In this document: positions 1-64,000 of the stretch, piece after piece | Layout of the letters: the number at the start of each line of letters is the position of its first letter | Numbering within the stretch: position 1 is the stretch's first letter | Source: a virus | Strand: one strand, 5' to 3' | Virus record (IMG/VR): IMGVR_UViG_3300042542_003555 | Span: 1 to 64,000 of that record | Length of the DNA: 64,000 bases | Made by a program: the position numbers and the translations under genes | The notes under the pieces: generated by a model | Seen by the model: the letters and a program-made list of their open reading frames with translations, nothing else | Databases searched by the model: none | What the model was told of the DNA's origin: nothing

Positions 1-135
1 CATTCCATTATAACCAATAGAAACAATTCTATCTTCTTTAACTATAATAGCACCAACTTGTAAACGAACTGCTGATGATAATTCAGCAAATCGTTTTGCT
101 ACATCCATGTATGCTCTAATATATTTTTGTTTCAT
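1..135 (-). CDS. cd: dCMP deaminase, 5' part (runs off the window)
   Basis: Manual translation MKQKYIRAYMDVAKRFAELSSAVRLQVGAIIVKEDRIVSIGYNGM; the S...R.QVGA.IV....I.S.GYNG pattern is typical of dCMP deaminases. Confidence 0.85.
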   Translation of the reverse strand, partial: MKQKYIRAYMDVAKRFAELSSAVRLQVGAIIVKEDRIVSIGYNGM

Positions 136-144
136 AATAATCTT

Positions 145-221
145 TGGTGGGCCGGGAGAGGTTCGAACTCTCTATCTCCCGATTATGAGTCGGATGCCTA
201 TACCATATATGCTTCCGGCCC
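145..221 (-). tRNA. tRNA with CAT anticodon (probably Ile2, otherwise Met)
   Basis: GGGCCGG/CCGGCCC acceptor stem, anticodon arm TCCGA-CTCATAA-TCGGG, T arm GAGAG-TTCGAAC-CTCTC, encoded CCA; the CGA-CTCATAA-TCG arm resembles Ile2 rather than fMet. Confidence 0.85.
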
Positions 222-227
222 ACGTTT

Positions 228-302
228 TGGTCCGGCGTGAGGGAATCGAACCCCCATTAAGAGTTTAGAAGACTCCTGTCCTATCCGTTGAACGAACGCC
301 AG
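228..302 (-). tRNA. tRNA-Arg(TCT)
   Basis: CTGGCGT/ACGCCGG acceptor stem, anticodon arm GGAGT-CTTCTAA-ACTCT, T arm GGGGG-TTCGATT-CCCTC, encoded CCA. Confidence 0.92.
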
Positions 303-575
303 TTATTCTTGATAATTTATCTTATTGACAAATTTAAATTTCTGTTCTTCTGTCCACTCTTGAAGATACGCATTATCTTTGTTAAATACCTTCAAATATT
401 CTGCATCATCTATTTCACGAACAGAGGTGATATTTTCATCAACATGATATTGAGAAAATTCTTTTAAGTTTCCATCATTACAAACAACCTCGTCACATGC
501 ATGTCCTTCTTCTTTGGCTTCCACAACATAACGATGACGAAAGATACTCACAGTTTCAACCAAATATTTCTTCAT
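303..575 (-). CDS. hypothetical phage protein
   Basis: ORF; start MKKYLV chosen from the AAGGA SD spacing (alternative start 581). Confidence 0.7.
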   Translation of the reverse strand: MKKYLVETVSIFRHRYVVEAKEEGHACDEVVCNDGNLKEFSQYHVDENITSVREIDDAEYLKVFNKDNAYLQEWTEEQKFKFVNKINYQE

Positions 576-585
576 AGTCATTTCC

Positions 586-786
586 TTATGCATCAAACAT
601 ATTACGAACAATTTTATCTTTGATCATTGCAGGTACGCTTTGATATGGCCATTCAAGCCAAAATGGACAACCGTTGTTCCACTTACTGTTACGAATAAAA
701 TAGCCATATTCATCCAAATCTTTTTTGTTCTTAGGATTGAATATTCTACGATTATACATTGCCTGTGATAATTTATTCAGAATCAT
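586..786 (-). CDS. hypothetical phage protein
   Basis: 66-aa ORF with a 4-nt overlap with the upstream gene. Confidence 0.65.
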   Translation of the reverse strand: MILNKLSQAMYNRRIFNPKNKKDLDEYGYFIRNSKWNNGCPFWLEWPYQSVPAMIKDKIVRNMFDA

Positions 787-983
787 TTAACATACTCCAG
801 GTTATCTTTACGCATATAAAAAACTTTAGGGTGTTCAGATACTTCCTTAATGATAGGAAGAAATGCAACACCATCTATGTCCTTTACGGGCCAGTGAGAA
901 TAGGTGTAATAAACCTCATCAATATGAAGTCGATTACGAACTTTCTGTAAGATTTCTTTAGGTTTTTGATAAGATTTTTTCAT
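783..983 (-). CDS. hypothetical phage protein
   Basis: 66-aa ORF directly behind a sigma70-type promoter. Confidence 0.65.
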   Translation of the reverse strand: MKKSYQKPKEILQKVRNRLHIDEVYYTYSHWPVKDIDGVAFLPIIKEVSEHPKVFYMRKDNLEYVK

Positions 984-992
984 AGTGTATAT

Positions 993-1021
993 AGTGTATC
1001 ACAGGCAAATTCAAATGTCAA
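993..1021 (-). promoter_or_regulatory. sigma70-type (early) promoter
   Basis: TTGACA-17 nt-TACACT; the ATG is only 9 nt after the -10 box. Confidence 0.7.
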
Positions 1022-1023
1022 CA

Positions 1024-1044
1024 GGTGGGGCATTGCACCCCACC
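1024..1044 (-). terminator. GC-rich hairpin after hsp20 (probable terminator or stabiliser)
   Basis: GGTGGGG-TGCAATG-CCCCACC stem-loop 11 nt after the stop; weak U tract. Confidence 0.55.
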
Positions 1045-1055
1045 ATTACTACCAA

Positions 1056-1499
1056 TTACTTGGATTCTGTTTCTTTAATTGCAATTTTCTTAACAGTTTC
1101 TTGTGCATGGTAGAGATTTTCTAACCAAACTCTTAGCATTCCATTAACCATTTCAGCATCACCAACTTCTACTTTGTCGGCAATTGTAAATGTACGTTGG
1201 AAGGCACGGTTAGCGATTCCTTTGAACAGATAATCTTCACTTTCATTATCTTGTGTGGCACCTTTGATAACCAACTTGTTACCTTCTACAGTAACTTCAA
1301 TATCAGATTTAGCAAAGCCAGCAACTGCCATTTCAATGACATACTTGTTGTCTTTTACTTTCTTAATATTGTATGGTGGCCAGTTTGGTGCATTTTTGGC
1401 AATGTTGTTTGCGGTATCTTGTAACTGATCAAACAGCTTGTCGAAGCCAACGGTGAAGGGTTCGTAAACGGAACGGGAAGGGAATAGATTGAGAGTCAT
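1056..1499 (-). CDS. hsp20: small heat shock protein Hsp20 (IbpA-like)
   Basis: GFD.LF, WPPYNI, IEMAVAGF, YLFKGIANRAFQRTF and NGML motifs; AAGGAG SD before ATG at 1499. Confidence 0.95.
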   Translation of the reverse strand: MTLNLFPSRSVYEPFTVGFDKLFDQLQDTANNIAKNAPNWPPYNIKKVKDNKYVIEMAVAGFAKSDIEVTVEGNKLVIKGATQDNESEDYLFKGIANRAFQRTFTIADKVEVGDAEMVNGMLRVWLENLYHAQETVKKIAIKETESK

Positions 1500-1558
1500 G
1501 TAAGTCTCCTTAGTTAAGCGAGTTAATAAACTGTAGACCCCGAAGGCATCTACAGTCA
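1500..1558 (-). promoter_or_regulatory. ROSE-like RNA thermometer in the hsp20 5'UTR
   Basis: 5' UUCG-capped hairpin (1530-1556), then CUCGCUU (1516-1522) pairing with SD AAGGAG (1506-1511) with a bulged G. Confidence 0.7.
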
Positions 1559-1566
1559 TATTTATA
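1559..1566 (-). promoter_or_regulatory. T4-type late (gp55) promoter
   Basis: TATAAATA upstream of hsp20. Confidence 0.75.
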
Positions 1567-1585
1567 TCACACTAAGGATATTTTG

Positions 1586-1990
1586 TCAATCTCTTTGTAT
1601 TTTCTTGCCAATATTGTACTTAGGTACCAGCTCCCAATCATCTTTCTCACGGAAGCCAATGATCTTGATTTGAGATAAACCAACTTGTAGATTTTCCACT
1701 TGTTTTGGATTTACAAGTTTTACCAAACCCCAATCTTCTAATAATAGAGCGATAGTATTTCTACGTGCCAAGTCATTATCAGTAATATCAGTTGGTTTGC
1801 CATCTAATGCAAACAGTTCTTTGAAATGAACTATGTAATATTTACCTTGTTTATGTAAAATGTGGCAAGATTGATACAGTAGTTTTTCTTTTTTGGATGC
1901 TACACCAATACGAGTCAATGTTTCACGAACTTTCAGAAAATCATCTTTCGCATTAAGTGTCACCTCTATCATATCTTCTATACGAATCAT
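1586..1990 (-). CDS. regA: translational repressor RegA
   Basis: DDFLKVRETLTRIGVAS...LYQSCHILHKQGKYYIVHFKELFALDG; follows gp62. Confidence 0.97.
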   Translation of the reverse strand: MIRIEDMIEVTLNAKDDFLKVRETLTRIGVASKKEKLLYQSCHILHKQGKYYIVHFKELFALDGKPTDITDNDLARRNTIALLLEDWGLVKLVNPKQVENLQVGLSQIKIIGFREKDDWELVPKYNIGKKIQRD

Positions 1991-2379
1991 TATTTTGTCA
2001 CCCCGCCTTTATCTATTTTTGTTTTTATATAAGCGATTTGTTCATCAGACAAGATCCGTAGTGCCTCTTTGGCCTTGCTATCAGAGTATCCAAAATACTC
2101 TTTAATGCAAGCTAGATTCTTGTCAACCTCAGACTTCTGCCACGGTTGAAATTTCCGTTTCATAGGTCTGATAGTATTTAGAAGATAGTGGTATTGAAGC
2201 TTTTTATCTAAAAAGTGATTTGTATTCATCTGATTGACGTATGGAACACAATCTAAATGATAGGACAAAGCACGATTTACAATGAATGGATTATAGTCTT
2301 TTTCGTCATTTTCATCCAGAAGAACATCTTTCTTAGACTGAAGAATTGACGGTACGACTTCTTTGAATATGTCTGCCAT
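1990..2379 (-). CDS. gp62: clamp loader small subunit gp62
   Basis: YNPFIVNRALS, QYHYLLNTIR and YFGYS..KA.EAL motifs; synteny 45-44-62-regA. Confidence 0.93.
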   Translation of the reverse strand: MADIFKEVVPSILQSKKDVLLDENDEKDYNPFIVNRALSYHLDCVPYVNQMNTNHFLDKKLQYHYLLNTIRPMKRKFQPWQKSEVDKNLACIKEYFGYSDSKAKEALRILSDEQIAYIKTKIDKGGVTK

Positions 2380-3314
2380 TATGCAAACTCACACTCAACC
2401 ATCATTTCAGTCAAACATGCCATCAGATTAATTTCTTGGTCTGCGGCAAAGGCTGCTTGATATTGATACTTAGCCAAAACCAGCACGGTAGGAGGTATAG
2501 AACTAGACTGCAAATACTCATACATGTTATCGTATAGTTTACGATAGATACGAGCAGGGTCATTGTCTAGATTGTTTGTGACCCATTTACGAGCAGCAGC
2601 AAAGTCTTTTTCTTTGAGTGCTGTAATCAGTTCTTTTGTTTGAATGTCAGATACGGAAGAAAGAATACCTTTATCGATAGTTCCAGATGCAGAGTATCGT
2701 TGAAGTTCATTTAGAATACGACGATTATCTGGAAAGTGTTTTGTGATAACTGCGGCAACAACTTCTTTATCGTAAGTGATATTTTCTTCACCTAGAATCC
2801 ATTCAACCCGTTTCATAAATTGTGTAGCTAGTTTAGCTTTGCTACCATTTGTCTTGAAGTCAACAACGGCACAGCGGGAATGAATCGGATCAATAATACG
2901 ATTCTTGAAGTTGCAAGTAAAGATGAAAGAGCAATTCGATGAAAATTCTTCAATTGCTCCACGTAATGCAGGTTGTGTTGAGTTTGGATTTAGATAATCT
3001 GCTTCATCAATAATAATGACTTTGCGACCACCAGTAAGACTGACTGATGAAGCATAATTTTTGATTTTGTTTCTGAGAACATCAATACCCGATTCATCAG
3101 AGCCATTGATGATGATGTAATCACAACCTACTTCATCACACAAGGCTCTTGCAATTGTAGTCTTACCTACGCCCGCTGAACCAGACAGAAGAAGATTGGG
3201 AATCTCTTTTCTGTCAACATACTCCTGAAAAGTTTTCTTCAGACTATCATGAAGAATACAGTCTTCTACTTTACGAGGGCGATACTTTTCTACCCAAAGA
3301 ATTTGGTCGTTCAT
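2379..3314 (-). CDS. gp44: clamp loader large subunit gp44 (RFC-like AAA+)
   Basis: WVEKYRP, Walker A GSAGVGKT, DEAD, SRC motif. Confidence 0.97.
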   Translation of the reverse strand: MNDQILWVEKYRPRKVEDCILHDSLKKTFQEYVDRKEIPNLLLSGSAGVGKTTIARALCDEVGCDYIIINGSDESGIDVLRNKIKNYASSVSLTGGRKVIIIDEADYLNPNSTQPALRGAIEEFSSNCSFIFTCNFKNRIIDPIHSRCAVVDFKTNGSKAKLATQFMKRVEWILGEENITYDKEVVAAVITKHFPDNRRILNELQRYSASGTIDKGILSSVSDIQTKELITALKEKDFAAARKWVTNNLDNDPARIYRKLYDNMYEYLQSSSIPPTVLVLAKYQYQAAFAADQEINLMACLTEMMVECEFA

Positions 3315-3352
3315 TCACATGCTCCATAATAAAAAACATCTTAATTATTGAA

Positions 3353-3568
3353 TCAGTATTGATTCAATTCACCACTAATCATACCAGCAACATCCAAATA
3401 TCCTTCTTCAACAATCACATTACCATTTGACAATATAATCACAGTTTTTCCAATATATGGTTCCATTTCTGGAGTTGCTGCTTTCACTAGAGCAAAAACT
3501 GACACAACATTTTTTGGATTAATTGAAATAGAGTTTTTTGTTTCGGCTTCTGTAAACGTAAGTAGCAT
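3353..3568 (-). CDS. hypothetical protein
   Basis: 71-aa ORF with GAGGA SD between gp45 and gp44. Confidence 0.65.
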   Translation of the reverse strand: MLLTFTEAETKNSISINPKNVVSVFALVKAATPEMEPYIGKTVIILSNGNVIVEEGYLDVAGMISGELNQY

Positions 3569-3570
3569 AA

Positions 3571-4248
3571 TTATTCCTCAAAGGTTGATGAATCTTTTTC
3601 AGTTGCAATCCAATATTCAATTGGATCTTTTTTATTTTTGAAATGAGAAATTCCTTTTGATGAGACAGTAACTTCATAGCTACCAGGAATCATCTTGAGA
3701 TTCTCAGTTTTAAACACCGATTTGAATACTTTATCTGTTTCACCAATCTCAACAGAGTTGACATTTGCAGCATCATTTTTTGCATCAAAAGAAGTCAATT
3801 TCAATTTACCATTGACACCTTCAATTGCAACATGTGGAGATTGAAGTACATTTGCTGTTCTCATAATCCAATCATAATCTGATTCTTCAAGAGTAAATGA
3901 AACATCTTGAGATGGCATAATAACAGTTTTGTCGGGAGGTGTAACAATCATACTCTTATCAGTAAAACGATATTTAATCTTACTACGACCACCAAGCGAA
4001 TTAATGAGAATATGCTTTTCATCAAATTCAAGTTCTGGTGTTTCTTTTCCTAGAGATAAAACTGATAGAAAGTTATTCAAATCATAGACTGCAAATTCTT
4101 GCGGAATATCTTCTTGCAAAGTAGCCTGTGCCAGAACAGTTTTTGTGGATGAGACCGTTGATAGTGTGCTACCTTTTTTGAAAAGAATTCCAGAATTAAT
4201 TCCAGAAAAATTCTTCAGAATGATAAGTGTTTCATTTGAGAGTTTCAT
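3571..4248 (-). CDS. gp45: sliding clamp gp45
   Basis: MKLS.ETL.ILKNFS.IN, FAVYDLN.FL, ENLKMIPG.Y.V, YWIA.E. Confidence 0.95.
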   Translation of the reverse strand: MKLSNETLIILKNFSGINSGILFKKGSTLSTVSSTKTVLAQATLQEDIPQEFAVYDLNNFLSVLSLGKETPELEFDEKHILINSLGGRSKIKYRFTDKSMIVTPPDKTVIMPSQDVSFTLEESDYDWIMRTANVLQSPHVAIEGVNGKLKLTSFDAKNDAANVNSVEIGETDKVFKSVFKTENLKMIPGSYEVTVSSKGISHFKNKKDPIEYWIATEKDSSTFEE

Positions 4249-4552
4249 TTGTTTCTCCATTATGTAAAGAGTACATTATATCATGTTCATATAGAAACAT
4301 CAAGCAGCACATCGCATGTGCCAAGTGATGTAAACCAGATTCGGGGTCAAATTGTTCTCCTCTTTTCCATGCCCATATGTGTCTTTCCATTGCATCAAAG
4401 TACCTACGTTTTGAATCGGGTACTTTTTTCCAATTATCACGTTCATATTTTTGAGCACCAAAGGTTAAAACCTTTACTGTTTCTTCTAATGCAAGAGGAG
4501 GTAATAGGCCGTACTCTGATTTACCACCATCAAATTTACGACCTTGACCCAT
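4232..4552 (-). CDS. dATP/dGTP diphosphohydrolase-domain protein (DUF5664-like)
   Basis: K.D.GK....LLP, FGA.KY...NW, Y.DA..RH and DPESGL.HLAHA.C motifs. Confidence 0.85.
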   Translation of the reverse strand: MGQGRKFDGGKSEYGLLPPLALEETVKVLTFGAQKYERDNWKKVPDSKRRYFDAMERHIWAWKRGEQFDPESGLHHLAHAMCCLMFLYEHDIMYSLHNGETNETLK

Positions 4553-5448
4553 TACATTTCTCCAACGAAGTTTGCAATTGCTGGCATATCACCATGGAAG
4601 TGATAAGTTCCAATATGTGCGGTTTTCATCCATGGACATAGATAGATTTTTCCACCAATGTTTCTCCACCACTGACAGAACATATAATCTTCAGACAGAT
4701 ATCGGTGAGAAGCTTCTTCTTCTTTACCTAGAAGTTTTTTTGCTTCTGATTCTACATCTTCACCTTTTGCTGCTCTCTGTAGTAATTGATGAGCATCTTC
4801 AAATGTGTACCCCTTATCAATTACAGTATCGAAGTAGGCATGAATCATTCTTGAACCATCAAAATGTGCTTGTCCTACATGATCTGGTTTATAGTTGAGA
4901 TGTGGATAAGCATCTGCAAATTTTGCAAACACTTCACGTTTTACCATCATGAAACCAGTACCGATTTCCATAACTTCAAGAGGTTCAGTTACATTAAATT
5001 GTGCTGTTCCTTTTACAGGATTAAAAACAAAGTCACCTGCAAGTTTTTCTAAGCTTTGTGGTTCCATTTCTGGATGTTTTTGTAGTCCAGATTTAATGTT
5101 TTTCCACTTGATTGCTTTTTTAGGATAAGGACCACCAATAACGTCTTTGTCCAAAGCTAAAAGAGCAATAACATCTCTAGGATCAAAATTAATATCTGAG
5201 TCTAAGAACAATAAATGTGTGCAGTCTGAGCGACTTAGGAATTCATCAACAAGATAATTTCTTGCTCTTGTAATTAGAGATTCGTTAAATAGAAATGAAA
5301 ATTTTGTAGCAATACCATATTGCATACACATACCTTGTAAGTCAAGGCAAGATTTCATATATAGGCCATGATTCATGCCACCATACATTGGGGTAGCAAT
5401 GAATATACTTTTTTTTCTTAGTTCTTCTGTTTTAATGCTTATTTCCAT
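4552..5448 (-). CDS. GT-A fold glycosyltransferase-like protein
   Basis: IFIATPMYGG, ESLITRARN, HLLFLDSD (DxD), IGTGFMMVKR, LSEDYMFC, HIG. Confidence 0.8.
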   Translation of the reverse strand: MEISIKTEELRKKSIFIATPMYGGMNHGLYMKSCLDLQGMCMQYGIATKFSFLFNESLITRARNYLVDEFLSRSDCTHLLFLDSDINFDPRDVIALLALDKDVIGGPYPKKAIKWKNIKSGLQKHPEMEPQSLEKLAGDFVFNPVKGTAQFNVTEPLEVMEIGTGFMMVKREVFAKFADAYPHLNYKPDHVGQAHFDGSRMIHAYFDTVIDKGYTFEDAHQLLQRAAKGEDVESEAKKLLGKEEEASHRYLSEDYMFCQWWRNIGGKIYLCPWMKTAHIGTYHFHGDMPAIANFVGEM

Positions 5449-5464
5449 ATTGACCTCTAGGTGT

Positions 5465-5502
5465 AAAAAAAGGAGAACTACCTTTTGAGTAGTCTCCTTT
5501 TT
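5465..5502. terminator. intrinsic terminator (bidirectional form)
   Basis: A-tract-GGAGAACTAC-loop-GTAGTCTCC-T-tract, downstream of the HTH gene. Confidence 0.7.
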
Positions 5503-5513
5503 GTTTTCATGGA

Positions 5514-5786
5514 TTAGTTAGCAAAACTAAATCCACCTTTCAAAGCAGCTTGTACAAGCTTGCGGGTAGGTGTACCCATCTTGTAGTATTTTACTCTGCT
5601 GCCATTGTCGAGAGTTTTAGTGTTGGTATAGATGCAGTAACCTTCACGGCGAAGTTCCTCAATACGAGCAGAAACATTTTGAACACCGAAACGGCGTTGA
5701 GCTTGTGCAACTGTGAAAGTGTTGTAGCCTTCTTTTTGTTTCAAGGCATTCAACATGCGCTGTTTGGCTGATAGCTTTTGTGCCAT
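5514..5786 (-). CDS. winged helix-turn-helix DNA-binding protein
   Basis: FTVAQAQRRFGVQNVSARIEELRREGY.I pattern; AGGAGA SD; has its own promoter and terminator. Confidence 0.75.
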   Translation of the reverse strand: MAQKLSAKQRMLNALKQKEGYNTFTVAQAQRRFGVQNVSARIEELRREGYCIYTNTKTLDNGSRVKYYKMGTPTRKLVQAALKGGFSFAN

Positions 5787-5851
5787 ATCATGATCTCCTA
5801 ATAAAAAATAACAAAGTTAAAAAAATCCTTGCATAATCAGCAAGTTTTCAC

Positions 5852-5880
5852 ATCATATCATTATGTAGTGTGTGTGTCAA
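5852..5880 (-). promoter_or_regulatory. sigma70-type (early) promoter
   Basis: TTGACA-17 nt-TATGAT. Confidence 0.75.
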
Positions 5881-5897
5881 GTATTTCAGTGGTAAAC

Positions 5898-7469
5898 TTA
5901 CGGTTTATAGAAAACGAATACCGGTTCGTATTTTAACCATAATCCATTAACCTTGCAGAAATTCTTTGCTTTTGGTAATCCAGTCTCAGTATCAACTCTA
6001 TTACCACCAGGCATTTGAGCCAAAGACATTTTTAGTTTACCTTTATATTGCATGCCAAGTTCTTCTAGAATCTTTCTGCTATCTTCTTCAAGAGGTAACA
6101 TGTCACCTCCAAAAACAGCGTCGGCAATATTCCACAAAAGATAACGGTCAGACTGTAACCATTCAACAGCAGTTTCAAGCGTGGGTCGTAAGAAACCTTC
6201 TCGCCATTCTTGATATTGCCCAAACTTTTTATATGATTGTGTTGGGTCTTCTGAATATGCTTCTTTAGCAAAGTAAGGAGGTGATGTAAAGACCAGATCA
6301 AGTTTACCTTTATGCTTTTGGAAGTTTGGGTCATCTCTTATAACTTCTGAACCTAGTTGGTAGATTTCTGTTTCTGTGTGGGAGTGTTCATCTGCCCAGA
6401 GTCCACCTTTGTTAACATTCTTACGATAGAAATCAGCGACTTCATGATATTTTGTACGACCAGGAGTGGTATTATGATCAGTGTTAGGATCAGTCCCAAT
6501 ATAAAGAATATGACGGTCATCACGAATAGACATAGAGCCGAGAAGACGCCCAGACCAACCACTAGAAGGATCATAAATGCGGATAAGAGGTTGTCCAACC
6601 AAGTGCTGTGTAAATTTTTCATATAAGTATTTTGCAGTTAAAGGTGGAAAGTTTACAGCATACTGACAAAATGAAACTCTAAATGCTTTGAGTCCAACTG
6701 GAAATAATTTCTGTTTAAATTGATACGGGCGAATTTGATAATATTCTGACTTATCATAGTCAACATTAGTTTTGCATTTATCTGGAAGATTTAGCTTCTC
6801 AATATCATCTTTATGTATATACAAATATTTTTGATTTTTTAATTCTTCATTGTAGCCAGTATATTCTTTGTCTATATCTTTGGGTTGGAGCCAGTAGTCC
6901 CATTTTTCCTGTTTTCTAAATTCTTTTTCGAACTCCTCAATCCATCCAACAGCATCATTGGATACTGGAAGATATCCATAATGTTCTGATTCGCTTGCTT
7001 TAGCAACAAAAGAATAATGGTAAAAAGAATCCCGTTTAAAATGACGGGTAGCATATGTGATAAAAGTGTCAAGTAGTTCGTCCTTTGCAAAATAATCATA
7101 GATGGATTTACCATCATCTTTTTTTGTATAGTTGATGCGAGTCTTCATCATGGTGGGAAACCATTGATTAACTGCATTACCCACAACGCTTGTATTTCTT
7201 ATCACATCTTTTTCGCCTGTTAACTCATCAACCGCTTCAAATTTGTGTATAGGGAAAGAATGCATCTGATTGAATTGTTCTATGATTTCTTGTTCATCAT
7301 AGCCAACTCTAGGTGGAAGATTGTGATTATCCCACAAGTCAACGACGGTTTTACGAAGTTCTATTACCCACTGACGAAATTCGTCTTTGGACATCCAAAG
7401 AACTTCTTCAAAGTATTTATTGACTGGTGAATCTAACAGTTCACGATTCTTTTCATAAAACCATTTCAT
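5898..7469 (-). CDS. putative amino (N4-C/N6-A) DNA methyltransferase
   Basis: SAM-binding YDPSSGWSGR...YIGTDPN followed by catalytic FTSPPYF; long uncharacterised N-terminal half. Confidence 0.75.
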   Translation of the reverse strand: MKWFYEKNRELLDSPVNKYFEEVLWMSKDEFRQWVIELRKTVVDLWDNHNLPPRVGYDEQEIIEQFNQMHSFPIHKFEAVDELTGEKDVIRNTSVVGNAVNQWFPTMMKTRINYTKKDDGKSIYDYFAKDELLDTFITYATRHFKRDSFYHYSFVAKASESEHYGYLPVSNDAVGWIEEFEKEFRKQEKWDYWLQPKDIDKEYTGYNEELKNQKYLYIHKDDIEKLNLPDKCKTNVDYDKSEYYQIRPYQFKQKLFPVGLKAFRVSFCQYAVNFPPLTAKYLYEKFTQHLVGQPLIRIYDPSSGWSGRLLGSMSIRDDRHILYIGTDPNTDHNTTPGRTKYHEVADFYRKNVNKGGLWADEHSHTETEIYQLGSEVIRDDPNFQKHKGKLDLVFTSPPYFAKEAYSEDPTQSYKKFGQYQEWREGFLRPTLETAVEWLQSDRYLLWNIADAVFGGDMLPLEEDSRKILEELGMQYKGKLKMSLAQMPGGNRVDTETGLPKAKNFCKVNGLWLKYEPVFVFYKP

Positions 7470-8569
7470 GATAATATTATCTCTTTAAGATTTTTGTCTG
7501 TGACTACATCAACAACCAGATGTATTCTATCTTCATCGCCTTCATTGATGACTGTATGTGGTTTTCTCGTATCAAGTACCCAACACTCACCAATTTGCAT
7601 GTTTACTTCTTTTTTGTTTCCTGTTGGTTCCCAAACACCAAACCTAACTTTTGGATTAGTTCTAATAGGAAAATGAAGCCTAGATAAACAATTAATGTTA
7701 AGACCAGAATCTGGATCAACTTGGTCTGTATGACGGGTAAGCTCACCACCGCCAGGAGTAAGACGCATGAACCTAATACGATGTAGTTCTGCATCGCCCA
7801 AAAACTCAAGTAGCTTATCAACTTCTGGAAATTCTTTGCGAAGGAATGTATCTTGCAGATAAAATTCTTCATCTTTATGTTCCTCTTTCCATTTCTTACT
7901 CATCTCAATCGGTTTCTCAATACGCATAATATCTGGTGTATAACCACGTAAAGATATTGCAGACCAAGACTTTTTCTTATTGTAGTTGCTATAATGATTC
8001 TGGTATTTAATATTTAGGTTTTCTAGTTTGACTGCAATTTTCTCTATGATATCAGAATCAACAGGAATATTCAACTGTTTTATGGCAATCTTTTCTACAG
8101 GGTCAACAAATAGAGCCGCTCTTGGTATTACACCTTCTTTGAAGTATATACTATAGATTTCACCAAATGTGGTGATTTTACTTCCAACATATTCAAAGTA
8201 ATGTTGTGCAATAAGTTTGGTAGTTTTGTCTTCTGCCCAAACATATAACCAAGTATTTCCTTCCGCTTTTTCACAAACATCTTCAATATAATCAACAGTA
8301 CCACGAAGTTTAGTAATAACATAATCGCCAGGTACCTTGATCGCAATATTTACATTTTGGTACATAGTGATGGGAGAAGACTTACTTACCTTAGTTTGAA
8401 CATAAGAACCATCTGCATGTATACGCAAATGTCCTTTGTGTAAATCTTCCGCTATGTTATTCTTTTTGTACTCTGCAAAAGGTGAATCTGCAAACTTATT
8501 GTAGTCTGCATACAGAGACTCAAGGCCTTTGAGGTAATCCAGTCCGTACCCGTGTTGCCAATCTTTCAT
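7466..8569 (-). CDS. 2OG-Fe(II) oxygenase (AspH/Asp-Arg hydroxylase-like) with GNAT-like N-terminal domain
   Basis: C-terminal RIRFMRL.PGG..L..HTD...RLHFPI.TN...W.LDTRKPH.V.N....RIHLVVD (HxD...H...R); N-terminal WLYVWAED...FEYVG resembles GNAT motif B (weaker); start at MKDW. Confidence 0.75.
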   Translation of the reverse strand: MKDWQHGYGLDYLKGLESLYADYNKFADSPFAEYKKNNIAEDLHKGHLRIHADGSYVQTKVSKSSPITMYQNVNIAIKVPGDYVITKLRGTVDYIEDVCEKAEGNTWLYVWAEDKTTKLIAQHYFEYVGSKITTFGEIYSIYFKEGVIPRAALFVDPVEKIAIKQLNIPVDSDIIEKIAVKLENLNIKYQNHYSNYNKKKSWSAISLRGYTPDIMRIEKPIEMSKKWKEEHKDEEFYLQDTFLRKEFPEVDKLLEFLGDAELHRIRFMRLTPGGGELTRHTDQVDPDSGLNINCLSRLHFPIRTNPKVRFGVWEPTGNKKEVNMQIGECWVLDTRKPHTVINEGDEDRIHLVVDVVTDKNLKEIILS

Positions 8570-9134
8570 TTGCTTTCCTATAACGGTGAATAAGTTTATC
8601 TTTCTTTTTCTTGGCTGTTTGTAGTGCCAAAGGTTTTGCCTTGATAGTGTAACGAACACCATTCATGTGGTCAAGTTCATGTTGAAAACATCTAGCAGTT
8701 ATACCCGAATATGTTGCTGTCTTTTTTTCACCATTGAAGTCTTGATATTCTACAGTAATACTTTCTGGTCTAGTGATATGAACAAACAATAACGGGTAAG
8801 ACAGACAACCTTCTTCCATATGTGCTGTTGCGTCAGATGTGCTGATGATTTTTGGATTAAAATGTGCAACATAATCATTACCTGCACCCATTACAAATAC
8901 TCTATATCTTAATCCACACTGATTGGCAGATAGACCCAGACCATTATGGTAGATGCATGTTTCTACTAATTGTGATGCAAGAAATACTGGATCAGTTGGT
9001 GGATTACTAAAATCAAATTCAGGCATTACCTCATCTAAAATAGAAGATTTTTCTGGTACAAGTTCCAATACTTTAACCTGCTGTACTTTTGTACCAGATG
9101 GATCATCTGTACTAATTCTAATAATATCACTCAT
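8520..9134 (-). CDS. def: peptide deformylase
   Basis: All three motifs present: GLGLSANQ, EGCLS, QHELDH. Confidence 0.95.
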   Translation of the reverse strand: MSDIIRISTDDPSGTKVQQVKVLELVPEKSSILDEVMPEFDFSNPPTDPVFLASQLVETCIYHNGLGLSANQCGLRYRVFVMGAGNDYVAHFNPKIISTSDATAHMEEGCLSYPLLFVHITRPESITVEYQDFNGEKKTATYSGITARCFQHELDHMNGVRYTIKAKPLALQTAKKKKDKLIHRYRKANERLATRVRTGLPQRP

Positions 9135-10846
9135 TTTGCTATCCTCGAAAAATTGTTTTTCTTCTCGAAACGAATCACGCTTCTAAATTTATCAAATAAC
9201 TGATCACCTTTATGCGATATAACAAATACGTTGGTATCTTGACCAATATCATACATCAACTTTAAAAATTCATCAGTACCTACAGTATCTAGGCTACTGT
9301 CAAATACCTCATCTAATATGAGCAGATTAGTATTAACACTATTCTTCAACTTTGCAATCTGTCTCCATGTGAACAATATAGCCAAATCAATTCGCATTTT
9401 CTCGCCTTCAGAAAAATTGTGATAGCTAAAGTCATCACGATGGCGAGATTTGATAGTTTCTTCAAAATTTTCATTTAAGTTAAAGTTAATAAACGAATCC
9501 ATTGCAGTCAAATACTTGTTGATAAGTTTATTCATAATTGGAAGATATTGTTTGATAATCTTTGTTTTGATACCAGTATCTTTCAATAATGTTCCAGCAA
9601 ATTCATAATATTGTTTTTCATCTGCTATTTGTTTTTGTTTTTTAACAAGCTCGGTAAGTTTTTCTCGTAACTCTTTAAGCTTTGTGTTCTCTTCCTCAAG
9701 GTTATCTTTTCTGGTTGAGAGTTCTGCAATTTCTGCATTAAGTTTAGCCACGTATTTGTTGATTGCTGTGATTGATGCATTGTGTTTTATCACCTCCGAA
9801 TTATGTTCATTGATATGTTTTGTAATTTTTAACATCTCATTTACAATATTATTTGCATCCGCAATCTTCTTTTCAATATCAGTTAACGCTGTTGATATGT
9901 CGCCTTTTTTAACCTGCTTCTCTAGTATTTGTTTTTCTTTCCAGTCTTGTGTAATTGTTTGTTTACATGTTGGACAATCATGATTATCTTCGTAGAACTT
10001 AACTTCTTTATCCAGTTTTCTCAAATTATTTGATAACTGAGTTTCAAGATTTGAGAGTTTAGTTTTCTTTGCATCTACTGCATCTTTATTTAGGATTTTT
10101 GAAGTTAGTGCATTGATGTGTTTCTGAATCAGTTCAATGTCAATCTGCAAATGACCTATTTGTGTTTCACTTGTGATTATTTCTTGTTTTTTCTTTTCTA
10201 TCTCAGCATCATTGTGTTTCTTGTGTTCTTCAATGTTTTGTTTCTGTAATTCAATTTTTTCTGCTGTTAGGTCCATATCATACTTTATTTTAGCAGAAGC
10301 ATCTTTAATCTCTACCATCTTTTCTTTGACCAAACTATTCATTGAAGAAAAAATTTGAATGTCTAATAAATCTTCAATGATATTACGGCGGTCAGCAGCC
10401 GATAATTGCATAAATGGTGTGAACGATGCCGAACCTAGAATAACAATCTGTGTGAATGATTTGAAGTTGAGTTTGAGAATATTTTTCTCTAAAACCTCTT
10501 GATAATCTCTTGATGCTGCATCTTGATTCAATAAATTACCATCTTGATAGATTTCAAATATATTTGGTTTGATACCTCGAATAATCTTATATGATTTCTT
10601 ACCAACTTTAAATTCGATTTCTACGATACATTCTTTTTCATTGATAGAGTTTGGTAGTTGAGGTTTATTGATTTTACGAAATGGTTTACCAAATAGACCA
10701 AATGTCAAAGCATCAAGAATGGTTGATTTTCCCGATCCATTCGATCCGATAATTAGTGTATTTGGTGAACGTGTGAAATCAATCTCTGTAAACCAGTTAC
10801 CGGTAGACAGAAAATTTTTCCATCTAACCTTTTCAAATATAATCAT
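9131..10846 (-). CDS. gp46: recombination endonuclease subunit gp46 (Rad50/SbcC-like)
   Basis: Walker A GSNGSGKS, coiled coil with CPTC hook, FSEGE signature, LILDE. Confidence 0.97.
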   Translation of the reverse strand: MIIFEKVRWKNFLSTGNWFTEIDFTRSPNTLIIGSNGSGKSTILDALTFGLFGKPFRKINKPQLPNSINEKECIVEIEFKVGKKSYKIIRGIKPNIFEIYQDGNLLNQDAASRDYQEVLEKNILKLNFKSFTQIVILGSASFTPFMQLSAADRRNIIEDLLDIQIFSSMNSLVKEKMVEIKDASAKIKYDMDLTAEKIELQKQNIEEHKKHNDAEIEKKKQEIITSETQIGHLQIDIELIQKHINALTSKILNKDAVDAKKTKLSNLETQLSNNLRKLDKEVKFYEDNHDCPTCKQTITQDWKEKQILEKQVKKGDISTALTDIEKKIADANNIVNEMLKITKHINEHNSEVIKHNASITAINKYVAKLNAEIAELSTRKDNLEEENTKLKELREKLTELVKKQKQIADEKQYYEFAGTLLKDTGIKTKIIKQYLPIMNKLINKYLTAMDSFINFNLNENFEETIKSRHRDDFSYHNFSEGEKMRIDLAILFTWRQIAKLKNSVNTNLLILDEVFDSSLDTVGTDEFLKLMYDIGQDTNVFVISHKGDQLFDKFRSVIRFEKKNNFSRIAK

Positions 10847-11913
10847 TGTTCAGTATTGACCGCTTCAATGTAAAGTTCTTTGAGTATGTTTTTTAGTTTG
10901 TTTGCGTCCAAATTATCATCTTGGATGGCATCAACATAGTTGTTTAGGATAGTTAAAGTATCCTCTGCTTGATCAATTATATCATCATTTACACCTTCTG
11001 TCAAGTCTGTAAAGTCCTCAACAATGGTAATATCGGCTGGGTTTGTTTGGTATAGGTTATTGACAAATACATCAAACAGATATGGATTAGTTTTGTTCAA
11101 TACCACAACCTTAACAAATTTATTGATATATGGCGCCATATCAAAATTGGTTATTTCTTTTACTTCTTTTTCTTTGTCATCATAGACAATCTTGTGAAAC
11201 ATCACATTAGGATTTTGTACAAACTCCAAATTACGATTGTCCAAATCAAAAATGTGAAAGCCTCTTGGATCATTATAATCTTGCCACGTAAGCTCATACG
11301 GGTTGCCCAAGTAGTATATACCATCCGCATTAGACCTATGATGATAATGACCGCTAAAAGTGAACTCAAATTTTCTAAAAATGTCACGATGCAATCCTTC
11401 CTCTGATGGCATGCCTTTGTGCATAGCAAATCCTGCTATCTCAAAATGACCCATACAAATATCAGAAGTAGACTCTTTAATGAATTGCATGGATTGTTCA
11501 TAATTATCTGCACAAATCCATGGTATCATACAAACTTGATGTGGTCCAACATGAATATGTTCTGGTGAATCAATCACATGAATATTACCATATTCTTGTA
11601 ATAATAAATCTACAGAATTCACCTCATTGGTATTCTTGAAGTATGTATCATGATTGCCTGCCAACATGAAGACTTCAAACCCTTCTTCATGTAGAGTGTC
11701 AAAGAACATTTCTTTAGTTCGTTTCAGACTATAAAAGTTTATGTACTTTCTTCTGTCAAAAGTATCGCCGAGAATTAGAACTTGACGAATGCCTTCTTCT
11801 CTCAGTTTAGGAAAGAAAGTTTCGGTATAGAATTTTTCATAATAGTCTAAGAAAACTATAGAGTCGTTCCTAGCTCCAAAGTGCTGATCAGTAATGATTG
11901 CTACTTTTGACAT
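10843..11913 (-). CDS. gp47: recombination endonuclease subunit gp47 (Mre11/SbcD-like)
   Basis: DQHFG, GD.FD.R, GNHD and SGHYH metallophosphoesterase motifs. Confidence 0.96.
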   Translation of the reverse strand: MSKVAIITDQHFGARNDSIVFLDYYEKFYTETFFPKLREEGIRQVLILGDTFDRRKYINFYSLKRTKEMFFDTLHEEGFEVFMLAGNHDTYFKNTNEVNSVDLLLQEYGNIHVIDSPEHIHVGPHQVCMIPWICADNYEQSMQFIKESTSDICMGHFEIAGFAMHKGMPSEEGLHRDIFRKFEFTFSGHYHHRSNADGIYYLGNPYELTWQDYNDPRGFHIFDLDNRNLEFVQNPNVMFHKIVYDDKEKEVKEITNFDMAPYINKFVKVVVLNKTNPYLFDVFVNNLYQTNPADITIVEDFTDLTEGVNDDIIDQAEDTLTILNNYVDAIQDDNLDANKLKNILKELYIEAVNTEQ

Positions 11914-12362
11914 TCATCATATTCCTTATTCATTTTTCTCATTCTTTCCACTTCAGCATCATATATGCGTTTTCGTAATGAAGAACTGCTATATGGATGT
12001 TCTCTTTCATGATAGTGCAATTCAATACCATGATCCAAACACCATTGCTTGCCCGTAAAATCTTTTGTTTTGTATTCATCACCAAGAAAACGAATATCAA
12101 TATGCTGAGTCTTTAATATATTCAACAAATCTTCTTCTGTGTGGTATACAATAACTTCATCTACGTATCTACATGCAGAAACACACGCATATCTCTCATA
12201 GATGGACATTACCGGTTTATTTTTTGTGTCTGGTCTATCCACAGTGGGATCAACTTGTATTGCCACAATCAAATAATCACAATGTCTTTTTTCTTCTTTC
12301 AGCATGGTAACATGACCAGCATGAAACAAATCAAACGTACTACAGTTGAATCCAATTTTCAT
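11901..12362 (-). CDS. cytidylyltransferase (TagD/glycerol-3-phosphate CTase-like)
   Basis: TFDLFHAGH (HxGH), ER...V.ACRYVDEV, GDEY, SSS.LR; start MKIGF. Confidence 0.88.
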   Translation of the reverse strand: MKIGFNCSTFDLFHAGHVTMLKEEKRHCDYLIVAIQVDPTVDRPDTKNKPVMSIYERYACVSACRYVDEVIVYHTEEDLLNILKTQHIDIRFLGDEYKTKDFTGKQWCLDHGIELHYHEREHPYSSSSLRKRIYDAEVERMRKMNKEYDECQK

Positions 12363-12366
12363 TATA

Positions 12367-12900
12367 TCACTCCTGAAGAAACTTTTCAATACCTTTAGGC
12401 TTGTTTGCCTCTTTTTTCTTGCGCTTTCCTTCTTCAAAGTTTTCTATGAACTCGGCAATATTATCGTAGAGTTCAAACTGCTTTGTTGTACCATCTTCAA
12501 ATTCCATCATCTCATATTCATCTAATATACCAACTTGTTCGGTAGCTTTATATTTGACATATAACTGTTTCTTTTCTTTTTGGATACGACGGAGAAAAGC
12601 AAAGTAGATAATCTGTGTGAAATAAGCAAATGGATTTTTTGATTTATTTGGATCAAAGTTTTCAAAATACATCAAACAGTTTTCAATACCATCACCAATC
12701 ATTTCATCTCTGTGTGGATAATTGATAAAGTTTGGTTTGTGTGACAAACCTTCTGCAATCTTCATAAAACATTCACCTATGTAATTTGGTACTATAGGTT
12801 TAATGAGATTATTCTTTTTGGCTTCTTTGCAGTCTTTCTTGTACTGGACAAGTGCTTTGAGAAAATCCTCATTATTGACATAGTGTTTTTGTTTACTCAT
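12367..12900 (-). CDS. gp55: late-transcription sigma factor gp55
   Basis: HYVNN.DFL, YIGECF.KIA..LS.KPNF..Y, NPFAYFTQI..AFLRRI.KEKKQ. Confidence 0.96.
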   Translation of the reverse strand: MSKQKHYVNNEDFLKALVQYKKDCKEAKKNNLIKPIVPNYIGECFMKIAEGLSHKPNFINYPHRDEMIGDGIENCLMYFENFDPNKSKNPFAYFTQIIYFAFLRRIQKEKKQLYVKYKATEQVGILDEYEMMEFEDGTTKQFELYDNIAEFIENFEEGKRKKKEANKPKGIEKFLQE

Positions 12901-12920
12901 AAGTTTACCATAAAAAAGTG

Positions 12921-12949
12921 TTGACAAGGTCTTAACATACCGTTATACT
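12921..12949 (+). promoter_or_regulatory. sigma70-type promoter in antisense orientation
   Basis: A-tract, then TTGACA-17 nt-TATACT on the + strand, in the gap upstream of gp55. Confidence 0.6.
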
Positions 12950-12984
12950 GAGTATGTCCAGAATGATGCTGATAATAGGACCTA

Positions 12985-13362
12985 TTACTGAAGTGTGTAG
13001 TATTCTTTCTCTTCCATTGCTTCAATCATACTCATGATTTCATCATCGTCTAGTTTATCAGTTTCTTCTTTTGCTTTAGCCAAATTAGATATTGTTTTCA
13101 AAGTACCTAGATAATGATCAACGAATATATCAGTAGGTTCAAATATGGTTAATATATCATTGTCTCCAATTGCACATTCATTGACTTTTATGATTGAAGA
13201 TGGTGCCCAATTAGCCAGAGTTAGAATTTGTTTTTGATTTCTGAGATCATCATGCATTTCAATAATCATTGCATCTCTAATATAAGTAGAATAATTTTCT
13301 TCTTTAATATAACCGATGATATCAGTTCCAGTCTTTAATCGGACTATTTTAATTTGTTCCAT
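12985..13362 (-). CDS. conserved T4-like hypothetical protein (possible Sm-like fold)
   Basis: IKIVRLKTG.DIIG N-terminus; usual position between uvsW and gp55. Confidence 0.7.
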   Translation of the reverse strand: MEQIKIVRLKTGTDIIGYIKEENYSTYIRDAMIIEMHDDLRNQKQILTLANWAPSSIIKVNECAIGDNDILTIFEPTDIFVDHYLGTLKTISNLAKAKEETDKLDDDEIMSMIEAMEEKEYYTLQ

Positions 13363-14878
13363 TCTTGAGTCCTATCTTGTAGAGTTTATAAGGAAACCCT
13401 TCATCAGTATATATCTTTGTTCTTTCCACGAAATGCCTTAGTGTGAAGTTCATGTGTTTGCCGACTCGAAGGTCATCGGCAATATCATAGAGGGTTGCCT
13501 TCTGTTTGGTGTCTCCTTTTCTAAGTCCTCTTCCAATTGACTGAAGGTTCCTGATTCTCGATTTGCTGGGAGACGCAAAGATAATGTTATGTAAATTGCG
13601 AATATTAATGCCGGTACTAAAAGTACCAAAAGAAGCGACCACAATGGCATCTTGTTCCTCCTCCATAATTTGTCTTATATTTTCTCTGTCTTTAACATCG
13701 GTATCGCCATGAATAAAGAATACTTTTCTATTGCCTATATTCTTGGCATTGGTAATCCAATCATACAACAATTTCCCATGCTTGTCAACATATTGATAGA
13801 GAATTAATGTATTATTACCGAGTGATAGTGCTAGATTTTTTATGAAACGATTTCTAGCTTCACATTGAATTAAATATGCTATTTCGTCTTTATATTCTTT
13901 CTTCTTTAATTCTTTAGCTATTTCTTCTGGATGTTTAAGCACAAGACACTTAATATCAAATTCTGCTAACTGACCTCTTTCTATCAAGTCTTTAGTTTGA
14001 GTGACTCTTTCTACAGGTCCAAATAAACCTTCAAGTACCAGTTTGTGTGTTTTTGTACCATCTAATGTGCCTGTCAATCCAATACGATATTTCGTATTAG
14101 TACAAGAAGTCATAATGGTAGCGAGAGATTGAGCTTTGAACAAATGTGCTTCATCTCCTATGATAAAGTCGAACTGTTCGAAGTATTCTGATGGTAGTTG
14201 ATACAGAGATTGCCAAGTTGAGATAATCAGATTCTTCTCTGAATACTTATCTTTACCTTGATATACTCTGTGTATATTTGCTTCTACATCAAAATTATTA
14301 TAGCTAGAATAGTCAGCAAAGTCAGAATATAACTGTTCTACTAGTGATGTAGTCGGGACTATAATTAACCCTTTGTGGCCCTTATAGTCAAGGAATTGAC
14401 GTACAAAAAGATAGATGATGAGTGACTTACCTGATGCTGTAGGAGATAATAACAATGCTCTCCTATGACGCATACCATGAACAAAAGCATCTAGCTGATA
14501 GTCTGTAGCTTGAATTGCTTTACCGTGTGCATGAAGGTTTAATTCGTCTGTGAACTTCTTGGCTAAGTACAGAGAAAAGTCATCAGTCAAATCGGGTCGT
14601 GGATCTCCATACTCAATTTCATAGCCACGTTCTTCTGCAAACTTCTCTATGTATGGTAGTAGTCCGAGATAAATGTTATTGCTTCTTAGGTCAAAAAGCC
14701 GTATCTTTCCATCCCATACTCTATTACGAAATGCTGGTGTAAATTGATAACCAGGAACAAAGAACGTAAAATATTCTGATAGTTCTTTTGCTAGATGACG
14801 TTCACATTCTATGTGTGCGTATACTTCATTCTTTTTTGTGATTGCAAGATTATCTTGCGCCTTGGATAAATCGCTCAT
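13349..14878 (-). CDS. uvsW: UvsW SF2 DNA helicase
   Basis: WDGKIRLF, SPTASGKS, DEAH, TGT, QSIGRGLR. Confidence 0.96.
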   Translation of the reverse strand: MSDLSKAQDNLAITKKNEVYAHIECERHLAKELSEYFTFFVPGYQFTPAFRNRVWDGKIRLFDLRSNNIYLGLLPYIEKFAEERGYEIEYGDPRPDLTDDFSLYLAKKFTDELNLHAHGKAIQATDYQLDAFVHGMRHRRALLLSPTASGKSLIIYLFVRQFLDYKGHKGLIIVPTTSLVEQLYSDFADYSSYNNFDVEANIHRVYQGKDKYSEKNLIISTWQSLYQLPSEYFEQFDFIIGDEAHLFKAQSLATIMTSCTNTKYRIGLTGTLDGTKTHKLVLEGLFGPVERVTQTKDLIERGQLAEFDIKCLVLKHPEEIAKELKKKEYKDEIAYLIQCEARNRFIKNLALSLGNNTLILYQYVDKHGKLLYDWITNAKNIGNRKVFFIHGDTDVKDRENIRQIMEEEQDAIVVASFGTFSTGINIRNLHNIIFASPSKSRIRNLQSIGRGLRKGDTKQKATLYDIADDLRVGKHMNFTLRHFVERTKIYTDEGFPYKLYKIGLKNGTN

Positions 14879-15287
14879 GTGTCATATGTTCACGAAGTTG
14901 CCATGTTCTGTTGGCCAACTCTTTGAGTATAGCTGTACAGACTTCAACGACTTCTTCATGATATACCTTTTTCTCTAGAAGTTTAATCAAATCACCATCA
15001 CTCTCTAGATATGTATTCACATCGGATTTCAAGGTAAACCGAAACGGTTCCCAACCATATTCTTTTAGTTCATCTTCATCCATCTTACCCGTATAGTATT
15101 CCCATTTGACTTTCTTCATTCTGTGATAATCAAATGTAGCTTTCTTGACAGCAATTCTGTGTTTAGTCATAATATTAAGATATTTGCTGTGGAGATTTGG
15201 AATACGAATAATCTCACGGGAAGGTTCGGTCTCGTCAACAACAGAGTCTTTTTCCCAAAAGGATAATACTTGTTCTAGATTTTCCAT
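14850..15287 (-). CDS. uvsY: UvsY recombination mediator
   Basis: W..DS.VD, IP.LHSKY, KWEYY.GK, ..R.WQ; adjacent to uvsW. Confidence 0.9.
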   Translation of the reverse strand: MENLEQVLSFWEKDSVVDETEPSREIIRIPNLHSKYLNIMTKHRIAVKKATFDYHRMKKVKWEYYTGKMDEDELKEYGWEPFRFTLKSDVNTYLESDGDLIKLLEKKVYHEEVVEVCTAILKELANRTWQLREHMTHERFIQGAR

Positions 15288-15318
15288 AATAATTAAAGAT
15301 AGAATATAACCAGTTTCA

Positions 15319-15348
15319 ATTATAACATAGATGATTATTTGTTGTCAA
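15319..15348 (-). promoter_or_regulatory. sigma70-type promoter for uvsY-uvsW
   Basis: TTGACA-18 nt-TATAAT with an extended -10 TG. Confidence 0.75.
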
Positions 15349-15875
15349 GTTTTTTTGACATCATACCAAGAATATCTAAATGTTGCCGTGGCAGTCATGG
15401 TTGGCGTATCGGCATCTGTGGCATTAAACTGAATGGCAGATAAAGACACAGGAAAAACATCGGTGAACTTAACAGAAAGCTTTGGATTGTTCAGTGCGGT
15501 TAATACTGTTAACACACCATCAGAATATTGTGGTTTTGGTGAATTTCTAGAAACCGAAGATAGATTTTTTAAATTCCTGTATTCTTCAAAGTCAGTTGGA
15601 AAAGTCATACCTCTTAACCAATTATGAATCTCTAACCACGAATTCATATCTTCATCCACAATAAACGTAATATTTAATGGCTCATATACAAGTTTATCAC
15701 CAGGAATATAAAGGTCAACAAAAGGTGTTGGACGCACTATTTCTGATGTGGATACGCCAGGCAAATTAACTTCTTGACAAAAGTATTGAGTATTACTTAT
15801 TCTGGGAAAAGTCAATACAAACTTTGTAGATTGTAAAAAGTTAGTATTTTGTGGTTGAGGAATTAATTGCGGCAT
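15345..15875 (-). CDS. gp3: tail tube terminator/completion protein gp3
   Basis: NFL....F, YFCQ.VNLPG, PGDKL.YEPL...FIVDED, F.DVFPVSLS. Confidence 0.85.
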   Translation of the reverse strand: MPQLIPQPQNTNFLQSTKFVLTFPRISNTQYFCQEVNLPGVSTSEIVRPTPFVDLYIPGDKLVYEPLNITFIVDEDMNSWLEIHNWLRGMTFPTDFEEYRNLKNLSSVSRNSPKPQYSDGVLTVLTALNNPKLSVKFTDVFPVSLSAIQFNATDADTPTMTATATFRYSWYDVKKT

Positions 15876-15892
15876 GTTATCTCCTTATGGAG

Positions 15893-15900
15893 TATTTATA
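15893..15900 (-). promoter_or_regulatory. late promoter
   Basis: TATAAATA just upstream of the gp3 SD. Confidence 0.75.
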
Positions 15901-15901
15901 T

Positions 15902-15930
15902 AAAAAAAGAGGCTCCTTTTGGGAGCCTCT
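15902..15930 (-). terminator. intrinsic terminator after gp23
   Basis: AGAGGCTCC-CAAAA-GGAGCCTCT followed by a T run. Confidence 0.85.
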
Positions 15931-15962
15931 CTTAAAGCACCACTCTTTGGTGGCTTCATCAA

Positions 15963-17288
15963 TTACATCAGATTCTTAACACCGAAGATTCTGTAGTAAA
16001 CATTGCTACGTGCTGATAGAGCACCATTGCCTTTTGTGATACCTTCAGCAAATGGGTTAGCTACCATGCCGTAACGAGTCTTGAATCCAATCTTTGGTTG
16101 GAATGTATACTGGTCAACAGCACGAACCATTTGTAGAGGAACGTATGGGCAGTAGAACAGACCAGCGTCATAAGGTGATGTACCCTTATATCCAACTGTT
16201 ACTAGTTCTTGGTTGCTTGTGTATCCACCGAAATATGGATCGATGTATACTTTGATACGTCCATGTAGCAATCCAGCGAATGTATTGCCTGTGTCATCTA
16301 CTTGCAGATCAGCTTGTAGAGCAGGTGTATATTGCAGAACACCAGCCATAGCCATAGCGGAAGCAACGTCTGAAGAAACGATCAGAACGTTACCTTTTCC
16401 TCTACGAGTCTGCTTTGCGATAACGTTAGCATCACGTTCAATTTGGAAAATTAGACCTTTGAAACGCTCAACTGACCAACGGCCATTTGAATCTGTGTCT
16501 AAGTCAAAGTAACCAGCAGTTGTTGTACCATACTGAGCACCAGCAACAGCAGTTGCATAGATTGTACGGATAACTTCACGGTTGATTTCAGCTAGAATTT
16601 CTGTAGACAGAATGTTGCTTAGTTCTGTCTCAGCATCTAGACCATGAATTGCTTTCAGGTCTTGTGCTAGTTCTAGTGAGTATTCAGCCTTTAGCGCACG
16701 GCTTTGAGCAGTTACGGAAACTTTCTCAATGCTGAATGCCATTTGCTGGAATGCAGCGTTGCTCTCTGAACCCAAGAATTCAGCAGTTGCAGTTGGTAAG
16801 CCAATACCTGTTGTATAAGCGTTAGCTGCAAGGCTAGCAATTGGGTTAGTACCAACGTCAGTTGCTGGAGTACCAGCAAAGCCGTATGGATTGTTTTGTG
16901 AGCTAGTACCAGAGAAGATTGTGTTAGCTTCGTTGTAGAAAGCTTCACCACCATTTTGGTTAGCATATCTTGCTCTCATTGCAAAGATCAGTCCTGTAGG
17001 ACCTGTCATTGGCTGAACGCCAGCAACATCATAAGCAATCAGATTAGGTAATGCACGACGGACTAACGAGATCAGGATTGGATCAAAGTTCTGAACACCG
17101 CCTGTGATGTTAGTTGGACCTACTGAAGTTGTTTCGTTCAGCAGACCAGCGTCTTGTTGCATAGCTGCTTGCTGGTTCTCAAGAACCATTGCAGTAACAG
17201 CCTTCTTATATGGGTCCTTAATTGCTTCTAGTTCTGGATGATCCAGAACAGGAGCCCATTTCTGTTTTAGTTGTTCGGAAAGATACAT
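15963..17288 (-). CDS. gp23: major capsid protein gp23
   Basis: GVQPMTGPTGLIFAMR, SRALKAEYSLELAQDLKAIHGLDAE, FYCPYVPL, QPKIGFKTRYG. Confidence 0.99.
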   Translation of the reverse strand: MYLSEQLKQKWAPVLDHPELEAIKDPYKKAVTAMVLENQQAAMQQDAGLLNETTSVGPTNITGGVQNFDPILISLVRRALPNLIAYDVAGVQPMTGPTGLIFAMRARYANQNGGEAFYNEANTIFSGTSSQNNPYGFAGTPATDVGTNPIASLAANAYTTGIGLPTATAEFLGSESNAAFQQMAFSIEKVSVTAQSRALKAEYSLELAQDLKAIHGLDAETELSNILSTEILAEINREVIRTIYATAVAGAQYGTTTAGYFDLDTDSNGRWSVERFKGLIFQIERDANVIAKQTRRGKGNVLIVSSDVASAMAMAGVLQYTPALQADLQVDDTGNTFAGLLHGRIKVYIDPYFGGYTSNQELVTVGYKGTSPYDAGLFYCPYVPLQMVRAVDQYTFQPKIGFKTRYGMVANPFAEGITKGNGALSARSNVYYRIFGVKNLM

Positions 17289-17319
17289 CTAAGTCTCCTT
17301 TTTGTTATTGGTTTTTTAT

Positions 17320-18468
17320 TTATTTCGCCAAAGTTTTTGTAATAGCCTGAGCGTAAGCATTCATCATTGGATCTGAAGATTTTGGATCTTTCTTATCTTC
17401 ATCATCAATTTGAATTTCTTCATTCAGATCAGACGATTCGGCAGCTTTAACTTGACTTGGGAAATATGATTCCTTGATTGTCTCTAGTTTCTCTCCGAAA
17501 TCTTCTTCAGTAGTAAATTCAAGACTCTCTGCGAGTGCTTTGACTTTTTCTACTTGAGTCTGTGTAAGGCCTTCACAAGCTGCGTGGATAGCCTCCATTT
17601 TTCTGTGTTCGTTAATCGCTTTTGTGAACTCAACGTTCTTTTGAATTTCTTCGTTTAGAGCGTCTTCTAGTTCTTCAACACGACCAACTAATTCTTCTAC
17701 AGCGTCAACTTTTTCTTCTGGAATATCAATGTATGATTCTACGAATAGATTACGCAGTTTACCAATGAATTCTTCAACGATTTCGGCACGTAGACCTCTT
17801 TCGACTGCTAGTTCATTTTGTTGCATCCATTCTTCAACCATATAATTCAAATATTCATCCAGTTTTTCTGCTAAGTCTTCCTTGATTTGTTCAACAGCAA
17901 CTTGGAATTCTTCTGTCAAATTAGTTTCCATTGACTCAACAATAGTTTCTACTCTTGATAGAACAGCAGCTTCAAAAATAGTTGTTGCTTTGTTTCTGAA
18001 TTCTTCAGATAGGTTCTCACCTTCTAATAGAGCAGCAACATCGTCAGACATATCAATGCCTTCATGATATGATTGGAATGTAGCGCCTGGATTCATAGGC
18101 ATTGTTTGTGGTGCCAATTTACCAGCGATACGGTCACGAATGTTAGCCATATCTGTAGCATCTGATTGCTGAATTGTTCTTAGATCACCACGACCCATTG
18201 TTTCTTGTGGTTGTGATGCTAGTTTCTTCATTGGCTCTGAACCCACAGGAGGTGTTGCTCCTGGAGGAGTTGCTGTTGGTGTACCTTTAGTGTAATCTGG
18301 TGCATCATCATCATTTTTGGTTGGATCGTCACCGATTGAACCTACATCTTTTGTGCCATAAGCCACGCTTGATGGAAGTCTTGAAGTTTGATCTTGGCCA
18401 CCTCTTTTAGATGCAACAGATGCGTCTAAAATTTCCTTAGCGGCTTCAGAAAGATTAAATTTAGGCAT
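17320..18468 (-). CDS. gp22: prohead core scaffold protein gp22
   Basis: LSEEF..KA.TIFEAA, YL.Y.VEEW..QN.LA, C-terminal M.AY..AI; lies between gp21 and gp23. Confidence 0.92.
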   Translation of the reverse strand: MPKFNLSEAAKEILDASVASKRGGQDQTSRLPSSVAYGTKDVGSIGDDPTKNDDDAPDYTKGTPTATPPGATPPVGSEPMKKLASQPQETMGRGDLRTIQQSDATDMANIRDRIAGKLAPQTMPMNPGATFQSYHEGIDMSDDVAALLEGENLSEEFRNKATTIFEAAVLSRVETIVESMETNLTEEFQVAVEQIKEDLAEKLDEYLNYMVEEWMQQNELAVERGLRAEIVEEFIGKLRNLFVESYIDIPEEKVDAVEELVGRVEELEDALNEEIQKNVEFTKAINEHRKMEAIHAACEGLTQTQVEKVKALAESLEFTTEEDFGEKLETIKESYFPSQVKAAESSDLNEEIQIDDEDKKDPKSSDPMMNAYAQAITKTLAK

Positions 18469-18499
18469 TTTAGAAATCTCCTTGTTTTTCTATATTGGA

Positions 18500-18507
18500 T
18501 ATTTATA
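18500..18507 (-). promoter_or_regulatory. late promoter
   Basis: TATAAATA upstream of gp22. Confidence 0.75.
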
Positions 18508-18508
18508 A

Positions 18509-19153
18509 TTAAAGTTTTTTTATGAAGTTTTCAAATATGCGTAGACTTACTTCTTCAATCTCTTTTCTACTCGCTTTTTTAATTTGCTGAATAGCTTTTG
18601 ATTGATCCATTTCTGTCCAAACGCCATCTACTAACATCCATTCTTTGCCTTCCATAATACCCTCAACAAAAGCTCCGGGTGCGGAAGGATCTGCTACAAT
18701 ATCAGCCGCTGTGGCAAGATAAAAATCTGGTTGAACTACATTAACTCCATTGACATTTTTAAGAGAACCCATACCTCTAGACGAAACACCTAAACATGCT
18801 CCACCTTCAATAAGTTTCTTAGCAATGTTTCCCATCGGGGTGTCTAAGATTTTTGCTTTACCAATCCATTGAGTACCATCCTCATGTAAAGATGATATAA
18901 GAATTGCTGTACGTTCTAGATTGATTGTAGGTGTATCAGGATGACCTAATTCACCAAAAGCACGATTTTTGTTAATGTATTCTTCTGTGTAACGATGAAC
19001 TTCTTTTTTCATCGTATTGTATTCGTACAGGCGGCCGTTTTTATTTTTCTTTTCGGCAACAAGAAACGGACCTTGAATGTATAATTGTTTTTGGCCGTCT
19101 TTATCTTCTGTGAGATATTCAACAGTCTCAAAAACTTCTTTAATTAGTTTCAT
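18509..19153 (-). CDS. gp21: prohead protease gp21
   Basis: N.NGR.Y, AFGELGHP, GVSSRG.GS, D.VADPSAP.A. Confidence 0.97.
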   Translation of the reverse strand: MKLIKEVFETVEYLTEDKDGQKQLYIQGPFLVAEKKNKNGRLYEYNTMKKEVHRYTEEYINKNRAFGELGHPDTPTINLERTAILISSLHEDGTQWIGKAKILDTPMGNIAKKLIEGGACLGVSSRGMGSLKNVNGVNVVQPDFYLATAADIVADPSAPGAFVEGIMEGKEWMLVDGVWTEMDQSKAIQQIKKASRKEIEEVSLRIFENFIKKL

Positions 19154-19584
19154 ATTCCCATTGCCTTTCTTTTACCTATGGATCTTTGTCTTTTTCTTAG
19201 TGCCTGTTGTAGTTTTGCTCTACGCTTGTATCTAGATTTAACGGCACCTAATCTTCTTTTTTGTTGTTCCTGTGATGACATACGAACCATTTTTCCACCA
19301 CGTATTGTGTACCCTTTTATGGCAGAAAACTTCTTTCTTGTCTGCATTTTTCCACCACGAACACGCACACGTACAACTTTAACTCTACCTGCTTTTTGAC
19401 TATTTTTAGCCTCGTTTAATTCTTCTATACTTAAATCACAATCTAGTTCATCATACATTTCATAAACTAGACTCAGTTTTTTTTCAAACAATTTTGCTTT
19501 AATTTTTTGGTTAATGAATTGTTCTAGCTTCTCTTTAGCTTCTATTAATTTACCTTCAAGAACTAGATTAACAATCTCTTTCAT
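19150..19584 (-). CDS. gp68: prohead core protein gp68-like
   Basis: Very basic C-terminus (RVRGGK...RKRQRS..KRKAMGI); directly upstream of gp21. Confidence 0.75.
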   Translation of the reverse strand: MKEIVNLVLEGKLIEAKEKLEQFINQKIKAKLFEKKLSLVYEMYDELDCDLSIEELNEAKNSQKAGRVKVVRVRVRGGKMQTRKKFSAIKGYTIRGGKMVRMSSQEQQKRRLGAVKSRYKRRAKLQQALRKRQRSIGKRKAMGI

Positions 19585-20133
19585 TTATGGGGTGACGCTA
19601 TATGGCGGATAGTTAAATGCAGCAGGATCATTAAACTGACCACGTTGATAATACGCATTATCTTTACGTAGTTCTAGAATGATTGTATAACTTGCATTTG
19701 CAATTTGTCCACGGGTGTGAATACTAATATCACCGTTTGTATTGGCATTCACACTAGGATTTCTAATAGTAATCCAATTTCCAGCACCATCATATTCTCC
19801 ATTACCCTGCATGAACAAAATTGGAATTCCAGAATCTGGCTCTGCATTCACATGATTATTTGCTCTCCAATATAGTTCTACTGATCCTGATCCTGTATCC
19901 GTATCATACCAGCAACGATTAACAGTCAACCCATAATATGGTTTAGCTGTGTTACTTACGCTTAAACCACTTCTTAAAGGAACATTATTAGCATCTAATG
20001 CACCATATAATGTGTTTGCTTGAATTCTAGCAATATTTTCTTCTTGTGCTGAACCATCAAAAAGGCCAGTTAATTTAATAACCGCCATTTGTGTATCGTC
20101 TTTTAGAACTTGATATGAAAATGCGTTAGCCAT
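19585..20133 (-). CDS. putative virion structural protein
   Basis: 182-aa beta-rich ORF in the head module ending YTIILELRK. Confidence 0.65.
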   Translation of the reverse strand: MANAFSYQVLKDDTQMAVIKLTGLFDGSAQEENIARIQANTLYGALDANNVPLRSGLSVSNTAKPYYGLTVNRCWYDTDTGSGSVELYWRANNHVNAEPDSGIPILFMQGNGEYDGAGNWITIRNPSVNANTNGDISIHTRGQIANASYTIILELRKDNAYYQRGQFNDPAAFNYPPYSVTP

Positions 20134-20136
20134 TCT

Positions 20137-20634
20137 TTAATCCTTAGTTTTATAAGTTACATGTTTCCAAGCAAAATCTGCTACTTTTTTAAAGTGACTT
20201 TTACTTTTATGAGCCATTTGAGAAATCTTTTCTTTGTTCTCATCATTCACCGCACCATGTACTTTCAAAATAGCATTTGCTGTTTGTACATCAACTTTCA
20301 TTGAAGAACCGTCTTTAAATTTGACTGACTTTGCCTGACTATTATTTACAATGTTCTTCAAATGATGCATTACATTTTCTTCTAATGGCTCTAATTGCAA
20401 TTCTACTTCTTCGTTTGCCCAGTTTTTTACTTGATATGGTATAGTAATATACTTATTTAATTTATCTATCTGATAAAGAGCAACACGTTGCCCGTTTGGA
20501 AATTCACGAATCGATCTTCTACGCATCACAAGAGTTGGTGGAGGATCTGCCGGCTTAGAACTAAACACGCCAGGCATACCATCAATGTCTTCATCTATCT
20601 TGTGATCGGCAATAAAATCTTTTAGAGATTTCAT
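20137..20634 (-). CDS. putative head/internal protein
   Basis: N-terminus MKSLKDFIA resembles the T4 capsid-targeting sequence; internal L-x-E sites. Confidence 0.6.
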   Translation of the reverse strand: MKSLKDFIADHKIDEDIDGMPGVFSSKPADPPPTLVMRRRSIREFPNGQRVALYQIDKLNKYITIPYQVKNWANEEVELQLEPLEENVMHHLKNIVNNSQAKSVKFKDGSSMKVDVQTANAILKVHGAVNDENKEKISQMAHKSKSHFKKVADFAWKHVTYKTKD

Positions 20635-20840
20635 TCTTCGTCAATTCCTTCTTCTTGCTCATCATTCAGTTCTTCTGAATTGTCATATTCTTGCTCTTGT
20701 GTAACTAAGCCTTGTGCAATTTCTTGTTTTTTCATTTCAATGTGTGAATGAACTCTATCTTGAATGTCAGCATAAAGAGCATCACGCATTGCCACTGCAT
20801 CGTCTTGAATTGCATAATCTATAATTGCTCTGGTATTCAT
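20631..20840 (-). CDS. gp67: prohead core protein gp67-like
   Basis: Small protein with acidic tail immediately after the portal gene. Confidence 0.65.
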   Translation of the reverse strand: MNTRAIIDYAIQDDAVAMRDALYADIQDRVHSHIEMKKQEIAQGLVTQEQEYDNSEELNDEQEEGIDEE

Positions 20841-20872
20841 AATTTTCCTTTATTTAAAAATACGACAAATTT

Positions 20873-20880
20873 TATTTATA
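20873..20880 (-). promoter_or_regulatory. late promoter
   Basis: TATAAATA overlapping the gp20 stop codon. Confidence 0.7.
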
Positions 20881-22612
20881 ATATTCTTGTCAATCTTCTT
20901 ACCATAGAATTTTCAGATAAACTTAAATCGGCAGATGAATTAACTGCTTTAGGTTTTCTCTGTTGTGGCTTTTGTGTATCTATTGCAGAATTCTGTTGTG
21001 GTGCCTGTGAAAGATTTTGCTGCGACATTGTATCTTGTTGCTGTTGCATTTGTTGTTGCTGTGCATCCATTTGGATATCAGTCATCATTTTTTGTTGTGC
21101 AACAGCATTTTGCACTTCAGTAGGCACTTCAAATCCTGCTTTCTTTTCATCATCAATTTCTTTATCAATGAGTTTGATTTCATCATCGTCCATGCGTAGA
21201 ACATTTCTACGTATCCAACCCATCGAATAATATGTTCCGGTATATGGATCAACTTGCTGCAACAGAGTTAATCTATTTGCCATTAGTTCTGCTTCTTTTA
21301 GTTCAGCGAAATTATTATCTTTAATAAAGTCATAGTACATATGTTCTTTGAATTCTGTGAATTCCACATCAGTACATACGCCTTTTAGTACACATTGAAT
21401 TCTCAATGCTTGATCAAATAATTCGGAAAACTTGTTACGTAATCTGTCAATAAATTTTGCAAATTTTAATTCATCTCTAGTAATTTCAGATGAACGACCA
21501 ATAGTAAAACCAGAAGATGATTCTAATCGTGAGATAGGTACGCTTAGTGATTTGTATAGTTTCTTCTCAAAATATTTTACGTCCTCTAATTCACCTAAAT
21601 TTTGACCACCAGGCAATGTGGTAATCTCTGTTCCTTTTCCACCTTCTCTACGTGGTAACCAAAAGTCTTCCATCATTGATAGAAACTTACGATCATCACG
21701 AACTTCACCTGTGTTTGCATCATAAACAAGTTTGTTCTTGTACTTGATCATGATATCACGCAGATATTGTTCTGCTTTGAGTTTTGGTAAGTTACCTACA
21801 TCAATGTAAAAGATTCTACGCTCTGGTGCTCTAGAAATACGGTAGATAACAGTTGCATCTTCAATCATACGCAATTGATTAAGAGGCTTGATTGCTTTAT
21901 GTAAATATGAGAGAACAACTGCTCTACGAGAATCCATCAGACCAGAATTGATATTAATGATGGAGTCTTTTGTAATTCTTGTGCCTACTGGTCCATAGCT
22001 TGACTGTGTACCAGTAATTGCCTTGTCATTATAAATGTAATACTCATTAATTGTTGCCATTATTTCTACGCCAGTTCTTTCGTCTTTCTTTTTTCTCAAT
22101 TCACGAACTTTGCGTATTTTTCTTGGATCAACATAGCGTAATTCTTTAATACCCGCAATTGGATTTTCTCTATCAATAATAATATGATAGAACAATCTAC
22201 CATCAATGTAATATCTTCTAAAGATATCTTGAGCCATATTATTATAATTCAACAGTCTCAGGACAGTTGAGAATTCATCTTGAATTGCTTTTTTGATTTT
22301 GTCTGGCTGCTTTAAGTCATCCATAATCAATTTGACGTTTTTACCATCGTCATCTTGTACAATGGCTTCATTGATAATATCATCAATAGCAGATTCAATT
22401 TCCGGCTGCATAGCCATCTCTCTATATCGAGAGATTAGTTCTACTTCATTTTTTGCAGTACCATCAAGGTCAACATATGTACCATAATAGGCCGCAGAAG
22501 TAATCGTTAGTGCGCCGTCATCACTGCTTGGTGGAGCAAATGATTGTTGCACTAACGAATCTTCTTCAGCCTTTTGCCTCGATATCGTAAAGCCAAATAA
22601 ATTTAAAGCCAA
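20876..22612 (-). CDS. gp20: portal protein gp20
   Basis: YLHKAIKPLNQLRMIEDA.VIYR.SRAPERRIFYIDVGNLP, EDFWLPRREGG.GTEI.TLPG; TTG start after AAGGAG. Confidence 0.98.
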   Translation of the reverse strand: MALNLFGFTISRQKAEEDSLVQQSFAPPSSDDGALTITSAAYYGTYVDLDGTAKNEVELISRYREMAMQPEIESAIDDIINEAIVQDDDGKNVKLIMDDLKQPDKIKKAIQDEFSTVLRLLNYNNMAQDIFRRYYIDGRLFYHIIIDRENPIAGIKELRYVDPRKIRKVRELRKKKDERTGVEIMATINEYYIYNDKAITGTQSSYGPVGTRITKDSIININSGLMDSRRAVVLSYLHKAIKPLNQLRMIEDATVIYRISRAPERRIFYIDVGNLPKLKAEQYLRDIMIKYKNKLVYDANTGEVRDDRKFLSMMEDFWLPRREGGKGTEITTLPGGQNLGELEDVKYFEKKLYKSLSVPISRLESSSGFTIGRSSEITRDELKFAKFIDRLRNKFSELFDQALRIQCVLKGVCTDVEFTEFKEHMYYDFIKDNNFAELKEAELMANRLTLLQQVDPYTGTYYSMGWIRRNVLRMDDDEIKLIDKEIDDEKKAGFEVPTEVQNAVAQQKMMTDIQMDAQQQQMQQQQDTMSQQNLSQAPQQNSAIDTQKPQQRKPKAVNSSADLSLSENSMVRRLTRIL

Positions 22613-22663
22613 GATATTTCTCCTTACATTACAATACTGTTAATTTCAATTTTTTGTGAAAAA

Positions 22664-23251
22664 TTATCCAGGATTTTTCTGATCCGTAGTATCACTGATC
22701 CAATACTGATATGCAAATGTTATTGTAAATTCTTCGATAGAGTCGTTATCTCCCCAATTTAAATCGATAGGAGAAACGTCTACTGGGAAAGCATCTACAA
22801 ATGTATATTTTTTGATACCAGCTCCACCTGATTTTGAATACTGAGTGACACCCAACTGAGCAAAATAATCTAGTTTATTTGCAGGATCAGAACTTTGTCT
22901 TCTATTTCCAGCATGGGAGTTAACGTAATCTAACCATCTTTCAAATGTATTTTTAATTTTAAAATCTTCATCATTAATTACGGTTACTGTCCAGTCTGCA
23001 AAAGTTCTGTTGCCAGCAAATTTAACCTCACGACCAAAGTATGGAACATTTACTGTACCAATAGTTGATCCTGGAAGTTGAGCGGCTCTTACTAAAAATC
23101 TTGAAGTCTCTGCAATTCCTTGCCCTGCCAAGGATTGAACTCCTGGTAGTGTTTCGAGGGCTCTTGGAAGTCTTAATGTAACTTCAAATAAGTTAGCACG
23201 GGCTCCATCACCCAACATATTACTTCTGAATGAAGAAATGTTAAACGCCAT
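22664..23251 (-). CDS. gp19: tail tube protein gp19
   Basis: GARANLFEV, AAQLPGS, GR.VK.AG.RTF.DW.VTV.ND, IEEF.ITF.YQYW. Confidence 0.95.
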   Translation of the reverse strand: MAFNISSFRSNMLGDGARANLFEVTLRLPRALETLPGVQSLAGQGIAETSRFLVRAAQLPGSTIGTVNVPYFGREVKFAGNRTFADWTVTVINDEDFKIKNTFERWLDYVNSHAGNRRQSSDPANKLDYFAQLGVTQYSKSGGAGIKKYTFVDAFPVDVSPIDLNWGDNDSIEEFTITFAYQYWISDTTDQKNPG

Positions 23252-23283
23252 TTAAATTCTCCTTATTTGTTGGTTTATGTTAT

Positions 23284-24996
23284 TTATTGTGCACCAACAA
23301 TTGTTGTAAATTCAGTTCCTGTACCAACTGCAACAAAGTTCAATTGAATGAAGTTGATAGAACGTGCAGGCTTGATGTATATATCACCAACAAATCTGTT
23401 TGTGTCAACTACTTGTGGTGTGTTGTTTGTTGCATCACAGACTACTCTGAAATCTGTAATACCACCACGACCTTGAACTTGTCTTAGGAATGGCTCAACA
23501 AGAGCGATAAATTGTCCACGTGTAAATTCATCATTCAATTCAAATAGAGAGAATCTTGCAGCTTGAGAAATTGATTTCTCTAATGCGATAAACAGTCTAC
23601 GAACATTGATTCTATCAAATGCTGAAGGTTTTGACTGTAGTGTTTTGTCTCCAAATAGTATTGTTCCTTGTCCTTGGAAAGAAATGACAGGATTAACACC
23701 AGCGGAATACAAAGTATCTCTATATGTTTGAGCAGGATTCCATGCCAACTTGATACAGTTTCTAATAGTTCCTCTATTAAATCCTGCTGGTGAATACCAT
23801 GGATCTCTTACAGCATCAGTGAATGCACAAGTACCAGCTACGTCTGCATTTAGTGGTATCCAACGATAAACATTGTTGTATGGATCTAATTGATATTTCC
23901 ATCCAGAATCTGCAACAGCGTAACTTGAAGTGATTCCTAATGAATTAATCCAACCGGTTACGTTTGTTGTCGTTGTTGCTGCGCTAGTTTGATTTACAAC
24001 ATCAGAGTATAGCGGAGAAACGAATGCAACACAATCACGACGAGACTCGGCTAAACTGATCACATGGTTCTGAACTGTAACTGCGGATGTTTCTCCACCA
24101 GCGTCACCGGCAATCAATAGAGATACATCAATTTGTTCTTTATTTGCAAATAAATCCCAACCATTTGTTAAATCGCCGGCCGCAGGAACTTCATCTACAG
24201 CAGCACTTAGAGTAGAACTAAAGTTTGAAGTTAATGATGCATATGTTACATTGTTTGCAGCATTTGTTCCCCAAGTGGCATTTGTTGTTGCATAGCTTGG
24301 TGGATCCATAGCATACACATATGATGAGTTATCAAACAGAACTTGTTTATAGAAGTTTGGTGATCCATCGTTTGCTTTGATAGCATTTCTTGCTTTTGAA
24401 ACAAATCCAAAAGTTTCTAGTACAGTGTTTGCTGATCCAAACTTACCACCAGCATCTACAACAACAATATGCATTTCATCATTTGTTGCACCTTTGCTTG
24501 TTGCATATTCTGATGTTCCTGGTGCTGCTGGGAAAAGGCCTTTGTATTCCCAAGTGCTAAACAGAGAGGTATTTGCACACACAGAAACTTTTAAAGAGTT
24601 TCCTAGTGTACCAGCACATCTTGCAGCAAAAGCTCCATATGCATTTCCGGAATCTACATTTAAATATGACGCCAAATATACGTCATCGTTTTCGATTAAT
24701 AATCCAACTGAGTTTGCTGTAGCATTTCTAGCGTTTGCACCTACTGCTCTAACAACGCTTAGATTGTTTCCATATGATAGGAAGTTTGATGCTGTAAAGA
24801 AAGATACCGCAGAGTTGGAATCTGGTGTGCTGAAAGTTTCTCTTAGTGTGACAGCATTGTTGATCAGAACGGGTGTATCTACCGGACCCCATGCAAAGGT
24901 ACCGACAAATGCACCAGCAGTAGTAAGAACCGCAGGAACGACCGTAGTTTGATCGATCTCTGATACGTTTACTCCTGGAGATAACTGAATTGCCAT
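23284..24996 (-). CDS. gp18: tail sheath protein gp18
   Basis: SPGV...E.D, F.WGP, W.SPAGFNRG, FGDKT, FDRINVRRLF, IKPARSINFI.LNF. Confidence 0.97.
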   Translation of the reverse strand: MAIQLSPGVNVSEIDQTTVVPAVLTTAGAFVGTFAWGPVDTPVLINNAVTLRETFSTPDSNSAVSFFTASNFLSYGNNLSVVRAVGANARNATANSVGLLIENDDVYLASYLNVDSGNAYGAFAARCAGTLGNSLKVSVCANTSLFSTWEYKGLFPAAPGTSEYATSKGATNDEMHIVVVDAGGKFGSANTVLETFGFVSKARNAIKANDGSPNFYKQVLFDNSSYVYAMDPPSYATTNATWGTNAANNVTYASLTSNFSSTLSAAVDEVPAAGDLTNGWDLFANKEQIDVSLLIAGDAGGETSAVTVQNHVISLAESRRDCVAFVSPLYSDVVNQTSAATTTTNVTGWINSLGITSSYAVADSGWKYQLDPYNNVYRWIPLNADVAGTCAFTDAVRDPWYSPAGFNRGTIRNCIKLAWNPAQTYRDTLYSAGVNPVISFQGQGTILFGDKTLQSKPSAFDRINVRRLFIALEKSISQAARFSLFELNDEFTRGQFIALVEPFLRQVQGRGGITDFRVVCDATNNTPQVVDTNRFVGDIYIKPARSINFIQLNFVAVGTGTEFTTIVGAQ

Positions 24997-25061
24997 TTTT
25001 TTCTCCTTATTTTATTATAAATTGGCAGGTGTAAAAATCTGTATACTTTATTTAGAATATA

Positions 25062-26756
25062 TCAGTTTCTCATAATTTGATTGAAATATTCTGCATAGAC
25101 TTCGCCTTGATTCCCTGTAACCCACACATCGCCTCCTTCTACCAAGAAAGGAACATCTAATCCATCATCCATAACAAAGCCAGCGGGAGATGTTTCTTCA
25201 TCCATCTGACTTAGTTTTTCTAGTTGAAGTTGTTTTCTCAAGTCATGGTTAACAACATCTTTAAAATACTTCTGAGTTGTCATCCATGCAAACATCACCA
25301 GAGACATGACCATATCGTCAGTCTTACCTTCTTCTGCTCTCCATGTCATTCCATCAGAAACAAATGAGGTAAATTCTGAAATAGTATCGAAATCTTTTAC
25401 TATAAGTTTGTCAGTTTCGATGAGTGTTTTAAGGTTTGTACAACCAATTCGTTTGACTTGGGTACTCATCTTAACCCCAAGTTGAACACCTCTACCAAAT
25501 CCTGCTGAAATTTGCTGTGCTTTTTTATTTCCAGTCTGCACTTTCAACACATTTTCATATTCCATTTCGCCATGTAATATCTCAGCAATCTGCGGAGTAT
25601 TATTGATTTCTATCAAGACATACGCATTATTATAATATTTGGCAGCGTTATAGATAATCGTAGGAAATAAGACAGGAGAAATGAACGAACTAGCATATTT
25701 AGCTACCTGTCGATATGGTGTTTCTGATATATCAATTACTGATAGTGCAGACAAGTCCATATTCTTACCTTCTGCAACATCTACCGTAATCGCATATACA
25801 TGATCTTTTGTCAATTCACCATCGCCTACAATAGGATGTTCGTATATATCAAGAATTTCTTCTTTGGCTATTCGTTTTCTTTCTACAGGTTCAACATACA
25901 CAAGTTGCTGTAGTTTTGAGCCAGAAATGAGTGTGTTTGTAGAACCTAAAAATTCTGTTTCAAATTCTTGTTGGAACTGACGTTCTGAAGTATTGCGAAT
26001 GGTTTCTTCACGCCATACATCATCTCTGCCTGGTACTTGTGACCAGTGAATCTCAAATGTTTTATAGTTGTTCTTTTTGTTTATTGCATCCATCCATAAC
26101 TTGTAGAACAAGTTCATACCGTTAGGAGTAGATACAATAATAATCTTTGTAGATTTACCGGATGAGATTACAGGATAAACTGAGTTGAAGAATTCGTGCG
26201 CTATGTTTGAAGGAACGAACGCAAATTCATCTAAAAATACTACGTTAAACGATCCACCACGAACTGCTGATGATGAAGTGGCAGCAGCAATAACTTTTGA
26301 TCCATTTTCTAGTTCTACAGAACCTTTATTCCATGTAATGACACCTTGCTGCAACCACATGGGAAGATTTTCATAGGCTAGTTGATACTTTGCTAAAATG
26401 TCTCTAGCTAATTGTCCTTTGTTGGCAAGAACAGCAATGTTCTGTGTATCTTGAAAGATAGAAAGCCAGAGTAGATATGCAACCGTAGTAGTAGTTTTAC
26501 CAACCTGACGAGGACACTTGGTAATAGAGAAACGATTCTCATGATATGTGCGAATCATATCACGTTGAAAATCCCACATTCTAAATGGCATCAAACCTTC
26601 ATCAACGTTGACGATTTGAATATATCTTTCAGCAAAGTAAATAGGATCTTTAGAGCATTTAATATATTCTTCTATCTGCTCTTGCGTATATTCAATTTTT
26701 ACTCCAGCTCTTTTTAAGAGTGGATTATCTCTATAGGAATCTTTATTGATGGACAT
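25062..26756 (-). CDS. gp17: terminase large subunit gp17
   Basis: PRQVGKT, RGGSFN..FLDEFAF, STPNG.N.FY, DDMVMSLV. Confidence 0.98.
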   Translation of the reverse strand: MSINKDSYRDNPLLKRAGVKIEYTQEQIEEYIKCSKDPIYFAERYIQIVNVDEGLMPFRMWDFQRDMIRTYHENRFSITKCPRQVGKTTTTVAYLLWLSIFQDTQNIAVLANKGQLARDILAKYQLAYENLPMWLQQGVITWNKGSVELENGSKVIAAATSSSAVRGGSFNVVFLDEFAFVPSNIAHEFFNSVYPVISSGKSTKIIIVSTPNGMNLFYKLWMDAINKKNNYKTFEIHWSQVPGRDDVWREETIRNTSERQFQQEFETEFLGSTNTLISGSKLQQLVYVEPVERKRIAKEEILDIYEHPIVGDGELTKDHVYAITVDVAEGKNMDLSALSVIDISETPYRQVAKYASSFISPVLFPTIIYNAAKYYNNAYVLIEINNTPQIAEILHGEMEYENVLKVQTGNKKAQQISAGFGRGVQLGVKMSTQVKRIGCTNLKTLIETDKLIVKDFDTISEFTSFVSDGMTWRAEEGKTDDMVMSLVMFAWMTTQKYFKDVVNHDLRKQLQLEKLSQMDEETSPAGFVMDDGLDVPFLVEGGDVWVTGNQGEVYAEYFNQIMRN

Positions 26757-27151
26757 TATCTATTAGTCGTTCTTTTAATTTCATCATCTTTCATGTGCCA
26801 AGGAACAGTAACTTTTCTTTCCGAATGAGTTTTCATATGATTATGTAGATATGCACTTCTTGCTGCTAAACCGAATGTAGCATGATGCGTAAATCCATCT
26901 TTATCTTTTTTGGTTGAGGCAATCTGAACATTTTTGTTTTCCCAACCATCATATGATTTGGTTTTAATTCTATATCGCAAGTGTCCAGAACCACCATGTG
27001 CAAGATCATGGTTCATTAATATTCCATGTTCTTTGCTTTTTTGGATTTGTTTGTGTGCAGTTTTTGGTATATGTTTAGCCAAATCGGAACTTGACATCCA
27101 TTCAGATGTGTGTTCTTCAGATTCTTTAATATACTTTATAAAACTATTCAT
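26756..27151 (-). CDS. His/Lys-rich putative internal head protein
   Basis: N-terminus MNSFIKYIKE (capsid-targeting-like); 13 His in 131 aa. Confidence 0.6.
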   Translation of the reverse strand: MNSFIKYIKESEEHTSEWMSSSDLAKHIPKTAHKQIQKSKEHGILMNHDLAHGGSGHLRYRIKTKSYDGWENKNVQIASTKKDKDGFTHHATFGLAARSAYLHNHMKTHSERKVTVPWHMKDDEIKRTTNR

Positions 27152-27152
27152 T

Positions 27153-27794
27153 TTATGCTTTTGTTGTGGTTATCTTCACATGTCCTGTTTCTGGATCATG
27201 ACTAACATGATGTGCATGAAACTCCACATCTGGATGATCATCTTTTAATTTTAAAAAATGATGTAGATTTGCATGGGAATCATCATAGAGGTGTACTTTT
27301 TTATATCCATGTTTCCTAATTAAGTCACCAATAACTCTATGTTTTGCTTCTGCTGGTGAAGGAGCACCTACGTTACCAGCACGATGTACATGTATCTGAT
27401 GTGGATCAATACCGTGGTTTCTTAATGTTTTCATAAAACCGTGTTTATCATCCATATCTGAACGAGCGGTTACAATCCTAACATTTTTATTATTCCTATG
27501 TATAGCTCTCAATTTATTAATCATTTTATGAATAGGATGAGCAGACCTTTGAAATACTTTGTGTGATTTAAAATCACCATAGTCATAACTGTGACCATGT
27601 TTCAACTTATGGTCATTATATTCTGTGTTAGTCAAAGACTGAACTCTTTTACCGTGCTGATCTTTAACGTGAACTTTTAGTTTAGAATGGTCGTGGTGAA
27701 ACAAGACTTCATCCATATCAAATGCATGAAGTGTTTTAGACTTAGGATCTTTTCTTTCTTGAACTTCTTCTCTTAAATGTTTGAAGTATTTCAT
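27153..27794 (-). CDS. His-rich HAD-superfamily phosphatase-like protein, possibly virion-packaged
   Basis: HAD motif I AFDMDEVL, motif II IVTAR, motif III K, motif IV YDDS..NL; N-terminus MKYFKHLREE. Confidence 0.75.
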   Translation of the reverse strand: MKYFKHLREEVQERKDPKSKTLHAFDMDEVLFHHDHSKLKVHVKDQHGKRVQSLTNTEYNDHKLKHGHSYDYGDFKSHKVFQRSAHPIHKMINKLRAIHRNNKNVRIVTARSDMDDKHGFMKTLRNHGIDPHQIHVHRAGNVGAPSPAEAKHRVIGDLIRKHGYKKVHLYDDSHANLHHFLKLKDDHPDVEFHAHHVSHDPETGHVKITTTKA

Positions 27795-28222
27795 TCCTTA
27801 CCTTTTAACATTTTATTTAAATCTGCTGTACTACCAACAAATATGGCTTTGTCTATTTTAGTGCTTGTTTGTGGTTCTTTTCCTGATGCTCTTTGTATTT
27901 CACGCATCTGTTTCTGTAGCATAATTAACTTTTCGTTTGCATCTGCTACGTTCTTAATCATAGTAGCAGCAACTTCAAATGCTCTTGGATGCTCAGATTC
28001 TCTGGCAATCTCAAGAATAGAATCAATGGCATCAACTCCTTTATTGATAATTTCTTCATAGTTTTGACGAACTTTGTCATAATCTTTTTCTAGATCATCT
28101 TCTAATTTTATCTCAATCTTGTCTATAGGTTTTTTTTCCTTTACCACAACGGCAGTAGACTGAACTTCTTCTGTCGGTTCTATTTCAAAGATTTCACTCA
28201 TATTTTTTTCAAACTTAGTCAC
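27791..28222 (-). CDS. gp16: terminase small subunit gp16
   Basis: DY..VR.N, A.ESEHPRAFEV, IFVGST.DL.K.L. Confidence 0.92.
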   Translation of the reverse strand: MTKFEKNMSEIFEIEPTEEVQSTAVVVKEKKPIDKIEIKLEDDLEKDYDKVRQNYEEIINKGVDAIDSILEIARESEHPRAFEVAATMIKNVADANEKLIMLQKQMREIQRASGKEPQTSTKIDKAIFVGSTADLNKMLKGKE

Positions 28223-29219
28223 TGTGATACTCCGTTATGGTAGTTTCAATGGTATATGTTGAATTTGAAGTAGCATTTGCTGGATTAACATATGAATGAA
28301 TTTTTACCATCATATTGTTGGCGTTTGCACTGTCAAATGAAGCTAAATTATATTCAGCAAAAGAATCTAAACCAATTATTTCAGTATTAGTTTTAAATAT
28401 TCCGTTTATGTCAGTAACCAACATTTTATTTGTTGTGTTGCTATATGACAATACGGTTGCTGTTGCTCTGGCAGTATCAAGAGAATATCCTTGATATACA
28501 AGCTCACCTATCTTAAATTTTCCAAATCCCGTAGGACTTATATTGAATAGTGCTTTTCCATTCTGTTCAAAATAATCTAAATTCATTATATTCGTATTTG
28601 CACTCTTGATAATCTTACCTTCTGAATATGATCCATATACAAAAGCTTTAGCTGTAAAATTTAAAGTCCAAATAACAATTCTAGCATCAGAATCTTGTAA
28701 GCCTTCATATTCAATATCATAGTTGACTGAATTTAAAGTAACAGGCACTTCTTTAATTACACCCATTGTGGGCACAAGGTTTAACTTGATTGTATACTCT
28801 GGTGTAAAAAATGGAAGAATATGCTCAATAATTTGAGTACCATCTTCTATGTTTCTCACATAGATGTATAATGAAAAATCAAAATTGTAAGGAACAGGAT
28901 TATATACTGTCAGTTTTGTATTGGGTGAACCTGAAGCAGCAGAAATTTTTTGATTTGTTACTTGTTTTCTTGAAGTATCATATGTCATACTCAACAAGTC
29001 AAACGACATTCTTGGTAATGTAATTTGAACTTTTTTATTTAAATCTGGATCACCCAGTAAACGAGCAACATACTTTTCTTTTGGAGAATAGATAATAGGC
29101 ACCTTGACTGTTCTATCTTCGGTGCCATCTGCTCTATATCTAGTTAAGGAAATGTTATCAAACAAACTTCCAAAACCAACTACAAGTTTACGAATGATTC
29201 TGTGATAAGTTGCTGACAT
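28215..29219 (-). CDS. gp15: tail sheath stabiliser/terminator gp15
   Basis: YH..IRK.VV.FG.LF, VPI.Y.PKEK, LPRMSF, PVPYN, QI.E.ILPFF.P. Confidence 0.93.
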   Translation of the reverse strand: MSATYHRIIRKLVVGFGSLFDNISLTRYRADGTEDRTVKVPIIYSPKEKYVARLLGDPDLNKKVQITLPRMSFDLLSMTYDTSRKQVTNQKISAASGSPNTKLTVYNPVPYNFDFSLYIYVRNIEDGTQIIEHILPFFTPEYTIKLNLVPTMGVIKEVPVTLNSVNYDIEYEGLQDSDARIVIWTLNFTAKAFVYGSYSEGKIIKSANTNIMNLDYFEQNGKALFNISPTGFGKFKIGELVYQGYSLDTARATATVLSYSNTTNKMLVTDINGIFKTNTEIIGLDSFAEYNLASFDSANANNMMVKIHSYVNPANATSNSTYTIETTITEYHSD

Positions 29220-30106
29220 TATATGTTACCAAAAGGATTAGATTCTGAAAAATCAATGATTGAACTGCTTTCTGTGCCAATTATTTTATTATCATAATCT
29301 GCATAGTATTCTGAATGTTCGTAGATATTTGTAGATGCAAGAATTCCGCTTGCATTTGATGTCGCTCCTCTTGCTGAATCTCCCACTGCAAATGTTCCTA
29401 CGATTGTATTGATATCTACATTAGCTGTAACTGAATTATAGTTAGCAATAATACCTGTCGCCTCTGCGTTTACTAACATATTATTTGGAGAAACGAATAT
29501 AGTTTCCCCAATCACAAATGTACCTGATACGCCAGTCAAAGTAAATCTCTGTGCATACGCTTCTTGTTGCTGTACGATATCAATATCTGGTATACCAGTA
29601 TCGATAGTTTCATGAGAATACTTGAACTTCTCTAATTCTAATTCATAAAAATATGGAACTCTACGACCAAGCATTGCCATGTCCATATCTTGATTAACAA
29701 ATTTGATTTCATACAATTCACCAACACCATTCAATGGTGGTATGTAAATTAAATCGCCGTCTCTTGGTCTATCATAGTCTGGATCAACAGGTACTCTTTG
29801 CAGAAAACTTCTTTTGGATACTACCACAGTCATATGGTTTTTAATTTCAAGACCAAATTTACTGAAAAAGTCTTTATCGCCTTTATAATCCATTACATTG
29901 CTAGGGTATAGCTCAATTGGATATGCTGTTGTGAACTTCTTGAGAGGGTCCTCGCCGTATAAAATATCTCTTGCTGAATCATTGATGTTGGGAATATAAT
30001 AACAGCCTACACCCATGATTTTGATTGATTCCACAATCAAATCTTCTACCAAACGTTGTTCGGTATATTTGGCGTTATAATTATTGAAATAATGATTAGT
30101 TGGCAT
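29219..30106 (-). CDS. gp14: neck protein gp14
   Basis: EQ.L.EDL..ESI, FSKFGLEI, RP..GDLIY.P, DFSE.NPFG. Confidence 0.93.
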   Translation of the reverse strand: MPTNHYFNNYNAKYTEQRLVEDLIVESIKIMGVGCYYIPNINDSARDILYGEDPLKKFTTAYPIELYPSNVMDYKGDKDFFSKFGLEIKNHMTVVVSKRSFLQRVPVDPDYDRPRDGDLIYIPPLNGVGELYEIKFVNQDMDMAMLGRRVPYFYELELEKFKYSHETIDTGIPDIDIVQQQEAYAQRFTLTGVSGTFVIGETIFVSPNNMLVNAEATGIIANYNSVTANVDINTIVGTFAVGDSARGATSNASGILASTNIYEHSEYYADYDNKIIGTESSSIIDFSESNPFGNI

Positions 30107-30107
30107 T

Positions 30108-30887
30108 TTAATTCAAGTAGAATTCTAATGGAGCACCATAGGAGTTTTCCATTTCTTCTTCTAGCTGTTTTATTTCTTCAATGGCATCATTGTAAATATT
30201 ATCGCCATTAAGAGTAACTCCACCTAATAACTGAACGCCTTGAAACTTTTTGAGGTTGTCTCCCCAATTACGTTTGATTAATGCTGTAGCATATCTTTTG
30301 AGCCAACGATCATCCCAGACAGCACTATAGACATCTGGATTAATTAATGCGTAACATTCAGCAACAACTATGGTTCCTACACCTGCTTGCCTTGCGCCCC
30401 ATGCCCAGTCAATAAACAATTTGTGCATGTGTCTTTGAAAGCGAATAGGAACTTCTCCGGTAAATAATAATTCCAAAGAACGCAAATGCTGCATTGTCAT
30501 TGTGTAGTTAATGTATGATGCTGAAGTGAAGTCATATAATTCATTCAAACGTAACTGATAACGCAGGTCAAACATATTGACTGTTGCTTGAGAATCTTGA
30601 ATTGGAAATATACGAGTTACACCAACAATGTTTAATGAATTGTTTGCCGCATCCTTAGTGACCGACGGACTCATATCAATATAACGTTGATTGATATCTT
30701 GTTGAGTTACTGCTTTGATGTAATACACTTTTTGCAGGCCGTCAAAATGATAGTCTTGCCAATATTGCAAGGCATCATCAATTCTATCTTCTACCTGTTC
30801 GTCATCAATGTTAATGTCAATAACAGGAAATCCTAGTCGGCGTAGACAGTAATCTTTAAATTCTTGTCTATTTGTAATTGACGCCAT
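30108..30887 (-). CDS. gp13: neck protein gp13
   Basis: YCLRRLG.PVI.IN.D.EQ..DRID.ALQ, WLKRYATALIK..WG.NL.KF. Confidence 0.94.
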   Translation of the reverse strand: MASITNRQEFKDYCLRRLGFPVIDINIDDEQVEDRIDDALQYWQDYHFDGLQKVYYIKAVTQQDINQRYIDMSPSVTKDAANNSLNIVGVTRIFPIQDSQATVNMFDLRYQLRLNELYDFTSASYINYTMTMQHLRSLELLFTGEVPIRFQRHMHKLFIDWAWGARQAGVGTIVVAECYALINPDVYSAVWDDRWLKRYATALIKRNWGDNLKKFQGVQLLGGVTLNGDNIYNDAIEEIKQLEEEMENSYGAPLEFYLN

Positions 30888-30916
30888 TTTTTCTCCAATT
30901 TATGTTATGGTATTAT

Positions 30917-31336
30917 TTATTCCCAAGGCTTTTGTGGCCATACCACATTATAAGGAAATCCTTCTTGATCTGGAACATCAAGAAGTTCTTGTCTATAGGT
31001 TGCAAGTTGTGCTTTGTATTCTTCAGTATATGATGCCCAGCGTAAAGGATTATTTACAATATTGTCAAGTTCAACTAAAAGAACATTTCTATCATGCCTT
31101 GCTTGTTGTATTTTTTCATCATATGGTATATCTTCCCATTCTGCTACTGTGCCAAATTCTCCAGCTTTTGCTCTTTCAAAAATATCTCTTCCATGTTCCA
31201 TTTCGTCCCAAGGAGTAGCAGTGAATGGAAAATCTTCATCTACTCCTTCAAATCTTGCTATAACATCTATGCTGGTTTTTTCTAAACTGGTCCACTTTGG
31301 ATCCCTTGCTGATAATAATTTTAACATATTAAGCAA
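30917..31336 (-). CDS. tail fibre assembly chaperone (Tfa-like)
   Basis: PFTA.P.D...HGR.IF..A..GEFG and YRQ.L.DVP.Q.GFP..V.WP.KP. Confidence 0.75.
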   Translation of the reverse strand: MLNMLKLLSARDPKWTSLEKTSIDVIARFEGVDEDFPFTATPWDEMEHGRDIFERAKAGEFGTVAEWEDIPYDEKIQQARHDRNVLLVELDNIVNNPLRWASYTEEYKAQLATYRQELLDVPDQEGFPYNVVWPQKPWE

Positions 31337-32618
31337 CCCTTACAAACATTGAATGTTTAACTAATGATGTTGTTTGTGTTACCGTTCCTACTGGTTTCCA
31401 AGTACCCGATGGTGTAGCACCAGCGGCTTGTGTAGAAACCTGTGTGGCATTAAGTGCTCCAGCACTTCCCCAAAATCTTAAACCTGATCCTGCTTGGTTA
31501 GTACCTGCCGTAATGGCTGTCGTTGAAGCGGCACCATAACCAAGATATGCGTATGAACCTAATTGTCCTGCCGCAACTTGTCCCGCATACCAAGATGACC
31601 AGGAACCGTTGTACAAATTTGTTGGTGTGGATTTTCTGAAATAACCATCATTTGAACTGTTTACGACAATCACATCACCTACAGTTGGGTTTTCTGCCGC
31701 AGCCGTGTTGCTGTTTATGTAGTTTACAAACAAATATCCATTGACATCAGTTCTTGGAATATTACTTGCACCCGGAACAGCACCAGCAGTAGGTAATGGT
31801 AACCCTGCCCAATAAGTAGCATTATTTGCAGTACCAGAAAACGAAGTAGCAGAAAGAGCACCTGTGCTTGGATTGAAACTATAGTTAGCATGAGTGTGAA
31901 CTGTTTCCGACGCTGCGGTAGCATTGTTTGCATCTACAAAAGTAGGAAAATAACTAGTGTTAGTCTGTATTCCTCGTGTATTAATATTCGTAGGTACTGT
32001 GTTTGCTTGACCGTAAGCAGCAGTTGCTAAATTGACTCCAGCATTTGCTGAATTAAATGCAGCTTGAGCCAATGGTATTGCAGATGTGCTTTGTGTTGTT
32101 GTATCACCAAAAGTTAACGAACCTACAGTTAATGTTCCTGTACTTGGATTAAAACTTAATCCTGTACTATCTGTGTTTACTATACTTAAACTTCCACCGG
32201 TTCCTTGAGCAAGTAAAGGATATCTTGTTGCATTAGTTGTAGTATCATCAATGATTGTTGGATAAACACCAGTGAATACTGGAGTGCCAGCATAGGTAAT
32301 TACTTCAAATGCTACGTTATCTCCTAAAGTAGCAGGAGAAGTTAATGTTATGCTAGATGTTGATGTCTCTGAAAAGTCAACAACATTATTTTGTCTGACA
32401 CCGTTGATAAACACACGGATCTGATTTTGTCCTTGTACATAATTTGGAACAGTAAATAAAGTTTGTCCTGATGTTGCAGTTGTTTGTCTAACACTATTGT
32501 TTGCAACCGTTCCTTGAACATCATATGCTTTCCAACCAGCAGTACCATAAATCCATGATTTGGTATTTGTTGAAAATATTTGATTTAATGTAGGGTTTGA
32601 AGGAAAATCAATTGGCAT
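31329..32618 (-). CDS. tail fibre protein
   Basis: N-terminal DFPSNPTLNQ motif, ATSGQT.F...VFINGV.Q domain, A..AY.QAN coil, C-terminal tip ending FVRVA. Confidence 0.75.
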   Translation of the reverse strand: MPIDFPSNPTLNQIFSTNTKSWIYGTAGWKAYDVQGTVANNSVRQTTATSGQTLFTVPNYVQGQNQIRVFINGVRQNNVVDFSETSTSSITLTSPATLGDNVAFEVITYAGTPVFTGVYPTIIDDTTTNATRYPLLAQGTGGSLSIVNTDSTGLSFNPSTGTLTVGSLTFGDTTTQSTSAIPLAQAAFNSANAGVNLATAAYGQANTVPTNINTRGIQTNTSYFPTFVDANNATAASETVHTHANYSFNPSTGALSATSFSGTANNATYWAGLPLPTAGAVPGASNIPRTDVNGYLFVNYINSNTAAAENPTVGDVIVVNSSNDGYFRKSTPTNLYNGSWSSWYAGQVAAGQLGSYAYLGYGAASTTAITAGTNQAGSGLRFWGSAGALNATQVSTQAAGATPSGTWKPVGTVTQTTSLVKHSMFVRVA

Positions 32619-34923
32619 TTAATTTACCTCTTAGTTCATCAATTTGTTTTTGTTGTTCTTTGATTGCCTCAATTAACAGTCCTATCATGTTTTGATACAT
32701 TACAGATTTTCCATCGTTAGATTCAACTACCAAATATGGTAATGTCTTTTCTACTTCTTGAGCAATTACACCCATACTCTTTTGACCGTTGTCTTTCCAG
32801 TTATACTCAACACCTCTTAGCTGTTTAATAGTATCAATAGGATTTTGAATCGTTGAAATATTTGTTTTTAGTTTTTCATCTGACGTTGAAGTAATAACTG
32901 TAGATGATAGTGTTCCTGTTGATGGAACATAAGTTAGTTTGGTACTTGAAACATCTACATCTGATAGTGTTCCTGATATTGTAGCAGAAAATAATGGATA
33001 ATGTGTTGTAGAATTTGCAGTTTCATTCGTGATTGTTGCACCTACTGGTCCTGCAAGTTGTGCATTTGTAATCAATCCAGTAATCTGTGTGTTGGCAATG
33101 CGTAGTGCTGTTTGTGCAGCCCAGATAGGAACACCACCAACTCCAGCCATTAACAACTGACCCTGCGTACCGACAGAAGTAAATGTGGTATTACCTACTG
33201 CTGCTTGATATAAAATAGCATTTGCAGAACCACCACCAACTGATGCTGATGTTGCAGAGGTACTAAAGTCTACCCACTGTGAAGAATTACCATCATTGAT
33301 GTATGTGTACATTGTACCGTCATTACTATCTACCCATCTATCACCAACTGTGTTTCCTGATGCTGGTGGTGATGTATCGTATGTCAATGCACCACTACCT
33401 CCACCACCTCCAGATGCAGTAGAGTTGATTGTAATAGTTCTTGTAGTAGTACACGCAGAGATACTGATATTATTACCAGCAGTAATTGTCAATGTGTCTG
33501 CATTACTATTTGGTGTTATGTTGACACTGTTTGCTGCAATTGTGGTAAATCCTGTCTGTACCGCAGCATTCGCCTCATTATATGCTGCTTGAGCAAATGT
33601 GTTAACACTAGTGATATTGGTATTCTGTAGAGTGTTTACTGCTTGTAATGCTACAGTATTACCAGAAGCATTATTAGCTTGACCGTAAGCAGCAGTTGCT
33701 AGAGTCACGCCAGCATTAGCAGAATTAAATGCTGAACCCGCTAAAGTGTTTATGCTAGTGATATTAGTATTTTGAGCAGTATTAACCGCTTGTAATGCCA
33801 CAGTATTACCAGAAGCATTATTAGCTTGACCGTAAGCAGCAGTTGCTAGAGTCACGCCAGCATTAGCAGAATTAAATGCTGAACCAGCAAAGGTATTAAC
33901 ACTAGTAATATTGGTATTTGTGGTTGTCATCTGTGACTGTAGAGCCACAGTATTACCAGAAGCATTATTAGCTTGACCGTAAGCAGCAGTTGCTAGAGTC
34001 ACACCGGCGTTTGCAGAGTTCCAAGCATTGGTCATCGTGCTGAAAACATCTAATCCATTTACTGTAGCACGGGTAGAAATTAAATTAGCTTTAACTACAT
34101 TTGCATATAGGTTTGCATAAGCAAAGGTTGGATTAGCAATATTAATTAAAGTATTACTTAATACTTGCTGTGTATATCCTTCAAATAATATCCATTCTTT
34201 TTGAATAGGATCTCTGAAGAAACCAGTATGTGTTTCACCTGAAGGTCCTCCATAATTTCCAACAAAACCAATATCTAAAGCATCAGTTGTGATATTACCA
34301 TTTGCTAAAAAGATTAATGAATCGGTGATTGATAAGTCATTGGTAGTAATAGTTGTTGAGTTACCTAGTACAATTAAGTTTCCTTCAACTACTAAATTAT
34401 TTTGTATAGTTACATTACCTGTTATTGTTCCACCGGTAGTGTTAAATTTCAGGTTTGCTGTATTGTATGCTGCTTGAGCAAATGTATTTGTTGAAGCAAT
34501 CCAATTATTTTGTGTATTGTTAATTGCGCCTTCAGCATTAGCTTTACCATATGCTGATGTTGCTAGTGCATCTGTGTATCCAATATTTGTATTGGTAGTT
34601 GTCATCTGTGCCTGTAAGGCTACAGTATTACCAGAAGCAGTATTAGCAGCATCAAATGCCGCTTGCGCTAAAACACCAGAGTTTGCTGTATTATATGCTG
34701 CTTGTGCAAAAGTGTTGATGCTAATAATTGCAGTGTTTTGAGTTTGATTAATTACATTTTGAGTATTAGCTTCACCATAGGCTGCTCTTGCTAAAGTATC
34801 AGCACCAAGAATTATAGCATCGATTGATTGAATATCCCATGCGTACCCATTCCATACCCAGGTTTTTGTACCAACGGTATAGACTTGATTTAATGTAGGT
34901 GATGATGGAAAATTAATTGGCAT
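32608..34923 (-). CDS. tail fibre with C-terminal peptidase S74 intramolecular chaperone
   Basis: SDEKLKTNI...LRGVEYNW...GVIAQEVE..LP.LV...Y....LLIEAIKE; many AQAAYNTAN repeats; TGATG overlap with the upstream gene. Confidence 0.85.
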   Translation of the reverse strand: MPINFPSSPTLNQVYTVGTKTWVWNGYAWDIQSIDAIILGADTLARAAYGEANTQNVINQTQNTAIISINTFAQAAYNTANSGVLAQAAFDAANTASGNTVALQAQMTTTNTNIGYTDALATSAYGKANAEGAINNTQNNWIASTNTFAQAAYNTANLKFNTTGGTITGNVTIQNNLVVEGNLIVLGNSTTITTNDLSITDSLIFLANGNITTDALDIGFVGNYGGPSGETHTGFFRDPIQKEWILFEGYTQQVLSNTLINIANPTFAYANLYANVVKANLISTRATVNGLDVFSTMTNAWNSANAGVTLATAAYGQANNASGNTVALQSQMTTTNTNITSVNTFAGSAFNSANAGVTLATAAYGQANNASGNTVALQAVNTAQNTNITSINTLAGSAFNSANAGVTLATAAYGQANNASGNTVALQAVNTLQNTNITSVNTFAQAAYNEANAAVQTGFTTIAANSVNITPNSNADTLTITAGNNISISACTTTRTITINSTASGGGGGSGALTYDTSPPASGNTVGDRWVDSNDGTMYTYINDGNSSQWVDFSTSATSASVGGGSANAILYQAAVGNTTFTSVGTQGQLLMAGVGGVPIWAAQTALRIANTQITGLITNAQLAGPVGATITNETANSTTHYPLFSATISGTLSDVDVSSTKLTYVPSTGTLSSTVITSTSDEKLKTNISTIQNPIDTIKQLRGVEYNWKDNGQKSMGVIAQEVEKTLPYLVVESNDGKSVMYQNMIGLLIEAIKEQQKQIDELRGKLNAN
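33600..34040. repeat. three tandem 147-nt (49-aa) coding repeats
   Basis: ACAGTATTACCAGAAGCATTATTAGCTTGACCGTAAGCAGCAGTTGCTAGAGTCAC starts at 33653, 33800 and 33947. Confidence 0.9.
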
Positions 34924-35222
34924 CAAATTGCCTCAAGTTCTGTAACAGGTATGTTTTGTCTTGCCACCGCTGCGATCTCAGCCGCAACCCTGTCTTTCTC
35001 GGCCTGCCACACTGTGATTACTTGTTGAAACTGATCGAACGATGTAATTTCTTCGTTGCCTGTCATTTTTTTAGTAACAGGGTCTTTGCGTTCAATTTCT
35101 CCATATGTATCATACCATTGCACTGCGTGAATAGTGACATCCATGAAAGACAAATCTAGATTACCATAACCTTCACCATCTACGGAAACACTGTTGTCAT
35201 CGGGCAGAATAGTTACTCTCAT
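34923..35222 (-). CDS. hypothetical fibre-associated protein
   Basis: MRVTI...D..V.VDG...IHAVQW....GEIE; translationally coupled to neighbours. Confidence 0.7.
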   Translation of the reverse strand: MRVTILPDDNSVSVDGEGYGNLDLSFMDVTIHAVQWYDTYGEIERKDPVTKKMTGNEEITSFDQFQQVITVWQAEKDRVAAEIAAVARQNIPVTELEAI

Positions 35223-35530
35223 TGTTTTGCTCCTATTAAAACTTGTTGTGCCGGATGGACACCTGCCGCAGCAAGTAATACTTGTTGGCCAACTTCGTTA
35301 GCCTTAACCATTTCATTGCGGAATGATTCTACTGCTGCTCCTGTCTGCCGTTGTTGTTGGCTATTTTCTATCATAAGCATAGGCATCCACGCCATAGAAC
35401 AAGCCCACTCATCGACTTCTTTGCCTGTGTTTGGATTCGTGCCACGCACTTGAGTAAACCATGCACAATCAAGTTGTCTACAAGGGTTAAAATTGTCCAG
35501 TGGACATCCATTTTTAGGTTTTAATTCCAT
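35219..35530 (-). CDS. hypothetical Cys-containing fibre-associated protein
   Basis: CPL....C....CAW....G.NP.TG.....W.C, then AAVESFRNEMV. Confidence 0.7.
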   Translation of the reverse strand: MELKPKNGCPLDNFNPCRQLDCAWFTQVRGTNPNTGKEVDEWACSMAWMPMLMIENSQQQRQTGAAVESFRNEMVKANEVGQQVLLAAAGVHPAQQVLIGAKQ

Positions 35531-37125
35531 TAGTCTTTACTCGCAATAATTAAATCAACATAAGAAACAGCAAGGTTGATTGCTGTGCCGGAGAATGAGT
35601 GGTTGTGTGAGCCGCCACTACCTGCGCTACTTGTGCCAAAAGTAGCACCTGCTGTTTGCGCTACGCCAACGTATCCCGCAACACCGCTGTTACCTCCACC
35701 CCCATCCGTACCAGTAATTGTGTCTATATTATGAGAGTGACTTGGAATTTGCGAAGTGCTTAGTGTTGTACTACCTACCGTACCACTCACGCCTTGAGAA
35801 GCAAACGCCGTGGTAAACGCAACAGAACCGCCAGAGCTTGCTGAACCAGACACCACACGCAATGCTTTGTTGTCATGTGTAATTTGTTTAGTCCATCCAG
35901 TGGGAGCTGCCGTCTGTTGGAACAACATAAGTGTGCCAGAAGGAAATGAACTTCCACCAGCTGTAGCCCATGACAAGGTACCGGAACCATTAGTTGACAA
36001 TACTTGACCAGTTGTACCATCCGCAGTAGGTAGAGTGTATGTGGTTGATCCAGCAGCGGCACCGGGCGCTAAACCAACATAACCAGATGTTGCGCCACTT
36101 AATCTTAATGTACCTTTTACATCAAGTCTGGACCCCGGCGAAACAATACCAATCCCCACATTGCCAGTGATATTTAAGTTACCATCTAAAGTTCCAGATG
36201 TATTAGCAAGCGCATTATTTGCTTTAGTAAAAGCAGCACCCGCAAATGTATTAATGCTAGTAATATTAGTATTTTGAGTAGTATTAACTGCCTGTAGTGC
36301 TACAGTATTACTTGAAGCATTATTAGCAGTGTCTCTAGCATAATCATCTACACCAGTAGATGGCACTACTTGTCCTGTAGAAGTAGTTACTGTCAAACTA
36401 CCGTTTGTATTACTTAATCTCAATCCACCCAAATCAATTGATCCTGGCCCAACATATAGTGAATGCCAACGATTAGTATCTGAACCAAGATAATAAGTAT
36501 TTGTTGTGGCCGGTGTTAAGTTGCCAGTAATACTGGAACTTCCTGTTAAAGGAATTGCATTGTTTGCTTTATCAAATGCAGCCTGAGCAAGCGTATTGGT
36601 GTGAACTGTGTTTGATGATGCAGCAGTAGGTCCTGTTTCTGCCCAGGTAGGATTAGAAACATTACCAAAATTTGTATATTCAAAACCAGTGTCGCTATTA
36701 ATCCATATATCGCCAGTATTTGCTACTGCTGGTGTTGTGTTTTGATAAAAGAAATCTGTTTTTGTATTTGCTTCATCAAAAGCAGCATTGGCTGTATTGT
36801 ATGCTGCTTGTGCTAAAGTACCATCACCTCCACCACTTGCGGTAGAATTGATTGTAATTGTTTTGGAAGTTGTATTTGTTGATATCGCAATATTATTACC
36901 AGGAACAATATTTAAGATATCTGTAGGACTGGTAGCAATAATAAGAGAGTTATTGGAATTGACAGTTGAAAACGTTTTTTGGTTTTCAATTGCTTTAATT
37001 CCAACACCATTCTTATAGAACAGTTTTCCATCAGCATAGTTAATCGCCAACTCACCATGCGCTAGGTCAGCTGGAGTATTACCTGTTTGTCCTGATTTTC
37101 TTAACTGTATTGTTGTGTTTGACAT
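35530..37125 (-). CDS. tail fibre protein (Mtd-N-like N-terminus, collar-like tip)
   Basis: IQLRKS...P..L..GELAINYADGKLF; C-terminal F.QTAAPTGW.K, TLS..QIPSHSH, HNHS. Confidence 0.8.
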   Translation of the reverse strand: MSNTTIQLRKSGQTGNTPADLAHGELAINYADGKLFYKNGVGIKAIENQKTFSTVNSNNSLIIATSPTDILNIVPGNNIAISTNTTSKTITINSTASGGGDGTLAQAAYNTANAAFDEANTKTDFFYQNTTPAVANTGDIWINSDTGFEYTNFGNVSNPTWAETGPTAASSNTVHTNTLAQAAFDKANNAIPLTGSSSITGNLTPATTNTYYLGSDTNRWHSLYVGPGSIDLGGLRLSNTNGSLTVTTSTGQVVPSTGVDDYARDTANNASSNTVALQAVNTTQNTNITSINTFAGAAFTKANNALANTSGTLDGNLNITGNVGIGIVSPGSRLDVKGTLRLSGATSGYVGLAPGAAAGSTTYTLPTADGTTGQVLSTNGSGTLSWATAGGSSFPSGTLMLFQQTAAPTGWTKQITHDNKALRVVSGSASSGGSVAFTTAFASQGVSGTVGSTTLSTSQIPSHSHNIDTITGTDGGGGNSGVAGYVGVAQTAGATFGTSSAGSGGSHNHSFSGTAINLAVSYVDLIIASKD

Positions 37126-37128
37126 TTA

Positions 37129-37740
37129 CTAGAAACTTCCGCCATCCTTGAGAATTTCATCCGATATAATTAATTCTTCCAAGTCTGCACCATCTACTGT
37201 CACTTGTGCAGCCTTAGCCTCATCAATTTTTTTTCTTTTGGCAGGAGTTAATTTTAAATAGTCAATTTGATCATTTAGTTCTTTGATTGCATTCTCATGT
37301 TCTTTTTTGAGAGTTTCAATTTCAGAACCATATTTGCTATGCACATTTTCCAATTCCTCACGGGTCTTGCCCAACTCATTTCTGAAAGTGTCAACATGTT
37401 GCAACTGATGCTTGACACTTTCATATTCTGATTTAACAACCGAGAGATCATTTACTTGACCTCTCAGAGTGTTGATGGTATTAGTATGCACATTTATTTC
37501 ATTTTGAAGTTGCTGAATTCTAGCATTATCAGAAGAATTTTTAATTGTTTTTGTTGATTCTAATTCTTTTTTTGTAGAATCAACAGTAGAAGTCAATTCT
37601 TCAATTTTTGTTTGCAACTCCTTAATAACATTTTCAGTTAACTTTAAATTTGCTTGTAGAGAAATGCTTTTAACAATGCTATCTTGCAAAGTCTTCGACA
37701 TTATATCTACATAGTATTCAACATATTTTTCTTGGCTCAT
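37129..37740 (-). CDS. coiled-coil protein ending in DGGSF
   Basis: Heptad-rich 203-aa ORF with AGGAG SD. Confidence 0.75.
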   Translation of the reverse strand: MSQEKYVEYYVDIMSKTLQDSIVKSISLQANLKLTENVIKELQTKIEELTSTVDSTKKELESTKTIKNSSDNARIQQLQNEINVHTNTINTLRGQVNDLSVVKSEYESVKHQLQHVDTFRNELGKTREELENVHSKYGSEIETLKKEHENAIKELNDQIDYLKLTPAKRKKIDEAKAAQVTVDGADLEELIISDEILKDGGSF

Positions 37741-37781
37741 TTCAAACTCCTATCATTTAAAAAATTATATATTCATTATAT

Positions 37782-39611
37782 TTAGAATGCGCCTCCATCG
37801 AGAACATATGAATAACGAATCTCTTTTGTATTTGAGTTATAGAATGCAATACCATCATAAGTTGCATCTTGTGTTTCTGTATAACGAACAGGATTAACAA
37901 AGAAGCCAGATGTTGATGGGCTTAGATTTGTTCCAGAGGCATTCAATATGATACTACTTGCGGCTGCTGATTCAAAGCCTGCAAACTTACCAATCGCTAT
38001 GCTGTTTGCACCAATTGCAGTAGTATTTCCTTTACCTGCTTGTGTACCAATTGCAATAGAGTCTGCACCTTGTGATCCACCAGTATCGTAACCTAACGCA
38101 ATACCATACTGTCCTTGTGCCGATCCAGCTGAGTTACCAATTGCGACACCATATGAACCCTGACTGGTCATCCCAGCATTGATACCAATTGCAACAGCAG
38201 TTTGTCCTTGATTGACATTACCAGCACCGTAACCAATTGCAACACCATAGGCACCTTGATTATTGTAACCAGCAGAATCACCAATCGCAACTGCTTGTAA
38301 CCCTTGAGTTATTGTACCAGCATTTTGACCAAATGCTACTGCATCACCAGCAGTATCTTTGATAATTGCACCATTGGCTAACTGTATTCCCGAACCATTG
38401 TGTACTAACAGACCATTTGTACTTTGAATTGATAATGAGAAAGCACCATTTGCAATAGATGTTGGTGTCAGTGCATTGTCATCTGCATAGGAGAATCTTC
38501 CGTTTGCAGTATCAAAGTAAACTAGGTTAGTTGTTCTTGCATTAGGAATACTCGGTGCAAAAACACCTCCACTAACACTTAGAACTTGATTAACTGTGAT
38601 TGAATTTACTGTTACATTACCATCAAATGTAGATTCGTTTGAATCCACATAGAACATATTTGAACCAGAACTGCCTGTGTTATATAAATCAAGAGTCGCA
38701 GAGTTATCACTATTCTTTAGTTGTAAACGATTTGCTGAGTTAACAACTAGGTTACCATCTAATGTTGCTCCATTATCTAAGTATGGAGCATTGGCAAAAT
38801 ATGCATTGCCGTTAGCATATAACTGAGAACCAGACTGAAGTGTTAGAACATTCAGTACGTTAGAAGTATTTGCAGTTAAGTTTGCTCTTAGTGTTGCTAG
38901 TGCAAAACTATTAGAGAACGGCGTAATAACGTTTGCTGTTGGTTCTGTTGTATAGTCATTGAACAGATAGTATTGTTTATCTGCTGAGTGGCGATAGAAA
39001 CCAGTATGTTTTTGAGTACCATCGTTATAGTGACCGACAAAACCAATATCAACTATGTCAGAAGTGTTGTTTGTAGCGAGTTGAATTAACGAGTCACCAA
39101 CTTTAAGAGTATCAACATTGACGATTGTTTCTGTACCAAGAACTATTAGGTTTCCTGATATTTGAACACTAGAATCAATGTACTGCGTAACAATAGGAGT
39201 GTTTGCACGGAAAACAGTATTATCTACATTAAACGTTACTGTATTTGCTGTGACTGCTGATGTAATACCAGAAGCACCAACAAATCCAAGGGTATCTGTA
39301 AGCAGATTAATTGCATCAGTTCCAGTATCACCAGAAATATTAAGTGTACTAGAGATTGCTGCGGTACTAATATTAGTAATTACACCATTAGCACCCACAC
39401 GAATGATAGGAATAGCTGTGGTGGAACCATACTCATTTGGAGTAATTCCAAAGTTTTTATATCCACCAATCTCTAAAGCACTTACTCCGTCTGGTGTACC
39501 AATGAATAGATTATTGGATGTGTATGAGTAGGCTAATTCACCTGCTGCTAAGTTTGCTGGTGTCGCTGTAGCAAACGAGCGTTTAATGAGAATTTCTGTA
39601 TTAGAGGCCAT
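37782..39611 (-). CDS. fibre/adhesin protein (Mtd-N-like N-terminus, YadA-head-like repeats)
   Basis: ILIKRS...P..L.AGELAY; repeated Q...AVAIG..AG units; C-terminal LDGGAF. Confidence 0.8.
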   Translation of the reverse strand: MASNTEILIKRSFATATPANLAAGELAYSYTSNNLFIGTPDGVSALEIGGYKNFGITPNEYGSTTAIPIIRVGANGVITNISTAAISSTLNISGDTGTDAINLLTDTLGFVGASGITSAVTANTVTFNVDNTVFRANTPIVTQYIDSSVQISGNLIVLGTETIVNVDTLKVGDSLIQLATNNTSDIVDIGFVGHYNDGTQKHTGFYRHSADKQYYLFNDYTTEPTANVITPFSNSFALATLRANLTANTSNVLNVLTLQSGSQLYANGNAYFANAPYLDNGATLDGNLVVNSANRLQLKNSDNSATLDLYNTGSSGSNMFYVDSNESTFDGNVTVNSITVNQVLSVSGGVFAPSIPNARTTNLVYFDTANGRFSYADDNALTPTSIANGAFSLSIQSTNGLLVHNGSGIQLANGAIIKDTAGDAVAFGQNAGTITQGLQAVAIGDSAGYNNQGAYGVAIGYGAGNVNQGQTAVAIGINAGMTSQGSYGVAIGNSAGSAQGQYGIALGYDTGGSQGADSIAIGTQAGKGNTTAIGANSIAIGKFAGFESAAASSIILNASGTNLSPSTSGFFVNPVRYTETQDATYDGIAFYNSNTKEIRYSYVLDGGAF

Positions 39612-39641
39612 GTTACTTCCTTATTGTTGTTATTTGTTTAT

Positions 39642-39905
39642 TTATGTAAATATGCCACCGTCAATAGTTGCTACTACTGTTGCTGTGTTTGAAAACACTA
39701 AGTTACCTGTCATTGTATCACCAGTTTTACTTACTTTAGTATTTGCTGTATTGTATGCTGCTTGTGCTAACGATAAGGCAGTGTTAGCAACGGTTTCTGC
39801 ATCGGTTGCGCCAACAAATGTCGCAGTTGTGCTGACGGTTTGTTGATTACCTTGATTAACCCTAACGCTTATCTGTTGTACTGGATTGACTATTACGTTA
39901 GGCAT
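39642..39905 (-). CDS. small virion protein ending in DGGIFT
   Basis: AQAAYNTAN coil, VSKTGDTMTGNL, IDGG.F. Confidence 0.7.
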   Translation of the reverse strand: MPNVIVNPVQQISVRVNQGNQQTVSTTATFVGATDAETVANTALSLAQAAYNTANTKVSKTGDTMTGNLVFSNTATVVATIDGGIFT

Positions 39906-39906
39906 T

Positions 39907-40254
39907 TTAGTTTCTTGTTACTGATGGTGAAACAAATATTTGTCCTTCTAATACACGGGTAACATTTCCTGATGCGGTTTCTGTAATAATAACATCATAC
40001 ACTAGTTTCTGCATTGAACTTACATTGGAAGTTGTTGCTGAGTTTGCAGACAACTGAATAATACCAGAGTTGGCATTATATACACTTGCAGTAAAATTAA
40101 TAGCAACGTTTGAAGAATAATAAGAAGTTCTTGCTTGGCTCTTTACAGTAAAACCATTGAGATTGTAGGGTGCACCAGTGTTATCCGCAAGGGTCATCTG
40201 CGTAGTAAATGTGGTTCCTTGTTCTAGGAAAAGGTCTTGATACCCGCTAGGCAT
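39907..40254 (-). CDS. Ig-like virion adaptor protein
   Basis: LEQGTTF....L, YNL.G, YDV.I, VTRVLEG...VSP.VT. Confidence 0.7.
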   Translation of the reverse strand: MPSGYQDLFLEQGTTFTTQMTLADNTGAPYNLNGFTVKSQARTSYYSSNVAINFTASVYNANSGIIQLSANSATTSNVSSMQKLVYDVIITETASGNVTRVLEGQIFVSPSVTRN

Positions 40255-40263
40255 GATGTTCCT

Positions 40264-40611
40264 TTATGGTGTATTTGCTGATGCTTGATTAATCGTTATA
40301 CCGTACTCTTTTAGTTTTTGTTCTAATAATCTTTGAACTAATTCTTCGGTTGTTGGTGTTGTGCTTGATGGTGGTTCAGGATTAGTTAATTCTTTTGGAA
40401 GATGTTCTTCTGGTATATATTTTACTGTTTGTTCAGTTTCATCATAGAAAAAAAACTGAGGATCTTTGACATCAAAAGAATATTCAGTGTTTACAAAAAA
40501 TAAAAGATCGGCAACATCAAATTCTTCATCGTAAAAATAACAAACTCTTGATCCTAAGATATTATTATCCTTATCATAAACTTTTTCATCAGGATTAATT
40601 AAAGCTAACAT
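40264..40611 (-). CDS. hypothetical protein (paralogue of 41514..41762)
   Basis: ALI.P.E...G.RV.....FDVA..L. Confidence 0.65.
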   Translation of the reverse strand: MLALINPDEKVYDKDNNILGSRVCYFYDEEFDVADLLFFVNTEYSFDVKDPQFFFYDETEQTVKYIPEEHLPKELTNPEPPSSTTPTTEELVQRLLEQKLKEYGITINQASANTP

Positions 40612-40626
40612 CGTTTTCTCCGTTTA

Positions 40627-41499
40627 TTAGTATTCAACAATAACTATTCCACTAAATCCTGCGGTTCCACCAGCACCGCCGTTTGAACAACAACCACCGC
40701 CACCGCTGCCGCCTCCACCACCGCCTCTTCTATTAAAAGGTCCAGTTCCTGGTGTGCCAGCACCAGCCGGCGACAGACCTGGTCCTGCCGTACCTCCGGT
40801 ACCTACGGTTGCACCAGAAGCACCGCCGCCGCCTCCACCACCGCCACCTCTGGCAGGAACCGCCGGTGCCGCAGCACCATTACCGCCATTGACTCCACTG
40901 GCAGCACCACCTGCACTACCAGGAACAAAAGGCGATCCGCTATTATTGCTAGAAGCACCTCCTCCTCCACCACCACCACTACCAATAGTTACCGGAACAG
41001 CAGTGACGGGAAATGGTGCTGATAAAATCTTGACACCGTATCCACCTAAACCAGTAAAGGTTTGAGGTATACAACCAGTTCCGCCTGATATTCCAGAACC
41101 AGAAGTTCCATATTTTCCCGTTGAGAATCCATCAAGAATTAAATCAGCACCCGGAGCCGTGCCCGATGCTGATACAGTTCCGCCCGTAGCTGTTTGATAT
41201 GAACCAAACGATGTAGTTCCTCCACTAGCGCCAGCACCGCCAGGTTGGCCAGATGAGCTGGCACCTCCTGGCGCACCTCCTCCGCCACCCACTACTGTAA
41301 CCTTTAATTTAGTCGTTGAAGGTGGAATGTTAAATGTTCCTGGTGATGTAAACACCGTCATATTACTGAAACCACCAGCAGGAATAGCTGAAGGTGCAAT
41401 CTGTGGTCCAGTAATCAATCCAGTAATCTGTGTATTCGCTACAAATCCAGTGATATTTGCAGATGCACCAAAGCCCGCTAAGTTTCTATTAATACCCAT
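40627..41499 (-). CDS. glycine-rich fibre tip/adhesin
   Basis: FTSPGTF..P.....KVTVVGGGGG, poly-Gly runs, C-terminal GIVIVEY. Confidence 0.8.
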   Translation of the reverse strand: MGINRNLAGFGASANITGFVANTQITGLITGPQIAPSAIPAGGFSNMTVFTSPGTFNIPPSTTKLKVTVVGGGGGAPGGASSSGQPGGAGASGGTTSFGSYQTATGGTVSASGTAPGADLILDGFSTGKYGTSGSGISGGTGCIPQTFTGLGGYGVKILSAPFPVTAVPVTIGSGGGGGGGASSNNSGSPFVPGSAGGAASGVNGGNGAAAPAVPARGGGGGGGGGASGATVGTGGTAGPGLSPAGAGTPGTGPFNRRGGGGGGSGGGGCCSNGGAGGTAGFSGIVIVEY

Positions 41500-41513
41500 T
41501 TAAGACTCCACTA

Positions 41514-41762
41514 TTATACTACTGTGTTTGTTGTATTTGATCTTGGTACGGGTGCAGGTGGTGTTGGTTTTACTTTGATGGTATTGTCTGCGGTGTCAAA
41601 ATAGAATTGATCCGCAACCACATCGTCATCACAGTCAACCCAATGTAGTTCACCAGCAACATCAAAAATGTTCTGTGGTTCTTCTACTTGTGCAACTCTG
41701 TAACCTGCTGTTCCATCAAAATTGTTAATTTGCTCTTGAGGACTAATTAACGCTTTTTTCAT
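41514..41762 (-). CDS. hypothetical protein (putative partner or chaperone of the Gly-rich tip)
   Basis: MKKALISPQE...GYRVAQV....FDVA..L.WVDC.D. Confidence 0.7.
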   Translation of the reverse strand: MKKALISPQEQINNFDGTAGYRVAQVEEPQNIFDVAGELHWVDCDDDVVADQFYFDTADNTIKVKPTPPAPVPRSNTTNTVV

Positions 41763-41793
41763 TTGCTTCTCTCCATCTAAATTAAATTAAAAA

Positions 41794-43014
41794 TTAGTAT
41801 TCTACGATGACTACACCTGATGCACCAGCGCCGCCACCAACAAGCGCAGCACCCGGAGGGTTTGCACCACCACCAGAACCACCACCACCATATTGTCTTC
41901 CGGCAAAACCGCCGGGACTATAACCCCCGGTCGATTTTGCTCCTGCCCCCAAATAGCTATCTCCTCCCGTAGGACCAGCCACACCTATTCCACCCGTGAA
42001 TGGAGCACCCCCACCCGCACCACCAGCGATGTTTAAATCACCACCAGATCCAATACCACCACAAGTGCCAGGGGCAGCAGATGGGCCGGAACTACCACCA
42101 GACCCTCCTGTTGCACTAACTGATGCTGGAGATCCGAATGATGATGTTCCACCTGCTCCGCCCGCACCTCCTGCTGGGCCCGCTGTTCCGGCAGCCCCAA
42201 CAGTTACTGGATATGGAGTTGCGGCAGAAACAGGAATTATCTTAATGGCAGCGCCGCCGGCACCTCCAGATGATCCGAAATAAGGATCACATCCAGGTTG
42301 ATGTCCGCCTGCTCCACCTCCCCCACCACCTACGACAGTTACTTTAATTTTTGTTGTAGAGGGTGGTGTAGTAAATGTTTGACCTGGTGTAGTTGAAGTA
42401 AAAGTTGTAATATTAGTAAACCCACCCGATGGAATTACACCTGGTGCAATCTGTGGTGCCGTAATTAATCCTGTAATCTGAGTGTTTGCAATACTCAATG
42501 CGGTCTGTGCAGTCCAATATGGTTTACCAGCACCCGCACTGGTCAATAAGTGACCTGTTGTTCCTACATCAGTATTGGATGTGGTGTTTGCTGCTGATTG
42601 ATAGATGACTGTACCTGCTGCACCTCCAGCAATATTTGCAATGGTGTTTACAGAATATGCGTAGACAGTAATAATATCATTTAATGCTGCTGCCGTAGAT
42701 AATGTAATACTTGTTCCGTTTGATGCTGTGAATTCTATCAGAGAATCAAGTAGAACACCATTGAGGAATACTTGTACATAACCAACAGTATAACTTACGC
42801 TAAACACGGTTTGTCCTGCTGTTGCAGTAAACTTTGTTTGTGTATAGGTTGTTGCTCCAACACCAGCACCAGCACCTGAAACTGTTGCAGCAGTCGCACT
42901 GGTAATTCTTCCTTGTGCGTCAATCGTAATAATAGGTACCAATGATGAAGAACCATAAGTATCAGCAACAACACCAGTGTTAGCTAGAACCGAACTTGTG
43001 ACTTTTGTTGTCAT
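41794..43014 (-). CDS. glycine-rich fibre/adhesin protein
   Basis: FTATAGQT.F domain, IANTQITGLIT linker, KVTVVGGGGG...GVVIVEY tip. Confidence 0.8.
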   Translation of the reverse strand: MTTKVTSSVLANTGVVADTYGSSSLVPIITIDAQGRITSATAATVSGAGAGVGATTYTQTKFTATAGQTVFSVSYTVGYVQVFLNGVLLDSLIEFTASNGTSITLSTAAALNDIITVYAYSVNTIANIAGGAAGTVIYQSAANTTSNTDVGTTGHLLTSAGAGKPYWTAQTALSIANTQITGLITAPQIAPGVIPSGGFTNITTFTSTTPGQTFTTPPSTTKIKVTVVGGGGGGAGGHQPGCDPYFGSSGGAGGAAIKIIPVSAATPYPVTVGAAGTAGPAGGAGGAGGTSSFGSPASVSATGGSGGSSGPSAAPGTCGGIGSGGDLNIAGGAGGGAPFTGGIGVAGPTGGDSYLGAGAKSTGGYSPGGFAGRQYGGGGSGGGANPPGAALVGGGAGASGVVIVEY

Positions 43015-45677
43015 TTGTTATCACCCTTTAAACTGTCTATTTCTCGTTTTAATTCTTTAATCGCTTCAATTAATAATCCTACCATGTTTTGATACATGAT
43101 AGATTTTCCGTTTTCGTTTTCTGATACTAGATATGGTATAATCTTTTCAACATCTTGTGCTATCAGACCCATACCTTTATCACCAGTGTCTTTCCAGTTG
43201 TATTCAACACCTTTCAACTGCATTACAGTATTTAACGCATCTGCTATTTCTACTATATTTATTTTCTGATTTATATCAGATGTTGAAGTCATCACAGTAG
43301 ATGACAGAGTTCCTGTAGATGGAACATAAGTCAGTTTACTACTTGACGTATTAGCGATAGTTAGTACACCAGAAGTTTGTGATGTAAATGTAATATATCT
43401 GGTATCAGAACTTGCAGTTTCATCACTTAATCTTGGACCTACTAGACCAACAATGCCTGTGTTTGCGACAGAACCCGCAGATCCAGTTACACTAGCAGTA
43501 AATGTTACTCCAGAGTTTGCTTTGTTGCTGACATATGCCGTGGTAGCAATCTGTGTATTACTTACAGCAATGTCAGCAGTTGGTGCTAAAGGATATCCAA
43601 TAAATGTTGGAGATGCTAGTGTTGCTTTTCTGCTCTCTAAGTCATTGATTGCCAACTGAATTGTGTTAGCACCAGCATCAATACCACCTTGTGGTGAAGT
43701 AAATGCAATATTATTTGCATAGTATGGATTGTTAATGAATCCATCTACTTCAAGAAGAATAGCATCGTTGAGTGAAGGTGCTACTGTAAACGAAATCGTT
43801 GAGTTAGAAATATTTGCAGTATACTCAGATTCAAACTGTCTGACACCATTGATGTATGCTCTCAGTTGTGTTGCAGCAGAGAACGTTGGTGTCGTATAGG
43901 TTACTTGAGTACCTGATGCAGTATAGGACAGTCTTGTTGAGTTGATGGTTGTTCCTGGTGTTGCACCTCCACCACCTCCACCTCCACCGGCTGCCCAATA
44001 GTAGTTTCCAACACCACCAGTTGTTAACACATATCCCGCAACAGCACCAGACGGTAACAAATTGGTCAATGCACCTGTAGCAGAAGTTCCTCCAGTACCA
44101 CCTTGTGCTAATGCAAGAGGTGATGAAAGAGTTAAACTTGCAAATGTTGGTGAAGCTGTACTTCTTAAATCTTGTGATGTATTAACGGTTAGTACATTTG
44201 CAGTACCAGATATAGTAAGACCATTCCCGCTATTGAAAGAAATTACTCCATTACTTGCAACTGCAACACCAGACGTACCAACAAATGTTCCCCCACCAAT
44301 ATTTGCTCTGTTAAATGCTGCCTGTGCAAACACATTAACACTAGTAATATTAGTGTTAGTAGTAGTCATCTGTGCTTGTAGTGCTACAGTGTTACCTGAT
44401 GCTCCGCCGCCAGTGTTTGCTGTACTAAATGCTGCCTGAGCAAAAGTGTTTAATGCTGATATATTTGTGTTTTGGGTATTGTCTACACCTTGTAGATAAC
44501 TTAAAATAGTATTGGCTGCTTTTGAACTTGCAAGTGTCGATGAACTTGTAGAATTTGTAGAATCGCTGATCAGATTAGCGATAAGAATTCTAGAATAACC
44601 AAGAGTTGTTACATCCTTTACTTCCCAATAATCTTGAATTTCATTCCATCTAATTTCAGCATTAGCATTTCCTGGTCCTCTATATGAACCAAAAGTTCCG
44701 TTTTGTGGAACTGACGCATCAGCATTAATAGTTAAAGTATCTGAATTGTATACTGTGTCACCATTAACTACAAAGTTACCTTGAACAGAAATTGTGTTTG
44801 CTACAAGGCTGTCTACGTATATGTCTGATCCATTAGCATCGAGTGTATTCGATACAATAACATATGGACTTGTTACACTAGTATTTGCTATTAAATTGTT
44901 TGATCGTACATTACTTGATGCAGTAATTACAGGTGCCCAGATATATTGTCCAGCAGAAACATAATTGCTTCCGTATGCTGTTGTCGTTGTAAATGTTGTT
45001 GTGTTTACTGTAGAGTTAGCCTGAACTGCATTGATGTGTGCAGTACCACTTACTACTAATGTTGGTGATGTTAGTTCGGTATTTGCTTGTACTTTATCAC
45101 CCAACACATTTGCAGATGCAGTAACATCTTTAGAAACAACATGATTGGTTGTTCGAACAATCTGTGATGTTACATTTAGTCCAACAGTTAGATTGTTTGC
45201 AAAATTAACATTACCATTTTGAACATTTAATTTTAATGGTCCTGCTGTTGCTGAACCTATATAAACATTACCATTGGCATCAATAACTGTTGAGTTTGCT
45301 GGTGCTTGTCCTGATCCACCAGGTTGACTATTAATGCGTATCGCTAATCCGCTACCTGATTGTGTGATATTGACTACATTGTTGCTGTCATTGGCAATAA
45401 AATAATTGTTTGACGAACCAATAATCTGACCATCAATCTGCATATTCTTTTGAACATACAGAGAAGAACCAATACCAGAAATTTGCAGTTGACCTTGAAT
45501 AGTAGCATTGTTTGCTACTTGCAAACCAAGACTAGGAGAATTTAGAAATAAAGTTCCTGTTGGCTTGATAAAATTATTAGCTGCAAAATCATTGTTTTCT
45601 TGGGCCAGTTTGTTTGTTGTAACTACCCAATCACCAAATGTGTTTGCATAACTTAGTAGAGTAACGGTATTAGCCAT
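43011..45677 (-). CDS. long tail fibre with C-terminal peptidase S74 chaperone
   Basis: N-terminal ANTF..W...TN; SD...K.NI...L.GVEYNW...G.IAQ.VE...Y..MVGLLIEAIKEL. Confidence 0.85.
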   Translation of the reverse strand: MANTVTLLSYANTFGDWVVTTNKLAQENNDFAANNFIKPTGTLFLNSPSLGLQVANNATIQGQLQISGIGSSLYVQKNMQIDGQIIGSSNNYFIANDSNNVVNITQSGSGLAIRINSQPGGSGQAPANSTVIDANGNVYIGSATAGPLKLNVQNGNVNFANNLTVGLNVTSQIVRTTNHVVSKDVTASANVLGDKVQANTELTSPTLVVSGTAHINAVQANSTVNTTTFTTTTAYGSNYVSAGQYIWAPVITASSNVRSNNLIANTSVTSPYVIVSNTLDANGSDIYVDSLVANTISVQGNFVVNGDTVYNSDTLTINADASVPQNGTFGSYRGPGNANAEIRWNEIQDYWEVKDVTTLGYSRILIANLISDSTNSTSSSTLASSKAANTILSYLQGVDNTQNTNISALNTFAQAAFSTANTGGGASGNTVALQAQMTTTNTNITSVNVFAQAAFNRANIGGGTFVGTSGVAVASNGVISFNSGNGLTISGTANVLTVNTSQDLRSTASPTFASLTLSSPLALAQGGTGGTSATGALTNLLPSGAVAGYVLTTGGVGNYYWAAGGGGGGGGATPGTTINSTRLSYTASGTQVTYTTPTFSAATQLRAYINGVRQFESEYTANISNSTISFTVAPSLNDAILLEVDGFINNPYYANNIAFTSPQGGIDAGANTIQLAINDLESRKATLASPTFIGYPLAPTADIAVSNTQIATTAYVSNKANSGVTFTASVTGSAGSVANTGIVGLVGPRLSDETASSDTRYITFTSQTSGVLTIANTSSSKLTYVPSTGTLSSTVMTSTSDINQKINIVEIADALNTVMQLKGVEYNWKDTGDKGMGLIAQDVEKIIPYLVSENENGKSIMYQNMVGLLIEAIKELKREIDSLKGDNK

Positions 45678-45900
45678 TTGAACCTTTTTCTAATAGTTTC
45701 AACATCAAAGATTTAATCTCTGTCATATCTTCTTTGATGCCAGCAATTTCTTCCTTTACTGTATTTATTTCTTCTTTTTGGGTCTTGAGCATACGTGCCT
45801 TAGCATAATATTCATTTCTGGCATCTTCGTCTGTGTTTATAATTGCCATACTTTTTGTGTCCCTAACATAATTTGTTCCAGTAACTCGTACCAGTGACAT
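45670..45900 (-). CDS. conserved small protein following the VrlC-like gene
   Basis: V.G..YVRD..S.AIINTD...Y, with a C-terminal coiled coil. Confidence 0.75.
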   Translation of the reverse strand: MSLVRVTGTNYVRDTKSMAIINTDEDARNEYYAKARMLKTQKEEINTVKEEIAGIKEDMTEIKSLMLKLLEKGSNG

Positions 45901-45901
45901 A

Positions 45902-48094
45902 TTAGATTCCTGTTCCTGATGGTAATGCTAACGCACGTAGGTCTGACAGATATGGTACTTTTGGACTATCATCTGATGCAAACACTACCTTGATAGCAAA
46001 TTGACTGAATTGTGTATAAGTTTTACCGTTTGTACTTTCATATGAAATAAAGTTATCTGCTACATTGTTTGTTCCTGGAGCAAATTCATATTCAATTAGG
46101 TTGTCTTTGGCTAATGAGTACACATTAGGATTACCAACTTGCGTCATCAGTTGCCAATAACCATCTTCAAACGGTTGTGTATCATCTCGGTTCAGAATCT
46201 TATAGTATACATAAATTCCTGTACCTAATGGTTTGTATGCTGTACAGAATACTCTCAAGTCGCCCGAATCGTTTCCTTGTGTCAATACAACTTTCTTAGT
46301 GAAATATCTTGCGAATGAGTTTCCACCACTACTTGAAGTTTCACCGTATACAACAACATTTGCTGGACTTGTGTTAGCACCTGTAATTGTAATGGTTGGT
46401 GTAGTGATATATCCTGATCCTTCATTGATCACATATACTGAAGAAATAACATCTGATGTTCCATTATTTGCAACTGTAAATCCTAAAGTTGCAGGATCGG
46501 AACCAATGTCTGGAGCACTAATAACGATTGATGTGTTTGCTGGGTCTGTGTATCCTGAACCTGTATTTGCTACGGAGATCACATTGTTTGATATACCCAT
46601 ATTGTTAATGATATTCTGCACACTATACACAGTAACACCATCATCTGAGATGATTGGGCTAACATTTGGATCGGTAGATGATAATGTTGCATACATTGAG
46701 AATGTATCATTGATTGTTTTAATCAATGCTCTTTGTCCTCTACCATCATCAAATGTAATATCATCTTGTGTTGGTGATCCTAGTTTACCGGGAGTTGCAG
46801 AGAATGGACCAATAGGAACATTTCCTTCAGCAAGAACCGCAGTATATGAATAATTAATATTTGTGCTAGTTGGTACAAAGTCTGTCGTTGTTAAGTTGAC
46901 AGCATCAGACCAGGTAGTTGTTCCAAAACTACCAAATAAGTTTGTCATATTGTTGGCATCAAGCTTATATTGAATATCTTGACTGCCAAGTTTTCTATAA
47001 GGTAATCCTTTTGGAATAGAAAACTGAATTGCTGGTGTGACAGAAGTATTGAATATGCACCTATCGATAACAAACATTAATTGCTTAGACTGATCTACTT
47101 GCCATGTGATAGAGTTTTGCGATTCAAACAAACCACCAACATATGGTGTCTGACCAATTTTTGATGTTTCGGTTGGGTTAGGATCAGTAGGCAGTGCTTT
47201 TGCTGTAGAAGGAACTGCTGTAGAATTCTGTTGAGCATAATATATGGTATAGTCAGCACTACTTGTTTCTAACATAAATGCATACAGAACATCGCCTTGA
47301 ATATAAACAGGAGCTTTAAATACAAACTCTGTATATGTCGATGCATCCAAATAATGAGGATTTTGTGATGTTACAACTTGATTTGCATTTAGTGTCACTG
47401 ATGAATAGTCTAATCTTTGCCCGTTTGGATATCCATTTAGTGTGCCAACGATTGATAATGTAACTGGAACATTAGTCGTTGGCTTAGAACGGAAAAACAC
47501 CTTTACTGAACGAAGAAAAATTCCATTAGGAAAGTTGCTCTTATTAACAATAAACGTTTGAGCAATAGGATCACGATAAGTAACAGTTTGTACAACTCTT
47601 GTTCTTACTAGCTGATTTTCTCTTTGAGATACTTGTACAAATGCACTTGCGGCTGAGTCAACAGATGGCGCAAACTCAAGTTTCTGTGATGTTGTTGCAA
47701 GACCTGATGCAGTGAAAGTTGCTTCAGCAAATGTAGTTGCTGTAGTGGGATCAGAAGAAACTAATCTATTGTCAACTCTAAAAACTCTATTTCCTGTTTG
47801 AAATATGCCGCCAGGAAGATTGAATATACCAACAAAATTTCCAGCTTCATCAGTTGAAAATTTAGATAGTGTATTTCCTTTTTGTATAGCATCAGCAATG
47901 GTTGTAATTTGATTACCATTGAAGTTATATTGTGATGTCACATCTCCAACTTTTGTATTATATCCTAATGATACATTAATAGGAGTATCAAGAGTTACAA
48001 TTTTGTTGATATGATCATATGCTGTAACAGTTGCAACATCAGTTGACGTTGATCCTATATACTCTGTTGGTTCTACTTTATATACGTAAGGCAT
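45902..48094 (-). CDS. VrlC/DUF4815-like virion structural protein, C-terminal half
   Basis: DPIAQTF, GIFL.SV..FF..K, G.LF.SQN..TW, SPII, F.QFAIKVV, P...DLRA.AL. Confidence 0.8.
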   Translation of the reverse strand: MPYVYKVEPTEYIGSTSTDVATVTAYDHINKIVTLDTPINVSLGYNTKVGDVTSQYNFNGNQITTIADAIQKGNTLSKFSTDEAGNFVGIFNLPGGIFQTGNRVFRVDNRLVSSDPTTATTFAEATFTASGLATTSQKLEFAPSVDSAASAFVQVSQRENQLVRTRVVQTVTYRDPIAQTFIVNKSNFPNGIFLRSVKVFFRSKPTTNVPVTLSIVGTLNGYPNGQRLDYSSVTLNANQVVTSQNPHYLDASTYTEFVFKAPVYIQGDVLYAFMLETSSADYTIYYAQQNSTAVPSTAKALPTDPNPTETSKIGQTPYVGGLFESQNSITWQVDQSKQLMFVIDRCIFNTSVTPAIQFSIPKGLPYRKLGSQDIQYKLDANNMTNLFGSFGTTTWSDAVNLTTTDFVPTSTNINYSYTAVLAEGNVPIGPFSATPGKLGSPTQDDITFDDGRGQRALIKTINDTFSMYATLSSTDPNVSPIISDDGVTVYSVQNIINNMGISNNVISVANTGSGYTDPANTSIVISAPDIGSDPATLGFTVANNGTSDVISSVYVINEGSGYITTPTITITGANTSPANVVVYGETSSSGGNSFARYFTKKVVLTQGNDSGDLRVFCTAYKPLGTGIYVYYKILNRDDTQPFEDGYWQLMTQVGNPNVYSLAKDNLIEYEFAPGTNNVADNFISYESTNGKTYTQFSQFAIKVVFASDDSPKVPYLSDLRALALPSGTGI

Positions 48095-48117
48095 TTATTT
48101 TTCCAATAAAATAATAG

Positions 48118-51100
48118 TTATTTATTGTTAACAATACAAGCTAACTTTCCAAAAATCTTAAATAGTAGCATTACAGATTTTTGAGTGAACTTGCTTTCAT
48201 CATCTTTGAATGCTTTGATTAGAATCAAATTAACTAGCTTATTATCTAACTTACCAAAATAGTTGTTTAGTAGATAAGCACCATACACAGTATTCTTTCC
48301 AGCTTCTGTGAATTTAATCAGCAAATCGGATGCTCTTTCAGACGTTATGTATTCTCTCTCGGCCACTTTACGAAGAACACCACCTTCTCCTATAATGGAT
48401 GTTGTACCATACCCATTAACTTGATATGTACCATCTCCATCTACCCATAGATTGTATACGGGTTTGCCTTCTGCTGGAACAACATTGAATGGTTTGATTT
48501 GTTTTGTTCTACCTAACCAAGGATACGCTTCATAAATTTCATCCGAAATAGGACTACACAATTCACCATCAATATATAATGGGTGATTGATTGTTGCAAA
48601 TGGTTTCTCATCTTCTTTTACTGAATATAGTTGTTCAAATTTCGTATCAAGTGTTTTTTCAACGAAAGTAACTGTATTAACTTCTCTTTTCTTCCAATTG
48701 TATACTTTATCACCAACTTGAACTTCACTAATTTTCTTAGTTGAACCATCTGCAAGAAGCACTAAACTATCCTCAGTAAAACATCTTCCTCGGCGGCGTG
48801 GTGGTGGAGGAGGAACATATGTTGCTGTTTGAACTGTGTATGCAAATATGTATGTCGATGTAACACTAAGTTTCGTTCCTACATAATAGTTTGCAACATT
48901 AGATGCATTACCATCTAGTTTAACTTTTGTTACTCCAGTGAACCATGCTCCACCTTCAGGCATAACAACAACCTGAGCAACACTATCATAGTTTGTGTTT
49001 GGTGGACTTGTTGATTCAAATACAATTTCATCTGCGGCATTCTTAATAACAACAGCAATACCAGAAGGACCAGGAGATCCAGTTACAGACCAAGCAAGTG
49101 TTTTTGTTCCTAATGATGCTACGTTAAGGCTTGCTTGATTAACTGTTGTTGGGTTTGCAGCACCAGAAATGATTGTACTTCCATTTGATGTTAAGGTGTA
49201 CGCTCCAGATGACGAAACTTGAACTGTATATGTACCAGTATCTTCTGGAGTGATAGCAAAGGTTGCTGAGTATGATGCTGATGCATTTAAATCACCCCAA
49301 ATACCATATTGATTCAAGAACGTTCCCCATGCATGAGAGTTTTGAACTTTATAGAGTTGTAATCCACCAGTTATGGAGTTATTATAACTTCCACCAACAC
49401 CACTGAGCGTTCCTGATGTGGATAGTTTAGCAGTTGCCGCAGCAGTATTTAATGTTCCGCTTGCTGTTGATGATGTATATGTTCCACCAGAATTAAATAA
49501 CGCATTCTGGAAAGTGTTTGTTGGAACATATGATGGAGCACCTTGCAGCGTTGAAAGATATAATCTTACATTACTTGTGTTTGGATATTTGTATATCGAA
49601 ACAACACGTCCTGTTGCATTAAATGCGTTATTGTAATAGAATCCAACAATATCATCTTCATTAAATGTACCAGTTACACCAGTTAGTTCTAGTGTGTTTG
49701 GTGAAGTGAGATAATTATCAACACTAACTCCATCAAACCATGCAGAAACTGGAGTGTTAACTAATAATCCTTCTGCTCTGAATATTAACTGTTGTGGTCT
49801 AATATATGGTAAAACAGAGATATTTGTAATATAACCATTACCTAATCCAACAGTAGATGATACTTGTTGATAGTTACCAGCAGTAGTTATGGTTTGTAGT
49901 TGATCTTGGTATGATCGAGTTGTCGTTGTTGTAGTAACTGCTCTACCAGATGAAGATGTTGATGTTGAAACTATATCATATGATGTTCCAGGAATAGTTG
50001 TCCAATCACCAGCGTTTACAACATTGACTCCGTTTGTTTGTTGATATACTTCAGTACCTGGATTTACAATCAGCAACGAAGGTGCTTGACTATTGTCTAC
50101 CCAGTTATCCATAGGTGGAGTAATTCTCGCAACGCCTTGATATACAGCAACATTAAATGGATTCAGACTGATAGTTGAACTAGCAAGCGACTGAATAACC
50201 ACATTTGATGATGTATATGGTAGAGTAAAAATATTAGTTGATGTACCACCAATACTTGAAACCGCAATGTTGTTGAATGTTCGAAGTGTTCCCAGTGAAT
50301 TTAGAACAATTGGGTTTTGCAGTTGATAGTTATCAACAGTATTGATAGGACTTAATCTTCTTTTAGTCGTATTAATCTTTGCTGCGTAGTCAGGATTTGC
50401 TGTATCAGCAGCAGAGAAAGAAGAAAAATCATCTACCAAAATACCATTTTTAAATCTATTCAGTCCATTTACATCTGGCACTTGTAATGATTGTGCATTT
50501 GTTTCCAGTAAACTTAGAGAGGCATAGTATTCTAGATCGTTAACTCTTGTTTGCAGATCAGTGATATCTTTTTTGATCCAGTTCTTATTTAATACCTTTT
50601 CGATGGATAGGTTTGCTTGACCACCACCTGGTACCTCACCTGGAATATATGCTGTATATGGATCATAAGATAGATTTGCTAATACTAATGACCCATCTGG
50701 TTCTTTTGGTAACGTTGGGAATATAGATGGAGTTCCTTGTACCATCAAGAATGCTCTATCTTTTGTTAGAACAAGTTTATCTTTTCTTCCCAGATAATAA
50801 TCATAATCACTGACATATTCGCTTAGGTTTTCTGGAATTAAAATACCTGTATCATCTGCTGCTGGGTTACCGGTATAGTTGAATTCAAATGCTGCTTGTG
50901 CATTTTTTCTCACAGGTCTGAAATCAAGTGCATCGGCAAGACGATATACTGTTCCGTTTGTGCTGATATATGTAGAAATTTCTTGATATACTTCAGGTGA
51001 AGATGAGTTTGGTGCAAGGTATGAATTTACATCAAAGTATCCATCACCACCAGTATGTGAATAGTAATCAAATACAACTAGAATATTGCCTTTTGGTTTA

Positions 51101-53535
51101 TTTGCACCAGCAACAAGAACTAAAGATGCATGATCATAATAGTTATCTCTTTGCCCATTATCTAATCTAAACAGACTAGTAACATCATAAGCAGCATTAG
51201 ATAGCATTGCACTTGTTGCTGCTGTGCCTGGAGATTTTGTATCAATGATCTTTCTAATTTTCTTCACATCAGAAACATATAGTGAAGTGATTGATCCAAT
51301 ATCAGCATTTTGAATGTAGGCTTGACCTTTATTTAAATCAAGATATGTGTTATTGATTACGCCACTAGGACCAGCAATACTTGCAGATGTTGTGTTTCCT
51401 GTTACAAGATTTTTTGTTTTTAATATATTGGTTACATTGTCCGCATTTGAAACATTAACTGCTGCTATTACATCAACAACAATACCACCATAAGTGTCTG
51501 TTGTGAAGGTTACTGTCTTTTTGTCGCCAGAAAGAACTACAGTCTCACCAGATGATGTGAAGTCTAATATCTTTCCAGTCGCTCTATTAATGATTGTAAA
51601 GTTTTGTTTAACGGCATCTGAAGATAATGTTCCAGTACCCAAGAATGTCAGAGGAGTGCCAGCACCAATAGTGATGGTCAAAACGTAATTTGGTCCAGAA
51701 GAAGTAAATGTTTTTGCACGGAATACTTTAGTTGAAACATAATCACTGTTGCTGATATTTGCAACAAATGGATATCCAACTAAGAATAACATTTCTGGTG
51801 CATTTGGATTTTCAAGAATAGTGTCACCAGAAGCTACACCATTGAGTTTTCCTGCATTAGCAATATCTGCTGTAGCAATGATTACATTACTACTGTTTCT
51901 TGCAACAATAGAGTCAACAATTGTAGTCGAGAATTTCAAACTGAATTGTGTTGTGCTATCTGGTGTAACTGTAAATGGTGCATCAACTGTTGCTGTTCTG
52001 GTTGCTCCATTATATGAAACAATTCTTCTAATATCACCCACACTTGTTCCACCCGTGATAACAATAGTTGTAGAATAGTATGCATTTGCGGCAGTTGAGA
52101 ATTTACCACCAGCACCAGTGCCTGAGAAAGTAATTGTCGTTGGTGTTCCTGATGATGCTATTCCATTTAATGCATTTGTATTGATATCAGAAACATATGC
52201 CTTGTAGACATATGATGGAGTATTAGCATTTGATGTTGAACTTGAATACTTTAAGTTTCTTATACGTGCTGAACCAACTAATGTTGAGGCATATGTGGCT
52301 GTATTAGTCGTTAAAACATCAACGTTAGGAGTACAATGCAGATCAATGACTGGCATTGTAGTAACATCAAATGTTCCGTTTGCTGATGTTACTGTGAAAT
52401 AGCTGCCATAGTCAACAAATACAGCATTATTATTGATTGCATCTGTTGTTCTTGCTCTATTGATGCCACCCAATACTTCATCGGATTGATTTTCGATTCT
52501 ATAACCACGAACGTAAGCAAGTCCTTTACCAATCTTCAAATCATATTGTGCTGAATTCACTGTGTTTGCAGATGGTGTTAGCTTAAATTCATCAACAATA
52601 TAGTCACCATTGCTTTCGAAATCTCTCTTTGCAAAGTAATCATCGATAACAGAATAAACACTGTTATCTACTTGTTTGATAATAGTTCCATTACTTACTC
52701 TTACAAGTTCAATAAACTGATCATCATTTCCTGGTGTTAGTGGTAATGAAATAAGATCAAGACCAATCTTGAATCTATCAGCACCAGGTGCTTGATAGTT
52801 AGATGCACCAACAGCAGGATCTAATAATGAAGGATCGTTAACATAGTCAACAATTGTTTCCGTGATAGAAAGACCAACACGATATGATGGTGTATTGCTA
52901 TACTTGTCCAGAACAATAGTTTGTGGTGAAACTTGTACAAAATGTCCAATTGAATACTTGCTAAATGTTCCATCAGGATTCGGTGTTGATGAAATATTAT
53001 ATCCATTTACAATATAAAAAATACCTTGAGAAATGGATGCAGTAGATGTTTTTCCGGTGCAAGTGCTGAAGCCAGTAGAACCAATTGTTGTTGCTGTAAA
53101 GTTTGATCCATCAGTACAGAAGATTTGCATATTGTCTGTGAACTGAACACCAGAGTAATATGAAACATATAACGTAGGTGGATCTGCTTGTGAAGCTTCT
53201 GTCGTTGCAATTACTTTTGCTCTTACGATTCCTTCAGCATCTTGAATATCTTTGTTTAGAAAATTTTCAGCTATAACTTCTGTGCCAATTAGTGTTGTAA
53301 GATTTAACTTTACGTAATAGTTATTAAGGTTAGTTGTTACTTTACCACCAGAAACTGGAGAGTTCTGTGTGAAAATATGATCAGCAAAATTACTGATCTG
53401 ATTTTGTAGAATCGTTTGAGCCTGTGTTAATTCTCTCGCCTGAACCGCAAATCCTGGCTTAAATAGTATTCTATGAAAATTCTTTGTTGGGTCAAAATCA
53501 TCAAAATACGGATCAACGTTAAAATTTAGAGCCAT
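48118..53535 (-). CDS. VrlC/DUF4815-like virion structural protein, N-terminal half, with C-terminal Hint domain
   Basis: FNVDPYFDDFD..KNFHRILF.PG.AVQARELTQ.Q, APGADR, LEYY.SLSLLE, RFKNGILVDDF; Hint domain near the C-terminus. Confidence 0.85.
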   Translation of the reverse strand: MALNFNVDPYFDDFDPTKNFHRILFKPGFAVQARELTQAQTILQNQISNFADHIFTQNSPVSGGKVTTNLNNYYVKLNLTTLIGTEVIAENFLNKDIQDAEGIVRAKVIATTEASQADPPTLYVSYYSGVQFTDNMQIFCTDGSNFTATTIGSTGFSTCTGKTSTASISQGIFYIVNGYNISSTPNPDGTFSKYSIGHFVQVSPQTIVLDKYSNTPSYRVGLSITETIVDYVNDPSLLDPAVGASNYQAPGADRFKIGLDLISLPLTPGNDDQFIELVRVSNGTIIKQVDNSVYSVIDDYFAKRDFESNGDYIVDEFKLTPSANTVNSAQYDLKIGKGLAYVRGYRIENQSDEVLGGINRARTTDAINNNAVFVDYGSYFTVTSANGTFDVTTMPVIDLHCTPNVDVLTTNTATYASTLVGSARIRNLKYSSSTSNANTPSYVYKAYVSDINTNALNGIASSGTPTTITFSGTGAGGKFSTAANAYYSTTIVITGGTSVGDIRRIVSYNGATRTATVDAPFTVTPDSTTQFSLKFSTTIVDSIVARNSSNVIIATADIANAGKLNGVASGDTILENPNAPEMLFLVGYPFVANISNSDYVSTKVFRAKTFTSSGPNYVLTITIGAGTPLTFLGTGTLSSDAVKQNFTIINRATGKILDFTSSGETVVLSGDKKTVTFTTDTYGGIVVDVIAAVNVSNADNVTNILKTKNLVTGNTTSASIAGPSGVINNTYLDLNKGQAYIQNADIGSITSLYVSDVKKIRKIIDTKSPGTAATSAMLSNAAYDVTSLFRLDNGQRDNYYDHASLVLVAGANKPKGNILVVFDYYSHTGGDGYFDVNSYLAPNSSSPEVYQEISTYISTNGTVYRLADALDFRPVRKNAQAAFEFNYTGNPAADDTGILIPENLSEYVSDYDYYLGRKDKLVLTKDRAFLMVQGTPSIFPTLPKEPDGSLVLANLSYDPYTAYIPGEVPGGGQANLSIEKVLNKNWIKKDITDLQTRVNDLEYYASLSLLETNAQSLQVPDVNGLNRFKNGILVDDFSSFSAADTANPDYAAKINTTKRRLSPINTVDNYQLQNPIVLNSLGTLRTFNNIAVSSIGGTSTNIFTLPYTSSNVVIQSLASSTISLNPFNVAVYQGVARITPPMDNWVDNSQAPSLLIVNPGTEVYQQTNGVNVVNAGDWTTIPGTSYDIVSTSTSSSGRAVTTTTTTRSYQDQLQTITTAGNYQQVSSTVGLGNGYITNISVLPYIRPQQLIFRAEGLLVNTPVSAWFDGVSVDNYLTSPNTLELTGVTGTFNEDDIVGFYYNNAFNATGRVVSIYKYPNTSNVRLYLSTLQGAPSYVPTNTFQNALFNSGGTYTSSTASGTLNTAAATAKLSTSGTLSGVGGSYNNSITGGLQLYKVQNSHAWGTFLNQYGIWGDLNASASYSATFAITPEDTGTYTVQVSSSGAYTLTSNGSTIISGAANPTTVNQASLNVASLGTKTLAWSVTGSPGPSGIAVVIKNAADEIVFESTSPPNTNYDSVAQVVVMPEGGAWFTGVTKVKLDGNASNVANYYVGTKLSVTSTYIFAYTVQTATYVPPPPPRRRGRCFTEDSLVLLADGSTKKISEVQVGDKVYNWKKREVNTVTFVEKTLDTKFEQLYSVKEDEKPFATINHPLYIDGELCSPISDEIYEAYPWLGRTKQIKPFNVVPAEGKPVYNLWVDGDGTYQVNGYGTTSIIGEGGVLRKVAEREYITSERASDLLIKFTEAGKNTVYGAYLLNNYFGKLDNKLVNLILIKAFKDDESKFTQKSVMLLFKIFGKLACIVNNK
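48119..48125 (-). promoter_or_regulatory. late-promoter-like ATAAATA overlapping the stop codon
   Basis: ATAAATA at the stop of 48118..53535, about 25 nt before the next ATG. Confidence 0.45.
48397..48783 (-). other. Hint (Hedgehog/intein-like) autoprocessing domain, non-splicing type
   Basis: Block A CFTEDSLVLLADG...I.EV.VGD.V, block B FATINHP, block F VYNLWVDG; block G GTYQVNGYGTTS lacks the terminal His-Asn. Confidence 0.85.
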
Positions 53536-53544
53536 TTTTTTCCC

Positions 53545-54927
53545 TTAGTATCCTAATACAAATCTTAATTGTTCTATACCATCCGCACTTCTTTGAATTG
53601 AGCTTCTGTTTTCCACAAACATGATGTGACCAGAAAAGATATCATAATCGGGGTTACTTATTGTGGTAGTAGTTCTTGCTGTACCAGATGTATCACCAAA
53701 AAGAGTGCTGTTAATCACAGGAGTTCCTGTAGTATTTAGTAGTCTAATTACACCCGTAGCATCGTCAAAACTAAGCACAGTTGCTTTAAAAAATGCTGTT
53801 GCTAAACTTGTGCCTTGATATACTATTTCATCACTGAGATAGGTACCAGTTCCACTTACTAGAACTAAATCCGTAGTGGTTTTATAGATTGCTGAATTGG
53901 CCGGACTTGGATAACTTGCACGGGAGTATGGGTTTACAATAATTCCAACTTGACGAAAATCAATATCTGTTGGTACTATTCCATTCTCATCACCTATAAA
54001 CTCTGTCGTAAACATTACATGTGAACATCCCAATTCTGAAATAGGATCTGTTCCATGACCAGAGATAGGCGATACTGGCGCAATTGCTGTTGCTCCTGAA
54101 CCTTCAGATGAACTAATAATTACATTTGCAAACGTATACCCAGAACCTTGGTTTGTTACTGTAATGTCTGTGACTACGTTTGCTGAAACTTGTACTGAAC
54201 CTGTTGCTCCGGTACCATCACCAACTATACTTACAGTAATAGGATTAGTTATTGGGTTATATCCTGAACCACCATTTGTTACATTGATTACGTCAATGTT
54301 ACCTGATCTAGCTGGTGTTGTTTGCCATGGTGGAAAATACAGAGATGTTGGTCCCGTTCTACCTATAGGTATTGGCATCCAAGTTGTGTCCATGAATTTT
54401 AATTTTGATCCAATGTCAACAGTATAGATATATTTCCATTTGTAGCCATCAGAACCTATATAAAGATTATTTGATGAATATGTACCTGGTTGAAAATACG
54501 GCTCATCAGTTGCAGCACCACCATTGTCATTCCACAGGCATTTGAATACTTGATCGTAACGATTTTTTACATAGAATTCATATATTAAAAAACCATTTTC
54601 ATCTTGTTCCAACATATCAACATTGTCTTGATAATAATCATACACTGTGCCAGATACCCAATCAAATCTTTCAATGACAGGAGAAATATTGTTGATACCT
54701 ATTTTTTTAGTAGCAAAAACATTCTTATAAATCTTTTTCAGATTCATTTGATCTTGTGTTGGCTGCGGAGGCGCATTTTCATTTGGCCAAGGATCGACTT
54801 TTGCTAGAAAACAATAAAAAGTTTCTAGGTAATCGCTTGTAGAAAATATTTGAGCAACAGGAGAATAATAGTGTTCTCTGACTCCTGTTAGTTTTGCTGC
54901 ATATGTGATTATATTTTTATCTGCCAT
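53545..54927 (-). CDS. gp8: baseplate wedge subunit gp8
   Basis: W.SGTVYD.Y, FYV.N....VFKCL.N, DGYKWKY.Y, GHG.DP..EL, DFRQ.GII.NP, ENR..I.R. Confidence 0.88.
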   Translation of the reverse strand: MADKNIITYAAKLTGVREHYYSPVAQIFSTSDYLETFYCFLAKVDPWPNENAPPQPTQDQMNLKKIYKNVFATKKIGINNISPVIERFDWVSGTVYDYYQDNVDMLEQDENGFLIYEFYVKNRYDQVFKCLWNDNGGAATDEPYFQPGTYSSNNLYIGSDGYKWKYIYTVDIGSKLKFMDTTWMPIPIGRTGPTSLYFPPWQTTPARSGNIDVINVTNGGSGYNPITNPITVSIVGDGTGATGSVQVSANVVTDITVTNQGSGYTFANVIISSSEGSGATAIAPVSPISGHGTDPISELGCSHVMFTTEFIGDENGIVPTDIDFRQVGIIVNPYSRASYPSPANSAIYKTTTDLVLVSGTGTYLSDEIVYQGTSLATAFFKATVLSFDDATGVIRLLNTTGTPVINSTLFGDTSGTARTTTTISNPDYDIFSGHIMFVENRSSIQRSADGIEQLRFVLGY

Positions 54928-54937
54928 GATTTATTTA

Positions 54938-56839
54938 TTAAGCGTTTTGAACTGATACGAATGTGTTTGCTAAGTCACCATCAATACTAAAGTACCTCAA
55001 GTATGCAGAACTAGTTGCTGACATATTAAATGTTGTAGAATTGATAGTAGAATTTAGTGCTGTACAACCATGAGTAACTGTTCTCTGATTACCGCTAGTA
55101 TTGGTTAACCAAACTTCAACTACTTTACCATAAACAAAATTTGAAAGTGTGATAGTTAAATCCGCAACCAATTCTGCTTTAATCAATGATGTTGTTGAAA
55201 AATCAATTGTAAAGGCTGTCTGAGCACCCTGTAAAACTGTTGGTGTATAAATGAATCCTTTTTCTGGACCAACAGTACCAGTAAAATAAACAGAATCAGC
55301 ATTAAATGAAGCAATTTCATTAACAACATTTGAACCTGTTGGTGTATTCCAAAATCTTATTCTGGATCCACGATTTGTATCCGAATGATTTTCAGTAGCA
55401 ACAAAATCAATTCTTGCATCACCAAATGGTGCATATCCTGTAGTACCATAAGAGTTACCAGCAATACGCAACAGAATATCATTGTTCTGTGTTGGTGTTG
55501 GCGCACTTACTGTACCTCTGGCTGCTCTACCGGCAATGACAGGGTATGCTGTATTTGAAGTACCAAAAGAATCAATCAACACTCTAGCAGGTGTATTTGC
55601 TTTACTGGTCAATTGCATCAATGTACCAGCCTGTGTAGGAGTTTGTGAACTTCCTGCTGCTGTGATGGTAAAGGCGGCTTCTGTTGCACTAAAGTTGCTG
55701 TTTGCAAGAACCATGGTGCTGTTGACAGTTACAGCACCCGTCATGTAGGTGTTTGCAATCATTGACACATTGCCCGTAAGTGTTGAAGTACCACTTACAA
55801 TTAGATTACCTGTTGTGATGGGACCTGTAGAACTTGTTGTTCCTAGAACTGTAACATTTCCTGTTATATTTAAACTTCCATCAAATGTTCCTGATGTGTT
55901 TGCTAATGCATTGTTTGCTTTAGTGAATGCCGCTTGCGTAAAAGTATTTACTGAAGCAATATTGGTATTCTGAAGATCATTAATTGTTTGTAGGTATACA
56001 GTATTACTTGATGCATTATTAGCTTGAGCATAAGCAGCAGTTGCTAAGGCTACACCAGCATTTGCTGAAGTCCAGCCACTATTGGCTGTAAATGAAGCCA
56101 TTGAAGCATAGGTATTAACTGAACTGATATTTGTGTTCTGAGTGACATTAATTTGTCCTTCTGCATTCGCTTTACCATATGCAGCTAAAGCTAATGTGTT
56201 AATTGCTACTGTATTTGCACCCGCTGTGTTTGCGGCAGCAAAGGAACCTTGTGAATAATCCGCTGCTACTGCTGCGGTGTTCTGAGATGTTCCATCTGCA
56301 AAGATGATAGGTTTTTTAGTTAATCTAAATCCCGTATTATCAATCATTCTGGCAACAACATTTGCTTGTTCATAGCCACCAAGAACAAACTCAATTTGTT
56401 TACCTGATGTAATTGAACCAAGCATCAAGTTACCGCCAGGGTTACTTGTTCCACCACCTGCAACAATCAAATATCCATCCAATGGACTTATATTGTAATT
56501 GGAGTTATTAATACCCAAATCAACATAGTAAGTTGTATCTGTTCCTGTGTCGGCAGTTGCAACATAATCTGCCGATCCATTTGCTACACTATTTAACAGA
56601 TTAACTTGCAAATATGCTTCAGAATCTCCAGCAAACTGTGCAACCACATTAGGAAAAACAACAGGATTATCTCCAACATTCAACACGTTATTAGCATATA
56701 ATCTCTCAGCTAATTGTGTTGCGGTAAATTTACCTGTTATTCCTGTGGGAATATCAACACCAAGAAAGAGACTGTTTGATGTATTTGCATTCAGTCCTCC
56801 TGGAATATTTGGTAATTGTGAAATTTTTACTGTTGACAT
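54938..56839 (-). CDS. baseplate-attached fibre-like protein
   Basis: N-terminal VKISQLP, A..AY..AN coils, beta-rich C-terminus; between gp7 and gp8. Confidence 0.65.
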   Translation of the reverse strand: MSTVKISQLPNIPGGLNANTSNSLFLGVDIPTGITGKFTATQLAERLYANNVLNVGDNPVVFPNVVAQFAGDSEAYLQVNLLNSVANGSADYVATADTGTDTTYYVDLGINNSNYNISPLDGYLIVAGGGTSNPGGNLMLGSITSGKQIEFVLGGYEQANVVARMIDNTGFRLTKKPIIFADGTSQNTAAVAADYSQGSFAAANTAGANTVAINTLALAAYGKANAEGQINVTQNTNISSVNTYASMASFTANSGWTSANAGVALATAAYAQANNASSNTVYLQTINDLQNTNIASVNTFTQAAFTKANNALANTSGTFDGSLNITGNVTVLGTTSSTGPITTGNLIVSGTSTLTGNVSMIANTYMTGAVTVNSTMVLANSNFSATEAAFTITAAGSSQTPTQAGTLMQLTSKANTPARVLIDSFGTSNTAYPVIAGRAARGTVSAPTPTQNNDILLRIAGNSYGTTGYAPFGDARIDFVATENHSDTNRGSRIRFWNTPTGSNVVNEIASFNADSVYFTGTVGPEKGFIYTPTVLQGAQTAFTIDFSTTSLIKAELVADLTITLSNFVYGKVVEVWLTNTSGNQRTVTHGCTALNSTINSTTFNMSATSSAYLRYFSIDGDLANTFVSVQNA

Positions 56840-56842
56840 GTT

Positions 56843-59674
56843 TTATCCTAATAAGATGATTCTATCGTCTTCCGTTACGATTGTTTCTCCAGACTCAGTA
56901 ATTAGTTCTGGGAAGTATTGTGTTCCTATTGGTCCATAAATAACTATCTGATTTTGTTTAGTAACATCTCCTCCGGCAGAGAAAGTTCTTAAAACGCTTA
57001 GGTTTGCTCCAGCGTTTGCTGTTACCGCAGAGGAAAGAACGATATTACCTGCAACATAATCTATAGAAGAAACTGTTCTTATGGCACCATTTACCCTTAC
57101 CTGATCTCCTACATATACAATATCTTTTAGGGGATAAGCAGTGTTACTATAAACACCATTATTAATGATATCATAAGTGCCAGTTAATGATAGTATATTT
57201 ATTGTGGTACAGGATGAAACCGCAGAGATTCTTGCAACATTCGGGAAAGTTAACCAAGTATTAGCAGCAATAGTAATCGTATTTGTTGCTGGATTAATAG
57301 ACGTAATTTCCGAATGAACATTTGGACCATTTGTTGGTCCTAGAGAAATTGTGCTGTTCGCAAAGATGAAGTTTGCAATGTTTACACCAGAAGCAAGATT
57401 GTAGAATGTGATTACATTGCTACTTAAATTTGCAAAATCTGTTCTAATCACAGCATTTGCTGAAGCAACATTAGTATAGAAATATAAAGTTTTACCTATT
57501 GATGTGGCTTCTAACATACGCAAATCTAAACTATTGTTAGATTTGAGAGCATATCTACCAATGACTTTCATACCTGCTGGATGTAGCAGACCCAATAGAA
57601 CTTCTCTGTATTTGCTAATCTCCTTGTCTACAGTAATTTGATAAGTGAAGTTATTGTAATCATCACTCTGTAGGATACTGAACGCACTAGGCTGTCCTCT
57701 GCTATCCAAATACTGACCTTGACTAAATGCCAATCCATTCAGGAATGTTGCTGTTGCTTTAGCTGTGCCATCACCATATGTACGAACACCAGAAGAAAAT
57801 TCTGGACTACCAACATAGAAATAGTTCTCTGCATAGTTTGTGGGATCAATATCTAAAACTAAATTCTGATCGGAAACTTTTAGTTGTAATGCTGTGTTTG
57901 GTGTTGAACTATAGTTATAGATTCTCAATCTATATTTTGATTGCGTTGTTATTAAATTAGGTACTAATAATGAGAAAGAATCTATGTAGGCAGAATATGA
58001 AGCTGATGATACGTTCGCACCTTGAAAAATTACGTTTCCTGTTTGTGCAATCAGGTTTGTGTCTACGTTAGAAACAATAATATCTTGAACTTTTAATGAT
58101 ACGTTTGGTGCAGCAATATAATCTTCACCTAAATTTGTTGCTGTGATTGTTGTGATTGATCCAATTCTATCTGTTACCGGAGTAAATGATGCACCTTGTC
58201 CTAAGATACCATCAATGTAGATTGATGCATTTGAACCACCTGATGTTGATATGGTCAATATAGGCAGTGCGTCAAGACGGTATCCCAATCCACCGAGTGG
58301 ATAAGTTCCATCACCAGGAACAAATTCTACTTCGGTGATCGCTCCATTGGCTGCCACGTTGATGACATTTGCATGGGCGCCATATCCAGAACCACCAGTA
58401 AATACAATTTGATCGTTTGCTGCATAACCAATACCTGGGTTTCCTATTTGTATTGGGGCTAATATTCCTAATGATCCCAAATCACCTTTTGCTGATGGGT
58501 TGTCTGTTGGGTATGTTGAAATTGCTCTGACACCGATTGCCGCAGCAGAACTGATGCCTCCACCACCATTAACAACACCAACAGATGTGATGGGGAAAGC
58601 AAAGAATGACGTTGTGTTTGGAAACGAATTTGCTAAAGATGTATTAGCATTTGCAGTTGAACTAAGACTGATAAAACTATATGTTGCATTCCCAATAGGG
58701 ACGCTTGCAGCATAAGTTATACCATAGCCTATGATTCCTGATACGTTGGCTACATATCTATCTGTGTCATCAAAGTTTGCTACTTGTGCTATAGCGCCTG
58801 ACGCATTAGTTAATGAGATGATTGTATTTGAGTTAGCATTATATCCATAACCACCAGTTATGGTATTAATTCTTTGAATAGAACCTTTTGTTGTTTCACT
58901 GACGATAGCAGTAGCACCAACTCCTGTATTAGCATTTAATCCACCAACAAAGACAACAGGGTCACCTTCCTTGTATAGCTGACCTCTATTATTTGGATCA
59001 ATTCTAACCTGGTTGATTTGACCAATTATCTTTGCTCTAAGAACATTACCATCAAATAAAACTGGTTGATTAAAAGCATCTACCACTTTAACAAACTCAC
59101 CCGTTTCAAAAACTCTAGTTACATTTGAAATATAAACTTCAGTCTTTGTGTTTGCTATTACTGCATTTTCAATTGTAGCGATTGTCTTTGATGTTTCACC
59201 AAACAATCTTAGATTTGTTGTGTCTAAGAAATTGATATCGTCGGAAGCCAAACGAACACTTCTTGCAACATACCAAACTCCATCGGATGCTCTTAGTACA
59301 TAATCTTTTGTGTTGAAGTAATCAAAGTCAGAATCATACAATAATCTAAAAAGAAAACTATATGACGCTGGTGTTCCTTTTGATTTATATAATTGTCTGG
59401 CTAGTTTTACTGCTTTCTTCTTGTCTACTAGAATATCATCTGGAAAATTAGGAAGAAAATCATTGACAAAGTATTCTACAAACTCATTTGTTGTTTCATC
59501 AATATCTTTATAACTAAGTAAATTTTTTGAATAATCCAACACCTTCCCATTCTGTTCAAGCCACTCATAGTATGCCTGTGTAAACTCGATAAATTTGGAA
59601 TAGTCTGGATTGTCCCTGATAAAATCAGGAAACTGTGAAGGTATTAATAAAGAGGTCTTTTTATCTGTAGACAT
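56843..59674 (-). CDS. gp7: baseplate wedge initiator gp7-like
   Basis: SQFP.FIR..Y..FI.F..AYY, LYKSKGT..SY..LFRLLY, LQ..DY....Y, HPAGMK. Confidence 0.8.
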   Translation of the reverse strand: MSTDKKTSLLIPSQFPDFIRDNPDYSKFIEFTQAYYEWLEQNGKVLDYSKNLLSYKDIDETTNEFVEYFVNDFLPNFPDDILVDKKKAVKLARQLYKSKGTPASYSFLFRLLYDSDFDYFNTKDYVLRASDGVWYVARSVRLASDDINFLDTTNLRLFGETSKTIATIENAVIANTKTEVYISNVTRVFETGEFVKVVDAFNQPVLFDGNVLRAKIIGQINQVRIDPNNRGQLYKEGDPVVFVGGLNANTGVGATAIVSETTKGSIQRINTITGGYGYNANSNTIISLTNASGAIAQVANFDDTDRYVANVSGIIGYGITYAASVPIGNATYSFISLSSTANANTSLANSFPNTTSFFAFPITSVGVVNGGGGISSAAAIGVRAISTYPTDNPSAKGDLGSLGILAPIQIGNPGIGYAANDQIVFTGGSGYGAHANVINVAANGAITEVEFVPGDGTYPLGGLGYRLDALPILTISTSGGSNASIYIDGILGQGASFTPVTDRIGSITTITATNLGEDYIAAPNVSLKVQDIIVSNVDTNLIAQTGNVIFQGANVSSASYSAYIDSFSLLVPNLITTQSKYRLRIYNYSSTPNTALQLKVSDQNLVLDIDPTNYAENYFYVGSPEFSSGVRTYGDGTAKATATFLNGLAFSQGQYLDSRGQPSAFSILQSDDYNNFTYQITVDKEISKYREVLLGLLHPAGMKVIGRYALKSNNSLDLRMLEATSIGKTLYFYTNVASANAVIRTDFANLSSNVITFYNLASGVNIANFIFANSTISLGPTNGPNVHSEITSINPATNTITIAANTWLTFPNVARISAVSSCTTINILSLTGTYDIINNGVYSNTAYPLKDIVYVGDQVRVNGAIRTVSSIDYVAGNIVLSSAVTANAGANLSVLRTFSAGGDVTKQNQIVIYGPIGTQYFPELITESGETIVTEDDRIILLG

Positions 59675-61749
59675 TATTGCAGTTTAGCAGTTAAATTCAC
59701 AACAACAGCGTTAGGATCAAAAGGATCCACTGTAATTATTCGATTAAACGATGATGATATAATTGTCGTTGCTGGGTTTGCAGTTATAGTTAATTCTGCT
59801 AGTTCATTACTTACAGTAACAGGATTGAACGAATTCAATTGAACAAGTCCAGTCTCGTAGTCTACTGTACCAATAGGATCAGTTAAAATGATTTTGACAC
59901 CAGATGCATTGTAATAATATGTTCTCAGTGCACCTAATCTACCTTGAATATTTGCAATCGCTACACCTAGTGTTCCTGTTGTGTCTCCTTCTGCTGCCGT
60001 GATCGATACTACAGCACTGGTATAACCAGAACCATTATTGGTCATATTGATTTCTCTGATAGTACCATTTGAATTGATTACGGCAACCGCAGTTGCACCA
60101 GCTCCATCTCCAGTTATTGTTACTATTGGTGCGCTTTGATATTTAATACCAGGATTGATAATTGAAATAGAATCAACACCACCAGTAGATGAAGGAATTT
60201 CTTCAATGAAAACATTTGTTATCGTGCTGGTTAAATTATCTGGGTCTCTAAATGTCATCGCAGGAGTGCTTGTGATACCACTCTGGAACATGCCTTTTGC
60301 TAATTTAGTACCAAAATTTAAATTGTAATTTGTTGGAATTGTCAGTGAAGGAAAAAATTTCTTCTGCGTCTGTACGATCAATTCATTCGTTATGATAGAA
60401 GAATCAACAGATAATATGGCACTGGTAATATCTGTTTCTAAAAATGTTGAGTTGAAAGTATTCAGCAAGTTTGTTGCAGTGTTTGCAATCGTATTTTTAA
60501 TTGTTTCTCTAAGTTGTTCTTGTGATAGTGTTGTCTTTCTTGGATCATAAAGAACATTTGTCGTTATCTTCAAATACGTATAATCTGGATCAATTAATGT
60601 AGGCTCAACTGTTAACACAGAAATTGGCTTAATAACATCTTGTATAATTCTTTGCTTCTGTGTATCTGTGAAGAAGTATGCACCCGCAGGTTTGATTGAT
60701 ACAAATACTTGTCCATAAACTGGAGGATCATTTTCTTGTCCTCCCCAAACATTAACAGCATCAAAAGAATAACCTAAGTTATTTTGTTGAATCAACGTAA
60801 TATAGTCATTTTTGGATACTGCACGATTTTGTGCTGAGTATGATTTTGGTGCTTGATATTTAATTGATTCTATCGTTTCTGCTTGTCCACCATTAGATGC
60901 AGAGAAGATAGGTGAAACTAATGGTGTTCCACCAGTAGCCGTTGTCAATGTAAAATTGTTTGCACCTGCTGCGGCTGTACCGCTTGTCTGCACAAAAGTA
61001 ACAATGATAGCAGAACCGTCAACTAATTTTTTACCTAGTATACCATCACCAAAATATATTTGATAGTTACCATTAAAACTCTCTTGCAAGAAATATACCT
61101 TTGATGATGAATTCAAAGTTAATGCATCAGTGGCCAATGTATATACATCAAAAACACTTGATGTTGGATTAGGATATACTCTTACTGAAAGTGTGGTTGT
61201 ATCAATAGTTTCTTGAGGTAAATCGAACAATGCATCAGGATTAGAACTCTCATCATACGTGAAGGTGTATGTAGATGGTATACCTTGTTTGATGTTTAAA
61301 TTATTGAATGTTGCAACACCACCAACTATATTTGATGTATATGAATCTGTAGTAACAAAGTTGTAGTTTATTCCATTGACTCTATCAGACAAAAATGATG
61401 AAAATTTTGGAAGAGTGTATGCACTTCCAGTAAGTCCCGAAATACTCAAATTGACTACTGCTGAAGGAGCAATCGCTGATCTTGGCGTATATCCTAAAAG
61501 CTTGGCATGAGAAACAACAGAATTTCTTTGTAGTGCAGAATCTAAGAACATTTCATTTGCTACCATATTTAGGTAGTATGCATTGTATTGGGTATTATAT
61601 GTTAATATGTCTAGTAGAGTGCTGATACCTGAACCAGCAAAATTATAATCTTTAAATGTGTCTTTAGATTTTAAGAATGTTGCTAAACTAGTTTTGATAT
61701 TATCAAAATCTAAGTCTGCTACTTGATTGTATGTATTGGCTGTGGCCAT
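59674..61749 (-). CDS. gp6: baseplate wedge subunit gp6
   Basis: LDFD.IK..L..FL, DYNF.GS, NEMFLDSA..R.SVVSHAK.LGY.PRS, YFGDGILG, QNRAVS..DY. Confidence 0.93.
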   Translation of the reverse strand: MATANTYNQVADLDFDNIKTSLATFLKSKDTFKDYNFAGSGISTLLDILTYNTQYNAYYLNMVANEMFLDSALQRNSVVSHAKLLGYTPRSAIAPSAVVNLSISGLTGSAYTLPKFSSFLSDRVNGINYNFVTTDSYTSNIVGGVATFNNLNIKQGIPSTYTFTYDESSNPDALFDLPQETIDTTTLSVRVYPNPTSSVFDVYTLATDALTLNSSSKVYFLQESFNGNYQIYFGDGILGKKLVDGSAIIVTFVQTSGTAAAGANNFTLTTATGGTPLVSPIFSASNGGQAETIESIKYQAPKSYSAQNRAVSKNDYITLIQQNNLGYSFDAVNVWGGQENDPPVYGQVFVSIKPAGAYFFTDTQKQRIIQDVIKPISVLTVEPTLIDPDYTYLKITTNVLYDPRKTTLSQEQLRETIKNTIANTATNLLNTFNSTFLETDITSAILSVDSSIITNELIVQTQKKFFPSLTIPTNYNLNFGTKLAKGMFQSGITSTPAMTFRDPDNLTSTITNVFIEEIPSSTGGVDSISIINPGIKYQSAPIVTITGDGAGATAVAVINSNGTIREINMTNNGSGYTSAVVSITAAEGDTTGTLGVAIANIQGRLGALRTYYYNASGVKIILTDPIGTVDYETGLVQLNSFNPVTVSNELAELTITANPATTIISSSFNRIITVDPFDPNAVVVNLTAKLQ

Positions 61750-62165
61750 TATCTAGTCCTCTTTAATAGAAGATTTAGTGTTGTTGACGCAGTATTATTG
61801 GCAATATAGAAGGTTATGGTTGCAGTATAACCATTTTCATCATTATTCATTCTAACTACAATTGGTGATGTAATTTGATCTGAATCATCAAAAGAAACTC
61901 TAGGCTCATAGTTCTCAATACATCTTCTTATCTCATTTTCAATAACAGCTTCCATTTGCCTGCTTGTGTTTTCAAATAAGAGACCAGTTAAATTCGAACC
62001 TAGTCTTGGCTGAAAAGGTCTTTCATAAAAATTTGTAAGCAATAGATTTCTGACGGAACGAAGCACAGCTTGTTCATCGTAACTGATAGCTACATCTCCA
62101 GTAGCAGGATTTCGATTGAAAGTCAAATCCAGGTCAGAATATATTTTTTTAAGTGTTTTTGCCAT
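61749..62165 (-). CDS. gp25: baseplate wedge subunit gp25
   Basis: YSDLDL.F..NP...D, AV..SVRNL.LT...ERPF.P..G, YEPRV. Confidence 0.93.
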   Translation of the reverse strand: MAKTLKKIYSDLDLTFNRNPATGDVAISYDEQAVLRSVRNLLLTNFYERPFQPRLGSNLTGLLFENTSRQMEAVIENEIRRCIENYEPRVSFDDSDQITSPIVVRMNNDENGYTATITFYIANNTASTTLNLLLKRTR

Positions 62166-62172
62166 CTACTAT

Positions 62173-63057
62173 TTATGTTGCTATTTTAGACTTTAAGTAG
62201 TCGGTTCCTACTAAATTATTAATTAGATAGTTTTGTGTATTGCTTATATTTGAAAATCTACTTAAAAATGCGTAATCTCTGTTTACTTGTATGGTAGCTT
62301 GATAAAACGTCCAATCATCATCAATTCTGCGATATACTTGATTATAAAGTCCTCTAAATGAGACATTCATTGTTTGCATTTGAGATGCAGACAGTGTGCA
62401 AGTATTTGACCATCCTAATATAGGAGAATACACTCTTGTTGTATTTGTATTGATTAAGTTTGTATAATAATTAAATGTAGTCACATTTCCTGAAAGTTCG
62501 TCGCCAATAAACAAACTAGTCATTGCACCTAGACCACCAATGGCATTAGCAATACCATTAGTCTTATTTAACATGAAAGTATTCTCATTACCATATGTCA
62601 TAACAGAATCAAAAGTTGGGGATAATTCAGTTGCAGTATTTGCAGAGACACCCGAAACATTGTTTGTATGAGAAATAAAGTTACTCAATAACAAAGTCAC
62701 CGCTACTATATTATTTGCATTTGACAGATATGAAATATTGTTTCCATCAGCACCAAGAATTGAATTCACTACATCCTGTGCACCAGATGAAGTAAAGGTT
62801 ACATTAATCATGGTACTACCAAATGAGTTAATAGTGCTTATTAAATTGCTAGTTACGTTTTTTACAGGATTTTTATAATATGTTGACCTACTAATTGGTC
62901 CGTTTTGCAAATCTGTTTTTTGCCAAGAACTAAATGTGATACTGTTTGAACTCGCATTTAGCATGTTCTTTGCATCGTCACTTATGTTAATTGCATCGCC
63001 AAATTTACTCGAATCAAACGTATATTCATATCTCTCAAAGACACTATTTGCTGACAT
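62173..63057 (-). CDS. hypothetical baseplate-region protein
   Basis: 294-aa Asn/Ser/Thr-rich ORF between gp5 and gp25. Confidence 0.7.
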   Translation of the reverse strand: MSANSVFERYEYTFDSSKFGDAINISDDAKNMLNASSNSITFSSWQKTDLQNGPISRSTYYKNPVKNVTSNLISTINSFGSTMINVTFTSSGAQDVVNSILGADGNNISYLSNANNIVAVTLLLSNFISHTNNVSGVSANTATELSPTFDSVMTYGNENTFMLNKTNGIANAIGGLGAMTSLFIGDELSGNVTTFNYYTNLINTNTTRVYSPILGWSNTCTLSASQMQTMNVSFRGLYNQVYRRIDDDWTFYQATIQVNRDYAFLSRFSNISNTQNYLINNLVGTDYLKSKIAT

Positions 63058-63066
63058 AATCTATCC

Positions 63067-63969
63067 TCATGCTGAAATTAATGGTGGTGTAAATCCTGGT
63101 TTCGTTGCTGCTGGTCCTTCTCCTGCATCTGGAACAATTGGAAGTCCTGTAGCTCCTTCTGGATGTGGATGAAAGTGAGTATTATATGTTACTCTTAGTT
63201 TTGATAGTGACCCAAATATATCTCTTGTGTAGATAGTATTCATGATTCCTATGTTTCCAAATAATCCATTGAATGTTGGTGCAGAAACGGACGTTAGTGC
63301 TATGACAACTCCTGTAGGTAATACTGGTCCAGGTAAAGTAAACCCCACGTTCAATCCGCCCAAAGTTTCAATGCCACCATAGGCAAACAATTTATAACCC
63401 GCAGATATGTTTTCTCCTGCTGTAATACTGTTACCAACTCTGAGTGCACCCGCAACCGTCAAGTCTCCATTCACAACAACACTATTACCTGTATTTAGGT
63501 AAATATTTGGTGCTGTAATAGGATTAATGGAATCTAATCCAGTGCCTGCTGTGATGTTTATATCGCCACCCGAAGTAACTTCTAGGTCTCCATCTGCAAC
63601 AATTGTTCCTGTGCCTTTTACAATTGCATTTAAATTTTCATTTATCTGTGCAAATACGCTTCCTCTTACTTCAAGCTTTGCATCAGCGTATACTTGAATA
63701 TTACAAACACCTTCAATTACAATATTGTTATTGTTGACAACAACTGTAAAATTGTTTCCTGCTATGGTAGTTTGCATTGAACCATCTGGCTCTATCCAAA
63801 CTTGAGTATTACTTTTGGCATGTTGCAATATGATTTGTTCATTATCTGGTGTATCATCCAAAATAAACATGTGACCCGCTTCTGTTTGCTGCCCATGTAT
63901 ATATGGATATGTTCCGGGGTTAGGAGAAGTTGCTACACCTACACTACCTAATGGAAGATTATATGCCAT
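63067..63969 (-). CDS. gp5: gp5-like tail spike, C-terminal beta-helix part
   Basis: YPY......TEAGH....DDTP..E.I...H, V.G-type repeats, C-terminal YNTHFHPH; no OB-fold or lysozyme in this ORF. Confidence 0.75.
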   Translation of the reverse strand: MAYNLPLGSVGVATSPNPGTYPYIHGQQTEAGHMFILDDTPDNEQIILQHAKSNTQVWIEPDGSMQTTIAGNNFTVVVNNNNIVIEGVCNIQVYADAKLEVRGSVFAQINENLNAIVKGTGTIVADGDLEVTSGGDINITAGTGLDSINPITAPNIYLNTGNSVVVNGDLTVAGALRVGNSITAGENISAGYKLFAYGGIETLGGLNVGFTLPGPVLPTGVVIALTSVSAPTFNGLFGNIGIMNTIYTRDIFGSLSKLRVTYNTHFHPHPEGATGLPIVPDAGEGPAATKPGFTPPLISA

Positions 63970-64000
63970 TATTTTTCCTTAAAATATCGTCACGTTCACA

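What the first reader, a model, noticed from the sequence alone, without database searches (positions are those of the whole stretch)
45902..53535. Giant virion protein split mid-domain, with a Hedgehog-like Hint autoprocessing module at the break
Seen: the VrlC/DUF4815-like protein is encoded as two genes 23 nt apart. Chain A ends ...ASNVANYYVGTKLSVTS-TYIFAYTVQTATYV-PPPPPRRRGR|CF(Hint). Chain B starts MPYVYKVEPTEYIGSTSTD-VATVTAYDHINKIVTLDTP. An intact copy of the same small beta-domain occurs earlier in chain A (FSTAANAYYSTTIVITG-GTSVGD-IRRIVSYNGATRTATVDAP). So the break falls in a loop of one domain, whose halves would have to reassemble, and two extra beta-like strands replace the loop. The Hint domain (48397-48783) has Cys1 and TxxH but ends GTYQVNGYGTTS with no His-Asn, and 92 amphipathic residues follow. 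Established: Hint without a terminal Asn plus a C-terminal acceptor-binding region is the Hedgehog Hog layout, which forms a thioester and transfers the N-terminal protein to a nucleophile instead of splicing. Inference: the virion displays a hairpin stalk whose PPPPPRRRGR tip is autocatalytically coupled to a lipid or small molecule, a host-surface group, or chain B's N-terminus. Chain B has its own GGA SD and an ATAAATA, which suggests an evolved split and not an error.
Basis: partly seen in the sequence, partly recalled or inferred. Interest (0 to 1): 0.9.

Follow-up and report, generated by a model that had tools for sequence, protein, structure and literature searches.

The report
Hint cap on split baseplate protein
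A T4-like phage encodes its giant VrlC baseplate protein as two genes cut inside one small domain, and the first piece ends in a Hedgehog-like self-cutting module that is one of several interchangeable end-caps related phages use at this same break.

Summary
Chain A (48118-53535, minus strand, 1805 aa) and chain B (45902-48094, 730 aa) are the two parts of one VrlC/DUF4815 baseplate protein, 23 nt apart. Unsplit relatives of about 2300 aa are continuous across the break. They show that the cut lies at the tip of a variable beta-hairpin inside one small domain.

Chain A ends in a Pro/Arg stalk, a complete Hint fold and a 92-aa helical bundle. The Hint has Cys1 and Thr-x-x-His but no terminal His-Asn. 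This 221-aa module is a large, apparently undescribed, almost purely phage-borne family. In 103 of 103 full-length representatives it lies at the very C-terminus, and its catalytic residues are 99-100% conserved. It is not an intein or a split intein.

The break does not depend on the Hint. Among the 120 closest chain-A relatives, 30 carry Hint+tail. The rest carry other caps (xIIC helical, CFI-box-like, DUF4214-type, short Trp-rich ends) or are unsplit. Caps have been swapped at least 27 times on the backbone tree.

The most likely mechanism is thioester-mediated self-removal of the cap. Hedgehog-like transfer to an acceptor is not excluded. This scan met the same module earlier on other DNA and reached a similar verdict.

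The parts
48853..53535 (-). Chain A, VrlC body (residues 1-1561): DUF4815 N-terminal region, inserted domains, and at 48856-48933 the first half of the small beta-domain that is cut
   Evidence: Pfam DUF4815 E 1.3e-57. phrog_358 positions 5-1285. Alignment with five close relatives.
51976..52101 (-). Intact internal copy of the same small beta-domain (chain A residues about 479-520)
   Evidence: Local alignment to the joined halves scores 53, z 4.7, 0 of 2000 shuffles.
48814..48855 (-). Outgoing strand of the two-chain beta-hairpin (chain A residues 1561-1574)
   Evidence: It corresponds to the first strand of the continuous hairpin in unsplit relatives such as P0168 and P0153. Conserved in the close relatives.
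48784..48813 (-). Pro5-Arg3-Gly-Arg stalk/linker (residues 1575-1584); the scissile bond is Arg1584|Cys1585
   Evidence: Poly-Pro followed by a Gly- or Arg-rich linker precedes Cys1 in most family members and precedes the other cap types too.
48397..48783 (-). Hint domain (residues 1585-1713) with Cys1585, Thr1648, His1651 and Asp1701; no terminal His-Asn
   Evidence: AF2 pLDDT 93.7. VIA-align Z 14.9 to Tetrahymena BIL2 and 11.3 to Hedgehog 1at0. Cys1 and His are 100% and Thr 99% conserved in 104 modules.
48121..48396 (-). Conserved helical tail (residues 1714-1805): five helices modelled in one confident unit with the Hint; stop codon at 48118-48120
   Evidence: Helices 135-218 of the module; pTM 0.87 for the whole module. 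Gly168 is 99% conserved. No family or fold match.
48095..48117 (-). 23-nt spacer with a GGA-type ribosome-binding site for chain B
   Evidence: The GGA-rich site a few bases before the ATG is conserved in five sequences and also in relatives with other caps.
48038..48094 (-). Chain B residues 1-19: return strand of the hairpin
   Evidence: It aligns to the second strand of the continuous hairpin of unsplit relatives. More than 100 stand-alone chain-B clusters begin inside this strand.
45902..48037 (-). Rest of chain B: second half of the small domain (residues about 20-60), then the VrlC C-terminal domains
   Evidence: phrog_358 from position 1313. tblastn to VrlC-like proteins in 950 phage records.

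Best explanation
The phage makes its VrlC baseplate protein as two chains. They assemble non-covalently, completing one small beta-domain and a two-stranded hairpin whose tip carries a Pro/Arg stalk.

Chain A is made as a precursor whose stalk ends in a 221-aa cap of Hint plus helical bundle. Cys1585, helped by Thr1648 and His1651, turns the Arg1584-Cys1585 peptide bond into a thioester. Without a terminal Asn and a +1 nucleophile no splicing can follow. The thioester is resolved by water or a small thiol, the roughly 25-kDa cap leaves, and mature chain A ends at the stalk tip.

The cap is one of at least five interchangeable C-terminal caps at this break. It probably acts before or during baseplate assembly, keeping the unpaired half-domain and stalk soluble or placed, and not in rejoining the chains.

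Shown: the anatomy, the fold, the family, residue conservation, the split inside a domain, and cap exchange. Inferred: cleavage, its timing, and the role of the cap.
For: Split and mid-domain position. Single-group origin of the sampled Hint-type split forms, nested among 59 unsplit forms: (SH-like support 86).

Complete Hint fold within chain A.

Catalytic set under strong selection (Cys1 100%, Thr 99%, His 100%, block-F Asp 100% of 104 modules from clusters at 50% identity).

The module always ends the protein. In 103 of 103 full-length representatives it stops 0-47 aa (median 6) before the C-terminus, in hosts of 258-2784 aa. In all IMG/VR loci whose reading frame is complete at its 3' end, the stop follows within 45 residues of the matched module.

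Flexible Pro/Gly linkers precede Cys1, as expected for a cleavable appendage.

BIL domains, the closest relatives by sequence (2lwy, E 2e-4) and by fold, are known self-cleavers (my knowledge: Amitai 2003, Dassa 2004).

Relatives split at the same place without any Hint show that the chains can do without ligation.

Co-fold of the chain A end with the chain B start: weak support only. ipSAE 0.47 (runs 0.52, 0.47, 0.42), best control 0.00. The mark was reached by 58 of 80 solved complexes and 2 of 110 mismatched pairs, but scores of 0.60 or less by only 7 of those 80 and by both mismatches. Runs agree in at least 38% of contacts; partner pLDDT at least 33.
Against: There is no experimental or proteomic evidence of cleavage.

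Simple hydrolysis does not explain why a 92-aa tail always accompanies the Hint, with a 99%-conserved Gly and a Tyr-Gly-x-Tyr-x-x-Asn motif.

The other caps at the same site often end in a membrane-like helix or a Trp-rich peptide. That hints at a function of the stalk tip itself rather than of a disposable cap.

In other hosts of the module a transmembrane-like stretch sits directly before Cys1, which a pure folding-aid model does not predict.
Confidence: 0.5

Rival explanations
1. Hedgehog-like transfer. The helical tail binds a specific nucleophile: a lipid, a sugar, or a Lys or N-terminus of a neighbouring protein. The Hint thioester passes the stalk tip of chain A onto it, leaving a covalent adduct or cross-link on the baseplate.
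For: The architecture matches Hog: Hint without Asn plus a conserved C-terminal region, always terminal. The tail is modelled in one confident unit with the Hint (pTM 0.87).

The best structural match, Tetrahymena BIL2 (Z 14.9), conjugates its upstream domain to Lys side chains (PMC8616854).

Alternative caps and other hosts have membrane-like or Trp-rich ends next to the same stalk, so a hydrophobic adduct would be a functional equivalent.

In the assembled hairpin the N-terminus of chain B would lie near the thioester (inference).
Against: No acceptor is identified. The tail is not membrane-like (median best 19-aa hydropathy 1.07; 9% at 1.6 or above). It has no match to any family or fold.

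Chain-B N-termini at the different split sites share no motif and no conserved Cys, Ser, Thr or Lys.

The invariant Glu42 also aligns with a Glu of an ordinary BIL domain, so it is not a Hog-specific base. Relatives manage without any Hint.
Confidence: 0.22
2. Retained display domain. The Hint+tail is not removed during assembly. It sits on the stalk at the baseplate periphery, either as an inert decoration or as a latent thioester that reacts only on contact with the host.
For: The site is a hot spot for variable inserts and caps, as host-facing parts are. VrlC lies next to the host-recognition gene cluster in pelagimyophages (PMC7029224). In this window tail-fibre-like genes lie just downstream of chain B.
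Against: The 99-100% conservation of the catalytic residues argues for chemistry rather than an inert domain. Hint thioesters are generally short-lived (my knowledge). There is no evidence either way from virions.
Confidence: 0.12
3. Selfish or neutral cassette. An intein-derived element (linker, Hint, tail, stop, restart) spreads by recombination into tolerant loops of virion genes. It persists only because self-cleavage makes it harmless.
For: The same module sits at several different positions of VrlC, in a gp5-like hub protein, in a collagen-like fibre and in unknown small proteins. The Hint label changes at least 6-7 times on the backbone tree. Tandem arrays of up to seven Hint stretches occur.
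Against: No homing endonuclease or other mobility gene is present. The tail is conserved although self-cleavage alone should not need it. Within the close clade the module diverges roughly with its flanks (module 78, 53, 52, 47% against flank 76, 54, 55, 64%). Non-Hint caps occupy the same site.
Confidence: 0.12
4. Split intein, assembly error or pseudogene. The two genes are rejoined by trans-splicing, or the stop is an artefact.
For: Only the superficial likeness to 'fractured genes' with split inteins (PMC2677866).
Against: The whole Hint fold lies in chain A. Chain B begins with VrlC's own hairpin strand, not a C-intein. There is no His-Asn and no +1 nucleophile. The stop and restart are conserved in independent contigs and in more than 100 chain-B clusters. 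The stop of A and the start of B are in different frames.
Confidence: 0.02

Closest known systems
Hedgehog C-terminal autoprocessing (Hog) domain: Hint plus sterol/adduct-recognition region
   Same: Cys1 and Thr-x-x-His. No terminal Asn. A conserved region of 60-90 aa follows the Hint and ends the protein. Same fold (1at0: Z 11.3, rmsd 2.6, 111 aligned).
   Different: Pfam Hint PF01079 matches only profile positions 9-58 of 213 and stays below its cut-off (24.8 against 29.7 bits). The tail shows no likeness to the sterol-recognition region. The host is a phage virion protein. No acceptor is known.
Bacterial intein-like (BIL) domains: Clostridium thermocellum BIL (2lwy) and Tetrahymena BUBL BIL2 (6tmm)
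   Same: Closest by sequence (2lwy, E 2e-4, module residues 2-123) and by fold (6tmm, Z 14.9). They sit in variable surface proteins and are not associated with homing endonucleases. They act by cleavage or conjugation rather than canonical splicing.
   Different: The A-type BILs known to me end in His-Asn and lie inside proteins. This module lacks His-Asn, always carries the helical tail and is always terminal. Hint_2 (PF13403, the B-type-like family) is hit weakly by only 4 of 27 members.
Inteins and split inteins, including 'fractured genes' (PMC2677866)
   Same: Same fold and N-terminal chemistry. The module lies exactly where an intein would lie, between two halves of a host protein that is continuous in relatives.
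   Different: There is no C-terminal splice junction, no C-intein on chain B and no endonuclease. A stop codon and a restart take the place of the C-terminal junction.
Self-cleaving C-terminal intramolecular chaperone domains of phage tail spikes and fibres (my knowledge; a Peptidase_S74 domain is seen in genes near related loci)
   Same: A C-terminal appendage of a phage tail protein that is thought to help assembly and then cut itself off.
   Different: Unrelated fold and chemistry (Ser-Lys dyad against a Cys thioester).
CFI-box-CTERM domain (NCBIfam NF041770)
   Same: It occupies the same place (after the Pro/Gly stalk of chain A) in relatives and also begins with Cys after a Gly run (P0357: 61.3 bits, cut-off 40).
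   Different: A different, short helical/hydrophobic domain. No homology to the Hint tail (hhalign probability about 1%).

Membership tests
Hint (Hedgehog/intein) fold superfamily | N-terminal Cys/Ser nucleophile and block B Thr-x-x-His | tested here: met
   Cys1585, Thr1648 and His1651. Conserved 100%, 99% and 100% in 104 modules.
Hint (Hedgehog/intein) fold superfamily | Horseshoe beta fold | tested here: met
   AF2 pLDDT 93.7. Z 14.9 to BIL2, 12.5 to the gp41-1 intein, 11.3 to Hedgehog. Foldseek E 2e-7.
Intein | Internal position with both exteins in one reading frame | tested here: not met
   The module ends the protein in 103 of 103 representatives and in every IMG/VR locus whose frame is complete at the 3' end.
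Intein | C-terminal His-Asn (or Gln/Asp) followed by a +1 Cys/Ser/Thr | tested here: not met
   The last Hint strand carries no His-Asn, and the helical tail follows it.
Split intein | C-intein fragment at the start of the downstream chain | tested here: not met
   Chain B residues 1-19 align with the hairpin strand of unsplit VrlC. Chain B has no Pfam match at E up to 0.1. The full fold is in chain A.
Hedgehog Hog domain | Hint without terminal Asn followed by a C-terminal acceptor-recognition region that ends the protein | tested here: met
   Met for the architecture only.
Hedgehog Hog domain | Sequence membership (Pfam PF01079 over its length, including the C-terminal part) | tested here: not met
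   24.8 bits against a cut-off of 29.7. Only profile positions 9-58 of 213 match. 19 of 27 members match, none better than E 1.2e-5.
Hedgehog Hog domain | Transfer of the upstream protein to a bound nucleophile | not testable with these tools
   Needs expression and mass spectrometry.
BIL domain, A-type | Hint ending in His-Asn without a +1 nucleophile | tested here: not met
   This module has no His-Asn. Upstream tandem Hints in L021 and L027-L029 do end in His-Asn-Lys.
Hint_2 (PF13403, B-type-like BIL) | Match to the family model | tested here: inconclusive
   No match for the window's module. 4 of 27 members match at E 0.002 or weaker. Bacterial Hint_2 clusters align structurally over residues 1-180 (TM 0.55-0.56).
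VrlC / DUF4815 baseplate protein (phrog_358) | Match over the family profile | tested here: met
   Chain A covers profile positions 5-1285 (E 2e-234) and chain B starts at 1313 (E 2e-87). Pfam DUF4815 E 1.3e-57.

The most novel reading that the evidence does not exclude
The Hint+tail module is a phage counterpart of Hedgehog autoprocessing. The helical tail holds an acceptor (a membrane lipid, a cell-surface group or a neighbouring baseplate protein), and the thioester fixes the tip of the VrlC stalk covalently to it. The other caps at this site (membrane-like helices, Trp-rich ends, CFI-box signals) would then be non-covalent or enzyme-dependent ways to the same end: anchoring the stalk tip.
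Probability: 0.15. Interest if true: 0.9.

Novelty: new variant of a known kind. Interest (0 to 1): 0.6.

Why it matters
This would be the first well-defined, abundant Hog-like layout (Hint without Asn plus an obligatory C-terminal partner domain) outside eukaryotes. The family has 139 clusters at E below 1e-30 and is almost confined to phages. That bears on where Hedgehog-type autoprocessing came from, and it offers a compact natural self-cleaving tag.

The finding also shows a giant baseplate protein that tolerates being cut inside a domain. The break serves as a socket where at least five kinds of C-terminal cap are exchanged between close relatives. That points to an unrecognised functional site on the baseplates of abundant aquatic T4-like phages. 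The cleavage chemistry can be tested directly with a short recombinant construct.

Tried and rejected
GenBank/INPHARED phages: no DNA match to the locus and no tblastn match to the module, so no cultured phage with it was found.

Conservation across independent contigs was used instead.

Tail alone: the protein-atlas feature search gave only unnamed viral clusters and chance-level rows. There was no Pfam or NCBIfam family. Helical matches to NEL-type effector domains at Z 4.3-5.2 are below what helical bundles reach by chance.

Idea that invariant Glu42 equals Hedgehog Asp46: dropped, because it aligns with a Glu in an ordinary BIL domain.

Idea that the tail is homologous to the xIIC or CCVVAT caps: hhalign probability about 1%.

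xIIC cap: AF2 gives an all-helical model (pLDDT 79.5), and Foldseek against the PDB gives nothing below E 1.

Late promoter before chain B: there is no exact TATAAATA there. The window has four against 7.1 expected by chance.

Read-through or frameshift fusion of A and B: the frames differ, and a fused Hint could not splice anyway.

Bacterial genomes: only 2 loci, both in MAGs, among 185,579 species genomes, so a cellular origin is not supported.
Full report
SETTING. The window belongs to a 160,983-bp virus record that is about 96% complete. All large genes lie on the minus strand. The genes around the finding match baseplate wedge subunits upstream and tail-fibre proteins downstream. A paper on related pelagimyophages describes VrlC as the protein that takes the place of T4 gp7 in the baseplate (PMC7029224).

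THE OBSERVATION. Chain A is 48118-53535 (1805 aa) and chain B is 45902-48094 (730 aa), both on the minus strand and 23 nt apart.
- PHROG family phrog_358 (2056 profile positions) is covered at 5-1285 by chain A and from 1313 by chain B. Pfam finds DUF4815 at the start of chain A. The two genes together are therefore one VrlC.
- From Cys1585 on, three Pfam Hint families match the first 50-80 residues, all below their cut-offs.
- Thr1648-x-x-His1651 is present, there is no terminal His-Asn, and 92 residues follow the Hint.

IS THE CUT REALLY INSIDE A DOMAIN? A search for longer relatives of the first 200 residues of chain B found 59 unsplit VrlC proteins of 2033-2666 aa. They are up to 61% identical and carry no Hint annotation.
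- The end of chain A and the start of chain B align to adjoining, partly overlapping positions of these proteins.
- Printed out, the unsplit proteins that could be located by motif show a continuous small domain. A beta-hairpin of variable length sits exactly at our break. It is very short in P0187, a clean two-strand hairpin in P0168, and has a Gly-rich insert at the tip in P0153.
- In our phage the outgoing strand is the last part of chain A before the Pro5-Arg3-Gly-Arg stalk. The return strand is the first 19 residues of chain B.
- The joined halves also align with the intact copy of the same domain earlier in chain A (score 53, z 4.7, 0 of 2000 shuffles).
- A co-fold of chain A 1205-1584 with chain B 1-175 gave only weak support. 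ipSAE was 0.47 against a best control of 0.00. The mark was reached by 58 of 80 solved complexes and 2 of 110 mismatched pairs, but scores of 0.60 or less by only 7 of the 80 and by both mismatches. Runs agree in at least 38% of contacts, and partner pLDDT is at least 33.
- The case for a split domain therefore rests on homology, which is clear.
- On a FastTree tree of chain-B parts, the window and its four Hint-type split relatives with a readable chain B form one group (SH-like support 86). That group is nested among the 59 unsplit forms.
- The stop, the gap of 21-25 nt and a GGA-type ribosome site are conserved.

THE MODULE. IMG/VR holds 37 loci with relatives of the last 221 residues.
- In every locus whose reading frame is complete at its 3' end, the reading frame stops within 45 residues of the matched module. 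In most loci with sequence downstream another gene follows closely.
- An alignment of 27 modules has invariant Cys1, Phe2, Thr64, His67 and a strongly conserved block-F strand. It has no His-Asn.
- With that alignment AlphaFold2 gives a confident single unit (pLDDT 93.7, pTM 0.87): a Hint beta-fold at residues 1-128 and five helices at 135-218.
- The Hint part is closest to Tetrahymena BIL2 (Z 14.9), inteins, the C. thermocellum BIL (Z 12.1) and Hedgehog (Z 11.3). By sequence the best solved relative is the C. thermocellum BIL (E 2e-4).
- The tail matches nothing.
- A profile search of 1.84 billion representative proteins found 4121 hits at E up to 0.001 and 139 at E up to 1e-30.
- Among the listed proteins, 103 carry the whole module. 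In all of them it ends 0-47 residues (median 6) before the C-terminus, in proteins of 258-2784 aa.
- Over 104 modules Cys1, His67, Trp89 and Asp117 are 100% conserved, and Thr64 and Gly168 are 99% conserved.
- Only two loci, both in MAGs, turned up in 185,579 species genomes, and none in GenBank phage genomes.
- This is a large, phage-borne, terminal module with a live catalytic centre. It fails the defining tests of inteins and split inteins. It shares the Hog layout but not Hog sequence membership.

HOSTS OF THE MODULE.
- In VrlC the module sits at several different positions of the family profile (ours at 1285/1313, others at about 1101, 1121 and 1423). Where the next gene is recognisable it is the remainder of VrlC.
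- The module also ends a gp5-like hub fragment (L031), a collagen-like fibre fragment (L021) and small unknown proteins.
- Some proteins have two or more Hints in tandem before it, and those upstream Hints end in His-Asn-Lys.
- Before Cys1 there is either a Pro/Gly linker or, in another set of hosts, a transmembrane-like Ala/Val/Ile stretch.

THE BREAK DOES NOT NEED THE HINT. An earlier follow-up in this scan, on another genome, reported that relatives are split the same way without the module. I tested that here.
- At least 128 clusters of stand-alone chain-B proteins exist. Nearly all of the 120 listed begin inside the return strand.
- Three upstream genes were read. One has Hint+tail. One ends shortly after the Pro stalk in a Trp-rich peptide. 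One continues after a Gly run into a 170-aa helical cap that begins with an xIIC motif and ends in a membrane-like helix. All three have the same restart signal.
- The best 120 relatives of chain A 1205-1584 were sorted as follows:

| Cap after the stalk | Number |
|---|---|
| Hint+tail | 30 |
| xIIC cap | 34 |
| CCVVAT cap (weakly CFI-box-like) | 25-26 |
| True CFI-box-CTERM domain (61.3 bits, cut-off 40) | 1 |
| DUF4214-type end | about 6-7 |
| Short aromatic/acidic end | 9-13 |
| Unsplit | 8 |

- On a tree of the backbone region the cap type needs at least 27 changes, against 5 at the least possible and 63.9 when labels are shuffled. Sister pairs with different caps lie at branch lengths of 0.05-0.07.
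- The Hint tail is not homologous to the other caps and is not membrane-like, whereas many xIIC caps are.

MECHANISM. What can be said with confidence is this.
- The chemistry for an N-to-S acyl shift at Arg1584-Cys1585 is present and under selection.
- The chemistry for C-terminal cleavage or splicing is absent.
- The chains do not need to be rejoined.

The simplest outcome is self-removal of the cap by hydrolysis or thiolysis of the thioester. This leaves the stalk tip free. The cap would serve earlier, for instance as a solubilising or positioning aid for the unpaired half-domain. I give this about 0.5.

The obligatory, conserved tail and the membrane-flavoured alternatives at the same site keep a Hedgehog- or BIL2-like transfer to an acceptor alive, at about 0.2. 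BIL2 is a precedent for conjugation to Lys (PMC8616854). Retention of the cap on the virion, and a merely selfish cassette, are less likely rivals. A split intein or an artefact is excluded.

NOVELTY. I found no paper on this module, or on Hint domains in VrlC, in five full-text searches. The tail has no family in Pfam, NCBIfam or PHROGs. The scan had met the module once before on other DNA and reached a like verdict. New here are the proof that the cut lies inside a domain, from unsplit relatives, and the census showing the break as a socket for interchangeable caps.

Noticed in passing
L027:2039-7429 (also L028, L029, L021; proteins P0003, P0004): Tandem arrays of Hint domains before the terminal Hint+tail. 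L027 has three in a row, and the first two end in His-Asn-Lys (A-type BIL style). P0003 shows seven matched stretches.
   Followed up: partly
Proteins P0016, P0021, P0032, P0061, P0067, P0079; L007:813-1937: In a subset of hosts a transmembrane-like Ala/Val/Ile-rich stretch lies directly before Cys1 of the module, instead of a Pro/Gly linker.
   Followed up: no
L042:671-5953; proteins P0354-P0448: Alternative caps at the same VrlC break. One is a 140-185-aa all-helical 'xIIC' cap with a membrane-like last helix (AF2 pLDDT 79.5, no PDB match). Another is a roughly 120-aa 'CCVVAT' cap weakly like CFI-box-CTERM. P0357 has a true CFI-box-CTERM. There are also DUF4214-type ends. Nearly all begin with Cys soon after a Gly run.
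   Followed up: partly
L041:1119-5963: A chain-A relative ends a few residues after the Pro stalk in an acidic, Trp-rich peptide (four Trp in a row). At least nine clusters have such short aromatic ends.
   Followed up: no
L031:7191-8693: A gp5-like baseplate hub OB-domain fragment (270 aa) carries the same Pro/Gly linker and Hint+tail module, so the module also caps a fragment of the central spike protein.
   Followed up: no
L015:7518-8660: A small host protein has a run of alternating Cys-Asn repeats just before Cys1 of the module. Several VrlC hosts have Cys-Gly-Cys-Gly there.
   Followed up: no
Proteins P0153, P0156, P0157, P0161: The unsplit clade nearest to the split forms has a 35-50-aa Gly-rich insert at the hairpin tip, where the split forms have the stop and restart. 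It could be a precursor or a scar of the break.
   Followed up: no
window 54938-56839 (-) and 62173-63057 (-): Two genes inside the baseplate cluster (633 aa and 294 aa) have no PHROG match at E 1e-5 or better.
   Followed up: no
window 1559-1566, 15893-15900, 18500-18507, 20873-20880 (-): The four exact T4-late-promoter-like TATAAATA sites in the window all lie on the gene strand. Three are just upstream of ORF starts and the fourth is inside the 20876-22612 ORF. Their number (4) is below the chance expectation (7.1).
   Followed up: no
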